Below are positions 1 through 64,000 of a stretch of DNA of 64,000 nt, piece after piece. Origin of the DNA: Bacteroidota bacterium. Its GTDB lineage: Bacteria > Bacteroidota > Bacteroidia > Flavobacteriales > BACL11. The notes beneath the pieces were generated by a model. That model worked only from the letters and a program-made list of their open reading frames with translations, was not told the origin of the DNA and did no database searches. The stretch lies in the NCBI GenBank assembly GCA_036339955.1, contig JAYYZX010000025.1, forward strand, positions 66,631 through 130,630, given 5' to 3'. Within the stretch, counting starts at the first letter, position 1; each line of letters starts with the position of its first letter. Position numbers and translations under genes: made by a program.

Positions 1-363
1 GCCTGCAATTGCAATAGTATAATACTCCTTACTAATCATCCCTAAAACTTCAGATCTTTTAAATAATGGAATATTGTTTTTTATAAAATAAGAAAGTTCT
101 ATGTTGCTTTTGTCAACTGCTGGAGTATAAATAATCAAGCCTTCAGCATATGATTTCTTTTTTAATTTCTCAGGTATTTTATTTACACTTGCATCATAGT
201 GAATTTTTACCCCTTCCTTTTCAAGTTCAATACATAAATCAGATCTAACAGCATCATACCCAGAAACCATCTTGTCTTTTGAGATAAAATAACGAGCAAG
301 CGCACTCATGCCAATACCTCCAATACCAATTAAATATATATCTTGATATTTATTTAATTTCAT
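1..363 (-). CDS. murC: UDP-N-acetylmuramate--L-alanine ligase MurC, N-terminal part (gene runs off the window start)
   Basis: Not in ORF track because it is open at the window edge. Reverse complement of 301-363 reads MKLNKYQDIYLIGIGGIGMSA, the MurC N-terminal dinucleotide-binding motif. Lies directly after murG in the dcw cluster and overlaps the murG stop by 14 nt. Confidence 0.85.
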   Translation of the reverse strand, partial: MKLNKYQDIYLIGIGGIGMSALARYFISKDKMVSGYDAVRSDLCIELEKEGVKIHYDASVNKIPEKLKKKSYAEGLIIYTPAVDKSNIELSYFIKNNIPLFKRSEVLGMISKEYYTIAIAG

Positions 364-1462
364 ACTTGATTATTTTTGAACATATTTTAACAATTTGATT
401 ACTAGCATCTGTTACCCCTAATGCCAAAATATTTTTACTAAGAGATGCTCTCATTTCACTATCATTAATTAACTCTAACAGTTTAACTACAAGTTTACAA
501 CTTGCTTTAGAGTCTTCTACAAGCAATGCTGCATTCTTATTAACTAACGATTGTGCATTTTTATATTGATGATTCTCTGAGACATTTGGAGAAGGAATTA
601 AAATAACTGGCTTGCCTACACAGCATAATTCAGATATAGCAATTGCACCTGCCCTAGATATAATAATATCCGCTGCTGCATATGCTAGATCCATATGCTG
701 TATGAAATTATATGCATTAATATTAGGTAAATCAATTTCTTTTACTACATTTTTTGCCTTATCTAAAAAAGATATTCCCGTTTGCCAAATTAAATTTATA
801 GATTCCTTTTTAAAAAAATCTATATTTTTATGAATTGTATTGTTAATACTTAAAGCACCTAAACTACCTCCAATAACTAATACTGTTAAATATGATGGAT
901 CTAAATTAAAATATTTTATACCTTCGACTCTTTTATCTGAAAAATTAAGTATTTGATTACGTACGGGATTACCAGTAAAACAAATCTTATCTTTTGGAAA
1001 AAATTTCTCCATATCATTATACGCAACACATATCTTATTGACATGCCTTGATAGTATTTTATTGGTAATTCCCGGAAAAGAATTCTGTTCTTGTATTATT
1101 GAAGGTATTTTCTTGTAGGCTGCCATATAAAGTAATGGGCCACTTGCATAGCCTCCAGTTCCTATTACTAAATCAGGAGAATATTTATTCAATATTTTAT
1201 TAGCCATATAAATACTATGTATTAATTTGAATGGAAATAAAATATTTTTGAATGTAATACGTCTTTGGAAACCACTAATCCATAATCCTTTAATTTCATA
1301 TCCTTCTTTAGGTATCTTCTCCATCTCCATTCTTCCCTTTGCTCCAACAAATAAAATCTTAATGTTTGGAATCTTTTTTTCTAACAATTTACCAATAGCT
1401 AAAGCAGGAAAAATATGCCCTCCAGTCCCTCCTCCACTTATGATAATTTTATATGTTTTCAT
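350..1462 (-). CDS. murG: UDP-N-acetylglucosamine--N-acetylmuramyl-(pentapeptide) pyrophosphoryl-undecaprenol GlcNAc transferase MurG
   Basis: 370-aa ORF; N-terminal SGGGTGGHIFPALA motif of MurG; dcw synteny. Confidence 0.95.
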   Translation of the reverse strand: MKTYKIIISGGGTGGHIFPALAIGKLLEKKIPNIKILFVGAKGRMEMEKIPKEGYEIKGLWISGFQRRITFKNILFPFKLIHSIYMANKILNKYSPDLVIGTGGYASGPLLYMAAYKKIPSIIQEQNSFPGITNKILSRHVNKICVAYNDMEKFFPKDKICFTGNPVRNQILNFSDKRVEGIKYFNLDPSYLTVLVIGGSLGALSINNTIHKNIDFFKKESINLIWQTGISFLDKAKNVVKEIDLPNINAYNFIQHMDLAYAAADIIISRAGAIAISELCCVGKPVILIPSPNVSENHQYKNAQSLVNKNAALLVEDSKASCKLVVKLLELINDSEMRASLSKNILALGVTDASNQIVKICSKIIKYEIK

Positions 1463-2588
1463 AATTTCTATCTGTTGAGTCTCTGCTAATACTTAAAATA
1501 ATACCTATCGAAATACATGTGAATAAAATGGATGTGCCTCCCATACTGATTAGAGGTAATGTCTGGCCTGTTACAGGTAGAATGTCAACAGAAACTAATA
1601 TGTTTATAAAAGCTTGCAGAACCAAACTAAACATCAGCCCAGAAACAACAAGTTGACCAAATAAACTTTCAGTACGCATTGCAATACGTAACCCTCTAAA
1701 TAATAGAATCAAATACAATAATAGAGGAGCTAAACCTCCTAGAATTAAGCCATATTCTTCAACCATTATAGCAAATATGAAATCTGATGATGAAAATGGT
1801 AAAATGTTTCTCTGTACACTCTTCCCAGGTCCTAGGCCTGTCAAACCTCCATTTTTAATGGCAACTAATGCTTGAGTAACTTGATAATCCTTATCTAGTT
1901 TCTCTTTATCTCCTGAAAGAAAATAACTGTCTATTCTACTTACCCAAGTAGATGATCGAGGCATAATTTCCTGCATCAATGAGGTATGCTTTGCAATACC
2001 ATACATTAAAAAAGCACTAAATAAAGCAAGGATTATAATACTCATTATATGTTTTATAGATATTTTAGCTAAATATAAGAGCATTAAGCCATTAAAAAAC
2101 ACAAGAGCAGAAGTGGAAAAATTATTCGGTAAAATTAATATGCAAATTAAAATTAATGGAGAAACAACATACCATATTAAATCCTTAAAGGTATGTGTAA
2201 ATTGACGATTCTTACTCAATTGACGAGCCATAAAAAGTAATATCGCTAATTTAGCAATATCAGAAGGTTGAAATCTCTGTCCTGCTAAAGAAAGCCAGCG
2301 AGAAGCCCCATTAATAGTTATCCCAAATGTTAATACAACCAATAATAAAATAATACTTAACCAAAAACTTAATAAGCCTATTTTAGAGAAATATTTAAAT
2401 TTCCATTTATGTACAATATACATACAAATAATACCTAAAGAGAGTTTTATTAAATGATTAAATAGAAATGTCCATCCAGCAGTACTATAGACAACTAGAA
2501 TAGAAAGTAAAGAAAGAAGAAATACCGTAATCCAAATAGTTCTATCTCCTTCTAATTGAATGTTTTTTGTTAAGGGAATGGAAAACAT
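1449..2588 (-). CDS. ftsW: FtsW/RodA/SpoVE (SEDS) family cell division protein FtsW
   Basis: 379-aa polytopic membrane ORF between murD and murG; SEDS-like sequence. Confidence 0.9.
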   Translation of the reverse strand: MFSIPLTKNIQLEGDRTIWITVFLLSLLSILVVYSTAGWTFLFNHLIKLSLGIICMYIVHKWKFKYFSKIGLLSFWLSIILLLVVLTFGITINGASRWLSLAGQRFQPSDIAKLAILLFMARQLSKNRQFTHTFKDLIWYVVSPLILICILILPNNFSTSALVFFNGLMLLYLAKISIKHIMSIIILALFSAFLMYGIAKHTSLMQEIMPRSSTWVSRIDSYFLSGDKEKLDKDYQVTQALVAIKNGGLTGLGPGKSVQRNILPFSSSDFIFAIMVEEYGLILGGLAPLLLYLILLFRGLRIAMRTESLFGQLVVSGLMFSLVLQAFINILVSVDILPVTGQTLPLISMGGTSILFTCISIGIILSISRDSTDRNYENI

Positions 2589-2597
2589 TTTATCTAT

Positions 2598-3920
2598 TTA
2601 TAGTTTTCGTACTTGTTTCTTAAATTCAACTCCTCTTTGTTCAAAATTCTTAAATAAATCAAAACTTGCGCATGCTGGAGAAAGCAGCACTACATCTCCT
2701 GGGGTCGCTAACATGTAGGACTGATTAACTGCGTCTTGCATGCTATTAGCATTAACTATATGATCAATCTGACCCTTAAAAACTGTATGAAGCTTTTTGT
2801 TCTTAGATCCCAAACATATAATAGCCTTTACTTTCTCTGTCACGACATCTAACAGGTCATTATAATCATTGCCCTTATCTACACCTCCAGCAATCCAAAT
2901 AACATCTTTATTCATACTTTCTAATGCATACCAACATGCCGCTACATTAGTTGCTTTAGAATCATTTATAAAATCAATGCCGTGTACAGTTACAACATGC
3001 TCTAATCGATGTTCAATATTCTCAAAATCAAGTAGAGATTGGCGTATCACAGTATCACTCACTTCAAAAACTCTAGATGCTACCGCTGCAGCCATAGAAT
3101 TAAAAATATTATGTTTCCCTTGTAATGCTAATTCTTGAATTGTCATAGTATTATTATTTAGTTTAATATTAATTTCTTTGTTATTATAAAAAGCGCCTTC
3201 TTCATAATCTTGCTCAAATAATGAAACAGGAAGAAGTTTTGCTTGTGTATCTATATTCTTAAGTAATGGGTCATCATAATTAAAAATCAAAATATCTGAT
3301 TTTGTCTGATTAATAGTGATTCGTAATTTTGATTTTAAATAATTATTTAATATGCCATTATATCTATCCAAATGATCTGGTGTGATATTTAGAATAATTG
3401 CAACGTTTGGAGTAAACTTTTTAATCCCATCTAATTGGAAACTACTAAGTTCTAAAATGATATAATCATAATCACGATCTGCAAGAGCCTTCGCAAAACC
3501 TAAACCTATATTACCTGCTATTAATGTGTCAAAACCAGCTTTCTTAAGAATATGCCCCAGAAGCAGTGTAGTTGTAGTTTTCCCATTTGTTCCTGTAACA
3601 CCAATAATTTTTGCATTAGTATATCTAGATGCAAATTCAATTTCAGATATAATATCAATGTTTTTAGATTTAATCAATTGAATTATTTTAGAGTTATTAG
3701 GTATCCCAGGACTTTTTATAATTAAATTTGCCGCATTAATAATATCCTCGGAATGTTGATTTTCCTCAAAATTTATATTATGACGAAAAAAAATGTCTTT
3801 ATTACAATTATTAATAGTCTTATTTTCAGAAACAAATACATCAAAACCTTTTTTCTTTGCTAGAATAGCTGCTCCTAAGCCACTTTCCCCCCCTCCTAAT
3901 ATGACAACTTTCTTTAACAT
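2598..3920 (-). CDS. murD: UDP-N-acetylmuramoylalanine--D-glutamate ligase MurD
   Basis: 440 aa; N-terminal Rossmann ILGGGESGLGAA; Mur ligase P-loop [12 protein letters not shown]; dcw position. Confidence 0.95.
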   Translation of the reverse strand: MLKKVVILGGGESGLGAAILAKKKGFDVFVSENKTINNCNKDIFFRHNINFEENQHSEDIINAANLIIKSPGIPNNSKIIQLIKSKNIDIISEIEFASRYTNAKIIGVTGTNGKTTTTLLLGHILKKAGFDTLIAGNIGLGFAKALADRDYDYIILELSSFQLDGIKKFTPNVAIILNITPDHLDRYNGILNNYLKSKLRITINQTKSDILIFNYDDPLLKNIDTQAKLLPVSLFEQDYEEGAFYNNKEINIKLNNNTMTIQELALQGKHNIFNSMAAAVASRVFEVSDTVIRQSLLDFENIEHRLEHVVTVHGIDFINDSKATNVAACWYALESMNKDVIWIAGGVDKGNDYNDLLDVVTEKVKAIICLGSKNKKLHTVFKGQIDHIVNANSMQDAVNQSYMLATPGDVVLLSPACASFDLFKNFEQRGVEFKKQVRKL

Positions 3921-3922
3921 AT

Positions 3923-5164
3923 TTATCTTATTTTTAATGTAACAATTGTCAATACCGCTAACATTACAGTTATAATCCAGAATCGAGTTACTATTTTACT
4001 TTCATGCATCCCTAGTTTTTGAAAATGATGATGAAGAGGTGCCATTTTAAAAATTCTCTTACCTACACCATATTTCTTTTTAGTATACTTAAAATACCCT
4101 ACTTGTATCATAACAGATAAATTCTCGACAAGAAATACACCGCATAATATGGGGATAAGCAACTCCTTTCTAACTAGTATAGCAGCAACAGCAATTACCC
4201 CTCCTAGAGATAAACTTCCTGTATCTCCCATAAAAACTTGTGCTGGATATGAATTATACCACATAAATCCAACACATGCTCCTACAAAAGAAGACATGTA
4301 TATCACTAGCTCCCCAATATCAGGTATATACATAATATTCAAATAATCTGCAGTTATAATATTACCTGAGATGTAAGCAAATAAGGCTAGAGTTCCTCCA
4401 ATAATAGCTGAAACCCCAGTAGCTAAGCCATCTAAGCCATCTGTCATGTTTGCTCCATTTGAAACTGCTGTAATGATAAAAACTACCAGAAGAATAAATA
4501 AAATATAGGAATATTGTTCTACTCCTTCATGTGCCCAACTAATTAAACTATCATAATCAAATTCATTATTCTTAGAAAATGGGATAGTAGTTTTTAAAGA
4601 TTTTTTTGAATCTAATTCAAAACCATATTCATCAGTATATGTTATTTTTTGTTGATCTAAAATAATTGAAGATTGTTCTCCTTTCTCTTTAATCACAATT
4701 TCTGGATGAAAAAACATGATACATCCAACAAGGATCCCCAAACTAATCTGACCTAATATTTTAAATTTTCCGGCTAAACCATCCTTGTTATTTCTATAAA
4801 CTTTTATATAATCATCTATAAATCCAATTAATCCTAACCAGATAGTAGAAAACATAATGATAATGATATATATATTATCAAGTTTAGCAAATAAAATAGA
4901 GGGGAATAATATCGCTGATAAGATAATCAGTCCTCCCATAGTTGGAGTTCCTTTTTTAGCTTGTTCTCCTTCTAAACCAAGTATACGAATCCTTTCTTTA
5001 ATTTGTCTTTTCTTGATGATATTAATGATTTTCCCTCCAAAAACAAGTGAAATCAATAATGATGTGATAATTGCCATTGCTGATCTAAAAGAAATATATT
5101 GAAAAACACTTGCTCCTGTTAAAGAATAGGTTTGTTCTAAGTATTCAAATAAATGATATAACAT
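3923..5164 (-). CDS. mraY: phospho-N-acetylmuramoyl-pentapeptide transferase MraY
   Basis: 413-aa polytopic ORF with [11 protein letters not shown] motif; dcw position. Confidence 0.95.
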
Positions 5165-5174
5165 TGATTTATAT

Positions 5175-6626
5175 TTAGGTTAATGATTTTACTAACTCAT
5201 TTCTGTCGTTAAATAATATTTTATTTCCATGAATTTCTTGATATTGTTCATGGCCCTTTCCTGCTACTAAAATTATATCTCCTGGAACACTTATTTTACA
5301 AGCTGTTTTAATAGCTTCTTTTCTGTCAATAATTTTGATTACTTTTTTTTGCTGTTCCTGATTTAGATCACATAACATATCTCTAATAATGGCATCCGGG
5401 GATTCAGAACGAGGATTATCTGAAGTGAATACTACTTGAAAACTTAAATTATATGCTACTTTTCCCATTTTAGATCTCTTTGATTTATCTCTATCTCCTC
5501 CACATCCTATAACAGTTATAATATTTTGTTCTTTTGATTTAATAGAATTAATTGTTTTAAGAATATTTCTTAATGCGTCATCCGTATGTGCATAATCAAT
5601 AATACCAATAGAGCCATTATCTGAAATAATTTGTTGGAATCTACCATTAGGAGATTCTAAAGAGCTTATTTTTATTAAGATATCTTCTTCTTCTATACCT
5701 AATATTTTTGCAGTAGAATATACAGCGAGTATATTGTATGCATTAAAATCACCTATTAGGTTTACCCAAACATCTCTATTGTTGATTTTTAACAGCATTC
5801 CATCAAACTGATTTTGCAAAACATTACATCTAAAATCTGATACCGATTTTATTGAATATGTATATTTTTTAGCATGTGTTCCTGAAATAATATATGAGCC
5901 ATTTATGTCATCATCATTTGTTAAAGCAAAAGATTCTTTAGGCAATAGATCGAAAAATGATTTCTTCACTTCAAGATATTCATTAAAAGTTTTATGGTAA
6001 TCTAGATGTTCTGTTGTGATGTTTGAGAACACGCCTCCAGAAAATTCAAGACCATATATACGATATTGATGAATTGCATGCGAACTTACCTCCATGAAAC
6101 AATATTGGCAATTCTGCTTAACCATCTCAGCAAGTAACCTATGAATCTCTAGAATATTTGGCGTTGTATGACTAGTCTGATAATATTTATTATGAACCCT
6201 ATTACCTATTGTAGATATAATTCCTGTCTTATAATCTAAATCATTAAATAATTGGAATAGAAGATGAACAATTGTTGTTTTTCCATTAGTTCCAGTAACA
6301 CCTATTATTGTAATATGTTTTGCAGGATAATTATAATACTCTGCAGCTATAATCGAAAGAGATTTTCTTGTGTCATCTACTATCAAATAACAAATCGCTT
6401 TTCTAATATATTCGGGTTCTTTTTGAGAAACTATCAAGACAGCTCCATCATCAATTGCATTGTCAATATAATTATGTCCATCATTGATCGATCCTGGAAT
6501 TGCAACAAACATGTCTCCCTTGGCTACATTTCTAGAATCAAAAGTTACATGATTGATTTTAGACGGAATGTTTCCATGATTGAATTTTAAGTTAAGATTA
6601 GATAATAATTGTTTTGAAATCTTCAT
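5175..6626 (-). CDS. murE: UDP-N-acetylmuramoyl-L-alanyl-D-glutamate--2,6-diaminopimelate ligase MurE
   Basis: 483 aa; P-loop [10 protein letters not shown]; DNPR motif (TSDNPRSE) typical of meso-DAP-adding MurE. Confidence 0.95.
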
Positions 6627-8710
6627 GCTAAAAGTAATTTTATAGTTTCCCCTCTTTTGAAATTTTTCCCCTTAACAATAGATTGTTCTTTAATGCTTCC
6701 AAAGCCTTGATATTCAACTTTTAAACCATAAGTTTCTAAAAGATATAATGCATCTTGAATTCCCATCCCAATTAAATTTGGCATAACACTGTTTTTTAAA
6801 TCATATTCAATTCTTCTTCTCTCTAGAGTTAAGTTGTCTTTTGCTAGAACTGGAGTCATCCAATCATGGTTTGTAATTTTAATATTTATCCCTAATTTAT
6901 CTATTAACATCTTCGTGTCCCATGTGTAGCCTTGCTTGAATTTTGGAAGACCAGATGATAACTGCTCTATATCTGAAGAATGTATGTCTACATCAAAAGC
7001 AAAAATCTTGTCTGTAATCTTTCTAAATATAGGAGCAGCTACATTCCCTCCATAAAATTTACCAGCTTTTGGATTATTTACAACTACTATACATGAGTAT
7101 TTTGGGTTCTCTGAAGGGAAAAAACCTGCAAAAGATGCTTGATAACTTCTAACTGTTTCTATCTTAGAATCATCATAATTCAGGAGGGTAGTTCCTGTTT
7201 TGCCAGCAATACTATATTTCTCTGTTCTAATATTATGTGCTGTACCTTCATCAACCACTCTCTTTAACAATGGTAAAATTGCATTAATCGTAGATTTTGA
7301 ACAAATAGCAGGGTTAATAATAGTGCTTGTTCTTGATTCAATGGTTTGTCCCTCCTTAATTATCTTAGAAGTAAATATTGGTGTTACCATTTTACCTGAA
7401 TTTGCAATTGCATTATAGAAAGTAAGTATATGTAATGGAGTTAATTGCATTTCATAACCAATAGACATCCATGGTAAGGTGACTCCAGACCATGCTGACA
7501 TTTTAGGGTCTTTAACTAATAAATTATTTGCGTAAGGGAGTTCTATGTCAAGAGGAGTGCTTAACCCCATTTTATATATTCTATCTAAGAAACTTGAAGG
7601 GTTATCTTTATAATAATGATTAATAATTCTTGAAATCCCGACGTTAGAAGAAAAAACAAAAGCGTCTCCTATAGTAATTTTGCCATACCCTCCCGTCTTT
7701 GCATCAACCATAGTTTTATCATAAAACTTATATTCTCCATTTTCCGTATCTACAGAATCTGTGGTTTTAAAATGACCATCTTCAATGCCAGCAATTATTG
7801 AAGCTAATTTAAAAGTAGATCCTGGCTCAAAATGTTCTCCAATTGCATAATTATAATACTCATCTATTAAGGTATCCGCATCTCTTCTTAGATTAGCAAT
7901 TGCTTTAATCTTTCCAGTTGATACCTCCATTAGAATAACACAGCCCCAATCTGCTTCATGTTCAATAAGAGCATTTTGAAGGCTTAACTCTGTTATGTCT
8001 TGCATGTCAATATTTATAGTTGTTTGAACATCACTTCCTGCTATTGGGAGTCTATTTTCTCTAGATTTTTTTGGCAACCAAATCCCATTGCCAACTTTTT
8101 GTTTCAACTGTTTTCCTGCCTCTCCTGTAAGAGTATGATCAAATGCCCGTTCAATTCCAACAGGGTTTTCTGCTCTTAAAATACCTATTGTTCTTTTTGC
8201 TAAAATCCCAAACGGTTTCTGTCTATGCGGTCTTTGCTCAATAATTAAACCTCCACGATTTTTACCTAACTCAAAAATTGGAAATTTCTTTAGTGATTTT
8301 AATTGATTATAATTAACCTTGCTCTTAAATAGAACATATTTATTATTAATTTTATTCTTAGAGTACATTAAAAAATCATAGTAATCCTCTGATGTTTTAT
8401 CAGAAAATAAGCTTGATAATCTTTGTGCTAACTCATCTACATTCTCATTAAATATTTCTTCCTTAATTACACTCATATCTAAATGCACCTTATATAAAGG
8501 CATAGAAATTGCTAAAAGAGATCCATCATCTGAGAAAATATTACCTCGAGGAGCTTGTACCTGAAAAAATTTTGGGGAATTTGTATCAGAATTGACATCT
8601 TTAATTTCTTGTATGTAAATAATCTTTACAACTATAGATACAGCAATTAGTACAAAGAAAAAATAAAGAGCTATAGCTCTAATATTAAACATATTTATTT
8701 TATTCTTCAT
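6623..8710 (-). CDS. ftsI: class B penicillin-binding protein / peptidoglycan D,D-transpeptidase FtsI
   Basis: 695 aa; N-terminal membrane anchor; transpeptidase motifs STFK, SSN, KTGT; C-terminal PASTA-like segment; dcw position. Confidence 0.9.
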   Translation of the reverse strand: MKNKINMFNIRAIALYFFFVLIAVSIVVKIIYIQEIKDVNSDTNSPKFFQVQAPRGNIFSDDGSLLAISMPLYKVHLDMSVIKEEIFNENVDELAQRLSSLFSDKTSEDYYDFLMYSKNKINNKYVLFKSKVNYNQLKSLKKFPIFELGKNRGGLIIEQRPHRQKPFGILAKRTIGILRAENPVGIERAFDHTLTGEAGKQLKQKVGNGIWLPKKSRENRLPIAGSDVQTTINIDMQDITELSLQNALIEHEADWGCVILMEVSTGKIKAIANLRRDADTLIDEYYNYAIGEHFEPGSTFKLASIIAGIEDGHFKTTDSVDTENGEYKFYDKTMVDAKTGGYGKITIGDAFVFSSNVGISRIINHYYKDNPSSFLDRIYKMGLSTPLDIELPYANNLLVKDPKMSAWSGVTLPWMSIGYEMQLTPLHILTFYNAIANSGKMVTPIFTSKIIKEGQTIESRTSTIINPAICSKSTINAILPLLKRVVDEGTAHNIRTEKYSIAGKTGTTLLNYDDSKIETVRSYQASFAGFFPSENPKYSCIVVVNNPKAGKFYGGNVAAPIFRKITDKIFAFDVDIHSSDIEQLSSGLPKFKQGYTWDTKMLIDKLGINIKITNHDWMTPVLAKDNLTLERRRIEYDLKNSVMPNLIGMGIQDALYLLETYGLKVEYQGFGSIKEQSIVKGKNFKRGETIKLLLA

Positions 8711-9038
8711 TCTTGCTAATTATACTAGGAGGAGAAGTCGTGCTTCTTAAACCCAAAGGCTCCACTATTTCTTCAATTACAGATCTTTTATAAAAACCCA
8801 TTAATTCAGATTTTGTCGTGATATAAACAACTCTTAAATGATGCGCTTCTTTCTCTAAAGAAATTGTTTTTATGATTAATCTTTCTGCGTTAAATGAAAT
8901 ACTAATATTGATTAATAATAAAATGACAATAAATAATATAAATGGAAAGTTTTTTTGGCTATTTTTATTGATAAGAAAATCTCCTTTTAATAAAGAAGAT
9001 ATTGTATTTGTTCTTTCGCCTCTTTTATTAGCTCTCAT
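8700..9038 (-). CDS. FtsL-like small bitopic cell-division protein
   Basis: ORF track 8700..9056 starts at a TTG. The first ATG (9036-9038) gives MRANKRG... with a single TM helix (FPFILFIVILLLINISISF). Assigned by its position between rsmH and ftsI, not by sequence identity. Confidence 0.55.
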   Translation of the reverse strand: MRANKRGERTNTISSLLKGDFLINKNSQKNFPFILFIVILLLINISISFNAERLIIKTISLEKEAHHLRVVYITTKSELMGFYKRSVIEEIVEPLGLRSTTSPPSIISKNEE

Positions 9039-9936
9039 TATAAATTCGTTCTGCAATTCTTAATTTTGCACTTCTTGATCGAGAATTTTCTTTAATCTCC
9101 TCGATTTTTGGAATAATTATTTTTTTATTAATTTGCTTAAATGACTTCTTAATATTCCCATAAAAGTCTTTTTCTTGTTCACCTTCAGTATTGCCATGTT
9201 TAATTAAATTTTTTACTAATCTATCTTCAAGAGAATGATATGATATAACAACTAATCTCCCTCGGTCTTTTAAAATTTCTGTTGTTTGTAATAGCATTTC
9301 TTTTAAACATTCCATTTCATCATTTACTGCGATACGTATAGCTTGAAAAACTTTTGCAAGGAATTGATTAGATTTATTTTTCTTAGCAAAAGGAATAACA
9401 ACATCAACTAAATCTTGGGTGGTAATTATATCTTTCTTAACTCTTGATTTTACAATAACTCTAGCAATTTGCTTAGCAATAGGAAGCTCTCCATAAAAAT
9501 AAAAGATGTCCTGTAGCTCCTCTTGAGAGTGTCTATTTATTATATCATATGCATTTTGATCTCCTCTAATATTCATTCGCATATCTAATTTGCTGTTCAG
9601 ACGAAAAGAAAATCCTCTTTTAGAATTATTAATCTGATATGAAGAAACTCCTAGGTCTGCAAGTACTCCATCTACCTTCTGTACATTCTCCATACGTAAA
9701 AACTTTCTAAAGCTTCGGAAGTTTGCGTGTATTAATTTAAAATTTTTAGACTCAATATTATTTTTCTGAGCCATTAAATCCTGGTCAAAAGCATATAGTT
9801 TGCCATTAGTTAACTTTTTTAATATTTCTCTAGAATGTCCTCCTCCTCCAAATGTTAAATCTATATAAACCCCTGTACTACATACGTTTAATCCCTTAAC
9901 AACTTCTTGTAGCAAAACAGGCTTATGATATACCAT
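9028..9936 (-). CDS. rsmH: 16S rRNA (cytosine1402-N4)-methyltransferase RsmH (MraW)
   Basis: ORF track 9028..9969. The internal ATG at 9934-9936 gives the canonical N-terminus MVYHKPVLLQEV and leaves a 1-nt gap after the mraZ stop. GGGGHS SAM-binding motif. Confidence 0.9.
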   Translation of the reverse strand: MVYHKPVLLQEVVKGLNVCSTGVYIDLTFGGGGHSREILKKLTNGKLYAFDQDLMAQKNNIESKNFKLIHANFRSFRKFLRMENVQKVDGVLADLGVSSYQINNSKRGFSFRLNSKLDMRMNIRGDQNAYDIINRHSQEELQDIFYFYGELPIAKQIARVIVKSRVKKDIITTQDLVDVVIPFAKKNKSNQFLAKVFQAIRIAVNDEMECLKEMLLQTTEILKDRGRLVVISYHSLEDRLVKNLIKHGNTEGEQEKDFYGNIKKSFKQINKKIIIPKIEEIKENSRSRSAKLRIAERIYNES

Positions 9937-9937
9937 T

Positions 9938-10399
9938 CTAATCTTCTGATTTATTATTCCCCATAACATTTTCAGCTAATTCAGCAAAACCTTTTAGGCT
10001 ATCTTTTAATGATGTTTCATACTCTTTTTTGTCCCATATTTCAACCATACTAACTGAAGATGACAAAACAATATCTTTATTAATACCTGCAAAGACATAT
10101 AGATTCTTTGGGATTAAAAAGCGGCCTGAATTATCAATTTCTAACTCCTTTAATCCTGCCATATAAGACCTGATAAAATCATTATTCTTTTTTAAGAATC
10201 TATTTAAAGTGTTTATCTGATTCATGATTTCTTTCCAAGATTTCATTGGATGTAATTCTAAACAGTTGTTAAACACGCTTCTCTTAATAATAAATTTATT
10301 CTCATGTATTATATCTCCTCCTAATTGTTTTCTCAATGCCGTCGGGAACATAACCCTTCCTTTAGCATCCGCCTTACATTCATATGTTCCTATAATCAT
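9938..10399 (-). CDS. mraZ: division/cell wall cluster transcriptional regulator MraZ
   Basis: 153 aa; first gene of the dcw cluster; MraZ-like sequence (MIIGTYECKADAKGRVMFP...). Confidence 0.9.
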   Translation of the reverse strand: MIIGTYECKADAKGRVMFPTALRKQLGGDIIHENKFIIKRSVFNNCLELHPMKSWKEIMNQINTLNRFLKKNNDFIRSYMAGLKELEIDNSGRFLIPKNLYVFAGINKDIVLSSSVSMVEIWDKKEYETSLKDSLKGFAELAENVMGNNKSED

Positions 10400-10443
10400 A
10401 ATAACTTGATTGAAATTTCAACTTCGTAAATATACAAAATAAC

Positions 10444-10468
10444 CCCACTTTTTCCCACTTTTTCCCAC
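10444..10468 (-). promoter_or_regulatory. three phased GTGGG direct repeats upstream of mraZ (putative MraZ operator)
   Basis: Plus strand has CCCAC at 10444-10448, 10454-10458 and 10464-10468, exactly 10 nt apart. The minus strand reads AAAGTGGGAAAAAGTGGGAAAAAGTGGGG, 45-70 nt upstream of the mraZ ATG. This matches the GTGGG/AAAGTG-type 10-nt-phased repeats described for MraZ operators. Confidence 0.55.
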
Positions 10469-10573
10469 TTTGTTAATAACTTTCCTCTCCTAAAGAAGGA
10501 GAATAGATCTAATTTCTGTTATGCAAGAATATTTTATATTATTTTCTTTACTTTGCAACTTGATTTTATATTA

Positions 10574-11323
10574 ATGATAAAAACCGAAGGAAAATTTAAT
10601 TATCTAGAGGTTGGAGAAGGCTCTCCGATTATTCTTTTACATGGTTTAATGGGAAGTATTGAGAATTTTGGAGATATGGTGGATTATATTTCTAAAGACT
10701 ATAAAGTATATGGTCTTGATCTAAAGCTATTTGAAACACCTTTACTAAAATGCTCTGTAAAAAATCTAGCAAAATATTTGCGTGCTTTTATGAAACATAT
10801 AAATGTTGAAAAAGCTGTTCTTCTTGGGAATTCTATGGGAGGACATATAGGGTTAATTTTTGCTAAACTATATCCTGAAAAAGTAAGTGGATTAATTCTA
10901 ACTGGAAGTTCTGGGTTGTATGAAAATTCACTAGGAGACACTTACCCTAGAAGAGGAGATTATAATTATATAAAAACGAAAACGGAAGAAGTTTTTTATG
11001 ACCCAAAAACTGCAACTAAAGAATTAGTAGATAGTGTTTTTGAAATTGCTAATAAAAGAGCTTCAATAATCAGATTATTAGCATTTGCTAAATCAGCAAT
11101 TAGACATAACATGGCTAACGACTTGCCATCTATTCTAGTACCTTCTCTGCTTATCTGGGGACATCAAGATAAGGTTACTCCTCCTAATGTAGCTAAGGAA
11201 TTCCATAAATTACTTCCAAACTCAGAATTGGAGTGGATTGATTTATGTGGACATGCTCCAATGTGGGAGCATCCTAAAAGATTTAGTGAAATTATATTGA
11301 AATGGCTGAATATTTATTTCTAG
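10574..11323 (+). CDS. alpha/beta-fold hydrolase
   Basis: ORF track 10553..11323 starts at a TTG; first ATG at 10574. GNSMGG nucleophile elbow; HG oxyanion motif (ILLHGLMGS); C-terminal His (CGHAPM). Confidence 0.8.
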   Translation: MIKTEGKFNYLEVGEGSPIILLHGLMGSIENFGDMVDYISKDYKVYGLDLKLFETPLLKCSVKNLAKYLRAFMKHINVEKAVLLGNSMGGHIGLIFAKLYPEKVSGLILTGSSGLYENSLGDTYPRRGDYNYIKTKTEEVFYDPKTATKELVDSVFEIANKRASIIRLLAFAKSAIRHNMANDLPSILVPSLLIWGHQDKVTPPNVAKEFHKLLPNSELEWIDLCGHAPMWEHPKRFSEIILKWLNIYF

Positions 11324-11327
11324 CACT

Positions 11328-11927
11328 ATGAAAATTACTAGTGCTACATTTATTTGCAGCAGCACCTCTTACAAGTCTTGTCCTGAAAATAATTTCAAAG
11401 AGTATGCGTTTACTGGCAGATCTAATGTCGGAAAATCGTCTTTAATCAACAGTTTAGTTAATAAAAAGAAATTAGCTAAAACATCAAACAAACCCGGGAA
11501 AACACAGCTAATTAATCATTTTTTAATTAACAATAACTGGTACCTCGTTGATCTTCCAGGATATGGATATGCAAAGACATCTAAAACAAAAAGGCATGAA
11601 TTTAAAGAAATGATTAATTCATATTTGCAAAAAAGAGAAAACCTTATATGTCTTTTTTTACTACTAGACCCTCGCCACAAACCACAGGAGATTGATACAG
11701 AATTTATGAAATGGTTAGCTCAAAAGGCTATACCTTTTGTAATTGTCTTTACAAAATCGGATAAATTATCAAAATCTGAAATCAAGAAAAATATTAAAAA
11801 CTACAAACAAGAACTATTAACAGAATGGGATTCCTTACCTGAAATATTTCTCACTTCTTCAAAAGCAAAAAATGGAATTAACGATATTCTAGATTTTATA
11901 AAAAATCTTAATAGAAAAATAAATTAA
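11328..11927 (+). CDS. engB: ribosome biogenesis GTP-binding protein YihA/YsxC (EngB)
   Basis: 199 aa; G1 motif GRSNVGKSSLIN, DLPGYGYA, TKSDK G4 motif. Confidence 0.9.
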   Translation: MKITSATFICSSTSYKSCPENNFKEYAFTGRSNVGKSSLINSLVNKKKLAKTSNKPGKTQLINHFLINNNWYLVDLPGYGYAKTSKTKRHEFKEMINSYLQKRENLICLFLLLDPRHKPQEIDTEFMKWLAQKAIPFVIVFTKSDKLSKSEIKKNIKNYKQELLTEWDSLPEIFLTSSKAKNGINDILDFIKNLNRKIN

Positions 11928-12253
11928 CTATTACTATTTATGATGTTCGTTTTCTTAGCAAAAAAAGAACAATAATCTCTTAGTCCATCTGCTAATTCAT
12001 TCTCGGAAGTCGATTTTTGTAAAGATGTCGCCATAGACATCAAGGCTTGATGATAGAAAATAAACATATCATTAACTAACATGTTTTTTGTCCATAAGTC
12101 TACACATAAAGTCTCTTTCTTTTTTGCATCCCATGCCGAAAATAAAAAAGAATCTAAACTGTTATTTTCGTTGTCTCTACCAGCTTTCATGTTGATTTTA
12201 TCAGGAAGATTATTTTCGTCTAATTCTATTTCAATTATAATTGATTGTTTCAT
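11924..12253 (-). CDS. gldC: gliding motility protein GldC (assigned by size and synteny)
   Basis: 109-aa soluble ORF immediately downstream of gldB with a 4-nt overlap, the gldB-gldC arrangement known from Flavobacterium johnsoniae. I did not verify a family signature. Confidence 0.65.
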   Translation of the reverse strand: MKQSIIIEIELDENNLPDKINMKAGRDNENNSLDSFLFSAWDAKKKETLCVDLWTKNMLVNDMFIFYHQALMSMATSLQKSTSENELADGLRDYCSFFAKKTNIINSNS

Positions 12254-13236
12254 CTTTTTGGTTTGTATTTTGATTTTTTTAATATTAATTGAGCATCTGT
12301 TTCTCTCATCAATTCTTCAATACTAATGCCTGAATTATGATGCATATAATTGCTTACTATTTTATGTCCTGTAAAATATGATATACGGCCTGGAGATTCC
12401 CTAGGCATCCCTTTTCCAAATGGAGAGGGATTTAAATAAGATAAAAATTCCATTTGTTGTGTAGAAAACAACAAGTCGTTTTCAATAAAATGAGCCCAAA
12501 TTCCAAACTCATTATTTTCACACCAAATCATCTCATCTTCAGAAAACCTAAACTTATCCCTTTGCGACGAGTAAGGAGTAAGTTTATTTATCAGATACAT
12601 TATCTTCCCTTTGTAGATCATTTGTGCAAGAAAATCAGATTTAGTATTATAACTATTAAAATTATAATCAATCCAAGACTCCAAAATATATGATAATAAA
12701 AATCTAGAATTTTTCTGTAACCTTATATATTTCGGATCTTGAAGATAAGAATAGAATTTACTCTTGGACTCTAAAAAAAAATCTAAACCAATAATTAACA
12801 TGCTATCTTGAGAAATCACACCATAATTAAACCCGCTAAACAAGGTTATAATTTTTTTGGGAGGAGGCATGCAAAGCATTTCTTTCCATTTACCAAAAGA
12901 TAGTTGTATCTGCTTTTCAAAATAAGAAAAATCTCTGAATTTTATACAAATAGTATCATACACCTCACGCATTTGAGCATTATTGATAAATGCTAAGATT
13001 TCATCACAATATAATGTTTCATCCTTGCTGGATCGATTCATAATATAATAATCAAAATATGGGGTAAAAACACCTAATTCGCTCTCCCAAACACTTTTTC
13101 TTTGGATTATGTTAGTACTGTCTGAATTAAATAAATAATTTTCAAACCTATACACGTCTATTTTTTCTTGATTACTTTTAGGATCTACGCAAGAAATAAT
13201 TGATAAAAATAAAAATATATGGATTGACCTTTTCAT
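12250..13236 (-). CDS. gldB: gliding motility lipoprotein GldB
   Basis: ORF track 12250..13308. The internal ATG at 13234-13236 gives MKRSIHIFLFLSIISC, a lipoprotein signal peptide with lipobox Cys. Size (~328 aa), gldC downstream and nadE divergent fit the flavobacterial gldB locus. A -7 box lies 8 nt upstream of this ATG. Confidence 0.75.
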   Translation of the reverse strand: MKRSIHIFLFLSIISCVDPKSNQEKIDVYRFENYLFNSDSTNIIQRKSVWESELGVFTPYFDYYIMNRSSKDETLYCDEILAFINNAQMREVYDTICIKFRDFSYFEKQIQLSFGKWKEMLCMPPPKKIITLFSGFNYGVISQDSMLIIGLDFFLESKSKFYSYLQDPKYIRLQKNSRFLLSYILESWIDYNFNSYNTKSDFLAQMIYKGKIMYLINKLTPYSSQRDKFRFSEDEMIWCENNEFGIWAHFIENDLLFSTQQMEFLSYLNPSPFGKGMPRESPGRISYFTGHKIVSNYMHHNSGISIEELMRETDAQLILKKSKYKPKR

Positions 13237-13244
13237 ATTCAATA

Positions 13245-13252
13245 CAAAAGTA
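13245..13252 (-). promoter_or_regulatory. Bacteroidetes-type -7 box TACTTTTG (TAnnTTTG) for gldB
   Basis: Plus strand CAAAAGTA at 13245-13252; final G is 9 nt from the gldB ATG at 13236. Confidence 0.4.
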
Positions 13253-13260
13253 TAATTTTG
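13253..13260 (+). promoter_or_regulatory. Bacteroidetes-type -7 box TAATTTTG for nadE (back-to-back with the gldB box)
   Basis: TAATTTTG at 13253-13260. It overlaps the TTG (13258) used by the ORF track, which argues for the GTG at 13282 as the nadE start. Confidence 0.4.
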
Positions 13261-13281
13261 ACTTATAATTTTACTGTTCTT

Positions 13282-14058
13282 GTGAAACAAAAAAAAATAA
13301 TATCTCATATTACAAAATGGCTCACTAATTATATCAGGGAAAGTAATTGCAAAGGTTTTGTTTTAGGTGTTTCAGGAGGTGTTGACTCAGCAGTTACTTC
13401 AACATTATGTGCAAAAACAGGATACCCAACATTATGTATTGAGATGCCAATTTATCAAAAAGAAAACGAAGTTAATCGCTCTACACAACATATAAAGTGG
13501 CTTGAAAAAAAGTTTAATAATATAGAATCAAATAAATTAGACCTCTCCTTAACGTTTGATAAATTTATAGACAATATAAATGAAAGTAAAAACTCTCAGA
13601 ATGCCTTAGCTCTTGCTAATACAAGATCTAGAATTAGAATGATGACATTATATTATTTTGCCCAAATAAATAATTATCTTGTTGTTGGAACAGGTAATAA
13701 AGTAGAAGACTTTGGTATTGGGTTTTTTACAAAATATGGAGATGGAGGTGTTGATATTAGTCCCATTGCAGATTTATTAAAAACTGATATATATCTGCTT
13801 GCTAAAGAATTAAGAATATATCAATCAATTATTGACGCTAAACCAACTGATGGGCTTTGGGACGAAGAAAGAACAGATGAGGATCAAATTGGGGCAACTT
13901 ATGCCGAATTAGAATGGGCTATGAATCTTCATCCCAACATGGGAACCCTTTCAAAAAGAGAAAAAGAAATTTTAAAAATTTATACTAATTTGAATAAAAT
14001 TAATTACCATAAAATGCAAGCAATACCTGTTTGTGAGATTCCTGATAATTTAAAATAA
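13282..14058 (+). CDS. nadE: ammonia-dependent NAD+ synthetase NadE
   Basis: PP-loop motif GVSGGVDSAV. ORF track starts at TTG 13258, inside the predicted promoter box. GTG at 13282 gives (M)KQKKIISHITKWL..., a normal distance from the PP-loop. Confidence 0.9.
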   Translation: MKQKKIISHITKWLTNYIRESNCKGFVLGVSGGVDSAVTSTLCAKTGYPTLCIEMPIYQKENEVNRSTQHIKWLEKKFNNIESNKLDLSLTFDKFIDNINESKNSQNALALANTRSRIRMMTLYYFAQINNYLVVGTGNKVEDFGIGFFTKYGDGGVDISPIADLLKTDIYLLAKELRIYQSIIDAKPTDGLWDEERTDEDQIGATYAELEWAMNLHPNMGTLSKREKEILKIYTNLNKINYHKMQAIPVCEIPDNLK

Positions 14059-14099
14059 CTTTTTTTTATTAGCTTAGCATAATAATCAATTTTTAAGAT

Positions 14100-14471
14100 A
14101 TGGATAACTTTAATGATTTAAAAGCCCCTTTGACTTGGGGATTAGGTATTGTTTTTATAGTATGTATATTTATGTTAAATGCTAATACTATAAGAGAAAA
14201 CCCCACAGTAGGTGGTGATGCATGGAATACAACTCCAAATATGCAAGAATGGCATTTTGATAATTCTCTATCAGGATTTGAAGCATTATTCGTAGGGTCA
14301 AATAACATAATTGAAAATAATACTGATTTTAATTTTGGGACGCCATCAAGTGCAGACATAATGTTTTTTGAGAATGAAGAAAGCATTGATATAGAGAGCT
14401 TAATAGAGGAAGTTATTGCTGAAATGGATGAGGCTGATGACAGTACTGCTACGTCTCCTAGTGAAGAGTAG
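14100..14471 (+). CDS. hypothetical membrane-anchored protein with acidic C-terminal tail
   Basis: 123-aa ORF with ATG start, one N-terminal TM helix (LTWGLGIVFIVCIFML) and a D/E-rich tail (ESLIEEVIAEMDEADD). Longer and more protein-like than the antisense 97-aa ORF. No recognisable family. Confidence 0.45.
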   Translation: MDNFNDLKAPLTWGLGIVFIVCIFMLNANTIRENPTVGGDAWNTTPNMQEWHFDNSLSGFEALFVGSNNIIENNTDFNFGTPSSADIMFFENEESIDIESLIEEVIAEMDEADDSTATSPSEE

Positions 14472-16023
14472 GGCTTAGTTTACTCCTAACTAACATAAGA
14501 AGTAGTAATATAGCGCCTACAAAGGAAGATAGTCTTCCTATGTAATCTCCGTATTCATGGTAAAATGTGATATTATTATTCAAAATAATATTTTGAACTA
14601 TTGATTCCTTTTTAGCCCATACTGTCTTTTCTATAACCTTTCCAAAAGGAGAAACCACAGCAGATATTCCAGTATTAGCAGAGCGAACAACATGTTTTCT
14701 CTGCTCAATAGCTCTTAAACGTGAATATGCAAAATGTTGTTTATATCCAGCTGTATTTTTCCACCATCCATCGTTTGTTATAACACATAATAAATTAGAT
14801 TGATAAAAAGAGGACATCTCTCCAAATACAGATTCATAACAGATCAATGGTGTTATGTTATAACCATCTGTTGAAAATGTATTAATATAGTTGGATTTTC
14901 CTAAAGATCCACTAATACCCCCTAAATCTACAGAAAAAGCAGATATACTGTTAAATAAATACGGGAAAGGAATCTGTTCTGCTCCAGGGACAAGTTTTGT
15001 TTTATGATAAATTTTAACCTGATTAGTATTAGATAAAAATATTGCTGAATTATAAATATCATAAAATCCAGAATTATCTCTAAATTTTCTTGCTGTGGAA
15101 CTAATGTTTTCGTTTTTATGAAATACTCTATAAGTTGATGCTCCAATTAAAATTGAGAGGTTAGGAAATTTCTTCTGAAAAGATTTTAATCTTTTTATAC
15201 TATATGTTGAATCAATTTCTGATTCCCATATACGCTCTTGAAGTGCTGTTTCAGGCCCTACTAATAATTTAGTTTTTTGTGTTACTTTATCTTTAGCGAG
15301 ATTAAGAAATATATCCATTTGTTCCTTATAATTTAAACTAAACTTGTCTAAATATGGATCAATATTAGGCTGCACTATAACAACCTCAAAACCCTCCTCC
15401 TTATTATCAATAATATTATTATCATTAAGAAAATAAGAAATAACATAACAAGATAAGATTATCCCAGAAGAAAACATCAAATTCTTGAAATTACGATGCT
15501 TCCAATATGTAAATAATAATACGTTTATCATTAAAACTAGAATGGAGCCTCCAAGAATACCTGTATACTCGTACCATTGTATAAAATTTGGAGTATTCGC
15601 AAATACATTACCTATTATCAACCATGGCCAAGCCAAATCCCAATTTAGATGTAGATACTCCATTGAAATCCAAAAAATAATAAAACTAAAATAACCTAAT
15701 CTGAAACCTAAAATATTCTTGGATTTAGAAAATATCAAAAAAACCAAAGACATTAATAAGCTATTAATAAGAAAGGCCATAATAGCTCCAAAAATTGTAG
15801 CATGATAAATCCAATAAGTTGAAATAACATTAAATACTAAGAATGTAATAAATGAATATCCAAAAACAACTAACCCCTTTTTTTTAATAGATGATTTAGA
15901 AATAATATCTTCTAATATAAGTAATGGTATAAATCCAAAAAATATAAAAGAGAAATGCCCTATAGAAGGCCATGAGAAAGATAAAAACATTCCTCCTAAA
16001 ACAGATAACATTAGTTTTTTCAT
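14458..16023 (-). CDS. lnt: apolipoprotein N-acyltransferase Lnt
   Basis: 521 aa; N-terminal multi-TM region followed by a carbon-nitrogen hydrolase domain, the typical Lnt architecture. Confidence 0.9.
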   Translation of the reverse strand: MKKLMLSVLGGMFLSFSWPSIGHFSFIFFGFIPLLILEDIISKSSIKKKGLVVFGYSFITFLVFNVISTYWIYHATIFGAIMAFLINSLLMSLVFLIFSKSKNILGFRLGYFSFIIFWISMEYLHLNWDLAWPWLIIGNVFANTPNFIQWYEYTGILGGSILVLMINVLLFTYWKHRNFKNLMFSSGIILSCYVISYFLNDNNIIDNKEEGFEVVIVQPNIDPYLDKFSLNYKEQMDIFLNLAKDKVTQKTKLLVGPETALQERIWESEIDSTYSIKRLKSFQKKFPNLSILIGASTYRVFHKNENISSTARKFRDNSGFYDIYNSAIFLSNTNQVKIYHKTKLVPGAEQIPFPYLFNSISAFSVDLGGISGSLGKSNYINTFSTDGYNITPLICYESVFGEMSSFYQSNLLCVITNDGWWKNTAGYKQHFAYSRLRAIEQRKHVVRSANTGISAVVSPFGKVIEKTVWAKKESIVQNIILNNNITFYHEYGDYIGRLSSFVGAILLLLMLVRSKLSPTLH

Positions 16024-16068
16024 ATTCTAGAATTCAACATTACAAATATTATCATATTATTGCATAAT

Positions 16069-16827
16069 ATGTATTTAATCAAAAAAAATATTCCAAATAT
16101 TCTTACTCTTTCAAATATGTTGTGCGGAGTATTAGCTATACTTGCTTCATTTGAAGGAAATTTAACCTTCGCCTCTTTGTTTGTTTTCTCTGCCTTGTGT
16201 TTTGATTTTTTTGATGGATTTATCGCGCGATTATTAAACCTTGAATCAGAATTAGGGAAACAATTGGACAGCTTGTCTGATATGGTAAGTTTTGGAGTTG
16301 CTCCAAGCATTATATTATTTCAACTACTTTATTTTGAAAATTCTGGTGAGTATTTTCAATCTGAATTAAATGATATAAAAGATATTTTTCCTGCTGTAAT
16401 CGCATTATTGCTACCGATATTCTCTGCTATTAGATTAGCAAAATTTAATATTGATGAAAAACAAAAAACAACATTTATTGGCCTTCCAGCTCCTGCTGCT
16501 GCTGCGTTTATTATTTCAATCCCTTTAATACTAAATTATCAAAATATACCTAATTCTAGTCTAATTCCAATATTTGAAAATAAATTATTTCTAATCTTCA
16601 CGGCAATAATATTACCTGTACTTCTAATAAGTAATTTAAAGCTTTTAAGCTTCAAGTCAACTCAAGAGAAAAAAAGCAGAACACAAGCATCAAATATCAT
16701 AAAATGGATATTAATCATAATAAGTATTGTATTGTTAATCATATTAAAATTTATTAGCATCCCTTTTATTATAATTTTATATTTAATTTTATCGTTAATT
16801 AACAACCTTATAAAACATGAAATTTAA
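16069..16827 (+). CDS. pssA: CDP-diacylglycerol--serine O-phosphatidyltransferase
   Basis: CDP-alcohol phosphatidyltransferase motif DFFDGFIARLL...GKQLDSLSDMVSFG. ORF track starts at TTG 16060; first ATG at 16069. Confidence 0.85.
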   Translation: MYLIKKNIPNILTLSNMLCGVLAILASFEGNLTFASLFVFSALCFDFFDGFIARLLNLESELGKQLDSLSDMVSFGVAPSIILFQLLYFENSGEYFQSELNDIKDIFPAVIALLLPIFSAIRLAKFNIDEKQKTTFIGLPAPAAAAFIISIPLILNYQNIPNSSLIPIFENKLFLIFTAIILPVLLISNLKLLSFKSTQEKKSRTQASNIIKWILIIISIVLLIILKFISIPFIIILYLILSLINNLIKHEI

Positions 16828-17068
16828 AGCAAATATTGATATAATGCCTTTAGAAACACTATTAGACCCTCAAGGCAAAGCAGTGAGTGCAAACATGAAG
16901 AATGTAGGATTAAACGAAATTTCCAACGTTCGCATAGGTAAGCATATTACTCTAATAATTGAAGCCTCAAATAAAGAAATAGCTTCAGAAAAAATAAATG
17001 ATGCATGCCAAAAGATATTATCTAATCAAATTATGGAATCATATAACTTCAGTATAGAAGAGCTATAA
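16817..17068 (+). CDS. purS: phosphoribosylformylglycinamidine synthase subunit PurS
   Basis: 83 aa; PurS-like sequence (KANIDIMPLETLLDPQGKAV...); overlaps the pssA end by 11 nt. Confidence 0.85.
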   Translation: MKFKANIDIMPLETLLDPQGKAVSANMKNVGLNEISNVRIGKHITLIIEASNKEIASEKINDACQKILSNQIMESYNFSIEEL

Positions 17069-17070
17069 GG

Positions 17071-17796
17071 TTATATTCTTAATTCAAAATTTTTACCTAA
17101 ATATACTTTTCTTACATGTTCATCTGCCGCAAGTTCTTCAGCAGATCCGGATTTTAAAATTTTACCTTCAAATAAAAGATAAGCTCTGTCTGTTATGGAT
17201 AATGTTTCATGAACATTATGATCTGTAATTAAAATACCAATGTTTTTCTCTTTGAGGCTTCGGACAATGCTTTGTATATCTTCTACTGCAATAGGATCAA
17301 TGCCTGCAAATGGTTCATCTAATAAAATAAATTTTGGATCAGTAGCTAGAGCTCGTGCAATCTCTGTTCTTCTACGCTCTCCACCAGATAATAAATCTCC
17401 CATATTCTTTCGAATATAATTTAACCCAAATTCATCCAACAATTGATCACATTTATTTTGTTGTTGCAATTTAGATAAGTTAGTCATCTCCAGAACAGAT
17501 AAAATATTATCTTCAACTGTCATTTTACGAAAGATTGATGCTTCTTGAGCTAAATATCCAAGACCTAATCTAGCTCTTTTGTACATTGGTTCTTTAGTTA
17601 TATCATAATTATCTAAATAAACATGTCCTTGAACGGGTTTTACTAAACCTACCATCATATAAAAAGAAGTTGTCTTGCCAGCACCGTTAGGCCCTAACAA
17701 ACCCACTATCTCTCCTTGATTAACTTGTAAAGAAACATCATTGACAACAGCTCTTTTTCCATAATATTTAATAATATTTTCTGTTTTTAATATCAT
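17071..17796 (-). CDS. lptB: LPS export ABC transporter ATP-binding protein LptB
   Basis: 241 aa; Walker [10 protein letters not shown], signature LSGGERRR, Walker B ILLDEP; LptB-like length and C-terminus. Confidence 0.9.
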
Positions 17797-18596
17797 GATA
17801 TGTTTTTATTCTTAACTAAAATAGCAGAGATTCTAATACTAATTTCATAGAGGATTATAATCGGAACTGAAACTAATATTTGACTAGTAATATCCGGAGG
17901 GGTAATAATTGCAGATAAAAGTAATGTCAATATCAAAGCATGCCTTCTATAAATACGCATAAATTCAGGTGTTAAAATCCCAATTTTAGTTAAAAAGTAC
18001 ACTAAAATAGGAAGCTCAAATATAATACCATTTGCTAAAGTAATAGTTGTAACAGTTACAATAAATGAACTTAATGTAATTTGATTAGAAATTGTGTCAC
18101 TAACATTATAAGATCCTAAGAAATTTATGGATATTGGAGAAACAATATAATATCCAAACATAATACCAAGAAAAAATAAAATTGAACTAAAAAAAACAAT
18201 GCCTTTTATAGATCTACTTTCTGATTCGTGAAGTGCTGGTCGAATAAAACGCCAGATCTCCCAAATAACATATGGAAAAGCTATGATGAAACCAGCAAAT
18301 ATTGATGTAGTAATATGTGTTGAGAATTGACCAGACATATTAATATTGATTAATGAAAATGGAGATTCTGTAAAACAAAAAGTATCTTGCAGCCCAATAA
18401 TATTAGAGAAATTACAAAGAATTCGATAAGTAATAAACTGTGGGTTTTTTGGAGCAAGTAAAATAAAATCAAAAATGAATTCTTTAAATACAAAAGCAAT
18501 AGATGCAAATATCATAATCGCCATCATTGATCTTATTAAATGCCAACGAAAGACTTCCAAATGATCTAAAAACGACATGTCTCTCTCAGAACTCAT
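17793..18596 (-). CDS. tatC: twin-arginine translocase subunit TatC
   Basis: 267 aa; 6-TM; N-terminal [17 protein letters not shown] typical of TatC. Confidence 0.9.
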
Positions 18597-19561
18597 TGCT
18601 GAACTATGCCTTCTTTTAGAATGTCATGCATATGTATGATACCTAAATATTCTGTTTTATTTATAACAACCAACTGACTAATATTTTGTTCTTTCATGTA
18701 TTTTAATGCATTATAAGCTAAACTACTCGAATCAACTTTTTTAGGGTTATTATTCATAATATCTGTTGCCTTCAATTCCGAAATATCTATTCCTTTGACC
18801 AACATTCTACGCAAATCCCCATCAGTAATAATACCTCTAATTATTCCTTTGTCTAAAACAACTGTTGCTCCTAGCCTCTTCTCCGATATTTCAACAATAA
18901 CCTTATTTATATCTGCATCTATATTTACAAACGGAACTCTTCCTGTCAATAATTCTTTTACTGTTATCCTTAGACGTTTTCCGAGAATTCCTCCAGGATG
19001 AAACCGAGCAAAATCTTCTTTACTAAAATTTTTACATTTTAACAAACATACCGCTAATGCATCACCAAGAACAAGTTGTGCAGTAGTGGAAGATGTTGGA
19101 GCTAAATTATGAGGGCAAGCTTCTTTTTCTACACTGGAATCTAATAAAATATTAGCTTCTTTTGCTAAATAGGAGTTTTTATTGCCAGTAATAGCTATAA
19201 TATTATTCCCCATATTCTTAATTAAAGGAATTATAGCTTTGATCTCTTCTGTATCTCCGCTCTTGGAAATACATATCACTATATCTTTCTCCTGAATACT
19301 TCCTAAATCTCCATGAACAGCATCTGCTGCATGTAGGAAAATAGCCGGCTGTCCTGTTGAGTTAAAAGTGGCAACTAATTTGTTTGCAATATTCGCGCTT
19401 TTGCCAACAGCTGCAATAATTAATCTTGCTTCAGAAGATAAAATAAGTGATACTGCTTCAACAAATTCATCACCTATTTTCTTTGCAAGTTGAGAAATTG
19501 AATAGCATTCAATATCTATGACACTTTTAGCTGTTTTTATTATTTCTGATGACCTATTCAT
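18593..19561 (-). CDS. kdsD: KpsF/GutQ family arabinose-5-phosphate isomerase
   Basis: 322 aa; SIS domain followed by a tandem CBS pair; forms an overlapping operon with tatC and lptB. Confidence 0.85.
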   Translation of the reverse strand: MNRSSEIIKTAKSVIDIECYSISQLAKKIGDEFVEAVSLILSSEARLIIAAVGKSANIANKLVATFNSTGQPAIFLHAADAVHGDLGSIQEKDIVICISKSGDTEEIKAIIPLIKNMGNNIIAITGNKNSYLAKEANILLDSSVEKEACPHNLAPTSSTTAQLVLGDALAVCLLKCKNFSKEDFARFHPGGILGKRLRITVKELLTGRVPFVNIDADINKVIVEISEKRLGATVVLDKGIIRGIITDGDLRRMLVKGIDISELKATDIMNNNPKKVDSSSLAYNALKYMKEQNISQLVVINKTEYLGIIHMHDILKEGIVQQ

Positions 19562-19599
19562 GTGAAAAATTATATTATATTAGTTGATCACAATTAAAG

Positions 19600-19607
19600 C
19601 AAAAGTA
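19600..19607 (-). promoter_or_regulatory. -7 box TACTTTTG upstream of the kpsF-tatC-lptB operon
   Basis: Plus strand CAAAAGTA at 19600-19607, 38 nt upstream of the ATG at 19561. Confidence 0.35.
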
Positions 19608-19635
19608 TTACTTTTAGCTTTATCTCAAGAAAAGA

Positions 19636-21825
19636 ATGGATTTTTCTACAGAATTATTGCATAACAATTTAAAAAAAAATTTTGGCTTCGATAGTTTTAA
19701 AGGAGCGCAAGAAAAAATTATTACAACTCTTTTACAAGAAGAAGATGTGATGGTGATTATGCCGACAGGAGGAGGTAAATCAATGTGTTATCAGCTTCCG
19801 GCACTTATAGGTGATGGAGTAGCAATTATTGTTTCTCCTTTGATTGCTCTAATGAAAAATCAAGTTGACACTATAAGAGGATTTAATAAAAATAACTCTA
19901 TTGCTCACGTTTTAAATTCATCATTAACAAAAACAGAAACTCTACAGGTAAAAAACGATCTTTTAGAGGGAAAAACAAAAATGCTATATGTTGCCCCTGA
20001 ATCACTAATAAAGCAAACAAATATTGAATTATTAAAAACATTAAGAATTAATTTTTATGCAATAGATGAGGCTCATTGTATCTCAGAGTGGGGACACGAT
20101 TTTAGACCTGAATATCGTAAATTAAGACAGATTATAGAAAACATAAAACGTAGACCTATAATAGCACTCACAGCAACTGCAACACCAAAAGTTCGTCAAG
20201 ATATAATAAAAAATTTACGTATTAATAGCGCTCAACTTTTTATAGACTCTTTTAATAGAAGTAATCTATTTTATGAAATAAAACCAAAACTTGATGTTGC
20301 AAAACAGATCATACAATTTATACATTTACATAAAGGTGAATCTGGCATAGTATATTGCCTAAGCAGAAAGAAAGTAGAAGAAATAGCTGAAATACTTCAA
20401 ATTAATGGAATCAAGGCATTGCCTTATCATGCTGGCCTTGAACCGAAAACCAGAATAATAAATCAAGATGCATTTTTAATGGAAGAGTGTGATGTTATTG
20501 TAGCTACTATTGCTTTCGGTATGGGAATTGATAAGCCTGATATTCGTTTTGTAATCCATCACGACATCCCTAAAAGCCTAGAAGGATACTACCAGGAAAC
20601 TGGCAGGGCTGGTAGAGATGGAGGTAAAGGAAATTGCATTACTTTCTATGATTACAAAGACATTGAAAAATTAGAAAAATTTTTACAAGGCAAGCCAGTT
20701 GCAGAACAAGAAGTTGGAAGATTATTGATTATGGAAACAATTGCTTTCTCAGAAAGTTCAATGTGTAGAAGGAAATATCTACTACACTATTTTGGCGAAA
20801 GCTTTAAAGAAGAAGATTGTCAAAACATGTGTGACAATTGTAGTAATCCAAAGCCAACCATAGAAGGAAAAAAGTATGTTTCATTATTACTAAATACTAT
20901 ATATAAATGTAATGAAAAGTTTAAGCCTAAAGAAATAGCAAAAATTATGATCGGAGAGTCAAACAGTTTGATAAATCAATATATGAATCAGATTCAAGAT
21001 GTCTTTGGGAAAGGGGAAGAGAAGGGAGTTGGTTTTTGGCATGCAGTAATAAGACAGATATATGTTAAGAAATTAATTACAAAAGAAATTGAGACATACG
21101 GTATATTAAAATTAACTGATGATGGGAAGCGGTACTTAAAAACCCCTTATAGTTTCAAACTTAGTGAAGATCATGATTATAATGACTTAAGTGCTGCTCA
21201 AGAAACAATAAGTCGAGCTAAGGGAGAGGCTGTAGATAAAACTCTTTTTAATATTTTAAAAAATTTAAGAAAAAAAGAAGCGAAAACACAAAACCTTCCT
21301 CCAACAATATTATTTACAGAACCATCTTTAATTGATATGGCAAATCAATATCCAATTACATTGGAAGAAATGGCATTAATTCAAGGAGTAGGGCAAGGAA
21401 AAGCCGAAAAATATGGTAAAAATTTTATCAAAGTAATTGCGGAATATGTAGAAAAAAATCAAATAGAACGTTTAGAGGACATAGCTGTACGGTCTGTAGC
21501 TAAGAAATCTAGTAATAAAGTCTATATTATTCAATCCCTAGATAAAAACCTAAGCTTAGAAGATATAGCTAGATCTAAAAAATTAACTTTAGATGAATTA
21601 ATACTGGAATTAGAAGCTATTGTTGAGTCTGGAACAAAAATTAATTTAGAACATATAATTAACGACATAGTAGATGACGATGAAATTGTTGAATTATATG
21701 AAATATTTCGAGAAACAAATACAGCTTCATTTGAAGAAATCCGATCTGAATTCTCAGATGATGAATTCTCAGATGATGAAATTAAATTATTACGTATCCA
21801 TTTTATATCAAAAATAGGAAACTAA
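19636..21825 (+). CDS. recQ: ATP-dependent DNA helicase RecQ
   Basis: 729 aa; motif I MPTGGGKS, DEAH box AIDEAHCISEWGHDFRPEY, Zn-binding Cys cluster, HRDC region and long C-terminal extension. Confidence 0.95.
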   Translation: MDFSTELLHNNLKKNFGFDSFKGAQEKIITTLLQEEDVMVIMPTGGGKSMCYQLPALIGDGVAIIVSPLIALMKNQVDTIRGFNKNNSIAHVLNSSLTKTETLQVKNDLLEGKTKMLYVAPESLIKQTNIELLKTLRINFYAIDEAHCISEWGHDFRPEYRKLRQIIENIKRRPIIALTATATPKVRQDIIKNLRINSAQLFIDSFNRSNLFYEIKPKLDVAKQIIQFIHLHKGESGIVYCLSRKKVEEIAEILQINGIKALPYHAGLEPKTRIINQDAFLMEECDVIVATIAFGMGIDKPDIRFVIHHDIPKSLEGYYQETGRAGRDGGKGNCITFYDYKDIEKLEKFLQGKPVAEQEVGRLLIMETIAFSESSMCRRKYLLHYFGESFKEEDCQNMCDNCSNPKPTIEGKKYVSLLLNTIYKCNEKFKPKEIAKIMIGESNSLINQYMNQIQDVFGKGEEKGVGFWHAVIRQIYVKKLITKEIETYGILKLTDDGKRYLKTPYSFKLSEDHDYNDLSAAQETISRAKGEAVDKTLFNILKNLRKKEAKTQNLPPTILFTEPSLIDMANQYPITLEEMALIQGVGQGKAEKYGKNFIKVIAEYVEKNQIERLEDIAVRSVAKKSSNKVYIIQSLDKNLSLEDIARSKKLTLDELILELEAIVESGTKINLEHIINDIVDDDEIVELYEIFRETNTASFEEIRSEFSDDEFSDDEIKLLRIHFISKIGN

Positions 21826-21826
21826 A

Positions 21827-22345
21827 ATGCAAACTTTAATTATTTCTTCTTCATTGTCTCCAAAATCCCGTTCTTATATTTTATGTGAATATCTTGCTGG
21901 AGAACTTAAAGAAAATGGAGTTACTGTAGAAATATTTGATGCTAGGAAGATAAAACTAAGTTCTTGTCATTCAGAAATGACACAAGGGATGAATAAACTA
22001 AAAAATAAAGTTAAAGCATGTGATAATATAATCTTTGGTATGGGGATTCATAATTACTCTATTAGTGATTCTTTAAAGATTATTTTAGATAATTGCATAG
22101 ATGGAGCTTCAGGAAAATTCTTTGGTATATTATGTGCTGCTGGAGGAGAGAGAAGCTACTTGGCTACTATGCATCTTACTCAAATATGTATGAATGAATG
22201 GCATATGATACAGCTACCTAGGATAATTTATGCAACATCAAAAGAATTTAATGAAGAAAATAAAATATCAAATCCGGAAATTAAAAAAAGACTTAAAAAT
22301 TTTGCGCAAGAGTTTTATACAATTGGCCGAAAATTAATTAGTTAA
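21827..22345 (+). CDS. NAD(P)H-dependent FMN reductase family oxidoreductase
   Basis: 172 aa; flavodoxin-like N-terminus MQTLIISSSLSPKSRS typical of the FMN_red family. Confidence 0.65.
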   Translation: MQTLIISSSLSPKSRSYILCEYLAGELKENGVTVEIFDARKIKLSSCHSEMTQGMNKLKNKVKACDNIIFGMGIHNYSISDSLKIILDNCIDGASGKFFGILCAAGGERSYLATMHLTQICMNEWHMIQLPRIIYATSKEFNEENKISNPEIKKRLKNFAQEFYTIGRKLIS

Positions 22346-23511
22346 TGACAAATTGCAAGCCATGCCATTAACCCCATCCCTAATTCAAGTGATTCTTCAT
22401 CAATATTAAACTTAGATGTATGTAAATTATGTGTGATTCCTGCTTTATGATTTGCTGTTCCTAAGCGATAAAAACACCCAGGAATTTCTTTTGTGTAATA
22501 TGCAAAATCTTCAGCAGTCATTCTAAGAGGTAATTCAACAACTTTCTTTTCTCCTAGAAAATCTTTAGCTAACTTTATAGATTGTAATGTAAGCTCTTTA
22601 TTATTATATAATGAAGGATATCCTATACGGATTTCAAAATTTATCTCAATCTTGTATTTTACTTCTATTTTGTTAGCTATCTCTAACATGTCTTTATGAG
22701 CTTGAAATCTCCAATTATCATCAATACATCTAAATGTCCCCATCATGTCTAATTCTTTTGGAATAATATTGGTGGAGCCTTGAGCATTTATGTATCCTAT
22801 TGAGAAAATAGATGGTCTATTTCTCTCAGCATCAAAATATTTATATAATAAATTAATTAGCTCTGTACTGATAACAATAGGATTTACTGTTTTAAGAGGT
22901 AGGGCTGCATGACCTCCAACTCCTTGAATATTAATGTAGATTTCATCTGTTGAAGCCATATATTCTCCTGTTTTAAATCCAACTTTTCCTTTTTCTAAAT
23001 CTGGATATACATGTTGCCCGAAAATCTGATTAACATTTGGTGATTTTAAAACCCCATCTTTTATCATTTGTTTAGCCCCTCCTGGTAAGCGCTCCTCAGC
23101 AGGTTGGAAAATAAACTTTACTGTACCTTTCCAATGATCTTTTAATCTATTTAATATCTTAATTGTTCCTAATAGAGATGCCGTATGAGCATCATGACCA
23201 CATGCATGCATTACCCCATGGGTTAAAGAACAATAGTCTATATCATTCTCTTCTAAAATAGGTAGAGCATCAAAATCAGCACGAAGAGCTGTGACATTAG
23301 AGTTATACGATTTCCCTTTTATAACACCAACAATACCTGTTTTTGCATAATTTGTTTTAAATTTTACCCCCCATTTCTTTAAAATCTTTTGAATATACTT
23401 TGATGTATTTTCTTCTTGAAAAGAAAGCTCTGGATGCTTATGTAAATATCTTCGGATTTGAACTATCTCATTGAAGTATTCTTTAGCTAATTCTTTAATT
23501 TCATTTTTCAT
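22342..23511 (-). CDS. M20 family amidohydrolase (N-acyl-L-amino acid amidohydrolase-like)
   Basis: 389 aa; metal-binding motif HACGHDAHTA; M20D-like length. Confidence 0.85.
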   Translation of the reverse strand: MKNEIKELAKEYFNEIVQIRRYLHKHPELSFQEENTSKYIQKILKKWGVKFKTNYAKTGIVGVIKGKSYNSNVTALRADFDALPILEENDIDYCSLTHGVMHACGHDAHTASLLGTIKILNRLKDHWKGTVKFIFQPAEERLPGGAKQMIKDGVLKSPNVNQIFGQHVYPDLEKGKVGFKTGEYMASTDEIYINIQGVGGHAALPLKTVNPIVISTELINLLYKYFDAERNRPSIFSIGYINAQGSTNIIPKELDMMGTFRCIDDNWRFQAHKDMLEIANKIEVKYKIEINFEIRIGYPSLYNNKELTLQSIKLAKDFLGEKKVVELPLRMTAEDFAYYTKEIPGCFYRLGTANHKAGITHNLHTSKFNIDEESLELGMGLMAWLAICH

Positions 23512-23561
23512 CTATTAAAATCTAGGAGAGAAATATTAAAACAATCATAACCAATATAGTC

Positions 23562-23569
23562 CAAAACTA
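23562..23569 (-). promoter_or_regulatory. -7 box TAGTTTTG upstream of the M20 amidohydrolase gene
   Basis: Plus strand CAAAACTA at 23562-23569, 50 nt upstream of the ATG at 23511. Confidence 0.3.
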
Positions 23570-23589
23570 CTAAAAATAGATATAACTTA

Positions 23590-23597
23590 TATCTTTG
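23590..23597 (+). promoter_or_regulatory. -7 box TATCTTTG upstream of the MBL-fold hydrolase gene
   Basis: TATCTTTG at 23590-23597. It overlaps the GTG used by the ORF track and so favours the ATG at 23618 as the start. Confidence 0.4.
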
Positions 23598-23617
23598 TGA
23601 TAAAAATTGACACACTA

Positions 23618-24256
23618 ATGAAGATTAAGATATTTACTTTTAACTCATTCCAAGAAAATACATTAATTGTGTATGACGACACAAAAGAATGTATCATTAT
23701 AGATCCTGGATGTTATACAGAAACTGAAAAAGAAACTCTTACATCTTTTATTTATCAAAATCAATTAAACCCTACAAAACTTATAAATACACATTGCCAT
23801 ATTGACCATATATTAGGGAACGAATTTGTTATGAAGAAATTTGGGCTAGATCTTGAAATACATAAGGAAGAATTATTTATACTTCAAAATAGTTTGGAAA
23901 TTGCAAAAATGTATGGGTTTTTCGAATATATTCAACCTACCAAACCACCATCATTCATTCGAGAAGGTGATAAAATCAGTTTTGGAGATTCAAGATTAAA
24001 TGTTTTATTTACTCCAGGGCATTCTCCAGGACATATTTCTCTGTTAAATAAAAAGCAAAATATATTAATTTCAGGAGATGTTGTATTTCAAGGTAGTATT
24101 GGAAGAACCGATTTACCAAATGGCGATTATAATCAATTGATCAAAAGTATAAAACAAAAAATACTACCATTAGCAGATAAACTTCAAATTTATCCTGGAC
24201 ATGGTCCTGTAACAAACCTAAGTTTTGAAAAAAAACATAATCCCTTCTTACAATAA
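23618..24256 (+). CDS. MBL-fold metallo-hydrolase (glyoxalase II-like)
   Basis: HxHxDH motif (HCHIDHILG) and downstream His/Asp ligands. Start moved to ATG 23618 (MKIKIFTFNSF...). Confidence 0.85.
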   Translation: MKIKIFTFNSFQENTLIVYDDTKECIIIDPGCYTETEKETLTSFIYQNQLNPTKLINTHCHIDHILGNEFVMKKFGLDLEIHKEELFILQNSLEIAKMYGFFEYIQPTKPPSFIREGDKISFGDSRLNVLFTPGHSPGHISLLNKKQNILISGDVVFQGSIGRTDLPNGDYNQLIKSIKQKILPLADKLQIYPGHGPVTNLSFEKKHNPFLQ

Positions 24257-24282
24257 CAGTATGTTTATGTAAAATAATTCGG

Positions 24283-26076
24283 TTATATACTATTATTTAA
24301 TATATCTCCTCTTAATAACCTAAATCGTTTTCTAGCCTCTGATGTGTAAATACTACCTTTATAATCTAATAATATTTTTTCATAATAATACATAGCTTTA
24401 TCTGAATCACGTAATTGATTCTCATAGATTTTGCCAAGCTGAAAAACAGCATCATCTGCCAATATATCATACGGATAATTTTCTAAAATATTTAGCAACA
24501 TTAAAACACCATCTTCTAAATTATTTAATCGAAAAAAAACATTAGACTTATTAAAATATATTTCATCTGTCAAGGAATGACCTGGTGCAAAAGCAAGAAT
24601 AGAATCATAGATGATCAAAGAAGAGTCTAACTTGTTTTTAAAAGTCAATAACTCTGCTTTAGCAAACATTTGCATTGTAATGTTTGTAGTATCTAACTCT
24701 AAATTATCTGTTATTAAAAGAGATAATTTCATCGCGTCATTAGCTATTAATTTTGATGTAGATGATTTTAAAACATCTAACTGTGCTTTAGCCCATTCAA
24801 AATCTCCTTGAAAAAAAGCAACTTTTGCTCGTTTTAATTTTGCTTCATGGCCTAATTTATGCTCTTTAAATTCTTTCTCTACTTGAGAATAATATAATAT
24901 TGCTTCCCACTCTTTATTAGATATTAACATTATATCTGCATATGCTAATTTACATTTAGCTATACTAATTCTTTCTGCCGAACTAATAGACATGGCGTCT
25001 TTCAAAATATTTGCAGCTGATTCCAAATCATATAAAGAAAATGCTTTGAAATTCGCATAATTTAGAAAAAGTAAAATAGTTTGCTTGTTTTTCCCTAACT
25101 TTTTTATCATATCCTTATACGAATTATCAATCATATGAGGATTATTATTTGATTGTTGTGACAACACATATAAACGTTTAATATTTGCTTTAATAAAATA
25201 ATTACGTTCCTGCTTTGAAATAATATAATCATATGCTTCAACAGCTAAATCATAATAATTGTGAGTCAAAAAAATATCTGCTATTTCATAAATTCTACTC
25301 CCATCTTCATCAAATCTTTTATCTAATGCTTTTGCTTGTAAAAAAGCAAGTTTAAATTGATGGTTTTGCATAAATAGCCAAATAAGTATTTCGGAAAAAT
25401 ATATTGTATGTTTATTGCTTTGCACATATCGCAATAAATGTTGCTTTACTAATTGATAATTTTTGTCACTTTTTATCCCATCATTATCAAGAAACTTTTC
25501 AATATTTGAAATTATTAATTGTTTTTTGTCAGGTTCCTTAGCTAAAAGCTTTAAATAAGTTTCAATCATTCTCTCTTGCTTCCCCATCAGTGAATATAAA
25601 TTAGCTTTCTGATGTAAGAAATTTAGATTTTTATTCTTTTTTTCTACATATAAATAAATATCTAATGCATAATCAAAAATTTGATAGCGAATAAATGTAT
25701 TACTAATATTAATAGTTTGTGATTTAGTATTATTTAACTTCTTTTTAAGTTTAAGAAAATTTTTATTAAATGATTTTTGATTATTACTCTTTAAATCACA
25801 TATAGATATCTCAGCTAAATATACAAGATTAGATGGAGATCTCTTACTCATTTTTAGCGCAAGACTCTTTGCTTCTTCATATTCTCCAATATTAAAATAA
25901 GAATTAAAGTACGGATAGTAATAAGAGGCAGAGAATGTCTGTTTACTTAATTCTTTATAAATACGAATAGCTTCCTTATAATTCCCATTCTGAAAATCTT
26001 GATATGCTTTCTGCTGTTGATTAGTTTGACTAAATACGAAAGATGAGAAAAATATAAAAAAAAGTGTTAATCTCAT
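24283..26076 (-). CDS. secreted TPR-repeat protein
   Basis: 597 aa; signal peptide MRLTLFFIFFSSFVFS|Q; repeated Y/A-rich helical TPR-like units. Starts directly after the serS stop with a 0-nt gap. Confidence 0.7.
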   Translation of the reverse strand: MRLTLFFIFFSSFVFSQTNQQQKAYQDFQNGNYKEAIRIYKELSKQTFSASYYYPYFNSYFNIGEYEEAKSLALKMSKRSPSNLVYLAEISICDLKSNNQKSFNKNFLKLKKKLNNTKSQTINISNTFIRYQIFDYALDIYLYVEKKNKNLNFLHQKANLYSLMGKQERMIETYLKLLAKEPDKKQLIISNIEKFLDNDGIKSDKNYQLVKQHLLRYVQSNKHTIYFSEILIWLFMQNHQFKLAFLQAKALDKRFDEDGSRIYEIADIFLTHNYYDLAVEAYDYIISKQERNYFIKANIKRLYVLSQQSNNNPHMIDNSYKDMIKKLGKNKQTILLFLNYANFKAFSLYDLESAANILKDAMSISSAERISIAKCKLAYADIMLISNKEWEAILYYSQVEKEFKEHKLGHEAKLKRAKVAFFQGDFEWAKAQLDVLKSSTSKLIANDAMKLSLLITDNLELDTTNITMQMFAKAELLTFKNKLDSSLIIYDSILAFAPGHSLTDEIYFNKSNVFFRLNNLEDGVLMLLNILENYPYDILADDAVFQLGKIYENQLRDSDKAMYYYEKILLDYKGSIYTSEARKRFRLLRGDILNNSI

Positions 26077-27354
26077 TTATTGAATAATCTTGAAATCTAA
26101 ATATGAATGTAAACATTTTGGAATATTAATACTGCCTGATTGATTTTGATTATTTTCAACAATAGCAGCAAAAATTCTAGGAAGTGCTAATGCACTACCA
26201 TTTAATGTGTGACATAATTTATTTTCACCTTTATCATTTTTATAACGTAATTTTAAACGATTTGCCTGATAAGATTCGAAATTAGAAACTGAACTAACTT
26301 CTAACCATTTTTTTTGGGCAGCAGAATAAACTTCAAAATCATATGTTAATGCAGATGTAAAACTCAAATCACCACCACAAAGCTGAATAATTCTATATGG
26401 TAAGTTTAGCTCATCCAAAATCATGGCAATATGATCAACCATTGATTCTAAAGTCTTATATGAATTTTGTGGGGAGTCTATTTGTACAATCTCAACTTTA
26501 TCAAATTGATGTAATCTGTTAAGACCTCTTACATCTTTGCCATAAGATCCAGCTTCTCTTCTAAAACACGGAGTATATGCAGTACATTTTACTGGGAAAT
26601 CACTTTCTTTCAAAATTACATTTCTATATAAATTAGTTATTGGAACTTCTGCAGTTGGAATAAGGAATAAATTATTTTCTGATGGAACCTTAAATAAATC
26701 ATCTTCAAATTTTGGCAATTGTCCGGTTCCAAATCCTGATGATTCATTAACTAAATGTGGAGGTAAGTATTCAACATACCCAGCAGAAATATTTTTATCA
26801 AGAAAATAAGAGATTAACGCTCTCTGCAAACGTGCTCCTCTATCTATATACACAGGGAATCCTGCTCCTGTTATTTTATTACCTAATTCAAAATCAACAA
26901 GATTATATTTTTTAATCAAATCCCAATGCGGAAGAGCATCATCAAGCAATTGAGGTATGTCTCCAACTTCCTTAATAATTTTATTGTTATTTTCATTGTT
27001 TCCCAGCGGGACAGATATATGTGGAGTATTTGGAATATTACTTAACATTTCTAAAATCTTATCATTATAAGATTTGTACTTGTCTTGTAACTCTTGTACT
27101 TCTTTTTTAATTAATAAAGATTCCTCTTGTAATTCTTTAGCAGGATCTTGTTTCTTGTTTTTATATAAATCTGCTATTCTTTTATTTAATTGGTTAGTTT
27201 CTGCAAGTAATGCGTCAATTTTAGTTTGTGCTTGCTTACGTCTATCATCTAATTCAATGATTTTTTCTAGAATATTTTTTGAGTCAAGACCTCTTATGTT
27301 TAATCTTGTAATCATATCGCCGAAATCATTCCTTATGTTTCGTATGTCTAACAT
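26077..27354 (-). CDS. serS: serine--tRNA ligase
   Basis: 425 aa; N-terminal coiled-coil arm and class II aaRS core motifs (FRREAGS, GSALA). Confidence 0.95.
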   Translation of the reverse strand: MLDIRNIRNDFGDMITRLNIRGLDSKNILEKIIELDDRRKQAQTKIDALLAETNQLNKRIADLYKNKKQDPAKELQEESLLIKKEVQELQDKYKSYNDKILEMLSNIPNTPHISVPLGNNENNNKIIKEVGDIPQLLDDALPHWDLIKKYNLVDFELGNKITGAGFPVYIDRGARLQRALISYFLDKNISAGYVEYLPPHLVNESSGFGTGQLPKFEDDLFKVPSENNLFLIPTAEVPITNLYRNVILKESDFPVKCTAYTPCFRREAGSYGKDVRGLNRLHQFDKVEIVQIDSPQNSYKTLESMVDHIAMILDELNLPYRIIQLCGGDLSFTSALTYDFEVYSAAQKKWLEVSSVSNFESYQANRLKLRYKNDKGENKLCHTLNGSALALPRIFAAIVENNQNQSGSINIPKCLHSYLDFKIIQ

Positions 27355-27371
27355 ATTAAATTAGATTTTTA

Positions 27372-27379
27372 ACAAAAGT
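27372..27379 (-). promoter_or_regulatory. -7 box TACTTTTG upstream of serS
   Basis: Plus strand CAAAAGTA at 27372-27379, 17 nt upstream of the ATG at 27354. Confidence 0.4.
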
Positions 27380-27446
27380 AATTAAAAAAAAGCTTGATAT
27401 ATAAAGTTAAGAAAATTCAAAAAATATAGGTCAACTACTTGATTTG

Positions 27447-27695
27447 TTATTCTACAGATATGAAAGATTTATTATTCTTCTTACGAGTAAATTTAACAAT
27501 ACCATCTTTTAAGGCAAAAAGAGTATGATCTTTACCCATTCCAACATTATCACCTGCATTGTGCGTAGTGCCTCTTTGACGAATAATAATATTTCCGGCT
27601 ATAACATTTTGCCCTCCATAAATCTTAACCCCTAGACGTTTACTATGAGATTCTCTTCCGTTTTTACTGCTTCCTACTCCCTTTTTATGTGCCAT
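27447..27695 (-). CDS. rpmA: 50S ribosomal protein L27
   Basis: 82 aa; [17 protein letters not shown]-terminus. Confidence 0.95.
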
Positions 27696-27719
27696 TTTCT
27701 ATTTATTTTATAATTATTA

Positions 27720-28253
27720 TTACTCTATATCTTTCTTCTTCGCAGTTGTTTTCTTTGTAGTTGCTTTCTTTGTAGTTGCTTTCTTTGTAGTTGCTTTCTT
27801 TGTAGTTGCTTTCTTTGTAGTTGCTTTCTTTGTAGTTGCTTTCTTTGTAGCTACTTTCTTTGTAGCTACTTTCTTTGTAGTTGCTTTCTTTGTAGATACA
27901 TTATCTTTTTTAGGCTTAGCATCTTCTTTACTACGACTCACTTTTGTGTCAATATTCTTAATCTTTATTTTGGTAAAAAACTGCCTATGTCCATTCCTTA
28001 CTTTATAACCCTTCCTTCTTTTTTTCTTAAAAACTACTACTTTATCTCCTTTTAAATGAGTTAAAACCTCAGCTGTTACAGCAGTATTTTCTAATACAGG
28101 AGTACCAATACTAACTAGCCCATTATTTTCTATCAACAAGACTTTATTAAAGATGATTTCTTCACCCTCTTTATTCTCCAGCCTATGAACATAAATTTGT
28201 TGGTCATTCTCAACTTTAAATTGCTGGCCTGCTATTTCAACTATGGCATACAT
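27720..28253 (-). CDS. rplU: 50S ribosomal protein L21 with a Lys-rich (KKATT)n C-terminal extension
   Basis: 177 aa. The N-terminal ~105 aa (MYAIVEIAGQQFKVE...) is canonical L21. The C-terminal ~70 aa is a low-complexity KKATT/KKVAT repeat encoded by the 15-bp tandem repeat. Confidence 0.9.
   Translation of the reverse strand: MYAIVEIAGQQFKVENDQQIYVHRLENKEGEEIIFNKVLLIENNGLVSIGTPVLENTAVTAEVLTHLKGDKVVVFKKKRRKGYKVRNGHRQFFTKIKIKNIDTKVSRSKEDAKPKKDNVSTKKATTKKVATKKVATKKATTKKATTKKATTKKATTKKATTKKATTKKTTAKKKDIE
27746..27895. repeat. 10 x 15-bp near-perfect tandem repeat (TTGCTTTCTTTGTAG) inside rplU
   Basis: Units start at 27746, 27761, ... 27881. Unit 1 has one mismatch. Units 8-9 read CTACTTTCTTTGTAG. 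In frame on the minus strand this gives T-K-K-A-T per unit. Confidence 0.95.
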
Positions 28254-28278
28254 TATAATATCTTTAAAAAAACGGATG

Positions 28279-28286
28279 CAAATTTA
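28279..28286 (-). promoter_or_regulatory. -7 box TAAATTTG upstream of rplU-rpmA
   Basis: Plus strand CAAATTTA at 28279-28286, 25 nt upstream of the rplU ATG at 28253. Confidence 0.35.
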
Positions 28287-28411
28287 CAAAATATCATTAT
28301 TCTTAGCAAGATTAAGCTGCATTTTATTGTACAATAAAAAATATGTAATTAAATTGTTAAAAATAATAACTATTTGATAAAATTATAAAATAATTATTAT
28401 GATTAATAATT

Positions 28412-28419
28412 TATCTTTG
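28412..28419 (+). promoter_or_regulatory. -7 box TATCTTTG upstream of the metalloprotease gene
   Basis: TATCTTTG at 28412-28419, 19 nt before the ATG at 28438. Confidence 0.35.
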
Positions 28420-28437
28420 TAAAAAGATTCATAATCT

Positions 28438-30378
28438 ATGAAAAATATTGTTTGTACATTAATATCTTTTATTGTTTTAATAAGTGTATCAGCACAAAAA
28501 AGATGCGGAACAAAGATGTATGAACTATACTTGTACGAACAGGAATTAGAATATAAATTTGCAAGAGAACATGTTAATAAAGAAACACACACATGGATAA
28601 AAAATAACGCTACGTATCCCAGAAAATCAGTTATTACAATACCAGTTGTGGTGCATGTTGTATGGAATACTAATCAAGAGAATATATCAGATAATCAAAT
28701 AGTCTCTCAGATTGATGTTTTAAATGCAGATTACAGAAGAACAAATATTGATGCTATTAATACTCCATCTATTTGGAACTCACTAGCTGCAGATTGTGAG
28801 ATTGAATTTTGTTTAGCAAATACTGATCCGCAAGGTAATAATACTACTGGAATTACAAGAACACAAACTTCTCAAACCTCATTTTCTATTAGTAATAATA
28901 ATGTAAAATCAACTGCTAATGGAGGAAAAGATCCATGGCCACAAGATGACTATTTAAATATATGGGTTTGTGATTTAGGAAATGGACTTCTTGGTTATGC
29001 AACACCCCCATCAAGTTTTATGTCTTCATATGATGGTGTAGTTATTGGATATAGATATTTTGGTACATCAGGGACTTCTCAGTCCCCTTATAATAAAGGC
29101 AGAACTGCAACTCATGAAGTAGGTCATTGGTTAAATTTAGAGCATATATGGGGCGATAATACATGCGGTAATGATCAAGTTTCAGATACTCCAGAACAAG
29201 AAGAAGCAAATTACAGCTGCCCTTCTTTTCCTCATAATGCTAATAGTTGTGGAACCAATAATTCGAATGGAGATATGTTCATGAATTATATGGATTACAC
29301 AAATGACGCATGCATGAATGTGTTTACACAAGGACAAAAAACAAGAATGATTTCTGCAATTAACCAATACCGTTCCAATCTTTTAAATCATAATTTGTGT
29401 GGGAATACAGGACCAATCGTAAGTTTTAATTGCATAAATGGAAATTGTGTAGATCCTGGAAATGGAACAGGAACTTATTCGAATTATAATACTTGCTATA
29501 CAATATGTAATTGTACTTCTAATAATCCTCCTCTAAATGAGGATTTTCAGTCTGGAACGATTAATAGCAGCTGGTCTGTTATCAATTCTGATAACGATAA
29601 AACTTGGGAAATAATGCCAAATAATGGATTTAACAGTAGTAGCTGTATTTGGATAAATAATGGAGATTATCCGGCTAATGGGGAATATGATGACTTAGTT
29701 CTGCCAACATTAGATTTTTTATCATTATCTAATGTTAATTTATCATTCAACTACGCATATAGCTTATGGACTGATCCAAATGCATCACAGGTCTGGTCAG
29801 ATACATTACAAATATGGGTGTCAATTGATTGTGGAGCTTCATGGACTAAGTTATGGGAAAAATCTGGATTAAACTTAGTAACTACGACTCCTGTCTTTAA
29901 TGGCTTTAGCTGGTATCCAAGCGGGACAAATGATTGGTTACAAGAAACAATTAGTTTAAATCAATATTTAGCAGAAGATGATTTTGTTTTGAAATTTAGA
30001 AACATTAATGACTATGAGAATAATTTATTTTTAGATAATATTAATATATCTGCAAATGGGATTGCTAATTCGTGGGACTGTATTAATAATACATGTATAG
30101 ACCCAGGAAACGGAAATGGGGCTTACACATCTCTAGTGACATGTCAGAATGCCTGTATTAACACAAGCACATTTAATAAGAATATAACTGAAAAAATCTA
30201 CCCAAATCCTGCAAATAAAATTATTAAAGTTGATTTTATAGGTCAGAAACAAATATATAATATATTAGGAGAGCTAATGATCAGCACAGATCAAAACCAA
30301 ATAAATATAAATAATTTAAATGAAGGGATGTATATTATAAAAGTGGATGGTCAAACTCTGAAATTTATTAAAAACTAA
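28438..30378 (+). CDS. secreted M43 (pappalysin/cytophagalysin-like) zinc metalloprotease with T9SS C-terminal sorting domain
   Basis: 646 aa. Signal peptide ...SVSA|QKR. Metzincin motif HEVGHWLNLEH (nt 29113-29145). Two 4-Cys modules flank a ~185-aa domain. C-terminal ~60 aa (KIYPNPANKIIKVDF...GMYIIKVDGQTLKFIKN) looks like a T9SS type A CTD. Confidence 0.85.
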   Translation: MKNIVCTLISFIVLISVSAQKRCGTKMYELYLYEQELEYKFAREHVNKETHTWIKNNATYPRKSVITIPVVVHVVWNTNQENISDNQIVSQIDVLNADYRRTNIDAINTPSIWNSLAADCEIEFCLANTDPQGNNTTGITRTQTSQTSFSISNNNVKSTANGGKDPWPQDDYLNIWVCDLGNGLLGYATPPSSFMSSYDGVVIGYRYFGTSGTSQSPYNKGRTATHEVGHWLNLEHIWGDNTCGNDQVSDTPEQEEANYSCPSFPHNANSCGTNNSNGDMFMNYMDYTNDACMNVFTQGQKTRMISAINQYRSNLLNHNLCGNTGPIVSFNCINGNCVDPGNGTGTYSNYNTCYTICNCTSNNPPLNEDFQSGTINSSWSVINSDNDKTWEIMPNNGFNSSSCIWINNGDYPANGEYDDLVLPTLDFLSLSNVNLSFNYAYSLWTDPNASQVWSDTLQIWVSIDCGASWTKLWEKSGLNLVTTTPVFNGFSWYPSGTNDWLQETISLNQYLAEDDFVLKFRNINDYENNLFLDNINISANGIANSWDCINNTCIDPGNGNGAYTSLVTCQNACINTSTFNKNITEKIYPNPANKIIKVDFIGQKQIYNILGELMISTDQNQININNLNEGMYIIKVDGQTLKFIKN

Positions 30379-30413
30379 ATAGTTTTTATAAAAAATACTT
30401 AGTCAAAAATAAT

Positions 30414-31430
30414 TTGCATAACTTGACATTACAGAATACAAAACAATTAAAAATTATTAGTTCATGGCTATACGTTGGACTAATATTAGTAATACTCATG
30501 GTTGTAATTGGAGGTGTGACTCGAGTAACTAATTCAGGTCTTTCAATGGTTGATTGGAGGTTTATAAGTGATATGAAGCCGCCCCTTAATGAGAGTGAGT
30601 GGGTAAATATCTTTGAAAGATATAAGCAATTTCCAGAATATCAAAAAATAAATAACAGCATGGAATTAACTGATTTTAAAAGAATATTCTTTTGGGAATA
30701 TACACATCGGTTATTAGGTAGAATAATTGGACTAATATTTATTATTCCATTTTTATTTTTTTTAGCAAAAAGATGGCTTAAAAATAACTTGAAAAAGAGA
30801 TTACTAAAGCTTCTAATTCTGGGGTCTTTACAAGGGTTTTTAGGGTGGTTTATGGTGAAAAGCGGTTTGATAGATACTCCTAAAGTAAGTCATTTCAGAT
30901 TAGCAATGCATTTAGGAGTTGCTTATTTAATTATAGGATATATATATTGGATAATTTTAAATATTTCTAAGCAACAGAAAATCTGCAATTCAACCATAAA
31001 TCATTTATTAAAATTATTTGTTTACATTCTAACAATACAAATTATATATGGGGCATTTGTAGCAGGAACAGATGCTGGATTCCTAAAATCTTCCCATGAG
31101 ATAAATACTATATATGGTTATTTTAATCCAGATAATATGAGGGATTTTAATCTATTAAGTAATCCGTATAATATACAGTTTATACATAGGACCTTGGGTT
31201 GGTTTATTGCTATATTTGGAATATTAATATTTATTAAAACAAAAAAAACAAAATATCAAAAAACAGGATCTGTAATATTCTTTCTAATTATTTTACAAGT
31301 TACATTAGGAGTAATATCTATATTATATTCTATGCCTAATACCATCAGAATCCTACATCAATTTATTCCAATAATTATTTTACTTCTTAGCTTGAATATT
31401 ATTTATCTTTCCAGTCAAAACTCTCAATAA
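30414..31430 (+). CDS. ctaA: COX15/CtaA family heme A synthase
   Basis: 338 aa; 8-TM protein with conserved His residues (YTHRLLG, FIHRTLG). TTG start in the ORF track; exact start uncertain. Confidence 0.8.
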   Translation: MHNLTLQNTKQLKIISSWLYVGLILVILMVVIGGVTRVTNSGLSMVDWRFISDMKPPLNESEWVNIFERYKQFPEYQKINNSMELTDFKRIFFWEYTHRLLGRIIGLIFIIPFLFFLAKRWLKNNLKKRLLKLLILGSLQGFLGWFMVKSGLIDTPKVSHFRLAMHLGVAYLIIGYIYWIILNISKQQKICNSTINHLLKLFVYILTIQIIYGAFVAGTDAGFLKSSHEINTIYGYFNPDNMRDFNLLSNPYNIQFIHRTLGWFIAIFGILIFIKTKKTKYQKTGSVIFFLIILQVTLGVISILYSMPNTIRILHQFIPIIILLLSLNIIYLSSQNSQ

Positions 31431-31947
31431 AGATTCTAATATCTTGTTTTAGAAAATTATTAATAGGAAGTATAGAGTCATTTACTTCTGTATTAAAATA
31501 AAGTGCTCCTCGAAAAAAATGATGAATACTATCTGTTAAATAAAACTGAGCTGCTGTAGCTGTTAACCCATCATAATCATATAACATTCCAAAAACATTT
31601 TTATCATTATGAACAAAAACCTCTTCAGATATCATATTTGCTTTAATATTATGTTTATATGCTAAATTTCTGCTTTGTTCAATATGACTATATAAATTAT
31701 TACTTAAAGGAAGATAAGTGATATGTAGCTTTGCATTAAAACTTAAGAAATTAATATTAAGCATACATGATTCTAATTCTTCGACAATAGAATATGTAGG
31801 ATACGAAAAAGAAAACGGACAATCTGATTTATATTCAATATAAGTTTTTTTTGGGAGATCTAACTTAAAATATCCCTTAGGTTTAGGGGTATAGTCTGAA
31901 TTACAACTTAATGCAAATATCAATAATATAGAGAAAAACTTTTTCAT
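31399..31947 (-). CDS. gldD: gliding motility lipoprotein GldD
   Basis: 182 aa; lipoprotein signal MKKFFSILLIFALSC. Lies directly downstream of gldE, as in F. johnsoniae. Confidence 0.75.
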   Translation of the reverse strand: MKKFFSILLIFALSCNSDYTPKPKGYFKLDLPKKTYIEYKSDCPFSFSYPTYSIVEELESCMLNINFLSFNAKLHITYLPLSNNLYSHIEQSRNLAYKHNIKANMISEEVFVHNDKNVFGMLYDYDGLTATAAQFYLTDSIHHFFRGALYFNTEVNDSILPINNFLKQDIRIFIESFDWKDK

Positions 31948-31950
31948 GGC

Positions 31951-33264
31951 TCATCTTATAGTGACTTTTACCCATTTTATACGCCTACGATCAGCAGATT
32001 CAATCTTAAAAGTATAAGGTTTATGAGTAACTGTAATGCCAATTTTAGGAATCTCTCCTTTTATCTCTAATATAAATCCAGCTAAAGTGTCTGCTTCTCC
32101 TTTTATATCATCAAAATAATCTGGCTCTCCTTTTACTATTTTTAAAAAATCTATTAAAGGAATTTTACCTTCAAAAATAAAATTACTATTATCTAGTTTA
32201 GAATATACATTTTCCTCATCATCAAACTCATCGTTGATCTCACCTACAATTTCTTCTAGAACATCTTCAAGGGTTACTATACCGGATGCTCCTCCATATT
32301 CGTCAACAACTATAGCAATATGATTCTTTTTAACCTGGAATTCTTTTAACAAATCATTTATCATTTTATTCTCAGGTATAAAATATGGTGCTCGACAAAA
32401 TTTTATCCATTCAAAATCATCTCCTTTATTTAAATATGGTATCAAATCTTTTATATATAATATACCAAGAACATTGTCAAATTGTTGACGATAAACAGGG
32501 ATACGAGAAAAGCCTGAGCTTATAATAAGTTTTAAAACATTAGAAAAGAGCTCTTTTTCCTCAATAGCAATAACATCAACTCTAGATTTCATAATTTCTT
32601 TTACATCAGTATTCCCAAACTCTAATATACTCCGTAAAATCCTCTTTTCTTCTTCTCTACTCTCTTTACCTGCTAAGTCTAATGCCTTAGAAATTTCTTC
32701 TATAGAGGCGTGCTCTCTCTTCTTTTTTAACCGATTGTCAATGATTGATGTGCTTTTTACTAGTAAATATGCAAGAGGAAATACAAGCTTTTTTAGTATA
32801 GTTAAAGGTCTTGCCATCCAATTACTAAAACGTAATGCATGTTGATGAGCATACACTTTTGGAGTAATTTCTCCTATAAGAACTAATATTCCTGTTATAA
32901 CAAATACTTGAAATAAAAATTCTAAAGAAGATCCCTCTTCAAAAGTCATACTAACTTCTGTAAAAAATGCTGCCAAAATAATAATTCCGACATTCACAAA
33001 ATTATTAACAATTAAGATTGTTGCTAAAAGCTCATTGGGCTTACTCAATAATTTCAAGACAAGTAATCCTTTGTCTTTTTTGTTTGGGATATCTAAATCT
33101 GTTCGACTTAATGAAAAATAAGCTACTTCAGAACCAGAAATAAGAGCTGAGAAAACAAGAAGTATTAATATCAATGTAGCAGAAACAAATGATTCTACAT
33201 TAAGAAAATGAAAATCAACTTGGTTAATAATACTTAAGGATGCAAGGAGGGGGTCGTCTTCCAA
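31951..33264 (-). CDS. gldE: gliding motility-associated protein GldE (CNNM/HlyC-CorC family: DUF21 TM domain, CBS pair, CorC_HlyC)
   Basis: 437 aa; 4-TM N-terminal domain, CBS pair, C-terminal transporter-associated domain. TTG is the only start available in the ORF. mutY-ssb-gldE-gldD synteny. Confidence 0.8.
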   Translation of the reverse strand: MEDDPLLASLSIINQVDFHFLNVESFVSATLILILLVFSALISGSEVAYFSLSRTDLDIPNKKDKGLLVLKLLSKPNELLATILIVNNFVNVGIIILAAFFTEVSMTFEEGSSLEFLFQVFVITGILVLIGEITPKVYAHQHALRFSNWMARPLTILKKLVFPLAYLLVKSTSIIDNRLKKKREHASIEEISKALDLAGKESREEEKRILRSILEFGNTDVKEIMKSRVDVIAIEEKELFSNVLKLIISSGFSRIPVYRQQFDNVLGILYIKDLIPYLNKGDDFEWIKFCRAPYFIPENKMINDLLKEFQVKKNHIAIVVDEYGGASGIVTLEDVLEEIVGEINDEFDDEENVYSKLDNSNFIFEGKIPLIDFLKIVKGEPDYFDDIKGEADTLAGFILEIKGEIPKIGITVTHKPYTFKIESADRRRIKWVKVTIR

Positions 33265-33273
33265 TGGCGTAAA

Positions 33274-33738
33274 TTAAAAAGGTAAATCGTCAGTATTATC
33301 TTTGTTAGCCAAATCTTGATCTGGAACTGCATCAGAATTAGTTAAAGAAGAGACATTTTCAGGATTATCTTTTATTGCATCTTCGGAAGAAGAGGTTTTA
33401 TCACTAGGTCTGCTACCTAACATAGTCATGTTATTTGCAAGTATCTCCGTTCTGTATCTATTATTTCCTTCTTTATCTTCCCATTTCCTAGTTCTTATTT
33501 TCCCTTCAATATAAACACTAGAACCCTTTTTTAAGTATTTTTCCGCTATCTCTGCTAAACCACGCCACAAAACAATGTCATGCCATTCTGTCTGACTAAC
33601 TCTTTCTCCTTCTTTATTTTTATAATTCTCAGTAGTAGCTAACGTAATATTTGCTACAGCAACTCCATTGTCTAAATAACGAACTTCTGGATCCTTTCCT
33701 AAATTACCTATTAATATAACTTTGTTAATACCAGCCAT
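33274..33738 (-). CDS. ssb: single-stranded DNA-binding protein
   Basis: 154 aa; OB-fold N-terminus [18 protein letters not shown]; acidic C-terminal tip DDLPF. Confidence 0.95.
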
Positions 33739-33771
33739 AATACTATCTTTAAATGATATAGAACAAATATA

Positions 33772-34827
33772 TTAATTTTTAGATCCTAAACCAACTGTTG
33801 AAATATATTTATCTATTAATATCGAAACTGGATATTTAGGGAAATCATTAAAAGAGACTAACTTATAATTTTTTAATAATAAATTTTGTGTATTCATATG
33901 CCAAAAACGTACATATAGCCTCTGATGTGATAATTTATGTATTATCTCTCTAGAAATCTTTTCTATTGAAAAAGAATCTGAGTTAATAAACATTTCGCTC
34001 CAATCTAATGAATTAATAATCTTTCTTTTAGATAAAGGGCTCTGAAATTCTAAAAAAGGGAACTCATACAATCCTTTCCAAATTCCTGAACTTATTTTCC
34101 CAATATATATTTTCTTTCTCTGCTTAATTATAAAGAAATTCAAATATCTGTTTTTAATTTTAATTTTATGTTTCTTTCTAGGGTAATAATCTACTTTGTG
34201 TTCTAAATATCCCTTACAATCAGATTTTAAAATACAATTAAAACAATTTGGGGATTTAGGTTTACACTGTAATGCTCCAAATTCCATAATAGCTTGATTA
34301 TAATCTGAAGAATTCTCTTTGGTTAGTAAATGATTAGCCATTTCTTTAAAAATATGCTTTCCATCTAAGGTGTCATATTCTGTTGCTATTCCAAAATACC
34401 TGCTTAATACTCGAATAACATTTCCATCAACTACCGCATAAGGAAGAGAAAAAGCAAAAGAAGAAATTGCAGCAGCTGTATATTCTCCAACACCCTTAAG
34501 TTTTATAATTTGATCATATTTACTAGGAAATATGCTATTCATTTCGTTTTGTATTGTCTTGGCTGTATGTAATAAATTTCGTGCTCTACTATAATAGCCT
34601 AACCCCTGCCATAATTTTAAAACCCTATCTTCATTTGCATTTGCTAAATCTTCTATTGTAGGAAAGTTATTAATGAACTCTATATAATAAGGAAGGCCTT
34701 GCTCTACTTTTGTTTGTTGAAGTATAACTTCTGAAAGCCAGATTTTATATGGATCTTTAGTTTTACGCCAAGGGAGATCCCTTTTGTTCTGTCCATACCA
34801 TGATAATATTTGAGTAGAAAACTCCAT
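33772..34827 (-). CDS. mutY: A/G-specific adenine DNA glycosylase MutY
   Basis: 351 aa; HhH-GPD domain, 4Fe-4S cluster loop CKPKSPNCFNCILKSDC, C-terminal NUDIX-like domain. Confidence 0.9.
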   Translation of the reverse strand: MEFSTQILSWYGQNKRDLPWRKTKDPYKIWLSEVILQQTKVEQGLPYYIEFINNFPTIEDLANANEDRVLKLWQGLGYYSRARNLLHTAKTIQNEMNSIFPSKYDQIIKLKGVGEYTAAAISSFAFSLPYAVVDGNVIRVLSRYFGIATEYDTLDGKHIFKEMANHLLTKENSSDYNQAIMEFGALQCKPKSPNCFNCILKSDCKGYLEHKVDYYPRKKHKIKIKNRYLNFFIIKQRKKIYIGKISSGIWKGLYEFPFLEFQSPLSKRKIINSLDWSEMFINSDSFSIEKISREIIHKLSHQRLYVRFWHMNTQNLLLKNYKLVSFNDFPKYPVSILIDKYISTVGLGSKN

Positions 34828-34890
34828 TAATTAATAAATTTACTTGGGAATTAATATATATTTATAAAATTCTTCCTTGTTTTTTTTTAA

Positions 34891-34898
34891 TATCTTTG
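34891..34898 (+). promoter_or_regulatory. -7 box TATCTTTG upstream of the HU gene
   Basis: TATCTTTG at 34891-34898, 41 nt before the ATG at 34940. Confidence 0.35.
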
Positions 34899-34939
34899 AA
34901 TTTCAAAATTAATGAAGATAAAAGAAAAAAACTAAGAAT

Positions 34940-35224
34940 ATGACAAAAGCAGAATTAGTTAATAAAATAGCTATGAATACCGGTGTCGAAAAAGTAACAA
35001 CTTCAGCAGTAATAGAAGATTTAATGAATGAGATCAAGTCTGCTCTTGTTCAAAATGAATCTGTTTTTCTAAGAGGTTTTGGAACATTCAAAGCAAAAAA
35101 AAGAGCAAAAAAAACAGGAAGAAATATTAAAAAAAATGTAACTATCATAATTCCAGAACATTATATTCCAGCATTTAAACCTTCAAAAAAATTTGTGAAA
35201 GAAGTGAAAAATAATTTAGCCTAA
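34940..35224 (+). CDS. hup: HU family DNA-binding protein
   Basis: 94 aa; MTKAELVNKIA... N-terminus and beta-arm (RGFGTFKAKKRAKKTGRN). Confidence 0.9.
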   Translation: MTKAELVNKIAMNTGVEKVTTSAVIEDLMNEIKSALVQNESVFLRGFGTFKAKKRAKKTGRNIKKNVTIIIPEHYIPAFKPSKKFVKEVKNNLA

Positions 35225-35251
35225 AAATTTTAGGCTCTTAAAAAAAGAAAG

Positions 35252-35338
35252 ATGTCAGATAAAAAGAAGAAAAGAACAAAAATTGCTACTCATAAGCGTA
35301 AAAAAAGATCAAGAAAGAATAGACATAAAAACAAATAA
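35252..35338 (+). CDS. 28-aa Arg/Lys-rich small protein, probable ribosomal protein bS22 family (AURKAIP1/COX24-like)
   Basis: Not in ORF track (too short). ATG 35252 to TAA 35336-35338 translates to MSDKKKKRTKIATHKRKKRSRKNRHKNK. The ATHKRKKR..NRHK core resembles, from memory, the small basic bS22-type proteins annotated in Bacteroidota and Actinobacteria. It sits between HU and rng in a 153-nt gap that would otherwise be empty. Confidence 0.5.
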   Translation: MSDKKKKRTKIATHKRKKRSRKNRHKNK

Positions 35339-35377
35339 CTTTTAGACTGTAGTCTTAAACCGCGAAAAATAAAGCCC

Positions 35378-36910
35378 ATGAAATTCGACCTTATAATCGA
35401 TTCAAGGCCATCTGAAGTAGTAATCGCGCTTTTGCAAGATGATCTTCTTGTAGAAGTGCATAAAGAAAAACACGAAAAAAGTTATTCAGTTGGCGATATA
35501 TATCTAGGAAAAGTAAAACGTCTTGTTCCTGGATTAAATGCATCATTTGTTGATATTGGAGATGAAAAAGATGGTTTCTTACATTATTTAGATTTAGGAT
35601 CTCAATGCAATTCTCTCAAGAAATTCTTGCAAAAAAATTTAACGAAAAAACTAAATACTGCTTCGTTAAAGAATTTCAAAAAAGAAAAAGATATAGATAA
35701 AGATGGTGTGATTAAAAATGTCTTAGCAAATCATGACAAGATACTAGTTCAAATATCAAAAGAAGCAATATCTACAAAAGGCCCTAGATTAACTACTGAA
35801 ATATCTCTGGCCGGAAGATATATGGTTCTGTTACCATTTTCAGATAAAGTATCCATTTCACAAAAAATTGCAGGAAAAGAAGAGAAAAATCGATTAAAAA
35901 AATTAATAAGGAGTATCAAACCTCATGGATTTGGCGTAATTGTAAGAACTGTTGCTGAAAAAAGAAAAGTTGCTGAATTAGATAGAGATTTAAAAAATCT
36001 TTATAAAAAATGGCAAACGATATACAAAAAAAGCAAAACTGTAAAACCTGGAGAAATTGTGCTAGGAGAGCTAAGTCGTACCTCAACAATTCTTAGAGAT
36101 TTATTAAGCTCTAAGTTTAACAAGATTTATGTAAATAATATTGATTTATGTACTGAGTTAAAAGATTACCTTTCTGGTATTTCTCCAGAACAGGAGAAAA
36201 TTGTAAGCTATTACAAAAATAAAGAACCTATATTTCAGAAATTTCATGTTACCAAGCAAATCAAGGGTTCTTTTGGGAAAACTGTAACTATGAAAAACGG
36301 AGTCTATTTAGTTATTGAACATACAGAAGCTTTACATGTAATAGATGTCAATAGCGGGAAAAAAGTAGATGCAAAAAAAGATCAAGAAGCGAATTCTCTT
36401 CTAGTAAACCTTGATGCTGCAAAAGAAATTTGCAGACAACTTCGCCTTAGAGACATGGGGGGTATTATTGTAGTAGATTTTATAGATATGCAAAAAGAGA
36501 AAAATCGCAAACATTTATTTAATGAGATGTTAAAAATGATGAGTTCTGATAAAGCTAAGCATCATATCCTCCCTCCAACAAAATTTGGGTTAGTACAAAT
36601 AACTAGACAACGAGTAAGACCAGAAATGCATATTGATACATTAGAAAAATGTCCTATGTGTTCAGGGCATGGGAAAATTGATTCAAGCCTATTATTAATC
36701 GATCAGATTGAACATAAAATTGAAGCGTTATCTAAAGTTCAAAAGAAATCAATAAATATTGCTACACATCCATTTGTTGCAAGCCATATAAACAAAGGGT
36801 GGTTATTTAATTCTATAAGACATAGATGGGAAAGAAAATTCTCAAGAACAATCTCTATAAAAGGAGATGAAAGATTACATCTTTTGCAATATAGTGTCTT
36901 GAAAAACTAA
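35378..36910 (+). CDS. rng: ribonuclease E/G family protein (Rng/CafA-like)
   Basis: 510 aa; N-terminal S1 domain (GDIYLGKVKRLVPGLNASFVDIG); catalytic core with DVNSGK and VVDFIDM motifs. Confidence 0.85.
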   Translation: MKFDLIIDSRPSEVVIALLQDDLLVEVHKEKHEKSYSVGDIYLGKVKRLVPGLNASFVDIGDEKDGFLHYLDLGSQCNSLKKFLQKNLTKKLNTASLKNFKKEKDIDKDGVIKNVLANHDKILVQISKEAISTKGPRLTTEISLAGRYMVLLPFSDKVSISQKIAGKEEKNRLKKLIRSIKPHGFGVIVRTVAEKRKVAELDRDLKNLYKKWQTIYKKSKTVKPGEIVLGELSRTSTILRDLLSSKFNKIYVNNIDLCTELKDYLSGISPEQEKIVSYYKNKEPIFQKFHVTKQIKGSFGKTVTMKNGVYLVIEHTEALHVIDVNSGKKVDAKKDQEANSLLVNLDAAKEICRQLRLRDMGGIIVVDFIDMQKEKNRKHLFNEMLKMMSSDKAKHHILPPTKFGLVQITRQRVRPEMHIDTLEKCPMCSGHGKIDSSLLLIDQIEHKIEALSKVQKKSINIATHPFVASHINKGWLFNSIRHRWERKFSRTISIKGDERLHLLQYSVLKN

Positions 36911-38211
36911 GTAATTTTATCTAAATAAACTGTCTTTTTATAGTTTATTATAATTGGGAATAATGCTATAATGATCAATCCTACTCCTACTAGATATCCC
37001 AGTTTAATATTGTCTCCAATAGTAAAAAATGGAAATGTAAAAAGCCCTATTAAAAACATACGAACTATTATATTTAAAGAATTAAATACTGAATTAGTTC
37101 TTCCAATTACATGATTTGGGACATGATTAAAAATATAGGTTGTTCGCAAGACACGAACACCAGCATTTGTAACCCCAAGAATTAAATTAGCAATAAAAAA
37201 TATTACTACTGACTTATAAAACGCCATTGCTAGGAAGGCGCATGCAGAAAAAATCATAAGGGATATAACTCCTAATACAGTGTTGTACTTACGAAATAAT
37301 CGAATAATAAAAACTCCAGCAATAATTGCTCCAAAAGAATAATATACTTCAGCGGCAGCATATATCTCTCCTCCTTCTTCTAAAAAATTACGAACATATG
37401 ATGGAAGCAAAACATGTAGCTCTACCAAAAGAAATGCAAAGAGCATATAAGATGCTAATCCAAATATGAAAATCAATTTATTATTACTTAAATATTCAAT
37501 CCCACCCTTAAATCTTCTCCAAACTGTACCTGTCTGTATATATTTCTTTTTTACAGGATTGTATTTAATAAATATGATTATTAAAATGCCAATAAAATAA
37601 GTAATTGCATCCATTAAAAAAATCTCGTGAATATCCCATGCTTCTATATCAAAAGGCAAAGTAATATTAAAGCCAATTAAATTTATCATCTGGTTCTTAG
37701 TTCCTGTCAAAAGAAGTGCTGCAAAAGCGCCTGCAAGAACGCTTGTAGTTTGCCCTTGTATTTCGATATAAGAGTTTAATTTTCCATAGTATTTTTTTTC
37801 TGTGATTTCTTGTCCAAAGGCATATAAATTAGGATAATGGACATTGTAATTAAAAATAGTTAATCCAAATACAAATACTACAAGAAAATCTTTAACCTCT
37901 GAAGTATAAAAGCCCGAAAGAGCAATAAATCCAATAATAGTACCGCAAATTAAGTTGGTGATAATAAATATCCTTTTTCTAGAATATCTATCTATTAATG
38001 TCCCTGCATATAATCCCCAAAAAAGAATTAAAAATGTAATAATAATATATGAAACACTAAATACACTAGGACGATTTACTATTTCAACAAAATACCATGG
38101 AATTGCAATCATACTAATTCCTTGTGCAAATCCAGAAATAATATTTGAAAGAAAGAGCAAATAAATTGCCTGTTTATTCTTCATGCCTACAAAAGTAATA
38201 TTAAAAGACAT
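36907..38211 (-). CDS. MFS transporter
   Basis: 434 aa; 12 predicted TM segments. An alternative ATG at 38184 (MKNKQAIYLL...) is favoured by a -7 box at 38190-38197 that lies inside the longer ORF. Confidence 0.8.
   Translation of the reverse strand: MSFNITFVGMKNKQAIYLLFLSNIISGFAQGISMIAIPWYFVEIVNRPSVFSVSYIIITFLILFWGLYAGTLIDRYSRKRIFIITNLICGTIIGFIALSGFYTSEVKDFLVVFVFGLTIFNYNVHYPNLYAFGQEITEKKYYGKLNSYIEIQGQTTSVLAGAFAALLLTGTKNQMINLIGFNITLPFDIEAWDIHEIFLMDAITYFIGILIIIFIKYNPVKKKYIQTGTVWRRFKGGIEYLSNNKLIFIFGLASYMLFAFLLVELHVLLPSYVRNFLEEGGEIYAAAEVYYSFGAIIAGVFIIRLFRKYNTVLGVISLMIFSACAFLAMAFYKSVVIFFIANLILGVTNAGVRVLRTTYIFNHVPNHVIGRTNSVFNSLNIIVRMFLIGLFTFPFFTIGDNIKLGYLVGVGLIIIALFPIIINYKKTVYLDKIT
38190..38197 (-). 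promoter_or_regulatory. -7 box TACTTTTG for the MFS transporter gene
   Basis: Plus strand CAAAAGTA at 38190-38197. The final G is 6 nt from the ATG at 38184, which predicts a leaderless mRNA. Confidence 0.35.
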
Positions 38212-38218
38212 AAATAAG

Positions 38219-38226
38219 TACTTTTG
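38219..38226 (+). promoter_or_regulatory. -7 box TACTTTTG for recX
   Basis: TACTTTTG at 38219-38226. The final G is 6 nt from the recX ATG at 38232, which predicts a leaderless mRNA. Confidence 0.35.
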
Positions 38227-38231
38227 ATGAT

Positions 38232-38702
38232 ATGCAGAACAACAAAAAAGATATAGAAACTAAATTTCAAAATAAAATACAAAAATACTGTGCTATAGAA
38301 GAAAGATGTGAATTTGATGTTAAAAAAAAGCTTTCGCAATGGGGCGTAACAGAAAACTTTTCTAGATCAATAATTACAGATTTAATTAAAAATAAATTTC
38401 TTGATGAAGAGCGTTTTGCAAAAATGTTTTGCGAAGTAAAATTTCGAACTAGAAAATGGGGTCGTATAAAAATTATTCATGAGTTAAAGAGAAAATATAT
38501 ATCTGAAATTAACATACATAACGGCTTGACTGTTATTAATAAAAGTGATTATATTGAGACTCTCAAAGAATCTCTGCAAAAGAAATCTGAATCTATAAAA
38601 GAGATACATCCATTAAAAAAGAAACAAAAAATTGTAAACTTTTTATTACAAAGAGGGTTTGAGTCTAACTTAATTTGGGATTATATAGATATATATAAGT
38701 AG
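38232..38702 (+). CDS. recX: regulatory protein RecX
   Basis: 156 aa; helical-repeat protein with RecX-like sequence (KIQKYCAIEERCEFDVKKKL..., NFLLQRGF). Confidence 0.8.
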   Translation: MQNNKKDIETKFQNKIQKYCAIEERCEFDVKKKLSQWGVTENFSRSIITDLIKNKFLDEERFAKMFCEVKFRTRKWGRIKIIHELKRKYISEINIHNGLTVINKSDYIETLKESLQKKSESIKEIHPLKKKQKIVNFLLQRGFESNLIWDYIDIYK

Positions 38703-38711
38703 ATAAATACT

Positions 38712-38719
38712 TACTTTTG
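38712..38719 (+). promoter_or_regulatory. -7 box TACTTTTG for prfB
   Basis: TACTTTTG at 38712-38719. The final G is 8 nt from the prfB ATG at 38727. Confidence 0.35.
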
Positions 38720-38726
38720 AAAGATT

Positions 38727-39809
38727 ATGACACTTGACCAAATTGAAAAATTAGTACTAAGAAAAGAAAAACTATATCAATTTCTTAGCATCGAAAAAAA
38801 AGAAGCTGAACTCGAAGAATTAGAACGTAAGAGTCAAGATAATACTTTTTGGAATGACACAAAAAAAGCACAAAAAGTCATAAAAAAAATTAACACCTTA
38901 AAAATCTGGATTAATGCTTACAAAGAAATAGAAGTTAGCATCTCTGATTTAACAATTTTTCTTGACTTTTTCAAACAAGGAGAGATAACTGAAGTAGAAG
39001 CTTTAGAGCATTATCAAAAAACTAATTCTATAATAGAAGATTTGGAATTTAAAAATATGCTCAGCAGTGAAGAAGATAATATGTCGGCTATATTAACTAT
39101 CAATCCAGGAGCTGGAGGAACAGAAAGTCAAGATTGGGCAGAGATGATAATGCGCATGTATATAATGTGGGGAGAAAAGAATAACTATAAAGTAAAAGAG
39201 CTAGATTTACAAAAAGCAGATGTGGCAGGAATCAAATCTGTAACTTTAGAATTTCAAGGAGAATTTGCATTTGGACATTTAAAAGGAGAAAACGGAGTTC
39301 ATAGATTAGTAAGGATATCCCCTTTTGATTCTAACGCTAAAAGGCATACGTCTTTTGCTTCTGTTTTCGTTTATCCTTTAGTAGATGATGACTTTGACAT
39401 AGAGATAAATCAAGCTGAGATTTCATGGGATACATTCCGAGCTGGGGGTGCTGGCGGTCAAAGTGTAAATAAAGTTGAAACAGCCGTTCGGCTAAAACAT
39501 GAACCTTCTGGAATTATTATTGAAAATTCAGAAACAAGATCGCAACTTGATAATAAAACAAAAGCATTACAGCTTCTGAAATCACAATTATATGAACAAG
39601 AGATAAGAGCAAGACAAGAAGAAAAAGACAAAATAGAAGGAAATAAAAAGAAAATTGAATGGGGTTCTCAAATAAGAAATTATGTTCTACACCCATATAA
39701 AATGGTGAAAGACTTAAGAACAAATTTTGAAAGTAAGAACCCTCAAGCAGTATTAGATGGAGAATTAAATGCATTTATTAAAGCTTATTTAATGGAATAT
39801 GGATCCTAA
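38727..39809 (+). CDS. prfB: peptide chain release factor 2, single uninterrupted ORF with no programmed +1 frameshift
   Basis: 360 aa; SPF tripeptide ([18 protein letters not shown]) and GGQ motif ([12 protein letters not shown]). Codons 20-21 read CTT AGC where the canonical frameshift site has CTT TGA. Confidence 0.95.
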
Positions 39810-40155
39810 AAAAATACAAATATTACATAATTCTAGATGTAGAAAAAGTAGAGAAACACTAGCTATAATAGAAGAGAGTAGCTGCCAAGTAAACATTATT
39901 GACTATTTAAAAAATCCTTTATCAAAAAATGAGTTAAAAAAGATTATAAATAAGCTAGATATCAAACCAATAGAACTAATAAGAAAAGGAGAAAAAATAT
40001 GGAAAGAAAAATTTAAAGACAAAGACATGCATGAAGAAGAAATAATAGAATGTATGGTAAAATATCCTATTTTAATTGAAAGGCCAATAGTTGTAAGTAA
40101 TAATAAAGCAATAATAGGTCGACCTCCAGAATTGGTGGTCAAATTGCTTGTTTAA
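39799..40155 (+). CDS. ArsC/Spx/MgsR family protein (YffB-like)
   Basis: 118 aa; N-terminal [13 protein letters not shown] thioredoxin-like motif of the ArsC family; overlaps the prfB end by 11 nt. Confidence 0.8.
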
Positions 40156-40298
40156 GAGGGGATCTGATCATTATCTAATTTTCCCTCCTTAAACCAAACT
40201 AAAACAAGAGATGGAAGAACGAAAGTTGCTAAGAAAATAATGCACCAAAAAGCCATTAAAAAAACAAACAAAAAGATTAAGAAGCCTAAAAATTTCAT
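40152..40298 (-). CDS. possible small two-TM membrane protein
   Basis: ORF track 40152..40334 (TTG start). The ATG at 40296-40298 gives [49 protein letters not shown] TAnnTTTG box (plus strand CAAACATA, 40332-40339) lies upstream. No family recognised, so it could be spurious. Confidence 0.3.
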   Translation of the reverse strand: MKFLGFLIFLFVFLMAFWCIIFLATFVLPSLVLVWFKEGKLDNDQIPS

Positions 40299-40358
40299 AT
40301 TCATTAACTTTGCAGTGCAAATTAACAACAACAAACATAACTATCAAAATATTTTCTT

Positions 40359-41744
40359 ATGAAATATAGAATAGAAAAAGACACAATGGGAAAAATAAAA
40401 GTTCCTGCAAAAAAATACTGGGGGGCACAAACCGAAAGAAGTAGAAATAATTTTAAGATAGGTGCAGAAGCGAGTATGCCTCTAGAAATTATTTATGGTT
40501 TTGCATATCTAAAAAAAGCTGCTGCACATACAAATGCAGAATTGGGAGTGCTTTCAAAAAAGAAAAAATCTTTAATCTCTAAAGTATGTGATGAAATTAT
40601 AAGGGGTGAACATAATGCGGAATTTCCTCTTGTAATATGGCAAACAGGATCTGGGACTCAATCCAATATGAATATAAATGAAGTTGTTGCAAATAGAGCC
40701 CATGTGATTAATGGAGGGTCTTTAAGCGATGAAAAGAAAGTTCTTCATGCAAATGATGATGTAAATAAATCTCAAAGCTCAAATGATACATATCCAACAG
40801 CTATGCATATTGCAGCTTATAAATTACTTATAGATAGTACAATACCAGCACTTAAAAAATTAAGAGATGTACTAAAGAAAAAATCTGGGGATTTTAAAGA
40901 TGTAGTAAAAATTGGGAGAACACATCTAATGGATGCTACCCCATTAACACTAGGACAAGAATTTTCTGGCTATACCTCACAAATTGAGCATGGAATAAAA
41001 GCATTAAAAAATACATTATCACATTTATCAGAATTAGCCCTTGGAGGGACTGCAGTAGGAACCGGTATTAATACACCTAAAGGATATTCTAAATTAGTAG
41101 CAAAAAAAATTGCCGATTTTACAAAACTTCCTTTTATAAGTGCAAAAAATAAATTTGAAGCATTAGCTACTCATGATGCAATGGTAGAGAGTCATGGAGC
41201 ATTAAAACAAATAGCCGTTTCATTAAACAAAATTGCTAATGATATTCGTCTTCTAGCTTCTGGACCAAGAAGTGGAATTGGAGAAATAATAATTCCAGCC
41301 AATGAGCCAGGATCTTCTATTATGCCAGGAAAAGTAAATCCAACGCAATGTGAGGCATTGACTATGATCTGCGCACAAGTAATGGGGAACGACACTGCAA
41401 TTACTGTTGGTGGAGCACAAGGACATTATGAACTTAATGTTTTTAAACCTTTAATTGCAGCAAACTTTCTACAATCTGCAAGGTTGTTAGCAGACGCATG
41501 TAATTCTTTTAATAAAAATTGTGTAAAAGGGATACAGCCAAATCATAAAAATTTAAAACTGAATCTTGATAATTCTCTAATGTTAGTAACAGCTTTAAAT
41601 ACTAAAATTGGATATGAGAAGGCTGCAGAGATCGCAAAAAATGCACACAAAAATGGGACTACATTAAAAGAAGAAGCTATAAAGCTAGGATATGTCTCTG
41701 AAGCAGAATTTAATAAGTGGGTAAATCCAAAAAATATGTGTTAA
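40359..41744 (+). CDS. fumC: class II fumarate hydratase
   Basis: 461 aa; fumarate lyase signature [11 protein letters not shown]. Confidence 0.95.
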
Positions 41745-41746
41745 AT

Positions 41747-41774
41747 AAAAAAACCCTCTATATAGAGGGTTTTT
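41747..41774. terminator. bidirectional intrinsic terminator between fumC and the six-gene secreted-protein operon
   Basis: Perfect 16-nt palindrome CCCTCTATATAGAGGG (41754-41769), flanked by A7 (41747-41753) and T5 (41770-41774). This gives a hairpin plus U-run on either strand. The two gene sets converge here. Confidence 0.75.
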
Positions 41775-41794
41775 TATTTATATATAACTAAGAT

Positions 41795-42460
41795 TTAGTA
41801 CGAAAATAAATAACTCACACCAACTTGCATATTCCTAGTAAAAACGTCAGCATCATCTGACATCGAAGTAAAACCCATGCAATATCTTGCATCTAGAAGT
41901 AGCATATCATTTATCCAGTAAGAGAATCCTATGTTTCCTCCAAATTCGGTCTGTTCAAGACCATCATCATCTGATGAATTTATATCTAGAATTGTCTGCC
42001 CCTGCCACGTGATTTTTACCTCTTCTTTATAATTTGTTCTTATTCCCAAATAAGGTCCAGCATTAATTGAAAATTCATCGGTAACATGAAAATTTCCCAT
42101 GATACCAAGATCTATAAAACCCGCGGATAATTTAGCCTCAAGCTGAGATCCAAGATAATAATAAGTTGCATCTGCAGAAGTAAGTGAACCTTCATATTCA
42201 GCTCCTTTCTGTGTGTAAGTTGCTTCTACAGTATATCTAATTGCTCCATCCCCAAATTGCATAAAAGCTCCAAACATAGGGCCTATAAACATACTTGGTG
42301 CTACGGAAGTAGCTGGGAGGCCTGGCTCAGTATATCCTAGTATATCTGCATCATCACCACCTGCATTTGCCATATTTATTCCTCCTTTTAATCCAAAAGA
42401 TTGTGCGGAGACTCCAAAAGAAAGAAGTCCTGTAAATAATAAGATTATTGTTTTTTTCAT
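41795..42460 (-). CDS. small outer-membrane beta-barrel protein (OMP_b-brl/porin-family-like); island protein F
   Basis: 221 aa. Signal peptide MKKTIILLFTGLLSFGVSA|Q. Mature N-terminus SFGLKGGINMAN and alternating hydrophobic pattern. C-terminal aromatic beta-signal ...VGVSYLFSY. Confidence 0.7.
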   Translation of the reverse strand: MKKTIILLFTGLLSFGVSAQSFGLKGGINMANAGGDDADILGYTEPGLPATSVAPSMFIGPMFGAFMQFGDGAIRYTVEATYTQKGAEYEGSLTSADATYYYLGSQLEAKLSAGFIDLGIMGNFHVTDEFSINAGPYLGIRTNYKEEVKITWQGQTILDINSSDDDGLEQTEFGGNIGFSYWINDMLLLDARYCMGFTSMSDDADVFTRNMQVGVSYLFSY

Positions 42461-42484
42461 AATTCTTGTTTTACTTTTTTAATG

Positions 42485-43582
42485 TTAATCAAAGTTGTTA
42501 ATCCAATGGTATTGCGGCTGAGGTTGATTTTCTCCCCAAGCAACACCTATATCTCTTACTGCTTTAATAGCTTGCTTCTCAAGCTCAACAGCATCATCAT
42601 GTACTTTTAATTTAAAATCCCATTCTCTATCTTCATCAGCTTTTAATTTTCTTTTAATTTGATTTCCTAAAGCCAATGCGTCACTATAGCACTTAGAATC
42701 TGCTGCAACCTCACTTAACCAGCTTCCAGCTCGTCTTGCATCGCCAGAAGACCACGCTCCTTGAGCCTTACCTAAAGCTATAGCGCATCTATGATCTTCA
42801 ATTTTCTTTAATAACGCTTGTGCATCAGCATAACAACTTACATCTGGAAGAATATCTGATAAATAACCTGCAGCTCTATCATAATCATCTTGAGCTATAG
42901 CGGTTCTTGCAGTAGCTATAGCTTCCATACATTCATTCTCCATTTTCATTTTATATACTTTCATTGTAACATCCTGTGCTAGCATGTAACAATCTTTACA
43001 AATCTGTGGTATTGTTACTAAAGTATATATTGCTTCATCAAATTCTTTTCTCCCTGCTGATGCTTCTGCTTCTTTGAGGATAAAATCACATTGAGAATTA
43101 TAATATTCAACTATTTTCTCTCTTGCAGTACTTACAAAACCTTCTATCTCAGGTCTTTTATAAGTAAGCCCTTTTAAAGCCATGATATATGCTTTAGTAG
43201 TTGTTTTACCAACTCCTTTAAGTGAAATTGTAGTGCTCGAAAAAATTTGCTTAGTTGCATTATCTGCCACATATAAGGTTGCATCTAAATTATAGGCATG
43301 CATTGGAGGGGCTGTCGGAGTAATATCCTGTGACATAATATGTACTTTAGGGAACATAATAAATCTATTCCCATAACTAGCCATTCCATTTTTTGATGCA
43401 ATTTGAGCCATTTTAGTTAAAAGTAGTTTCTCAGCAGTCCTTGGCATATCAGGAATATCCCCAACTACTGGACATATTGCTACCCTACCGACATCATCAG
43501 TTTTTCCTAAATCATTCTGAGCATTAACATCCCCAAATAAAAAAAGGAAACCTGATAGAATTAATATAATTGATTTCTTCAT
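42485..43582 (-). CDS. secreted protein of unknown function with three Cys-bracketed helical repeats; island protein E
   Basis: 365 aa. Signal peptide ...FGDVNA|Q. N-terminal ~130-aa module beginning GRVAICPVVGDIPDMP. Three ~50-aa repeats (residues 165-310), each C-x32/33-CY. No family recognised. Confidence 0.75.
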   Translation of the reverse strand: MKKSIILILSGFLFLFGDVNAQNDLGKTDDVGRVAICPVVGDIPDMPRTAEKLLLTKMAQIASKNGMASYGNRFIMFPKVHIMSQDITPTAPPMHAYNLDATLYVADNATKQIFSSTTISLKGVGKTTTKAYIMALKGLTYKRPEIEGFVSTAREKIVEYYNSQCDFILKEAEASAGRKEFDEAIYTLVTIPQICKDCYMLAQDVTMKVYKMKMENECMEAIATARTAIAQDDYDRAAGYLSDILPDVSCYADAQALLKKIEDHRCAIALGKAQGAWSSGDARRAGSWLSEVAADSKCYSDALALGNQIKRKLKADEDREWDFKLKVHDDAVELEKQAIKAVRDIGVAWGENQPQPQYHWINNFD

Positions 43583-43607
43583 AATCTTGTTTTTTAAAAT
43601 TTTAATT

Positions 43608-44570
43608 TTACTTATGTCCTATCCATATTGTATACTCGGTTAAGCCACTTCGCTCTCCTTTAGATTCAAGACCAAAATCTTTAAGATAGTCTCTTAATCT
43701 TTTCCCAAACCTTCCTGCATCTTGTGGTTTTTGCTTCCCATTCTTATCGGTATAGAAATTAGCTATTCGAGTCATCTCAAAAACCATGTAACTCTCAGTA
43801 GCATCACTTAAGTTAAAGTTGTTATTCACTGTATTGTCAGAAACCCAATCTTCAATTACTATCATTAATTCATCATCTCCATAATCTTCAGTTTCTAGAT
43901 CTTCTCCCCAGTCATCCCACACATTAATATTTAAATTAATTTCTCTACCATTTTCATGAATATCAATAAAGTGGTCCATAACTTTATTGCAGAATCCATC
44001 CATATATGAACTTACTGCCTCTTCCATTAACTCAGGTATCCCTGCAGCAAAAGAAGGTTCTCCATTACCAGTAGCTTCTGCAACTAATGTCCCCATACCT
44101 GCATCTAATCCTTCTAAAGTAAACTGGATTGATTTCTTTGGACCGACACGATTGACTGTATAAGTAACCTCCATCCTAATATCTGCTTTTGCAGTCATAT
44201 TTAGCATGTCTGTAGGGCTCAACATTACTGTACCGCCAGTCTTGGTAGACATTCTCATATTTTGATCTGCCATTTTCTTGTCAACCTTATCTAACTGAGC
44301 CTCTAACATTTTCATAGTAAATCCTCTTTGTTTCATTACGCCACTCATTGCAACAAGAACTTGTTTTAATGTTACGTCATCCTCAAATGCTTTTCTAAAA
44401 TTTGGATGATTTTCTATACTCCCTTGATTATTAAAAGTCTTGGTAAACCCATTCTTTTTACACCAGGCCTTACTTGGTACTACCATCACAGATGGTTTCT
44501 TCATCTTTGGTTGCGCAATACTTGTAGCAACAAATAATAGAAGAATTAATAAAATGTTTATTTTTTTCAT
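43608..44570 (-). CDS. secreted protein of unknown function with internal acidic/aromatic block; island protein D
   Basis: 320 aa. Signal peptide ...ATSIA|Q. Mature N-terminus PKMKKPSVMVVPSKAWC. Acidic block WDDWGEDLETEDYGDDELMIVIEDW. No family recognised. Confidence 0.75.
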   Translation of the reverse strand: MKKINILLILLLFVATSIAQPKMKKPSVMVVPSKAWCKKNGFTKTFNNQGSIENHPNFRKAFEDDVTLKQVLVAMSGVMKQRGFTMKMLEAQLDKVDKKMADQNMRMSTKTGGTVMLSPTDMLNMTAKADIRMEVTYTVNRVGPKKSIQFTLEGLDAGMGTLVAEATGNGEPSFAAGIPELMEEAVSSYMDGFCNKVMDHFIDIHENGREINLNINVWDDWGEDLETEDYGDDELMIVIEDWVSDNTVNNNFNLSDATESYMVFEMTRIANFYTDKNGKQKPQDAGRFGKRLRDYLKDFGLESKGERSGLTEYTIWIGHK

Positions 44571-44572
44571 AG

Positions 44573-45052
44573 TTATAAAATATTATCTGTTATTAATTTT
44601 TGTCTCATCCCTTCAACATTTACTCTTACTTTTACCCCATAAACTGTTTGTTGACGAGATTTCTTTCTTGATTTTGGAGATTTTTCAATCTTAATGTAAT
44701 CTTTGTAGTCTTTATTAAAAAACTGATAAACATAAGTTTTATACTTCTCTTTAGCATTAATTTCAATAATTAATGGGTTTATCCTGCAAGATCCTTTGTT
44801 AATCCCATTAAATAGAACATCATTCAGAACATTTCTCTTTGCTTGATCCATAGCTTCTTTCTTCGTGCTCCCTGTTCCCCAGGCTCTGAAGATATAACTT
44901 CCATCTAATTTATCAACCAAACATTCTGTTTTATAATTATAGTAACTTGCTGTATGAGACTGCTTATTACCTCCAAATATCTGAGCATATGAAGGGGCTG
45001 CAACTAAAAAGACTCCTAAAACTAATAGTGATTTAAAAATTTTATTTTTCAT
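44573..45052 (-). CDS. small secreted two-Cys protein, paralog of the upstream gene; island protein C
   Basis: 159 aa. Signal peptide ...APSYA|Q. Shares C..G.Y...AKRN....F.G...G.C...PL and a C-terminal V.V.VN...R..L pattern with protein B. 2-nt gap to protein D. Confidence 0.75.
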   Translation of the reverse strand: MKNKIFKSLLVLGVFLVAAPSYAQIFGGNKQSHTASYYNYKTECLVDKLDGSYIFRAWGTGSTKKEAMDQAKRNVLNDVLFNGINKGSCRINPLIIEINAKEKYKTYVYQFFNKDYKDYIKIEKSPKSRKKSRQQTVYGVKVRVNVEGMRQKLITDNIL

Positions 45053-45069
45053 AATTGTTTTTTTTAAAT

Positions 45070-45591
45070 TTAAAATAAAGAACCAAAACCTTGTATAACT
45101 CCAGCAGCTTCAAGATCTTTTCTTAATAAATCTATATTTACTGCAACATTTAGGCCTACTTTAAACTCTTTTTTACTAATCTTAGTAATGTCTCCTGGCT
45201 CTATACCGCTAGATACCGTAACAAACTTTGTGTACTTACCCCCATCGGCAAAGAAAGATTCGAAGAATTCTTTCTTTTCATTCTCTAAGTTAGGGTTCCG
45301 AGCTAATGGTGGTTTACTGCTACATTTCCCTGCAGATACACCTTTAAAAATAACTCCATGAACTGCATTTCTTTTTGCTTCATCATGAACATAAGCCTTA
45401 GTAGGTTTCTTGGTGTAAGAATATACTTTCAATGAATAAGTCCCTTTCTTTCCTTCTCCAATACATTTAACTTCATATTTCCATTGTTTCGTATTCTTTT
45501 TTGATTTTCTTTTACTACCCCATTGTGCATCAGCACTCATACTGAAAAGCATGAAAAATGCTATTAATGAATATCCTATTGTTTTTTTCAT
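45070..45591 (-). CDS. small secreted two-Cys protein, paralog of the downstream gene; island protein B
   Basis: 173 aa. Signal peptide ...SMSADA|Q. Cys43/Cys90 and AKRN motif align with Cys44/Cys89 and AKRN of protein C. Confidence 0.75.
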   Translation of the reverse strand: MKKTIGYSLIAFFMLFSMSADAQWGSKRKSKKNTKQWKYEVKCIGEGKKGTYSLKVYSYTKKPTKAYVHDEAKRNAVHGVIFKGVSAGKCSSKPPLARNPNLENEKKEFFESFFADGGKYTKFVTVSSGIEPGDITKISKKEFKVGLNVAVNIDLLRKDLEAAGVIQGFGSLF

Positions 45592-45620
45592 ATCTTATTT
45601 ATTATTATTATTGTTATTAT

Positions 45621-46976
45621 TTATTTCATTTGTCGAATTAACATTCCTGGATAATACTTTTTCTTACATTTCTTGAACCATGTTGCTTCAAGAGGTTCGT
45701 CATCTATCTTCTTTTTTACAACATCCTCTACATCTTTCGAGGCATCGGCATCGTTATCTCTAACATAAAACATATTATCCCATATCTTCTTCTTATTAAC
45801 TTTAAGTGTTCCTATCCTTTTATATATCGTCTTGCCAGTTTTCTTGTCTATAGTCTGCTCTAAAACCTCAAACTTCTCTCCCCCTTCAAGGCTTTCTTTC
45901 AAGCCTATCTTTGCAGAACATCTTTTACCTTCAGCCTGATATAAAGGAACCTTAGGCTTAAATACTTCGTTTTCTCTTTGAAGTCTTGAAAATGCTCTAT
46001 CCATAGCTCGTACCGTTGCTTGTGAGAGAATTTCTTCTTGAGTCAAACTTTTTGATGTAATAATTATATCAGTTAACTTAACATTCGAAACAACTCTCTT
46101 AAAGTTTTGCATATCAATAAATTTCAATTGAAAAAGATTTGATTCGTTAAATAATTTAACACGTTTTTCTCGTTCCTCTGGAGTAGTACTTTCATCTACC
46201 CAATAATCATTATAGAAAATTGCTTGTACAGAATCGCTCCAATCTAGCTGATACAAATAACAATCTGTTTCCACTGTATATCCTTGTCTTGCTTTTTCAT
46301 ATAAATCTTTAGCTTTTTTTAATGCTCCACGTTGAAGAAAAAGTGGTGACTCATTTGGTAATGATTCAGCTACTATTTTAGCAAGTTCATATGCAATTAA
46401 AGCTTCTGTTTCATTGTCACGAAAGTCAAAATCATTCACTACAACAAAAGTGCTGCTAATTAACTCAAGACCTGCATCTGCAAGCTGTGTAGAGACAGAC
46501 CTAGATTGAGTTTCTGCTTTTTGGACATCTAACTCACTGGCATTATATTCCCCTCTATCTGCAATTACACTCATATCAAAAGAACCATCATTTGACCGAT
46601 TAAACCATTTCGCAATAAGTTCATTTCCTATCCGAGATGTATGAAAGTATTTGTTAAGCTTTCGATCATTTGATCCTATTTTCTTAAATTTCTTCCTTTC
46701 TTCCTTAGGCATTTCCCCAATCTCTTCTTTCGTTCTTTCAGTAACTTCCATATTCATTACCGTGCCTGCACTTCTAACGTTGTAGTTAAGGTTGTCATAC
46801 TTGTCAGGAAAAGGAGAATTCAAGAATGCAGATCCTATGACTTCTTTATTTGGCATTGATGGATTTTCTGTCATCATCATATGTAGAGAACTTCTTCGGT
46901 ATTTTGGAGCATCTTGTGCAAAAGAAAAGTCTCCAAATAAGAATATAAGAACTCCTAATAAAAAATATTTTTTCAT
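45621..46976 (-). CDS. secreted, highly charged protein of unknown function; island protein A (first gene of the operon)
   Basis: 451 aa. Signal peptide MKKYFLLGVLIFLFGDFSFA|Q. Lys/Glu-rich with no TM segments after the signal. No family recognised. Confidence 0.75.
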   Translation of the reverse strand: MKKYFLLGVLIFLFGDFSFAQDAPKYRRSSLHMMMTENPSMPNKEVIGSAFLNSPFPDKYDNLNYNVRSAGTVMNMEVTERTKEEIGEMPKEERKKFKKIGSNDRKLNKYFHTSRIGNELIAKWFNRSNDGSFDMSVIADRGEYNASELDVQKAETQSRSVSTQLADAGLELISSTFVVVNDFDFRDNETEALIAYELAKIVAESLPNESPLFLQRGALKKAKDLYEKARQGYTVETDCYLYQLDWSDSVQAIFYNDYWVDESTTPEEREKRVKLFNESNLFQLKFIDMQNFKRVVSNVKLTDIIITSKSLTQEEILSQATVRAMDRAFSRLQRENEVFKPKVPLYQAEGKRCSAKIGLKESLEGGEKFEVLEQTIDKKTGKTIYKRIGTLKVNKKKIWDNMFYVRDNDADASKDVEDVVKKKIDDEPLEATWFKKCKKKYYPGMLIRQMK

Positions 46977-47112
46977 CGTCTTTACTTGTTTTGTTTTAGC
47001 CTACTCTATTTATAGATTTTCGACAACCTCTATCTCAAAAAATATAAGGATCAATTATACAAATAAATTATTAATAATAACCAGGATTTAAGTATAAAGA
47101 TTACTTATGCAT

Positions 47113-48177
47113 CTAATGTTTTTTAGCATCAACACTAAATTGCTTTATTTGTTGCTCATCTTCTTTCTTGCAAATCAGAAGAGTGTTATTACATTCTACA
47201 ATGATATACCCTCTCAGCCCTTGCAAAACAACTGTCTTGTTATCTGGCACATTAATAATATTTTCAAAACAATCATATGTTAGCACATTACTTCCAGTAA
47301 TAGCATTTTTATTTTTATTTTTATTTAAATGCGCATATACAGAGCCCCATGTTCCTAAATCACTCCATCCAAAGTCAGCGGGATAAACAAATACATTCTC
47401 AGATTTTTCCATAATACCATAATCAACTGAAATATTTTTACATCCTCCAAAAATTTGCTCTATAAATCGTGATTCTTCTTTTGTATTATAATATTGATTA
47501 CACTCAGAAAAAATTTCATACATGTCAAATAAATGCTTTCTATAAGCTTTAATAATAGATTCTGAATTCCAAATAAACATACCTGAGTTCCATAAGAAAT
47601 CACCACTATCTAAAAACTGTAGAGCTAAATCTTGATTTGGTTTTTCTGTAAATGTTTTGACTTTTCTAATATCTTTATCAAGTGGACTATCCTCAAACTG
47701 AATATAACCATATCCTGTTTCAGGTTTAGAAGGCTTTATCCCTACAGTTAATAATATATCTTGAGTCATGGTTTCTTTCAAACAATTAGTAATAATTCTC
47801 TGGAATTCTATTTCATCAGTAATTAGATGATCTGAAGGAGCTATCAAAATATTAGCATTTGGATTTTGATGATGAATTTTAAAACATGCATAAGCAATAC
47901 AAGGGGCCGTATTTCTCATAATAGGCTCACATAATATATTATTTGAATTGATTTCTGGCAACTGCTCTAGGCATAAGCTCTTATATTTCTTGTTTGTTGC
48001 AATAAAAATATTTTCCTGAGGACAAATAAAAGACAATCTAGAAAATGTTTGCTGAATTAAAGTTTTCCCTAATCCTAGGATATCAATAAACTGCTTCGGA
48101 AAATCAGATCTACTCATAGGCCAAAATCTAGAGCCTACACCTCCAGCCATTATTACTGCATAGTTATTTTTATTCAT
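47113..48177 (-). CDS. manC: mannose-1-phosphate guanylyltransferase (nucleotidyltransferase family)
   Basis: 354 aa; N-terminal AVIMAGGVGSRFWPMSR pyrophosphorylase motif. Confidence 0.85.
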   Translation of the reverse strand: MNKNNYAVIMAGGVGSRFWPMSRSDFPKQFIDILGLGKTLIQQTFSRLSFICPQENIFIATNKKYKSLCLEQLPEINSNNILCEPIMRNTAPCIAYACFKIHHQNPNANILIAPSDHLITDEIEFQRIITNCLKETMTQDILLTVGIKPSKPETGYGYIQFEDSPLDKDIRKVKTFTEKPNQDLALQFLDSGDFLWNSGMFIWNSESIIKAYRKHLFDMYEIFSECNQYYNTKEESRFIEQIFGGCKNISVDYGIMEKSENVFVYPADFGWSDLGTWGSVYAHLNKNKNKNAITGSNVLTYDCFENIINVPDNKTVVLQGLRGYIIVECNNTLLICKKEDEQQIKQFSVDAKKH

Positions 48178-48235
48178 TTATAAAGGATTCCACTTCATAT
48201 ACAAAAATACAAGAAAAGTTTAAAATGAATATTTT

Positions 48236-48826
48236 TTAAGTATCTGTTTCAAAAACTTCAATTAAGGGATGCATTAGATATATTTTTTTTGATTCTACTT
48301 CAATACATCTAAATCTCTTCCTTAATCTAACTCCTTTAATAAATTTTCTCTGATTACTAAGGTAGAAGATCTCCCCTTCTTTAATATCTGATATGGTTTT
48401 CTTTAAAGAAGAGTCATACTGTCTTAAACAGCTATATAATATTATATCTGTAGTAGTAGAAGCAGAAGGAGAAATAAGATGCTTACTTAAGTTTTTAATA
48501 ATATCTTCAGGGAAAATATCAGGATTTAAAAAGTTTAGCATAAGGCTCTTATACATTTCTTTCCACTCTTTTCCATGAGGAGAAACACTACTCTTATGTG
48601 TCTGCCAAACAAATGCATGAGCAATCTCATGTGTTAATGTAATTAAAAATAAATATGGGTTTAAATTTTTATTAATAGTAATTGTAAGATTATTATGGGT
48701 TGGCCTGAAATCTCCTAATTTTGTTTTTCTATCGTTTCTTAAAATAATTTTTAAATCAAGATGATTAATCCATTTCTTAATATACTTAATACTATTATTT
48801 GGTATTTTATCATATATATTGCTCAT
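48236..48826 (-). CDS. SprT-like zinc metallopeptidase-domain protein
   Basis: 196 aa; HExxH (LTHEIAHAF) in a SprT-like context. Confidence 0.65.
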   Translation of the reverse strand: MSNIYDKIPNNSIKYIKKWINHLDLKIILRNDRKTKLGDFRPTHNNLTITINKNLNPYLFLITLTHEIAHAFVWQTHKSSVSPHGKEWKEMYKSLMLNFLNPDIFPEDIIKNLSKHLISPSASTTTDIILYSCLRQYDSSLKKTISDIKEGEIFYLSNQRKFIKGVRLRKRFRCIEVESKKIYLMHPLIEVFETDT

Positions 48827-50913
48827 TAACTCAATAATTGAAATGCAATAAAACTAGAAATATAAGCTAAGCAACCCATATAAACAAATTGAATAATTGG
48901 CCATTTCCATCGATTAGTCTCTCTGTACACAATAGCTAATGTACTCATGCATTGCATCGCAAAGGCATAAAAAAGCATTAAAGATATTGACACTGCTGGC
49001 GTAAAAAACATTTGACCTGTTTCAGAGTTTCTTACGTTTAACAATCGTTCTCTAACAGAATATATAGAACCTCCATCTTGGACGCTATAAATAGTAGACA
49101 TTGTACCTACAAAAACTTCTCTAGCTGCAAAAGATGTTATAAGGGCAATACCTATTTTCCAATCAAAACCTAATGGTTTAATAATTGGCTCAATGGATTT
49201 TCCAAGTATTCCTGCATAAGAAGCTTCAAGCTTCTCAGAAGCAATATGTAAATTGGCGTCTTGATGGTGTTCCCATTTAGCTTCTATCTTCTGAAACTCT
49301 TTTTTAGGACCATACGAAGATAATGCCCATAAAATAATTGAAATCATTACAATGACTTTTCCTGCATCAAATATAAAAACCTTTAGTTTCTCAAAAATAG
49401 TATATAAGACTGTTTTCCAATCAGGAATCTTATAAGAGGGGAGTTCCATTATATAATAAGACCGCTTCTTACTCTTAAGTATGTGCTTAAAAACAAATGC
49501 TGAGAGAATAGTTGCTAAGAATCCTATTAAGTAAAACGACATCATAATCAAACCTTGTAAATTAAATGGGCCTATAGCTGCTTCTTCAGAAATCATAACA
49601 GAAATAATTAAAATATAAACTGGCAATCGAGCTGCACAACTCATCAATGGAGTTACCATAATAGTGATTAATCTTTCCTTCCATCCTGGAATTGTTCTAG
49701 CAGACATTATAGCTGGAACAGCACATGCAATACCACTTAATAATGGAATCACAGATCTGCCATTTAATCCAACCTTTTTTAAAAACTTGTCGGTTATAAA
49801 ACTGACTCGAGCCATATAGCCTGTGTCTTCTAATAATACAATAAATGCAAATAAAAATGCAATTTGTGGAATAAAAATCATAATGCCAGCAAGCCCTGCT
49901 AATACCCCTTTAACTATTAAATCATTTAGCATTCCGCTAGGGAGCACTGAAGATACCCAATCTGATATCGTTGTAAAAAGGGAATCAATAATTTCCATTG
50001 GATATTCAGACCAAGAAAATACAGCTTGAAATATTAAGAATAAGATAGATAAGAAAATAAAATAACCTAAAACTGGATGCATTAAAATATTATCAATCTT
50101 CTTAGTAAGAAGGTGTTTCCCCTTTGGATTTCCTTCACGGGTACATTGATGCACAATCTCATCTATTTTTTTATATCGCCTTACTATCTCTTTTGCTTGA
50201 GCTCTCTCAGGGACAAAATTGAATTTATTATATAAGCCATCTAACCCTATTCGGTTTTTAGTTTCGCAATTCAAATCTTGTCTGCATAACAAAAGAAAAG
50301 AAGTGTAATCATTGCTATTATTATTCCATTCATTCGCAGCATCAATTATATTTGGAAAAACAGTCTTGATATCTAAAAAATCTTGATCAGAATTATTCTG
50401 TATAACATAAGGAATCTTTGATTTAAGATTGTCAATCCCCTCTCTATTACGTGCGTTAATTGCAACAACTTCTATTCCTAATTTACTACTTAATAGCCCC
50501 ACATCAACAATTATACCTCTCCTTAAAGCAAGATCTACCATATTTAAAGCTAAAATTGTTTTCTTCTTCATGTCAATAAGCTGAGAAAGTAATAGAAGAG
50601 ATCTTCTAAGATTAGTAGCGTCAGCAATAACTATAGCAATATCTGGCTGTAAGTCATTTAATTGATCACACAATACTTGTTGAGTTATTCTTTCATCTAT
50701 TGATTTAGGAAAAATGCTATATGTTCCTGGTAAATCAATAATATCAGCATCATAATCTTCATTAATATTACATCTTCCAACTCTTTTTTCTACTGTAATT
50801 CCTGGATAATTACCTACCTTTTGATTCAGACCAGTCAATGCATTAAAAAGAGTTGATTTTCCAGAGTTTGGATTCCCCGCCAATGCTATTCTAATATTTC
50901 TCTTTTTATTCAT
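48826..50913 (-). CDS. feoB: ferrous iron transporter FeoB
   Basis: 695 aa; N-terminal G-domain GNPNSGKSTLFNALTG followed by a polytopic membrane domain. Confidence 0.95.
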   Translation of the reverse strand: MNKKRNIRIALAGNPNSGKSTLFNALTGLNQKVGNYPGITVEKRVGRCNINEDYDADIIDLPGTYSIFPKSIDERITQQVLCDQLNDLQPDIAIVIADATNLRRSLLLLSQLIDMKKKTILALNMVDLALRRGIIVDVGLLSSKLGIEVVAINARNREGIDNLKSKIPYVIQNNSDQDFLDIKTVFPNIIDAANEWNNNSNDYTSFLLLCRQDLNCETKNRIGLDGLYNKFNFVPERAQAKEIVRRYKKIDEIVHQCTREGNPKGKHLLTKKIDNILMHPVLGYFIFLSILFLIFQAVFSWSEYPMEIIDSLFTTISDWVSSVLPSGMLNDLIVKGVLAGLAGIMIFIPQIAFLFAFIVLLEDTGYMARVSFITDKFLKKVGLNGRSVIPLLSGIACAVPAIMSARTIPGWKERLITIMVTPLMSCAARLPVYILIISVMISEEAAIGPFNLQGLIMMSFYLIGFLATILSAFVFKHILKSKKRSYYIMELPSYKIPDWKTVLYTIFEKLKVFIFDAGKVIVMISIILWALSSYGPKKEFQKIEAKWEHHQDANLHIASEKLEASYAGILGKSIEPIIKPLGFDWKIGIALITSFAAREVFVGTMSTIYSVQDGGSIYSVRERLLNVRNSETGQMFFTPAVSISLMLFYAFAMQCMSTLAIVYRETNRWKWPIIQFVYMGCLAYISSFIAFQLLS

Positions 50914-51136
50914 CTAAGATTTTAACTATAATCTGACTAGCATCAAGTTTGCTTAAACTTAACATAGAGGAAGAAATTAAAATTGCAAGAGGTCCTCCAA
51001 ATGGAGCTTGCCGAACTAAACAAATCTCTTCTCCAGGAGTACAACCCATTTCAAGTAATTTTTGTCTTAATTCAGAATCTAAAATAGATTCAATAATACC
51101 TCTTTCTCCTATTGATAATTCGGATAATGCTTTCAC
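50906..51136 (-). CDS. feoA: ferrous iron transport protein FeoA
   Basis: 76 aa; SH3-like FeoA sequence; GTG start; overlaps the feoB start by 8 nt. Confidence 0.85.
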   Translation of the reverse strand: MKALSELSIGERGIIESILDSELRQKLLEMGCTPGEEICLVRQAPFGGPLAILISSSMLSLSKLDASQIIVKILDE

Positions 51137-51140
51137 AGGG

Positions 51141-51148
51141 CAAATCTA
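51141..51148 (-). promoter_or_regulatory. -7 box TAGATTTG immediately upstream of feoA
   Basis: Plus strand CAAATCTA at 51141-51148. The final G is 5 nt from the GTG at 51136. It overlaps the inverted-repeat cluster. Confidence 0.3.
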
Positions 51149-51168
51149 GGTATTTAGATTCAATCTAA
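51143..51168. promoter_or_regulatory. cluster of overlapping inverted repeats built from ATCTA/TAGAT (candidate operator upstream of feoAB)
   Basis: AATCTA (51143-51148) pairs with TAGATT (51155-51160). TTAGAT (51154-51159) pairs with ATCTAA (51163-51168) across a 3-nt spacer. Located 7-32 nt upstream of the feoA start. Confidence 0.3.
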
Positions 51169-51186
51169 GTAACTGTATTAAAAAAA

Positions 51187-51324
51187 CTATAAATTAATTT
51201 GTTTTTCTACATTATGAATTGAAGAAAATGTAGCACAATTGCAATTGCTTTTCTTTTTAACTGCACATGAACTTAAGCTTAATATCAATAGAATTAATAA
51301 AAGTTGGTATGTTTGTATCTTCAT
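51187..51324 (-). CDS. 45-aa Cys-containing small lipoprotein/membrane protein upstream of feoAB (possibly a FeoB-associated Cys-rich protein)
   Basis: Not in ORF track. ATG 51322-51324 to TAG 51187-51189 translates to MKIQTYQLLLILLILSLSSCAVKKKSNCNCATFSSIHNVEKQINL: a hydrophobic helix, a lipobox-like LSSC, then KKK and a C-N-C pair. A -7 box lies 27 nt upstream. Confidence 0.4.
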   Translation of the reverse strand: MKIQTYQLLLILLILSLSSCAVKKKSNCNCATFSSIHNVEKQINL

Positions 51325-51350
51325 ATTCACTAACTATTGTAAGTTCATTG

Positions 51351-51358
51351 CAAATATA
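51351..51358 (-). promoter_or_regulatory. -7 box TATATTTG upstream of the 45-aa ORF
   Basis: Plus strand CAAATATA at 51351-51358. Confidence 0.3.
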
Positions 51359-51371
51359 TAATTAATATAGT

Positions 51372-52112
51372 ATGCTGATATTTCTAAAGAGTCTAGGGCA
51401 ATATTTCCTCATGTTAAGAAGAGTAATTTCTCTTCCAGAGAAGAAAAAGGTCTTTACACAACAGCTTATATTAGAATTCGAGAAAGTAGGGATTAATTCA
51501 TTAGGAATAGTAATAATTATATCATTATTTGTAGGTGCTGTTGTAAGCATTCAAACATCAATAAATTTAGAAAATCCATTTCTCCCTTCATATCTCATTG
51601 GTTTAGCTACTAGAGATTCTCTAATCTTAGAATTTTCTCCTACAATGCTATCTCTTATACTAGCTGGAAAGGTAGGATCAAATATTGCGTCTGAAATTGG
51701 GACAATGCGAGTTACAGAACAGATTGATGCATTAGAGATAATGGGGATAAATTCTGCATCTTTTTTAATATTACCGAAGATTATTGCTGCATTATTTTTC
51801 TTCCCTCTTTTAGTAATACTAAGCATGAGTATTGGAATGATAGGAGGATGGATAGGCGCACTATCAACAGGAATAACAACATCAGCATTCTTTACAGGAT
51901 TAACATATGAGTTTAGACCTTTTTATATAACTTATTGCTTAACCAAAACAGTTGTTTTTGCCTTTATTATAACATCTGTTTCTGCATATTATGGCTATTT
52001 TACAAATGGGGGCGCATTAGAAGTAGGAAGAGCAAGTACAAAAGCAGTAGTATATAGTAGTATACTAATTTTAGTATTCAATTTTATTTTAACAAATATG
52101 CTCTTAGCATGA
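51372..52112 (+). CDS. mlaE: MlaE family ABC transporter permease
   Basis: 246 aa; multi-TM; MlaE/YrbE-like sequence. Confidence 0.85.
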   Translation: MLIFLKSLGQYFLMLRRVISLPEKKKVFTQQLILEFEKVGINSLGIVIIISLFVGAVVSIQTSINLENPFLPSYLIGLATRDSLILEFSPTMLSLILAGKVGSNIASEIGTMRVTEQIDALEIMGINSASFLILPKIIAALFFFPLLVILSMSIGMIGGWIGALSTGITTSAFFTGLTYEFRPFYITYCLTKTVVFAFIITSVSAYYGYFTNGGALEVGRASTKAVVYSSILILVFNFILTNMLLA

Positions 52113-52858
52113 TAGAGATAAAAAATATATATAAAAGTTTCGGGAACAACAATGTCTTAAAAGATATAGCTCTAATTTTTGAAAAAGGCAGAGCAAATTT
52201 AATTATCGGCGAGAGTGGCTCAGGGAAAACCACTTTGTTAAAAATATTAATTGGATTACATGAAGTTGATAAAGGAAAAATTTTATATGCCGACAGAGAG
52301 TTTAATGAAATGGGAATAAAAGAAAAAAGATTATTAAGGCAAGAGATTGGAGTCCTTTTTCAGGGAGGAGCATTATACGATTATCTAACAGTAGAAGAGA
52401 ATATTATGTTCCCTTTAACAATGTTTACAAATCAAGAATATAATGAAAAAATTGAAAGAGTAAATTTCTGCTTATCTAGAGTAAATCTTGAAAATCAAAA
52501 CAAATTATATCCTGCTGAACTTAGTGGTGGAATGACAAAAAGAGTTGCTATTGCTAGAGCAATAGCAATGAACCCTAAATACTTGTTTTGCGATGAGCCA
52601 AACTCTGGGCTAGATCCAAAAACTGCTATCCTAATTGACGATTTAATTCTTGAAATAACAAAAGAATTTAACATGACGACAATAATTAATACGCATGACA
52701 TGAATTCAGTAATGCAAATTGGAGAAAACATAGCATTTATTCATAATGGAGAGGTATGGTGGGAAGGTACAAAAGATAATCTTCTATATACCAATAACTT
52801 AGAGTTAGAAAAATTTGTATTTGCTTCTAAATTATTTCAAAAGTTAAAAACTACTTAA
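52109..52858 (+). CDS. mlaF: ABC transporter ATP-binding protein (MlaF-like)
   Basis: 249 aa; Walker A GESGSGKTT, signature LSGGMTKR, Walker B LFCDEP; 4-nt overlap with mlaE. Confidence 0.85.
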   Translation: MIEIKNIYKSFGNNNVLKDIALIFEKGRANLIIGESGSGKTTLLKILIGLHEVDKGKILYADREFNEMGIKEKRLLRQEIGVLFQGGALYDYLTVEENIMFPLTMFTNQEYNEKIERVNFCLSRVNLENQNKLYPAELSGGMTKRVAIARAIAMNPKYLFCDEPNSGLDPKTAILIDDLILEITKEFNMTTIINTHDMNSVMQIGENIAFIHNGEVWWEGTKDNLLYTNNLELEKFVFASKLFQKLKTT

Positions 52859-53625
52859 TGAGAAGAGTCAGGCCAAAAAAGCATCTAGGTCAGCATTTCT
52901 TAAACGACTTACAAATTATAACGCAAATTTCTAATTTAATTAACACCAACAAAAATACAAACATATTAGAAGTTGGTCCAGGAACTGGAAATTTAACAGA
53001 ATTTTTAATTAAAAAACCCGGATGTTTTAAGCTTGTTGAAATAGATCCAGATTGTATCCTTTACCTGTCTCAGCGTTTCCCTGAAATCAAAAACAAAGTT
53101 ATTAAGAAAGATTTCCTAAAATTAGATTTACAAAATTTATTCGCCTCCAAATTTATTATTGTTGGTAATTTTCCATATAATATATCATCTCAAATCCTCT
53201 TCCATATTTTAAAATATAAAAATTTAGTCTATGAGATTGTCGGAATGTTCCAGAAAGAAGTCGCTGAAAGATTAATTGCAAAAAAAGGAAGTAAAAAAGG
53301 GATCTTAAGTGTCCTAATGCAAGCTTTTTACGAAATAGAAGAATGTCTTACTATAAAGCAAGATGCTTTTTTTCCCTCTCCAAAAATACAATCTTCAGTA
53401 GTTAGATTTAAAAGAAATCAACGACAAGAGTTAACTTGTGACGAAAATTTATTTATAACAATTGTAAAATCTGGATTTAATCAAAAACGTAAAACTTTGC
53501 GAAATGCATTAAAATCCTTTTCTTTGGAAAACAAAATGGAATTAGATTCTCTATTAAAAAAACGAGCTGAAGAACTTTCCGTTGATGATTTTATAACAAT
53601 CGCATTACATGCAAAAAAAAATTGA
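52858..53625 (+). CDS. rsmA: 16S rRNA (adenine1518/1519-N6)-dimethyltransferase RsmA/KsgA
   Basis: 255 aa; N-terminal KKHLGQHFL and SAM motif LEVGPGTGNLT. Confidence 0.9.
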   Translation: MRRVRPKKHLGQHFLNDLQIITQISNLINTNKNTNILEVGPGTGNLTEFLIKKPGCFKLVEIDPDCILYLSQRFPEIKNKVIKKDFLKLDLQNLFASKFIIVGNFPYNISSQILFHILKYKNLVYEIVGMFQKEVAERLIAKKGSKKGILSVLMQAFYEIEECLTIKQDAFFPSPKIQSSVVRFKRNQRQELTCDENLFITIVKSGFNQKRKTLRNALKSFSLENKMELDSLLKKRAEELSVDDFITIALHAKKN

Positions 53626-54961
53626 AATAACATCTGAACTTCTAAATAACTTAATCTTTAGTATAGAGAAAAAAGATAACTCCTCAGTTTTAAAAATAAT
53701 AACCGAAATGCATGCTGCAGATATTGCAGAAATTTTAGAAAATCTACCTACAAAGGAGGCTCAATTATTGTTTGAATTAGTAGATCAAAAAAGATCTGCT
53801 GATGTTATTGTAGAATTAGATGATGATCTAAGAGAATCATTACTCTCTGATTTGACATCAAAAGAAATCGCAGAAAAAGTGATTGATAATTTAGAATCTG
53901 ATGATGCTGCAGATATAATTGGAGAATTTCCAGGCAAACAACAAGAAGAAATACTTGCTCTTATTGAGGACGCAGAACATGCAAATGATATTTCAGATCT
54001 ACTAACATATGAAGAAAACTCAGCGGGAGGATTAATGGCTAAAGAACTTATTCAAGTAAATGAAAATTGGGATACAAAGAAATGTTTAAAAGAGATGCAT
54101 AAGCAGGCTAAAAATGTAAAAAAAGTTTATAGTATTTATGTTGTAGATAACAATAAAAAACTATTAGGTACGCTATCATTGAGGCAATTATTACTATCGC
54201 AATCAGAAATTCCAATTAAAAAAATTATAAAAAAAGACATTGCTTCTGTAAATACTGGAGAAAGTAGTGAAGCTGTAGCCAATATTATGAATAAATATGA
54301 CTTAATCGCTATCCCTGTAGTTGATAGACATAATCGATTAATAGGGAGGATTACACTTGATGATGTGATAGATATTGTAAAAGAAGAAGCTGAAAAAGAC
54401 TATCAAATGGCTTCTGGAATATCAGAAGATATTGAGGCAAATGATAAGATCTGGACATTAACACGTGCAAGATTGCCATGGCTTTTAATAGGAATGATTG
54501 GAGGAGTTTTAGGAGCAAAAATTATTGGCGTTTTTGACATAAAAAATAATTTTGAATTAGCTTTCTTTATACCTTTAATTGCAGCAATGGCAGGAAATGT
54601 CGGGGTTCAGTCTGCAGCCATTATTGTTCAAGGATTAGCTAATAATAAATTAAAATTAGATGGGATAATAAATAAGCTTATGAAAGAATTTGGAGTTGCT
54701 TTTGTAAATGGTATTATTTGTGCAATAATTATCTTAGGGATATCGTTTACCCTAGGGTACAATCTAATGCTCTGTATAACTGTTAGTATATCTCTTTTAT
54801 CTGTCATTATATTTGCGGCTCTTTTTGGTACATGTGTGCCATTAATATTGCATAAAAACAAAATTGATCCTGCCCTTGCTACGGGCCCTTTTATTACGAC
54901 TGTTAATGATATATTGGGGTTAATTATTTATTTTATAATTGGAGAGGCTCTACTAATATGA
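53609..54961 (+). CDS. mgtE: magnesium transporter MgtE
   Basis: 450 aa; N-domain, CBS pair, 5-TM C-terminal domain; rsmA-mgtE synteny. Confidence 0.9.
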   Translation: MQKKIEITSELLNNLIFSIEKKDNSSVLKIITEMHAADIAEILENLPTKEAQLLFELVDQKRSADVIVELDDDLRESLLSDLTSKEIAEKVIDNLESDDAADIIGEFPGKQQEEILALIEDAEHANDISDLLTYEENSAGGLMAKELIQVNENWDTKKCLKEMHKQAKNVKKVYSIYVVDNNKKLLGTLSLRQLLLSQSEIPIKKIIKKDIASVNTGESSEAVANIMNKYDLIAIPVVDRHNRLIGRITLDDVIDIVKEEAEKDYQMASGISEDIEANDKIWTLTRARLPWLLIGMIGGVLGAKIIGVFDIKNNFELAFFIPLIAAMAGNVGVQSAAIIVQGLANNKLKLDGIINKLMKEFGVAFVNGIICAIIILGISFTLGYNLMLCITVSISLLSVIIFAALFGTCVPLILHKNKIDPALATGPFITTVNDILGLIIYFIIGEALLI

Positions 54962-55890
54962 AGGTGTTATTTATTGATACCGTACATCCCTATTTAGAAA
55001 AGAAGTTAAAACAATTAGGGTTTGAGTGTCACCATGCTCATAAAGAAAGCAAAGCAGAAATTAAGGAAAAAATTAAAGTTTATCATGGGATTATTATAAG
55101 AAGTAGATTCACGATTGATGTTTCTTTCTTAAAGAATGCGAAGAATCTTAAGTTTATTGCTAGAGCTGGATCAGGCACAGAAAATATTAACCTCGAGTAT
55201 ATAAGAAAACAAAATATAGCCTGTTTTACTGCCCCAGAAGGAAATAGTAATTCAGTTGCAGAGCATGCATTAGGTATGATATTATGTTTATTAAATAATA
55301 TAAAAAAATCTGATGAAGAAATAAGAAAAGATGTTTGGGAGAGAGAAAATAACAGGGGTACTGAACTAAATAAAAAAACAATAGGAATTATAGGTTATGG
55401 GAATACTGGCTCTGCATTTGCTAAAGTAGTTGAAGGATTAGGAGTGAAAATACTTGCATATGATAAATACAAAAAGAAATTCCCATTTGAAAGCTCAATG
55501 CAACAAATATTTAAAAAAGCTGATATAGTAAGTCTCCATATACCTTTAAATACTGAAACCCTAAAAATATGTAATCAAGAATTTATTGATAAATTTAGTA
55601 AGCCAATCTATATAATAAATACATCAAGAGGGAAATGCATAGATACAAAAGCATTAGTAAGTGGATTGAAAAACAAAACAATATTGGGAGTGTGTCTAGA
55701 TGTATTTGAATATGAAGAGAAATCGTTTTCTAGCCTAAAGCTTAAACAAAATTCAAAAGAAATGACATACCTAAAAAACTCAAAAAATACAATCTTAACT
55801 CCTCACATAGCAGGATGGACATATGAAAGTAAATATAAAATTGCAGAAGTCCTTGGGAGGAAAATTGAAGATTATTTTAAAACTAAATGA
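54958..55890 (+). CDS. D-isomer-specific 2-hydroxyacid dehydrogenase family protein (phosphoglycerate dehydrogenase-like)
   Basis: 310 aa; NAD-binding GIIGYGNTGSAFA; catalytic His near the C-terminus (TPHIAG). Confidence 0.8.
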   Translation: MKVLFIDTVHPYLEKKLKQLGFECHHAHKESKAEIKEKIKVYHGIIIRSRFTIDVSFLKNAKNLKFIARAGSGTENINLEYIRKQNIACFTAPEGNSNSVAEHALGMILCLLNNIKKSDEEIRKDVWERENNRGTELNKKTIGIIGYGNTGSAFAKVVEGLGVKILAYDKYKKKFPFESSMQQIFKKADIVSLHIPLNTETLKICNQEFIDKFSKPIYIINTSRGKCIDTKALVSGLKNKTILGVCLDVFEYEEKSFSSLKLKQNSKEMTYLKNSKNTILTPHIAGWTYESKYKIAEVLGRKIEDYFKTK

Positions 55891-57125
55891 ATTGTATTTC
55901 TTGTTTTTTGTTCAAGCAATAATTCCTTCCCCTTTAATATCTTATCAATAGAATGCTGATTGTAATGTCTAATAGTATATAATGTAAGACCTTCATTAAA
56001 AACCACATTAAAATTACTCTGCAGGTCATCTAATACCTTGGGAATTTTATATTTATCGTGATCGAGACATACAGAAAAGCTTACCGCAGAATGCTGCATC
56101 ATATTAATACGAATATTGTGTTTTGAAAAAATAAAAAAGATGTTACTTAAGTGCTCTTCAACTATAAAAGAAAGCAATGGATCAGAAATAGAAATTAATA
56201 TTTGATTCTCCTTAACAATATAGAAGGGCAAAAGTGGTTTTATTTTACTCCCCTTAATAATTGTTGTCCCCTTTAAATCTGGGTTTATAAAAGATTTTAC
56301 TCGCAATGGGATATTTTTAGTTTGTAAAGGTTGTATAGTATTTGGATGTATAACTTTAGCTCCATAAAAGGCTAGCTCTATAGCCTCATGAAAAGGGATA
56401 CTCAATATTTTCTCAGCATCATTAAACAAATTTGGATCTGCATTCATGATCCCAGGAACATCTTTCCATACAATAAGCTCTTTTGCATCTAATCCGTATG
56501 CTAAAATAGCAGCTGTAAAATCTGATCCTTCACGGCCTAATGTTGTAGTACAATTTTCAGTTGTCCCTCCAATAAATCCTTGTGTAATATATGTCTTTCT
56601 AGATTTAATAATATTATTAATAGAGCTAATTGTTTCTTCCCAATTAACTTTTGCAAAACGATAATCAGCATTAGTCTTTATTAGATCACGAGCATCGATC
56701 AAATTATTATTGATTCCTTTATCATTACAATAAGCGCTCATAATATTAGAAGACAAAAGTTCTCCTACAGATACAATTTGATCGTAGATATAATCATAAT
56801 CCCCATTATATTCTTCTTCAAGAACCCATTCAATTTCAACAAACAAATTGTTTATTATATTATGTATCTCATGGTCTTTATGAAATAACTTTTTAACTAG
56901 ATTAAAATGGAAATCTTTTAACTTTTGAAGTTTTAAAAACATATCTTCTTTTAGACTATTTACATATAAGCCAACTATTTCTTCAAGCATATTAGTAACC
57001 TTCGCTATCGCTGAAAAAACTATAATAATGGGTCTGGATTTATATTTATGTAATATATGTCCAACATTTTTTATCGCTTTATCATCTTTTATAGATGCTC
57101 CCCCAAATTTTAAAATAATTCTCAT
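55872..57125 (-). CDS. aspartate kinase
   Basis: ORF track 55872..57164. The internal ATG at 57123-57125 gives MRIILKFGGASIKDD, the canonical kinase N-terminus. C-terminal ACT-like region. Confidence 0.85.
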   Translation of the reverse strand: MRIILKFGGASIKDDKAIKNVGHILHKYKSRPIIIVFSAIAKVTNMLEEIVGLYVNSLKEDMFLKLQKLKDFHFNLVKKLFHKDHEIHNIINNLFVEIEWVLEEEYNGDYDYIYDQIVSVGELLSSNIMSAYCNDKGINNNLIDARDLIKTNADYRFAKVNWEETISSINNIIKSRKTYITQGFIGGTTENCTTTLGREGSDFTAAILAYGLDAKELIVWKDVPGIMNADPNLFNDAEKILSIPFHEAIELAFYGAKVIHPNTIQPLQTKNIPLRVKSFINPDLKGTTIIKGSKIKPLLPFYIVKENQILISISDPLLSFIVEEHLSNIFFIFSKHNIRINMMQHSAVSFSVCLDHDKYKIPKVLDDLQSNFNVVFNEGLTLYTIRHYNQHSIDKILKGKELLLEQKTRNTIHLVLK

Positions 57126-57140
57126 AATAAACAGAAAGTA

Positions 57141-57148
57141 CAAAGTTA
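57141..57148 (-). promoter_or_regulatory. -7 box TAACTTTG upstream of the aspartate kinase gene
   Basis: Plus strand CAAAGTTA at 57141-57148, 16 nt upstream of the ATG at 57125 and inside the longer track ORF. Confidence 0.35.
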
Positions 57149-57218
57149 ACAATTGTTTTATCATAAAATCAGAATAAAAAAACCGATATTTGTACTCTAT
57201 ATTAACATAAGGGTTAGC

Positions 57219-58412
57219 GTGAAAGTTGCATTTTTAACATCAGGAGGTATTGCTCCTTGTTTATCAGCTTCAATTGGGAGATTAGCTTCTAATTATTTTA
57301 AACTTTTCCCAAGCATAGAAATTATAGGATATCTAAATGGTTATAAAGGTTTATTAAAAGGGGAATCTATTCTCTTCCCAAATACAATCAAAAAAAACAT
57401 AACTTCTTTTTATCAATTTGGAGGTAGTCCAATAGGGAATAGTAGAGTTAAGCTTACCAATGTAAGTGATTGTATAAAACAAGGGTATATACAAGAAAAT
57501 CAAGACCCTTTACAAATTGCAGCACAGCAACTAATAAAAGACAAAATAACTATTTTGCATACAATAGGTGGAGATGACACTAATACAACTGCTGCTGATT
57601 TAGCTAAATATTTGAAAAAGAATAATTACCAACTTACAGTAGTTGGCATCCCTAAAACTATTGATAATGACGTCTTCCCTATTACTCAAACATTAGGCGC
57701 CTGGACAGCTGCAGAACAAGGTGCTATTTTCTTTGAAAATATAGTGAATGAGAATACTACAAGTGATAGACATCTTATTATTCATGAGATAATGGGTCGA
57801 AATTGTGGGTGGCTTACAGCGGCAACTGCATATACTTATAGAAAGAGATTAGAGGCTATTAATTTTATACCTGAAATTGGAATAATAAAAGAAAAATGGG
57901 ATATACATTCTATAATGATACCAGAAGAAAAATTGGATTTTCAAAAAGAATGTGAAAGACTAAATACAATTATGGATACTTATGATTGTGTAAATATCTT
58001 TTTAAGTGAAGGAGCAGGCTTAGATATTATAGTAGAAGATTCCATAAATGCAGGTAAAAACATTTTAAAAGATGCTTTTGGGCATATTCGGTTGGACGAG
58101 CTAAACCCAGGAGTATGGTTTGCTAAACAGTTAAAGTCTCAGCTAAAAGCAAATAAAGTGTTAGTACAGAAAAGCGGTTATTTTAGTAGAAGTGCAAAAC
58201 CAAACAAAAAGGATTTAAAACTTATCTTTGAGCTTGCTGATAAAGCAGTACAAAGCGCAATAGCAGGAGAAAATGGTGTTGTAGGCTGGGACGAAGATCA
58301 TAATAATATCTTAAGTTGTATAAGCTTCAATAGAATAAAAGGAGGTAAACCTTTTAATACCTCAGAAGATTGGTATGTTAGAATGTTAAAAGAAATTCAT
58401 ACTATAAAGTAA
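57219..58412 (+). CDS. pfp: phosphofructokinase family protein with PPi-dependent signatures
   Basis: ORF track 57153..58412. GTG at 57219 gives (M)KVAFLTSGGIAPCLSA. Motifs TIGGDDTN (GGDD rather than GGDG) and PKTIDND (Lys rather than Gly) are the residues generally associated with pyrophosphate rather than ATP use. Confidence 0.8.
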   Translation: MKVAFLTSGGIAPCLSASIGRLASNYFKLFPSIEIIGYLNGYKGLLKGESILFPNTIKKNITSFYQFGGSPIGNSRVKLTNVSDCIKQGYIQENQDPLQIAAQQLIKDKITILHTIGGDDTNTTAADLAKYLKKNNYQLTVVGIPKTIDNDVFPITQTLGAWTAAEQGAIFFENIVNENTTSDRHLIIHEIMGRNCGWLTAATAYTYRKRLEAINFIPEIGIIKEKWDIHSIMIPEEKLDFQKECERLNTIMDTYDCVNIFLSEGAGLDIIVEDSINAGKNILKDAFGHIRLDELNPGVWFAKQLKSQLKANKVLVQKSGYFSRSAKPNKKDLKLIFELADKAVQSAIAGENGVVGWDEDHNNILSCISFNRIKGGKPFNTSEDWYVRMLKEIHTIK

Positions 58413-58420
58413 CTCTGCAC

Positions 58421-61400
58421 TTGAAAGCTCCTTTATTATCTTATTTTGGGGAACCGTCTACGACGAAAAAATTAAAAGAAGCCATTCGACAAGATAATGG
58501 CAAAATCCAACTTACAGGATTAGCAGGATCTTCTTTTGCTGTCACTTCTGGAGCAGTAATTAGAGAAAGTAAAAAGCCTCATGTCTTTATTTTTGAAGAT
58601 AAAGAACAAGCCTCTTATTTTCTAAATGATATTGAATCTTTGTTAAATAATGAGATCTTCTTTTATCCAGCCTCATACAGAAGAGCATATCAATTTGAAG
58701 AAACAAATAATGCTAATATTCTATTACGATCTGAAGTACTAAATAAGCTCAACAATAAACGTAATCCTATTATTATAACTTATTCTGAGGCATTATCGGA
58801 GAAAGTAATAAATAGGAAAGAATTAAAAAAACAAACTATACTGCTAAAAAAAGGAGAGGAAATAACTATTGAAAAGATAGAAAATTTGCTATTAAAACTT
58901 CATTTTACTGCTGTTGATTTTGTTGTTGAACCTGGAGAATTCTCAATTAGAGGAGGAATTATAGATGTTTTTTCATATGCTAATGAACATCCATATAGAG
59001 TTGAATTCTTTGATAATAAAATAGAAAGTATTCGATCTTTTAATATCAATACTCAACTATCAATTTCTTTAGAAGAAAAAATAGAAATTCTACCAAATAC
59101 AGAAGCGAAAAATTCTAGTATTGAGCATGTAAGCTTCTTAGAATATTTACCAAGAAACAGTATTATATGGTGTAAAAAAATTGAGTATACTAAAGGTGTT
59201 CTTGCCAATTATTTTAATAAAGCAGTAAACTATTTTAATGCTTTAAAAGGGGATATAAAACATCAAAACCCTGAGTTATTGTTTACTAATGGAGAAAGTT
59301 TTTGTAAAGACCTAACCAAGTATATCATAGTTGAACATTCTCCCAATCCAACTTTCTTACCAAATAATATAATAAATTCCAATTGTAAACCGATTCTAGA
59401 ATTTAATAAACAACTTGAATTATTTAAAAAAGATTTAATAGAAAAAAAAGAGAAAGGATTTCGTAATATTATTTTATGTTCATCAAAGGAGCAGGAAAAG
59501 CGTTTTCATGCAATATTAAGTAACAATACAGAAGAACTAAAATATCTCTGCATACAATTTACTTTACATGAGGGGTTTATTGATACAAATAATAAATTAG
59601 CGGTTTATACCGATCATCAGATATTTAACAGATATCACCGTTTTAAACCAAAAATAAAATTTACTGACAAACAGGCTATTACAATTAAACAGTTAACTAA
59701 ACTCCAAGTTGGAGATTATGTTACACATATTGATCATGGAATTGGGCAATTTTCTGGATTACATAGTATAGATAATGATGGAAAAAAACAGGAGGTTATT
59801 AAGTTGAACTATAAGAATGGAGATATCTTATATATCAGTATACATGCATTGCATAAAATAGCAAAATATGCAGCGAAAGAAGGTTTAGAACCAAAAATTA
59901 ATCAATTAGGCTCCCCTGCTTGGAACAAAAGCAAACAGAAAACAAAAAAAAGAATTAAAGAAATGGCCTTTAATCTCATTAAATTATATGCAAAAAGAAA
60001 AAAAGAAATAGGCTTCTCTTTTGCTCCAGATAGCTACCTGCAAAACGAACTAGAAGCCTCATTTATTTATGAAGATACTCCTGACCAGATAAAAGCTACT
60101 GAAGCAATAAAAGAAGATATGGAAAAACAAATTCCTATGGATCGCTTAATTTGTGGAGATGTTGGATTTGGCAAAACAGAAATAGCTATACGAGCAGCCT
60201 TTAAAGCAGTGACAGACAGCAAGCAAGTAGCTGTTTTAGTTCCAACGACTATTCTTGCATTACAACATTTTAAAACATTTCAGAAAAGATTAAACAACTT
60301 GCCATGTAACGTGGATTATATCAATAGATTTAAAACAAATAAACAACAAACTGAAAGCCTAAAAAGATTAAAAGATGGCGAAACAGATATATTTATTGGT
60401 ACACATCGGATAATAAGCAAAGATGTGAGATTCAAAGATCTAGGATTACTCATAATAGATGAAGAGCAGAAATTTGGTGTAAATGTAAAAGATATGCTCA
60501 AGACTCTCAAATCTTCTATAGATACACTTACTTTGAGTGCTACTCCTATTCCTAGAACTTTACAATTCTCTTTAATGGGAGCAAGAGATTTATCTATAAT
60601 TAATACGCCTCCCCCTAATCGACAAAGTATAGAAACACGAATCATTCATTTAAATCAAGAAATAATTAGAGATGCAATCAGTTATGAGATGAGTAGAAAT
60701 GGTCAAGTTTTTTTTGTACATAATAGGATTGAAAACATTAAAGAAGTAGCTGGATTTGTGCAAAGATTATGTCCTGATGCGAAAATTAAAACTGGTCATG
60801 GGAAAATGGAGGGGCGAGATCTAGAATATTTAATGCTAGAATTTATGGAGGGAGAATTTGATGTCTTAATTTCTACAACTATTATTGAGAACGGATTAGA
60901 TATCCCAAATGCAAACACAATTATTATAAATAATGCGCAAAATTTTGGCCTAAGTGATTTACATCAAATGAGAGGGCGAGTTGGGAGATCAAATAAACAA
61001 GCTTTCTGTTATTTAATAGCCCCTCCTACACATGAATTATCAAATGATGCAAGGAAAAGATTGAATGCATTAGAGCAGTTCTCTAATTTAGGAAGTGGAC
61101 TCAATATTGCGATGAGAGATTTAGACATAAGAGGAGCAGGTGATTTGCTAGGAGCAGATCAAAGTGGCTTTATTAATCTATTAGGATTTGAAATGTACCA
61201 TAAAATATTAAATGAGGCTATTAAGGAATTAAAAGAAGAGAGGTTTCAACACCTATTGAATCAATCTGATTGTTATTTAAAAGAATCTCAATTAGAAACA
61301 GACTTGGAAATACAAATACCTGACACATATATTACTAATGTAGAAGAAAGATTAAGTCTCTATAAAGAATTGGCAGAATTTTCAAAAGAAAAAGATTTGA

Positions 61401-61729
61401 TACTTTTTGAAAAAAACTTAAAGGATAGATTTGGTCCATTGCCAAAAGTATTATTTAACTTGTTTGATTCTATAAGGTTAAAATGGCTTGCTAGCAAACT
61501 AAATTTTACAAGAATTTTAATCAAAAAAAATCAAATGAGAATATATCTTCAATCTAGCCCTGAGAGAATTTTTGATTTTAATTCGGAAACATTTACTCAT
61601 ATTCTAGAATATCTTAAAAACAATCCCAAACAGAGTAAAATGAAAAAAAATCAAGATAAAATTTATTTACTATGTGACGAAATTAAAGATATTAGTGACG
61701 CAATTGGCGTATGTAATCAATTTATATAA
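58421..61729 (+). CDS. mfd: transcription-repair coupling factor Mfd
   Basis: 1102 aa; UvrB-homology N-terminus, CarD/RID domain, superfamily 2 helicase motifs (GDVGFGKTE, DEEQKFG), TRG region. TTG start in the track. Confidence 0.95.
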   Translation: MKAPLLSYFGEPSTTKKLKEAIRQDNGKIQLTGLAGSSFAVTSGAVIRESKKPHVFIFEDKEQASYFLNDIESLLNNEIFFYPASYRRAYQFEETNNANILLRSEVLNKLNNKRNPIIITYSEALSEKVINRKELKKQTILLKKGEEITIEKIENLLLKLHFTAVDFVVEPGEFSIRGGIIDVFSYANEHPYRVEFFDNKIESIRSFNINTQLSISLEEKIEILPNTEAKNSSIEHVSFLEYLPRNSIIWCKKIEYTKGVLANYFNKAVNYFNALKGDIKHQNPELLFTNGESFCKDLTKYIIVEHSPNPTFLPNNIINSNCKPILEFNKQLELFKKDLIEKKEKGFRNIILCSSKEQEKRFHAILSNNTEELKYLCIQFTLHEGFIDTNNKLAVYTDHQIFNRYHRFKPKIKFTDKQAITIKQLTKLQVGDYVTHIDHGIGQFSGLHSIDNDGKKQEVIKLNYKNGDILYISIHALHKIAKYAAKEGLEPKINQLGSPAWNKSKQKTKKRIKEMAFNLIKLYAKRKKEIGFSFAPDSYLQNELEASFIYEDTPDQIKATEAIKEDMEKQIPMDRLICGDVGFGKTEIAIRAAFKAVTDSKQVAVLVPTTILALQHFKTFQKRLNNLPCNVDYINRFKTNKQQTESLKRLKDGETDIFIGTHRIISKDVRFKDLGLLIIDEEQKFGVNVKDMLKTLKSSIDTLTLSATPIPRTLQFSLMGARDLSIINTPPPNRQSIETRIIHLNQEIIRDAISYEMSRNGQVFFVHNRIENIKEVAGFVQRLCPDAKIKTGHGKMEGRDLEYLMLEFMEGEFDVLISTTIIENGLDIPNANTIIINNAQNFGLSDLHQMRGRVGRSNKQAFCYLIAPPTHELSNDARKRLNALEQFSNLGSGLNIAMRDLDIRGAGDLLGADQSGFINLLGFEMYHKILNEAIKELKEERFQHLLNQSDCYLKESQLETDLEIQIPDTYITNVEERLSLYKELAEFSKEKDLILFEKNLKDRFGPLPKVLFNLFDSIRLKWLASKLNFTRILIKKNQMRIYLQSSPERIFDFNSETFTHILEYLKNNPKQSKMKKNQDKIYLLCDEIKDISDAIGVCNQFI

Positions 61730-61735
61730 TTACTA

Positions 61736-62977
61736 TCATCTTCTTATAGCTTCCACTGGATCTAATTTAGAAGCAGAATATGCAGGAGAAAGACCGCTAA
61801 TTACACCAATAATACATGAAACAGAAAGTCCTAGTATAATATTTTTAATACTCAGAAATAATTTGAAATCAATAAAACTGTTTATCAATATTACTAGTAA
61901 AAAAATAATAAAAATCGCTAATACTCCTCCTAAAAAACAGAGTAAAATTGCTTCAAACAAAAACTGAATTAAAATAAAATATTTCTTTGCTCCTAATGCT
62001 TTTTGAATACCAATAATACGTGTCCTTTCTTTTACAGAAACAAACATAATGTTTGAAATTCCAAACCCTCCAACTAAGATTGAAAATCCACCAATAATCC
62101 AACCAGCAAGACCAATTACTTCGAAAAGATTATCGAGAAAGCGAGTTGCAATACTAATCTGATTAATAGCAAAATTATCTTGATCTAAAGGGGGTATTGT
62201 TCTAAGGCCACGCAAGATATTTCTAAGTTCAGCTTTTAATTGGTTTAATGAAATCCCTTTTTTAGAATCTACCATAATAAGAGGATCGCTATTTTTAATA
62301 TTCAAAATTTGTTTCCCAAACGCATGAGAGCATAATACAAGATCATCAAAACTAGTGAAATCAATAATACTTTCCCCTTCTCTTGCAAGAACCCCAATTA
62401 CTTGTGTTTTTATACCTCCTATCTTAATTGTCTCTCCAATAGCATTAAATCTTCCAAATAAGCTGTTAGCTATATTACTACCAATTATTGTATAGTTTTT
62501 TCCAGAATTTATTTCTTCTTCTGTAAAAAACCTTCCAATATTTAAATTTAAACTTGCTAAATTTGCGTAATCATAAGTAACTGCTTTTACATTAACATTT
62601 TCTAAGATGTTATTTGTAGATTTAATAGTTTTTTCTCCTTCAAAAACAAAAGCAGATAAATTAATTAAGTGACTTTTATCGTTAAGATAACGAAATTCTT
62701 TAAAATTAACTTCTGGTCTTTTATAATAATTCCACCATTGATAATCACCCCTTTCTTCTTCTGCCCATGGCCATTTCTGAATATATAATACATTCTCTCC
62801 TAATGAATTAACATTAGACCTAATGTTCCTCTCTAAAGAATCAACAATAGTAAATACAGAAATAATAGCAATTATACCAATCGTGACTCCTAAAAGTGAT
62901 AAAAATGTCCTTAACTTATTATTTATAATTGCTTCCCAAGCAAAAAATATGCTCTCAACAAATATATTCCAAAACAT
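61736..62977 (-). CDS. ABC transporter permease, FtsX/MacB-like
   Basis: 413 aa; TM1, large periplasmic domain, then a 3-TM FtsX-like C-terminal domain. Confidence 0.8.
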   Translation of the reverse strand: MFWNIFVESIFFAWEAIINNKLRTFLSLLGVTIGIIAIISVFTIVDSLERNIRSNVNSLGENVLYIQKWPWAEEERGDYQWWNYYKRPEVNFKEFRYLNDKSHLINLSAFVFEGEKTIKSTNNILENVNVKAVTYDYANLASLNLNIGRFFTEEEINSGKNYTIIGSNIANSLFGRFNAIGETIKIGGIKTQVIGVLAREGESIIDFTSFDDLVLCSHAFGKQILNIKNSDPLIMVDSKKGISLNQLKAELRNILRGLRTIPPLDQDNFAINQISIATRFLDNLFEVIGLAGWIIGGFSILVGGFGISNIMFVSVKERTRIIGIQKALGAKKYFILIQFLFEAILLCFLGGVLAIFIIFLLVILINSFIDFKLFLSIKNIILGLSVSCIIGVISGLSPAYSASKLDPVEAIRR

Positions 62978-62995
62978 ATAGATTCAGTTTATAAT

Positions 62996-63003
62996 CAAAA
63001 GTA
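62996..63003 (-). promoter_or_regulatory. -7 box TACTTTTG upstream of the FtsX-like permease gene
   Basis: Plus strand CAAAAGTA at 62996-63003, 19 nt upstream of the ATG at 62977. Confidence 0.35.
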
Positions 63004-63115
63004 GAAAAAAAGGAGTTAACAATATTATAAAGTTATTAACACTTTAATGATTTGATGATGGAGTAGTTGTATGTTGAAATCGTTTTGGGTAACTTGCAAT
63101 TAATAAATAATTTAG

Positions 63116-64000
63116 ATGCGTCACAGGCAAATAAAGAATGTCCTAATATCAGTATTTAATAAGAAAAATCTTTCAAATATTGTAATTAGATTACATAAAT
63201 TAAATGTAAATATTTATTCCACAGGAGGGACAGAAGAATTTATAAAAAATCTACATATACCGGTTAAAAAAGTTGAGGATTTAACCTCCTACCCATCAAT
63301 ACTGGGTGGTCGTGTTAAAACTCTACATCCTAAAATATTTGGAGGAATTCTAGCAAGACGAGATTTAGAAATAGATAATAATGAAATAGAAAAATATAAG
63401 ATTCCTGAATTTGATTTAGTAATTGTAGATTTATATCCATTTGAAAAGACACTCAAGAACTCAAAATCAGAAAATGAAATCATAGAAAAAATTGATATTG
63501 GAGGAATTAGCTTAATAAGAGCAGCAGCAAAAAACTTTAAAGATGTATTAGTTATCTCGCATGTAGATCAGTATGATGATTTAATAGATATTCTAAAACG
63601 AAACAGCACAACTTTAAAGACAAGACGATTATTTGCAGCACAAGCCTTTAACATATCATCGCATTATGACACTACTATATTCAATTATTTTAAAACGGAT
63701 GAGCTTCTATTAAAAGAAAGTGTGCTAGAATACAAAAAATTAAGATATGGAGAAAACCCTCATCAAAAAGGTATTTTCTTTGGTAATATAAATGAAATCT
63801 TTGACCAACTTCATGGGAAAGAATTATCTTATAATAATTTATTAGATATAGATTCTGCACTGAATATAATCAACGAATTTGATGATCCTACTTTTGCAAT
63901 ACTAAAACATACTAATACATGTGGTATTGCAAGTCGTGATAACTTAACTGAAGCATGGGAATGTGCTCTATCTGGAGACCCTATTTCTGCATTTGGGGGA
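63116..64000 (+). CDS. purH: bifunctional AICAR transformylase/IMP cyclohydrolase PurH, N-terminal part (runs off the window end)
   Basis: Not in ORF track (no stop in window). ATG at 63116; translation MRHRQIKNVLISVFNKKNL...STGGTEEFI...SYPSILGGRVKTLHPKIFGGILARR...DLYPFE...IDIGGISLIRAAAKNF is the MGS-like IMP cyclohydrolase domain of PurH. Confidence 0.9.
   Translation, partial: MRHRQIKNVLISVFNKKNLSNIVIRLHKLNVNIYSTGGTEEFIKNLHIPVKKVEDLTSYPSILGGRVKTLHPKIFGGILARRDLEIDNNEIEKYKIPEFDLVIVDLYPFEKTLKNSKSENEIIEKIDIGGISLIRAAAKNFKDVLVISHVDQYDDLIDILKRNSTTLKTRRLFAAQAFNISSHYDTTIFNYFKTDELLLKESVLEYKKLRYGENPHQKGIFFGNINEIFDQLHGKELSYNNLLDIDSALNIINEFDDPTFAILKHTNTCGIASRDNLTEAWECALSGDPISAFGG

Follow-up and report, generated by a model that had tools for sequence, protein, structure and literature searches.

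A conserved Bacteroidota gene cluster for exported proteins with predicted FlgT-like and CsgG/PelC-like folds

What kind of envelope system is encoded by a run of closely spaced genes whose products all carry export signals? The question is raised by six genes in the window analysed here, a stretch of 64,000 nucleotides from a Flavobacteriales genome. The genes A (45621-46976, 451-aa ORF), B (45070-45591, 173 aa), C (44573-45052, 159 aa), D (43608-44570, 320 aa), E (42485-43582, 365 aa) and F (41795-42460, 221 aa) all lie on the minus strand, and the ORF coordinates give intergenic gaps of 29, 17, 2, 25 and 24 nt from A to F, reproducing exactly the positions and spacing given in the preliminary description. 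A is preceded by a 136-nt AT-rich intergenic stretch (46977..47112, minus strand) that is presumed to be the promoter region. It holds no exact match to the strict Bacteroidota -7 motif TAnnTTTG, and a scan for sigma-70-type promoters upstream of A gave nothing above shuffled expectation. A sequence scan for minus-strand terminator-like sites inside the A-F cluster was likewise negative. The bidirectional terminator previously placed after F corresponds to a palindromic, intrinsic-terminator-like hairpin (AAAAAACCCTCTATATAGAGGGTTTTTT, 41748-41775, not assigned to either strand) with 12 pairs and flanking A- and T-runs. It sits between the ends of a convergent fumarase-like ORF (41744) and of F (41795), and is common to both genes. 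Judged by spacing alone, A-F would be carried on a single transcript.

All six products start with an MKK or MKN signal peptide, and their translations bear out the earlier claim that every one of them is exported through an A↓Q cleavage site and is free of a lipobox Cys. The predicted sites, a small residue followed by Gln, are SFA↓QD in A (signal peptide aa 1-20, Q21), ADA↓QW in B (aa 1-22, Q23), SYA↓QI in C (Q24), SIA↓QP in D (aa 1-19, Q20), VNA↓QN in E (aa 1-21, Q22) and VSA↓QS in F. The +1 Gln is kept across homologs of A, B, D and E, and a conserved N-terminal Gln after cleavage is the Q-rule of Bacteroidota (PMC5837995). In a motif census, 76 of 80 D homologs had the small-residue-Q site and a single one a lipobox-like motif, while lipoboxes were found in 2 of 74 B orthologs and 21 of 33 C orthologs. 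C, with its signal peptidase I site in the window, is by this census a lipoprotein in most other species.

Gene order was compared in 80 loci, one per species, from different Bacteroidota species. The same fixed order recurs throughout this sample, and the cluster is therefore not a product of chance. The conserved unit is A-B-(C)-D-E rather than all six genes: E directly follows D in 80/80 loci (median D-E gap 13 nt), C is found in 33, and the locus types ABDE, ABCDE and ABCDEF account for 40, 22 and 2 loci, respectively. An F-like gene is present in only three loci (L001, L048 and L020), so that F is not a core subunit and the idea of a six-gene unit with a dedicated barrel has to be given up. 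The order is kept across at least four Bacteroidota orders with a spacing of 0-30 nt, D is carried by at least 549 species, and the range of the cluster takes in marine Flavobacteriales as well as Bacteroidales of the gut and rumen. Neighbour clustering and a Pfam survey of 82 immediate neighbours, in which the 25 most frequent of 92 families were listed, revealed no other conserved neighbours around the 80 loci.

The only sequence-profile matches in the cluster are those of D to DUF6175, of F to a small outer-membrane barrel and, weakly, of E to TPR repeats; profile comparisons with Pfam, NCBIfam, PADLOC and all PDB sequences yielded no characterised family for A, B, C or E. D, at first thought to match no nameable family, is a full-length member of Pfam DUF6175 (PF19672; E 5e-92, 308.6 bits against a cut-off of 23, profile positions 1-293 of 293). 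This family is a sequence grouping only, with neither function nor structure attached and no mention in any paper found by the literature search, and D's obligatory partners A, B and E belong to no family. Among the cluster proteins D is the best conserved, with a mean column identity of 60%, and the acidic/aromatic central block reported for it is seen in the translation as VWDDWGEDLETEDYGDDEL. The acidic/aromatic loop at aa 218-234 (43869..43919, minus strand; WDDWGEDLETEDYGDDE) is conserved, with D219, D224 and L225 near-invariant and E234 and L235 invariant, and is modelled by AlphaFold as coil between a strand (209-217) and a helix (235-245).

The AlphaFold model of D (pLDDT 85.3, pTM 0.75) suggests that its N-terminal domain has the alpha/beta core of the CsgG/PelC/PqiC (DUF330)/GNA1162 (DUF799)/LptE class and is followed by a second alpha/beta domain. 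Foldseek matched the model to GNA1162 (E 3.2e-4), CsgG (E 1.2e-3), the PqiC-like XCC0632 (E 2.8e-3) and PelC (target-normalised TM 0.59-0.64), with further matches to FlgT (weaker), the C-terminal domain of LpoB (E 0.04), HpaA and the LptE-like CC_3750; the whole-chain TM is low (0.26-0.29, query-normalised), and the likeness is thus one of domains. Of the earlier guess that D resembles TolB-N/LpoB/CsgG modules, the CsgG part stands, as does, more weakly, the LpoB part, while TolB is absent among the 50 matches listed. The match list overlaps a set of outer-membrane lipoproteins that share one alpha/beta core. Rings of 8 to 12 subunits are built by CsgG, PelC and the PqiC-like proteins, and the characterised members of the class are located at the periplasmic side of the outer membrane (PMC13631591). 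D differs from these proteins in being cleaved by signal peptidase I and carrying no lipid, in its second domain and conserved acidic loop, and in lacking both a Pfam match to the class families and any linked curli, pel, pqi or lpt genes. CsgG/PelC/PqiC-type families were not matched by the window proteins in Pfam or NCBIfam, and csg, pel and pqi families were not among the 25 most frequent of the 92 neighbour Pfam families.

A was also said to match no family. This holds at the level of sequence, where it has no Pfam match at E<=1 and none of its more than 1379 homologs has a Pfam family or a name, but A is not a fold orphan. Its AlphaFold2 model (pLDDT 82.6, pTM 0.79) points to a FlgT-like three-part fold, and FlgT provided the best and only strong Foldseek matches (3w1e, E 1.9e-5; 8z5n, LPHT ring, E 7.4e-5). 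The signal peptide is followed by a conserved KYRRSSL strand immediately after the cleavage site, a helical region, an alpha/beta part (~aa 176-335) and a C-terminal beta part (~aa 343-449). The alignment with 3w1e has a probability of 1.0 over 461 columns, but a TM of only 0.19-0.22 and an rmsd of 14.6 A, consistent with domains that match in a different arrangement and a likeness at the domain level. FlgT families were not among the best 25 of the 32 Pfam families listed for 89 A homologs. The depiction of A as very rich in Lys and Glu was overstated: its K+E content of 19.7% is moderate, and the strongly basic proteins are B and C, with a net charge of +16 each compared with -7 for D.

B and C are paralogs, as had been proposed, sharing 25% identity (tblastn) and a profile-profile probability of 99.9 (hhalign, E 6e-32). 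The B/C profile gave no match to PDB sequences, no family match was found for B in Pfam or NCBIfam, and LPP20 was not among the best 25 of 31 Pfam families listed for 52 B/C sequences. B has two conserved Cys (43 and 90), and ...GF is the C-terminal end of most homologs in the family alignment. Natural fusions, which occur in many species, define a contact between B and D: in two loci (L030 and L066) the C-terminus of B is joined directly to the N-terminus of mature D, and at least 16 of the best 150 representatives of the B family are 456-520 aa long, with a full DUF6175 in eight of the eight long proteins tested. A ninth B-family protein (P0361, 275 aa) has a partial domain. These fused sequences argue for B as the partner of D.

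E consists of an N-terminal domain and a predicted Cys-rich, TPR-like helical region (~aa 165-298). Its weak TPR match in Pfam is to ARM_TT21 (31.4 bits against a cut-off of 27), confined to one 38-residue stretch (aa 221-258); among 55 homologs, 25 match ARM_TT21 and 10 match TPR_19 (E<=1). Of the Cys-bracketed helical repeats noted before, the Cys pattern is recognisable, seven of the eight Cys being spread through the region with TPR-type matches. F, for its part, matches OMP_b-brl_2 above the cut-off (Pfam; E 1.7e-11, 45 bits against 27) and ends in ...YLFSY, in agreement with its description as a small outer-membrane beta-barrel with a C-terminal aromatic residue, and it is an accessory, lineage-specific component. 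Nine long variants of A carry a C-terminal extension of ~190 aa with sub-threshold matches to OMP_b-brl or DUF6588, and eight of them end in an OMP beta-signal with a terminal Phe. Three forms of anchoring at the outer membrane can thus be predicted: a lipoprotein C, a barrel fused to A, and the separate barrel F. An obvious membrane anchor is missing in half of the loci (the ABDE type), which counts against a complex at the outer membrane.

The resemblance to FlgT invites a comparison with the H ring of Vibrio, a 26-mer ring built of FlgT together with the lipoprotein FlgP, whose tail docks in the FlgT ring (bioRxiv 10.64898/2025.12.04.692373). The structural match of A to FlgT spans all three parts of the chain, C is small and in most species a lipoprotein, and the conserved ...GF tail of most B homologs recalls the docking tail of FlgP. 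The T ring of MotX/MotY docks on the H ring; E is a candidate helical-repeat protein, all cluster products are exported, and there is no enzyme among them. In its boldest and unlikely form, the parallel to the H and T rings would comprise a FlgT-like ring former, a small lipoprotein with a docking tail, and a helical-repeat adaptor. By this analogy, a FlgP-like role of B/C and a MotX-like role of E may serve as leads. Unlike the Vibrio system, A has no sequence similarity to FlgT families and a domain arrangement of its own (TM ~0.2), and no flagellar family was found among the conserved neighbour clusters or the 25 most frequent of the 92 neighbour Pfam families of the 80 loci.

How could these proteins work together? 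We give an even chance to a complex at the periplasmic side of the outer membrane, a probably ring-shaped hetero-oligomer of A, B, (C), D and E. The proteins would be exported via Sec and signal peptidase I and start with an N-terminal Gln; FlgT-like A and CsgG/PelC/PqiC-like D would supply alpha/beta modules of the kind that builds homo-oligomeric rings beneath the outer membrane in all characterised relatives, and basic B would dock on acidic D. C would be the lipid anchor in most species. In this organism its lipobox would have been lost, and the gene that follows E specifies a small barrel of its own, F; in other species the C-terminal end of A would carry a barrel. E probably acts as adaptor to a partner through its TPR-like domain. 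No enzyme, ATPase or other energy source and no inner-membrane component belongs to the complex, which would therefore be passive: a structural collar, or a vestibule, serving to organise or stabilise something located at the outer membrane. Beyond the B-D pair, we infer complex formation, ring shape, topology and function, and ring formation in particular would be an extrapolation from fold relatives. Counting against this reading are the low whole-chain TM values of A and D, the lack of any sequence link to FlgT, CsgG, PelC or LPP20 in Pfam searches, the absence of lipidation in both D and A, unlike CsgG, PelC, PqiC, LptE and LpoB, and the lack of a linked gene for a partner or cargo.

A possible, if doubtful, alternative is that the proteins form the periplasmic vestibule of an outer-membrane export route that passes a polymer or protein to a pore, comparable to PelC for PelB and CsgG for curli, with the acidic loop of D lining a charged funnel. 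The fold of D matches that of CsgG and that of PelC, the latter with a target-normalised TM of up to 0.64, a porin is the docking site of PelC rings (PMC13631591), a barrel gene or barrel fusion recurs, and the acidic loop is conserved; however, the 80 loci have no conserved adjoining substrate, synthase, glycosyltransferase or inner-membrane exporter, F belongs to a barrel family of OmpA/OmpX size that is no porin and is missing from most loci, and D is without lipidation. It is improbable that the cluster proteins handle lipids or LPS at the outer membrane, as a device functionally akin to lipoproteins of the LptE/PqiC type. XCC0632 and CC_3750 are among the structural matches of D (classification in PMC13631591), yet the cluster has no linked MCE, LptD-like or ABC component, an ABC ATPase near 19/80 loci is found at variable distance and in related lineages only, and D has no lipid anchor. 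A role like that of LpoB or TolB, with the proteins acting in the periplasm to regulate or scaffold peptidoglycan synthesis or the spacing of the envelope, is quite improbable: the match of D to the C-terminal domain of LpoB is weak and generic for the fold, and Pfam searches found no PBP, Tol-Pal or OmpA-like peptidoglycan-binding domain in A-F or conserved neighbours. That co-transcribed exported proteins act separately, for instance in stress or nutrient binding, is very improbable, for although profile-profile comparisons reveal no relationship among A, B/C, D and E, their order is maintained at close spacing in at least four orders and both B-D and A-barrel fusions occur repeatedly.

The proposed complex of A, B, (C), D and E is a genuinely uncharacterised system of the envelope, made up of folds from a known class. 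Matches to characterised systems are matches of fold and not of membership and so do not refute the initial view, and no paper describing the A-B-(C)-D-E cluster was found in the literature searched; synteny, together with the profile and literature negatives, supports the initial view of a conserved, all-exported, enzyme-free and undescribed envelope system. Roles in fibres or secretion are speculation. In a bolder and unlikely form of the proposal, the complex would be a Bacteroidota-wide, outer-membrane-tethered periplasmic ring machine, a parallel to the H and T rings of polar flagella in a phylum that, to our knowledge, is not flagellated, which might surround another trans-envelope apparatus, such as the gliding/type IX secretion motor, as its collar or bushing, or might be a new kind of export vestibule at the outer membrane.

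Several machines, BAM, Lol, type IX secretion and gliding among them, set the envelopes of Bacteroidota apart from the proteobacterial model. Three of the cluster's four protein families are without a Pfam family, and no paper on any of the four was found in the literature searched. The cluster now has a testable architecture, with predicted FlgT-like and CsgG/PelC-like proteins, a contact between B and D, and three interchangeable outer-membrane anchors. If the ring is real, the alpha/beta ring module of flagellar H rings, curli, Pel and Pqi would also serve a separate, widespread system, and with its partner or cargo something new would be added to the biology of the Bacteroidota envelope.

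The six minus-strand reading frames of the preliminary description are present at exactly the positions it reported: A (45621-46976, 451 aa), B (45070-45591, 173 aa), C (44573-45052, 159 aa), D (43608-44570, 320 aa), E (42485-43582, 365 aa) and F (41795-42460, 221 aa). They are separated, in that order, by 29, 17, 2, 25 and 24 nt, in a window with a G+C content of 29.9%. Each product begins with MKK or MKN, followed by a hydrophobic stretch and a small-residue↓Gln cleavage site (SFA↓Q, ADA↓Q, SYA↓Q, SIA↓Q, VNA↓Q and VSA↓Q for A to F, respectively), and a lipobox Cys is absent from all six, so that the export signals described earlier are seen in every translation. Gln at position +1 is the pattern of the Bacteroidetes Q-rule (PMC5837995). 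From the gene spacing we infer that the cluster is co-transcribed; no minus-strand terminator-like sites were found within it, and a palindromic hairpin of 12 pairs between an A-run and a T-run (41748-41775) separates F from a convergent fumarase-like ORF. The strict Bacteroidota promoter motif, searched as exact TAnnTTTG, was not found in the 136-nt region upstream of A.

When one genome per species was scanned, relatives of D were found in at least 549 species; 80 of the loci were kept for analysis, and all species counts are lower bounds. The loci derive from Flavobacteriales, Bacteroidales, Chitinophagales and Cytophagales, together with a few oddly labelled MAGs. By tblastn and ORF mapping, E is the gene directly after D in all 80 loci, a median of 13 nt separating the two. 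The gene order is ABDE in 40 loci, ABCDE in 22 and ABCDEF in two, and the other 16 loci have variant orders that result from contig ends, relocation of A after E, or fusions. Of the six-gene order that the preliminary description proposed to look for in other genomes, A-B-(C)-D-E is thus kept in most of the 80 loci, whereas an F-like barrel occurs in only three. Clustering of all other flank ORFs of the 80 loci revealed no conserved extra partner, the commonest being an ABC ATPase (19/80), and a Pfam census of immediate same-strand neighbours (n=82; the 25 most frequent of 92 families) gave unrelated housekeeping genes only. The fixed gene order and the lack of a conserved neighbour therefore point to A-B-(C)-D-E as the functional unit. 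No enzyme, ATPase or regulator is carried by this unit, in agreement with the earlier claim, nor is an inner-membrane protein.

The genes flanking the cluster in the window, at 40359-41744 (plus strand), 47113-48177 (minus) and 48826-50913 (minus), are not conserved beside it in other species; judged by translation alone, they resemble a fumarate hydratase of class II, a nucleotidyltransferase of the mannose-1-phosphate guanylyltransferase type and FeoB, respectively. In a Crocinitomicaceae MAG (locus L017:10013-12827), a second partial copy (A-B-C) lies directly behind the first A-B-D-E. In six Bacteroidales loci (one of them at L030:7719-9020), E is followed by an exported protein of ~430 aa with a 'GRGKTIDEAKDQ' motif and no Pfam match, perhaps an additional subunit confined to this lineage. 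The carriers of loci L038 and L052 and of the B-family proteins P0023, P0040 and P0244 are labelled as Oscillospiraceae, Chlorobiota, Proteobacteria or Chloroflexia MAGs; these non-Bacteroidota labels are probably binning errors, with the possible exception of Chlorobiota.

The view that A to E match no nameable family holds for A, B and C, which have zero Pfam matches, but not for D, which is DUF6175 (PF19672) over its full length (E 5e-92). In E, a short and weak match is of the TPR type (ARM_TT21, 31.4 bits). F belongs to OMP_b-brl_2 (45 bits versus a cut-off of 27). NCBIfam and PADLOC searches of all six proteins returned nothing beyond the Pfam results. Neither the single sequences nor the A, B/C, D and E family profiles significantly matched any PDB chain sequence, indicating that A to E have no detectable sequence relative with a solved structure; the set searched presumably includes the solved components of type IX secretion, gliding and the Bacteroidota BAM. 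Scanned member by member with Pfam, the A, B/C and E families showed, among the matches listed, no recurrent link to FlgT, LPP20, CsgG or Sel1. In profile-profile comparisons, A, B/C, D and E are mutually unrelated, and the paralogs B and C (hhalign probability 99.9, E 6e-32) are the sole related pair; a shared N-terminal domain of D and E is unsupported at this level. For A, there are more than 1379 homologs, none of them named or assigned a Pfam domain, and an exhaustive search with the B/C profile gave 1610 representatives at 50% identity. In the literature library searched, we found no paper containing 'DUF6175', nothing relevant on FlgT-like proteins or on FlgT combined with Bacteroidota, and no publication on the cluster.

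In the AlphaFold model of A (89 sequences, pLDDT 82.6, pTM 0.79), the conserved KYRRSSL forms an N-terminal strand, which is followed by a helical region and then by two domains, one alpha/beta and one, at the C-terminus, of beta structure. Its only two strong Foldseek matches in the PDB are both to the Vibrio flagellar H-ring protein FlgT (3w1e, E 1.9e-5; 8z5n, the Vibrio LPHT ring, E 7.4e-5), followed by the decameric lipoprotein TraT (E 0.03). The whole-chain TM of A versus FlgT is ~0.2, meaning that the two agree in their domains but not in how these are arranged. Both an open and a closed form of FlgT are known. Together with the lipoprotein FlgP it forms a 26-subunit ring, with the FlgP C-terminal tail in a groove on the FlgT ring (bioRxiv 10.64898/2025.12.04.692373). 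The model of D (77 sequences, pLDDT 85.3, pTM 0.75) matched GNA1162 (E 3.2e-4), CsgG (1.2e-3), XCC0632/DUF330 (2.8e-3) and FlgT (3.3e-3), and further PelC dodecamers (target-normalised TM 0.59-0.64), LpoB and HpaA. This list supports, at the level of the predicted fold, the pattern-level comparison of D with CsgG-like modules made in the preliminary description. A near-identical list has been reported for a PqiC-like lipoprotein, and the group comprises outer-membrane lipoproteins with one alpha/beta core, of which CsgG, PelC and PqiC-like proteins form rings under the outer membrane (PMC13631591).

Natural gene fusions connect B to D. In two loci, L030 and L066, B is joined by its C-terminus straight to the mature N-terminus of D (...GIVKSLSNVMGK-AKKPTIMVVPSD...), replacing the signal peptide of D. 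Among the 150 best representatives of the B family, at least 16 measure 456-520 aa, and a full DUF6175 lies behind the B domain in 8/8 tested proteins of this length, while the B-family protein P0361 (275 aa) has a partial DUF6175. The B domain of the L030 fusion, used as query, gave only 21 proteins and no full-length fusion, whereas the exhaustive profile search found many. The fusions constitute Rosetta-stone evidence for contact between B and D. B and C are strongly basic (net charge +16 each), and D is acidic (-7) with a conserved acidic loop. The family alignment of B also shows conservation of the C-terminal tail (G-I-x-x-x-L-x-x-G-F), which is where the fusions join B to D; the tail recalls that of FlgP docking in the FlgT ring, as a lead only. 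Two B-type domains per chain are found in P0262 (312 aa) and P0267 (301 aa), an arrangement that parallels B and C, which are separate genes in the window.

The small-residue-Q site is nearly constant in orthologs of A, B, D and E, and a lipobox is found in 21 of 33 C orthologs. Nine long A variants of 560-616 aa (L020:10715-12532, L040:10173-12023, L017:10013-11782, L030:3184-4977, L049:5722-7404, L063:4550-6373, L066:5558-7348, L073:5622-7457 and L075:2110-3798) have a ~190-aa C-terminal extension past the A homology. Eight of the nine end in an OMP beta-signal with a terminal Phe (...GVGFKF, ...LSLRINF, ...VGLKVMF), and sub-threshold Pfam matches were to OMP_b-brl for two extensions and DUF6588 for one. 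These features suggest that the set is tied to the outer membrane in three interchangeable ways: by C as a lipoprotein, by a barrel that continues the chain of A, or by a barrel encoded on its own, as F is in the window. The 40 ABDE-type loci have no obvious anchor, which counts against the model. By hhalign, the extension is unrelated to F, the two thus being different barrel families. Very long A variants (650-927 aa; L002:4250-6946, L031:4078-6858 and L079:4806-6755) carry additional sequence at the N-terminus, which matches DUF2846 below threshold. The window C (44573-45052) has lost the lipobox usual in its orthologs, and both this genome and its closest relative, L001, encode barrel F after E; the two changes may represent an anchor swap.

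We give even chances to a single hetero-oligomeric complex, probably ring-shaped, at the periplasmic face of the outer membrane, serving as a passive collar or vestibule, a passive role being expected given the lack of an energy source or enzyme. In it, the rings would be built by A and D, with B bound to D, C, F or the fused barrel as anchor, and the TPR-like domain of E as adaptor. An export vestibule of the Pel or curli type is rather unlikely, as no cargo or synthase is linked to the cluster and F is a small barrel, missing from most loci. That the cluster forms a collar like the H ring for some other envelope machine of Bacteroidota appears somewhat more doubtful still. Lipid or LPS handling, similar to PqiC or LptE, is improbable with no MCE or Lpt partner linked, and cell-wall control of the LpoB or TolB kind, to which the match is weak, is if anything a slimmer prospect. 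Exported proteins acting independently are the least credible explanation, contradicted by both synteny and fusions.

In its working, the cluster would most resemble the accessory rings of polar flagella and the CsgG/PelC/PqiC class, but it is a member of neither. Among the Pfam matches listed, sequence membership in these families fails for the cluster proteins, the only memberships being those of D in DUF6175 and F in OMP_b-brl_2. The CsgG/PelC/PqiC class consists of lipoproteins, whereas D and A are not, and the gene contexts that define both kinds of system are absent among the neighbours listed. The cluster is thus a widespread envelope system of several subunits, itself uncharacterised, that makes use of a fold class known to form rings.
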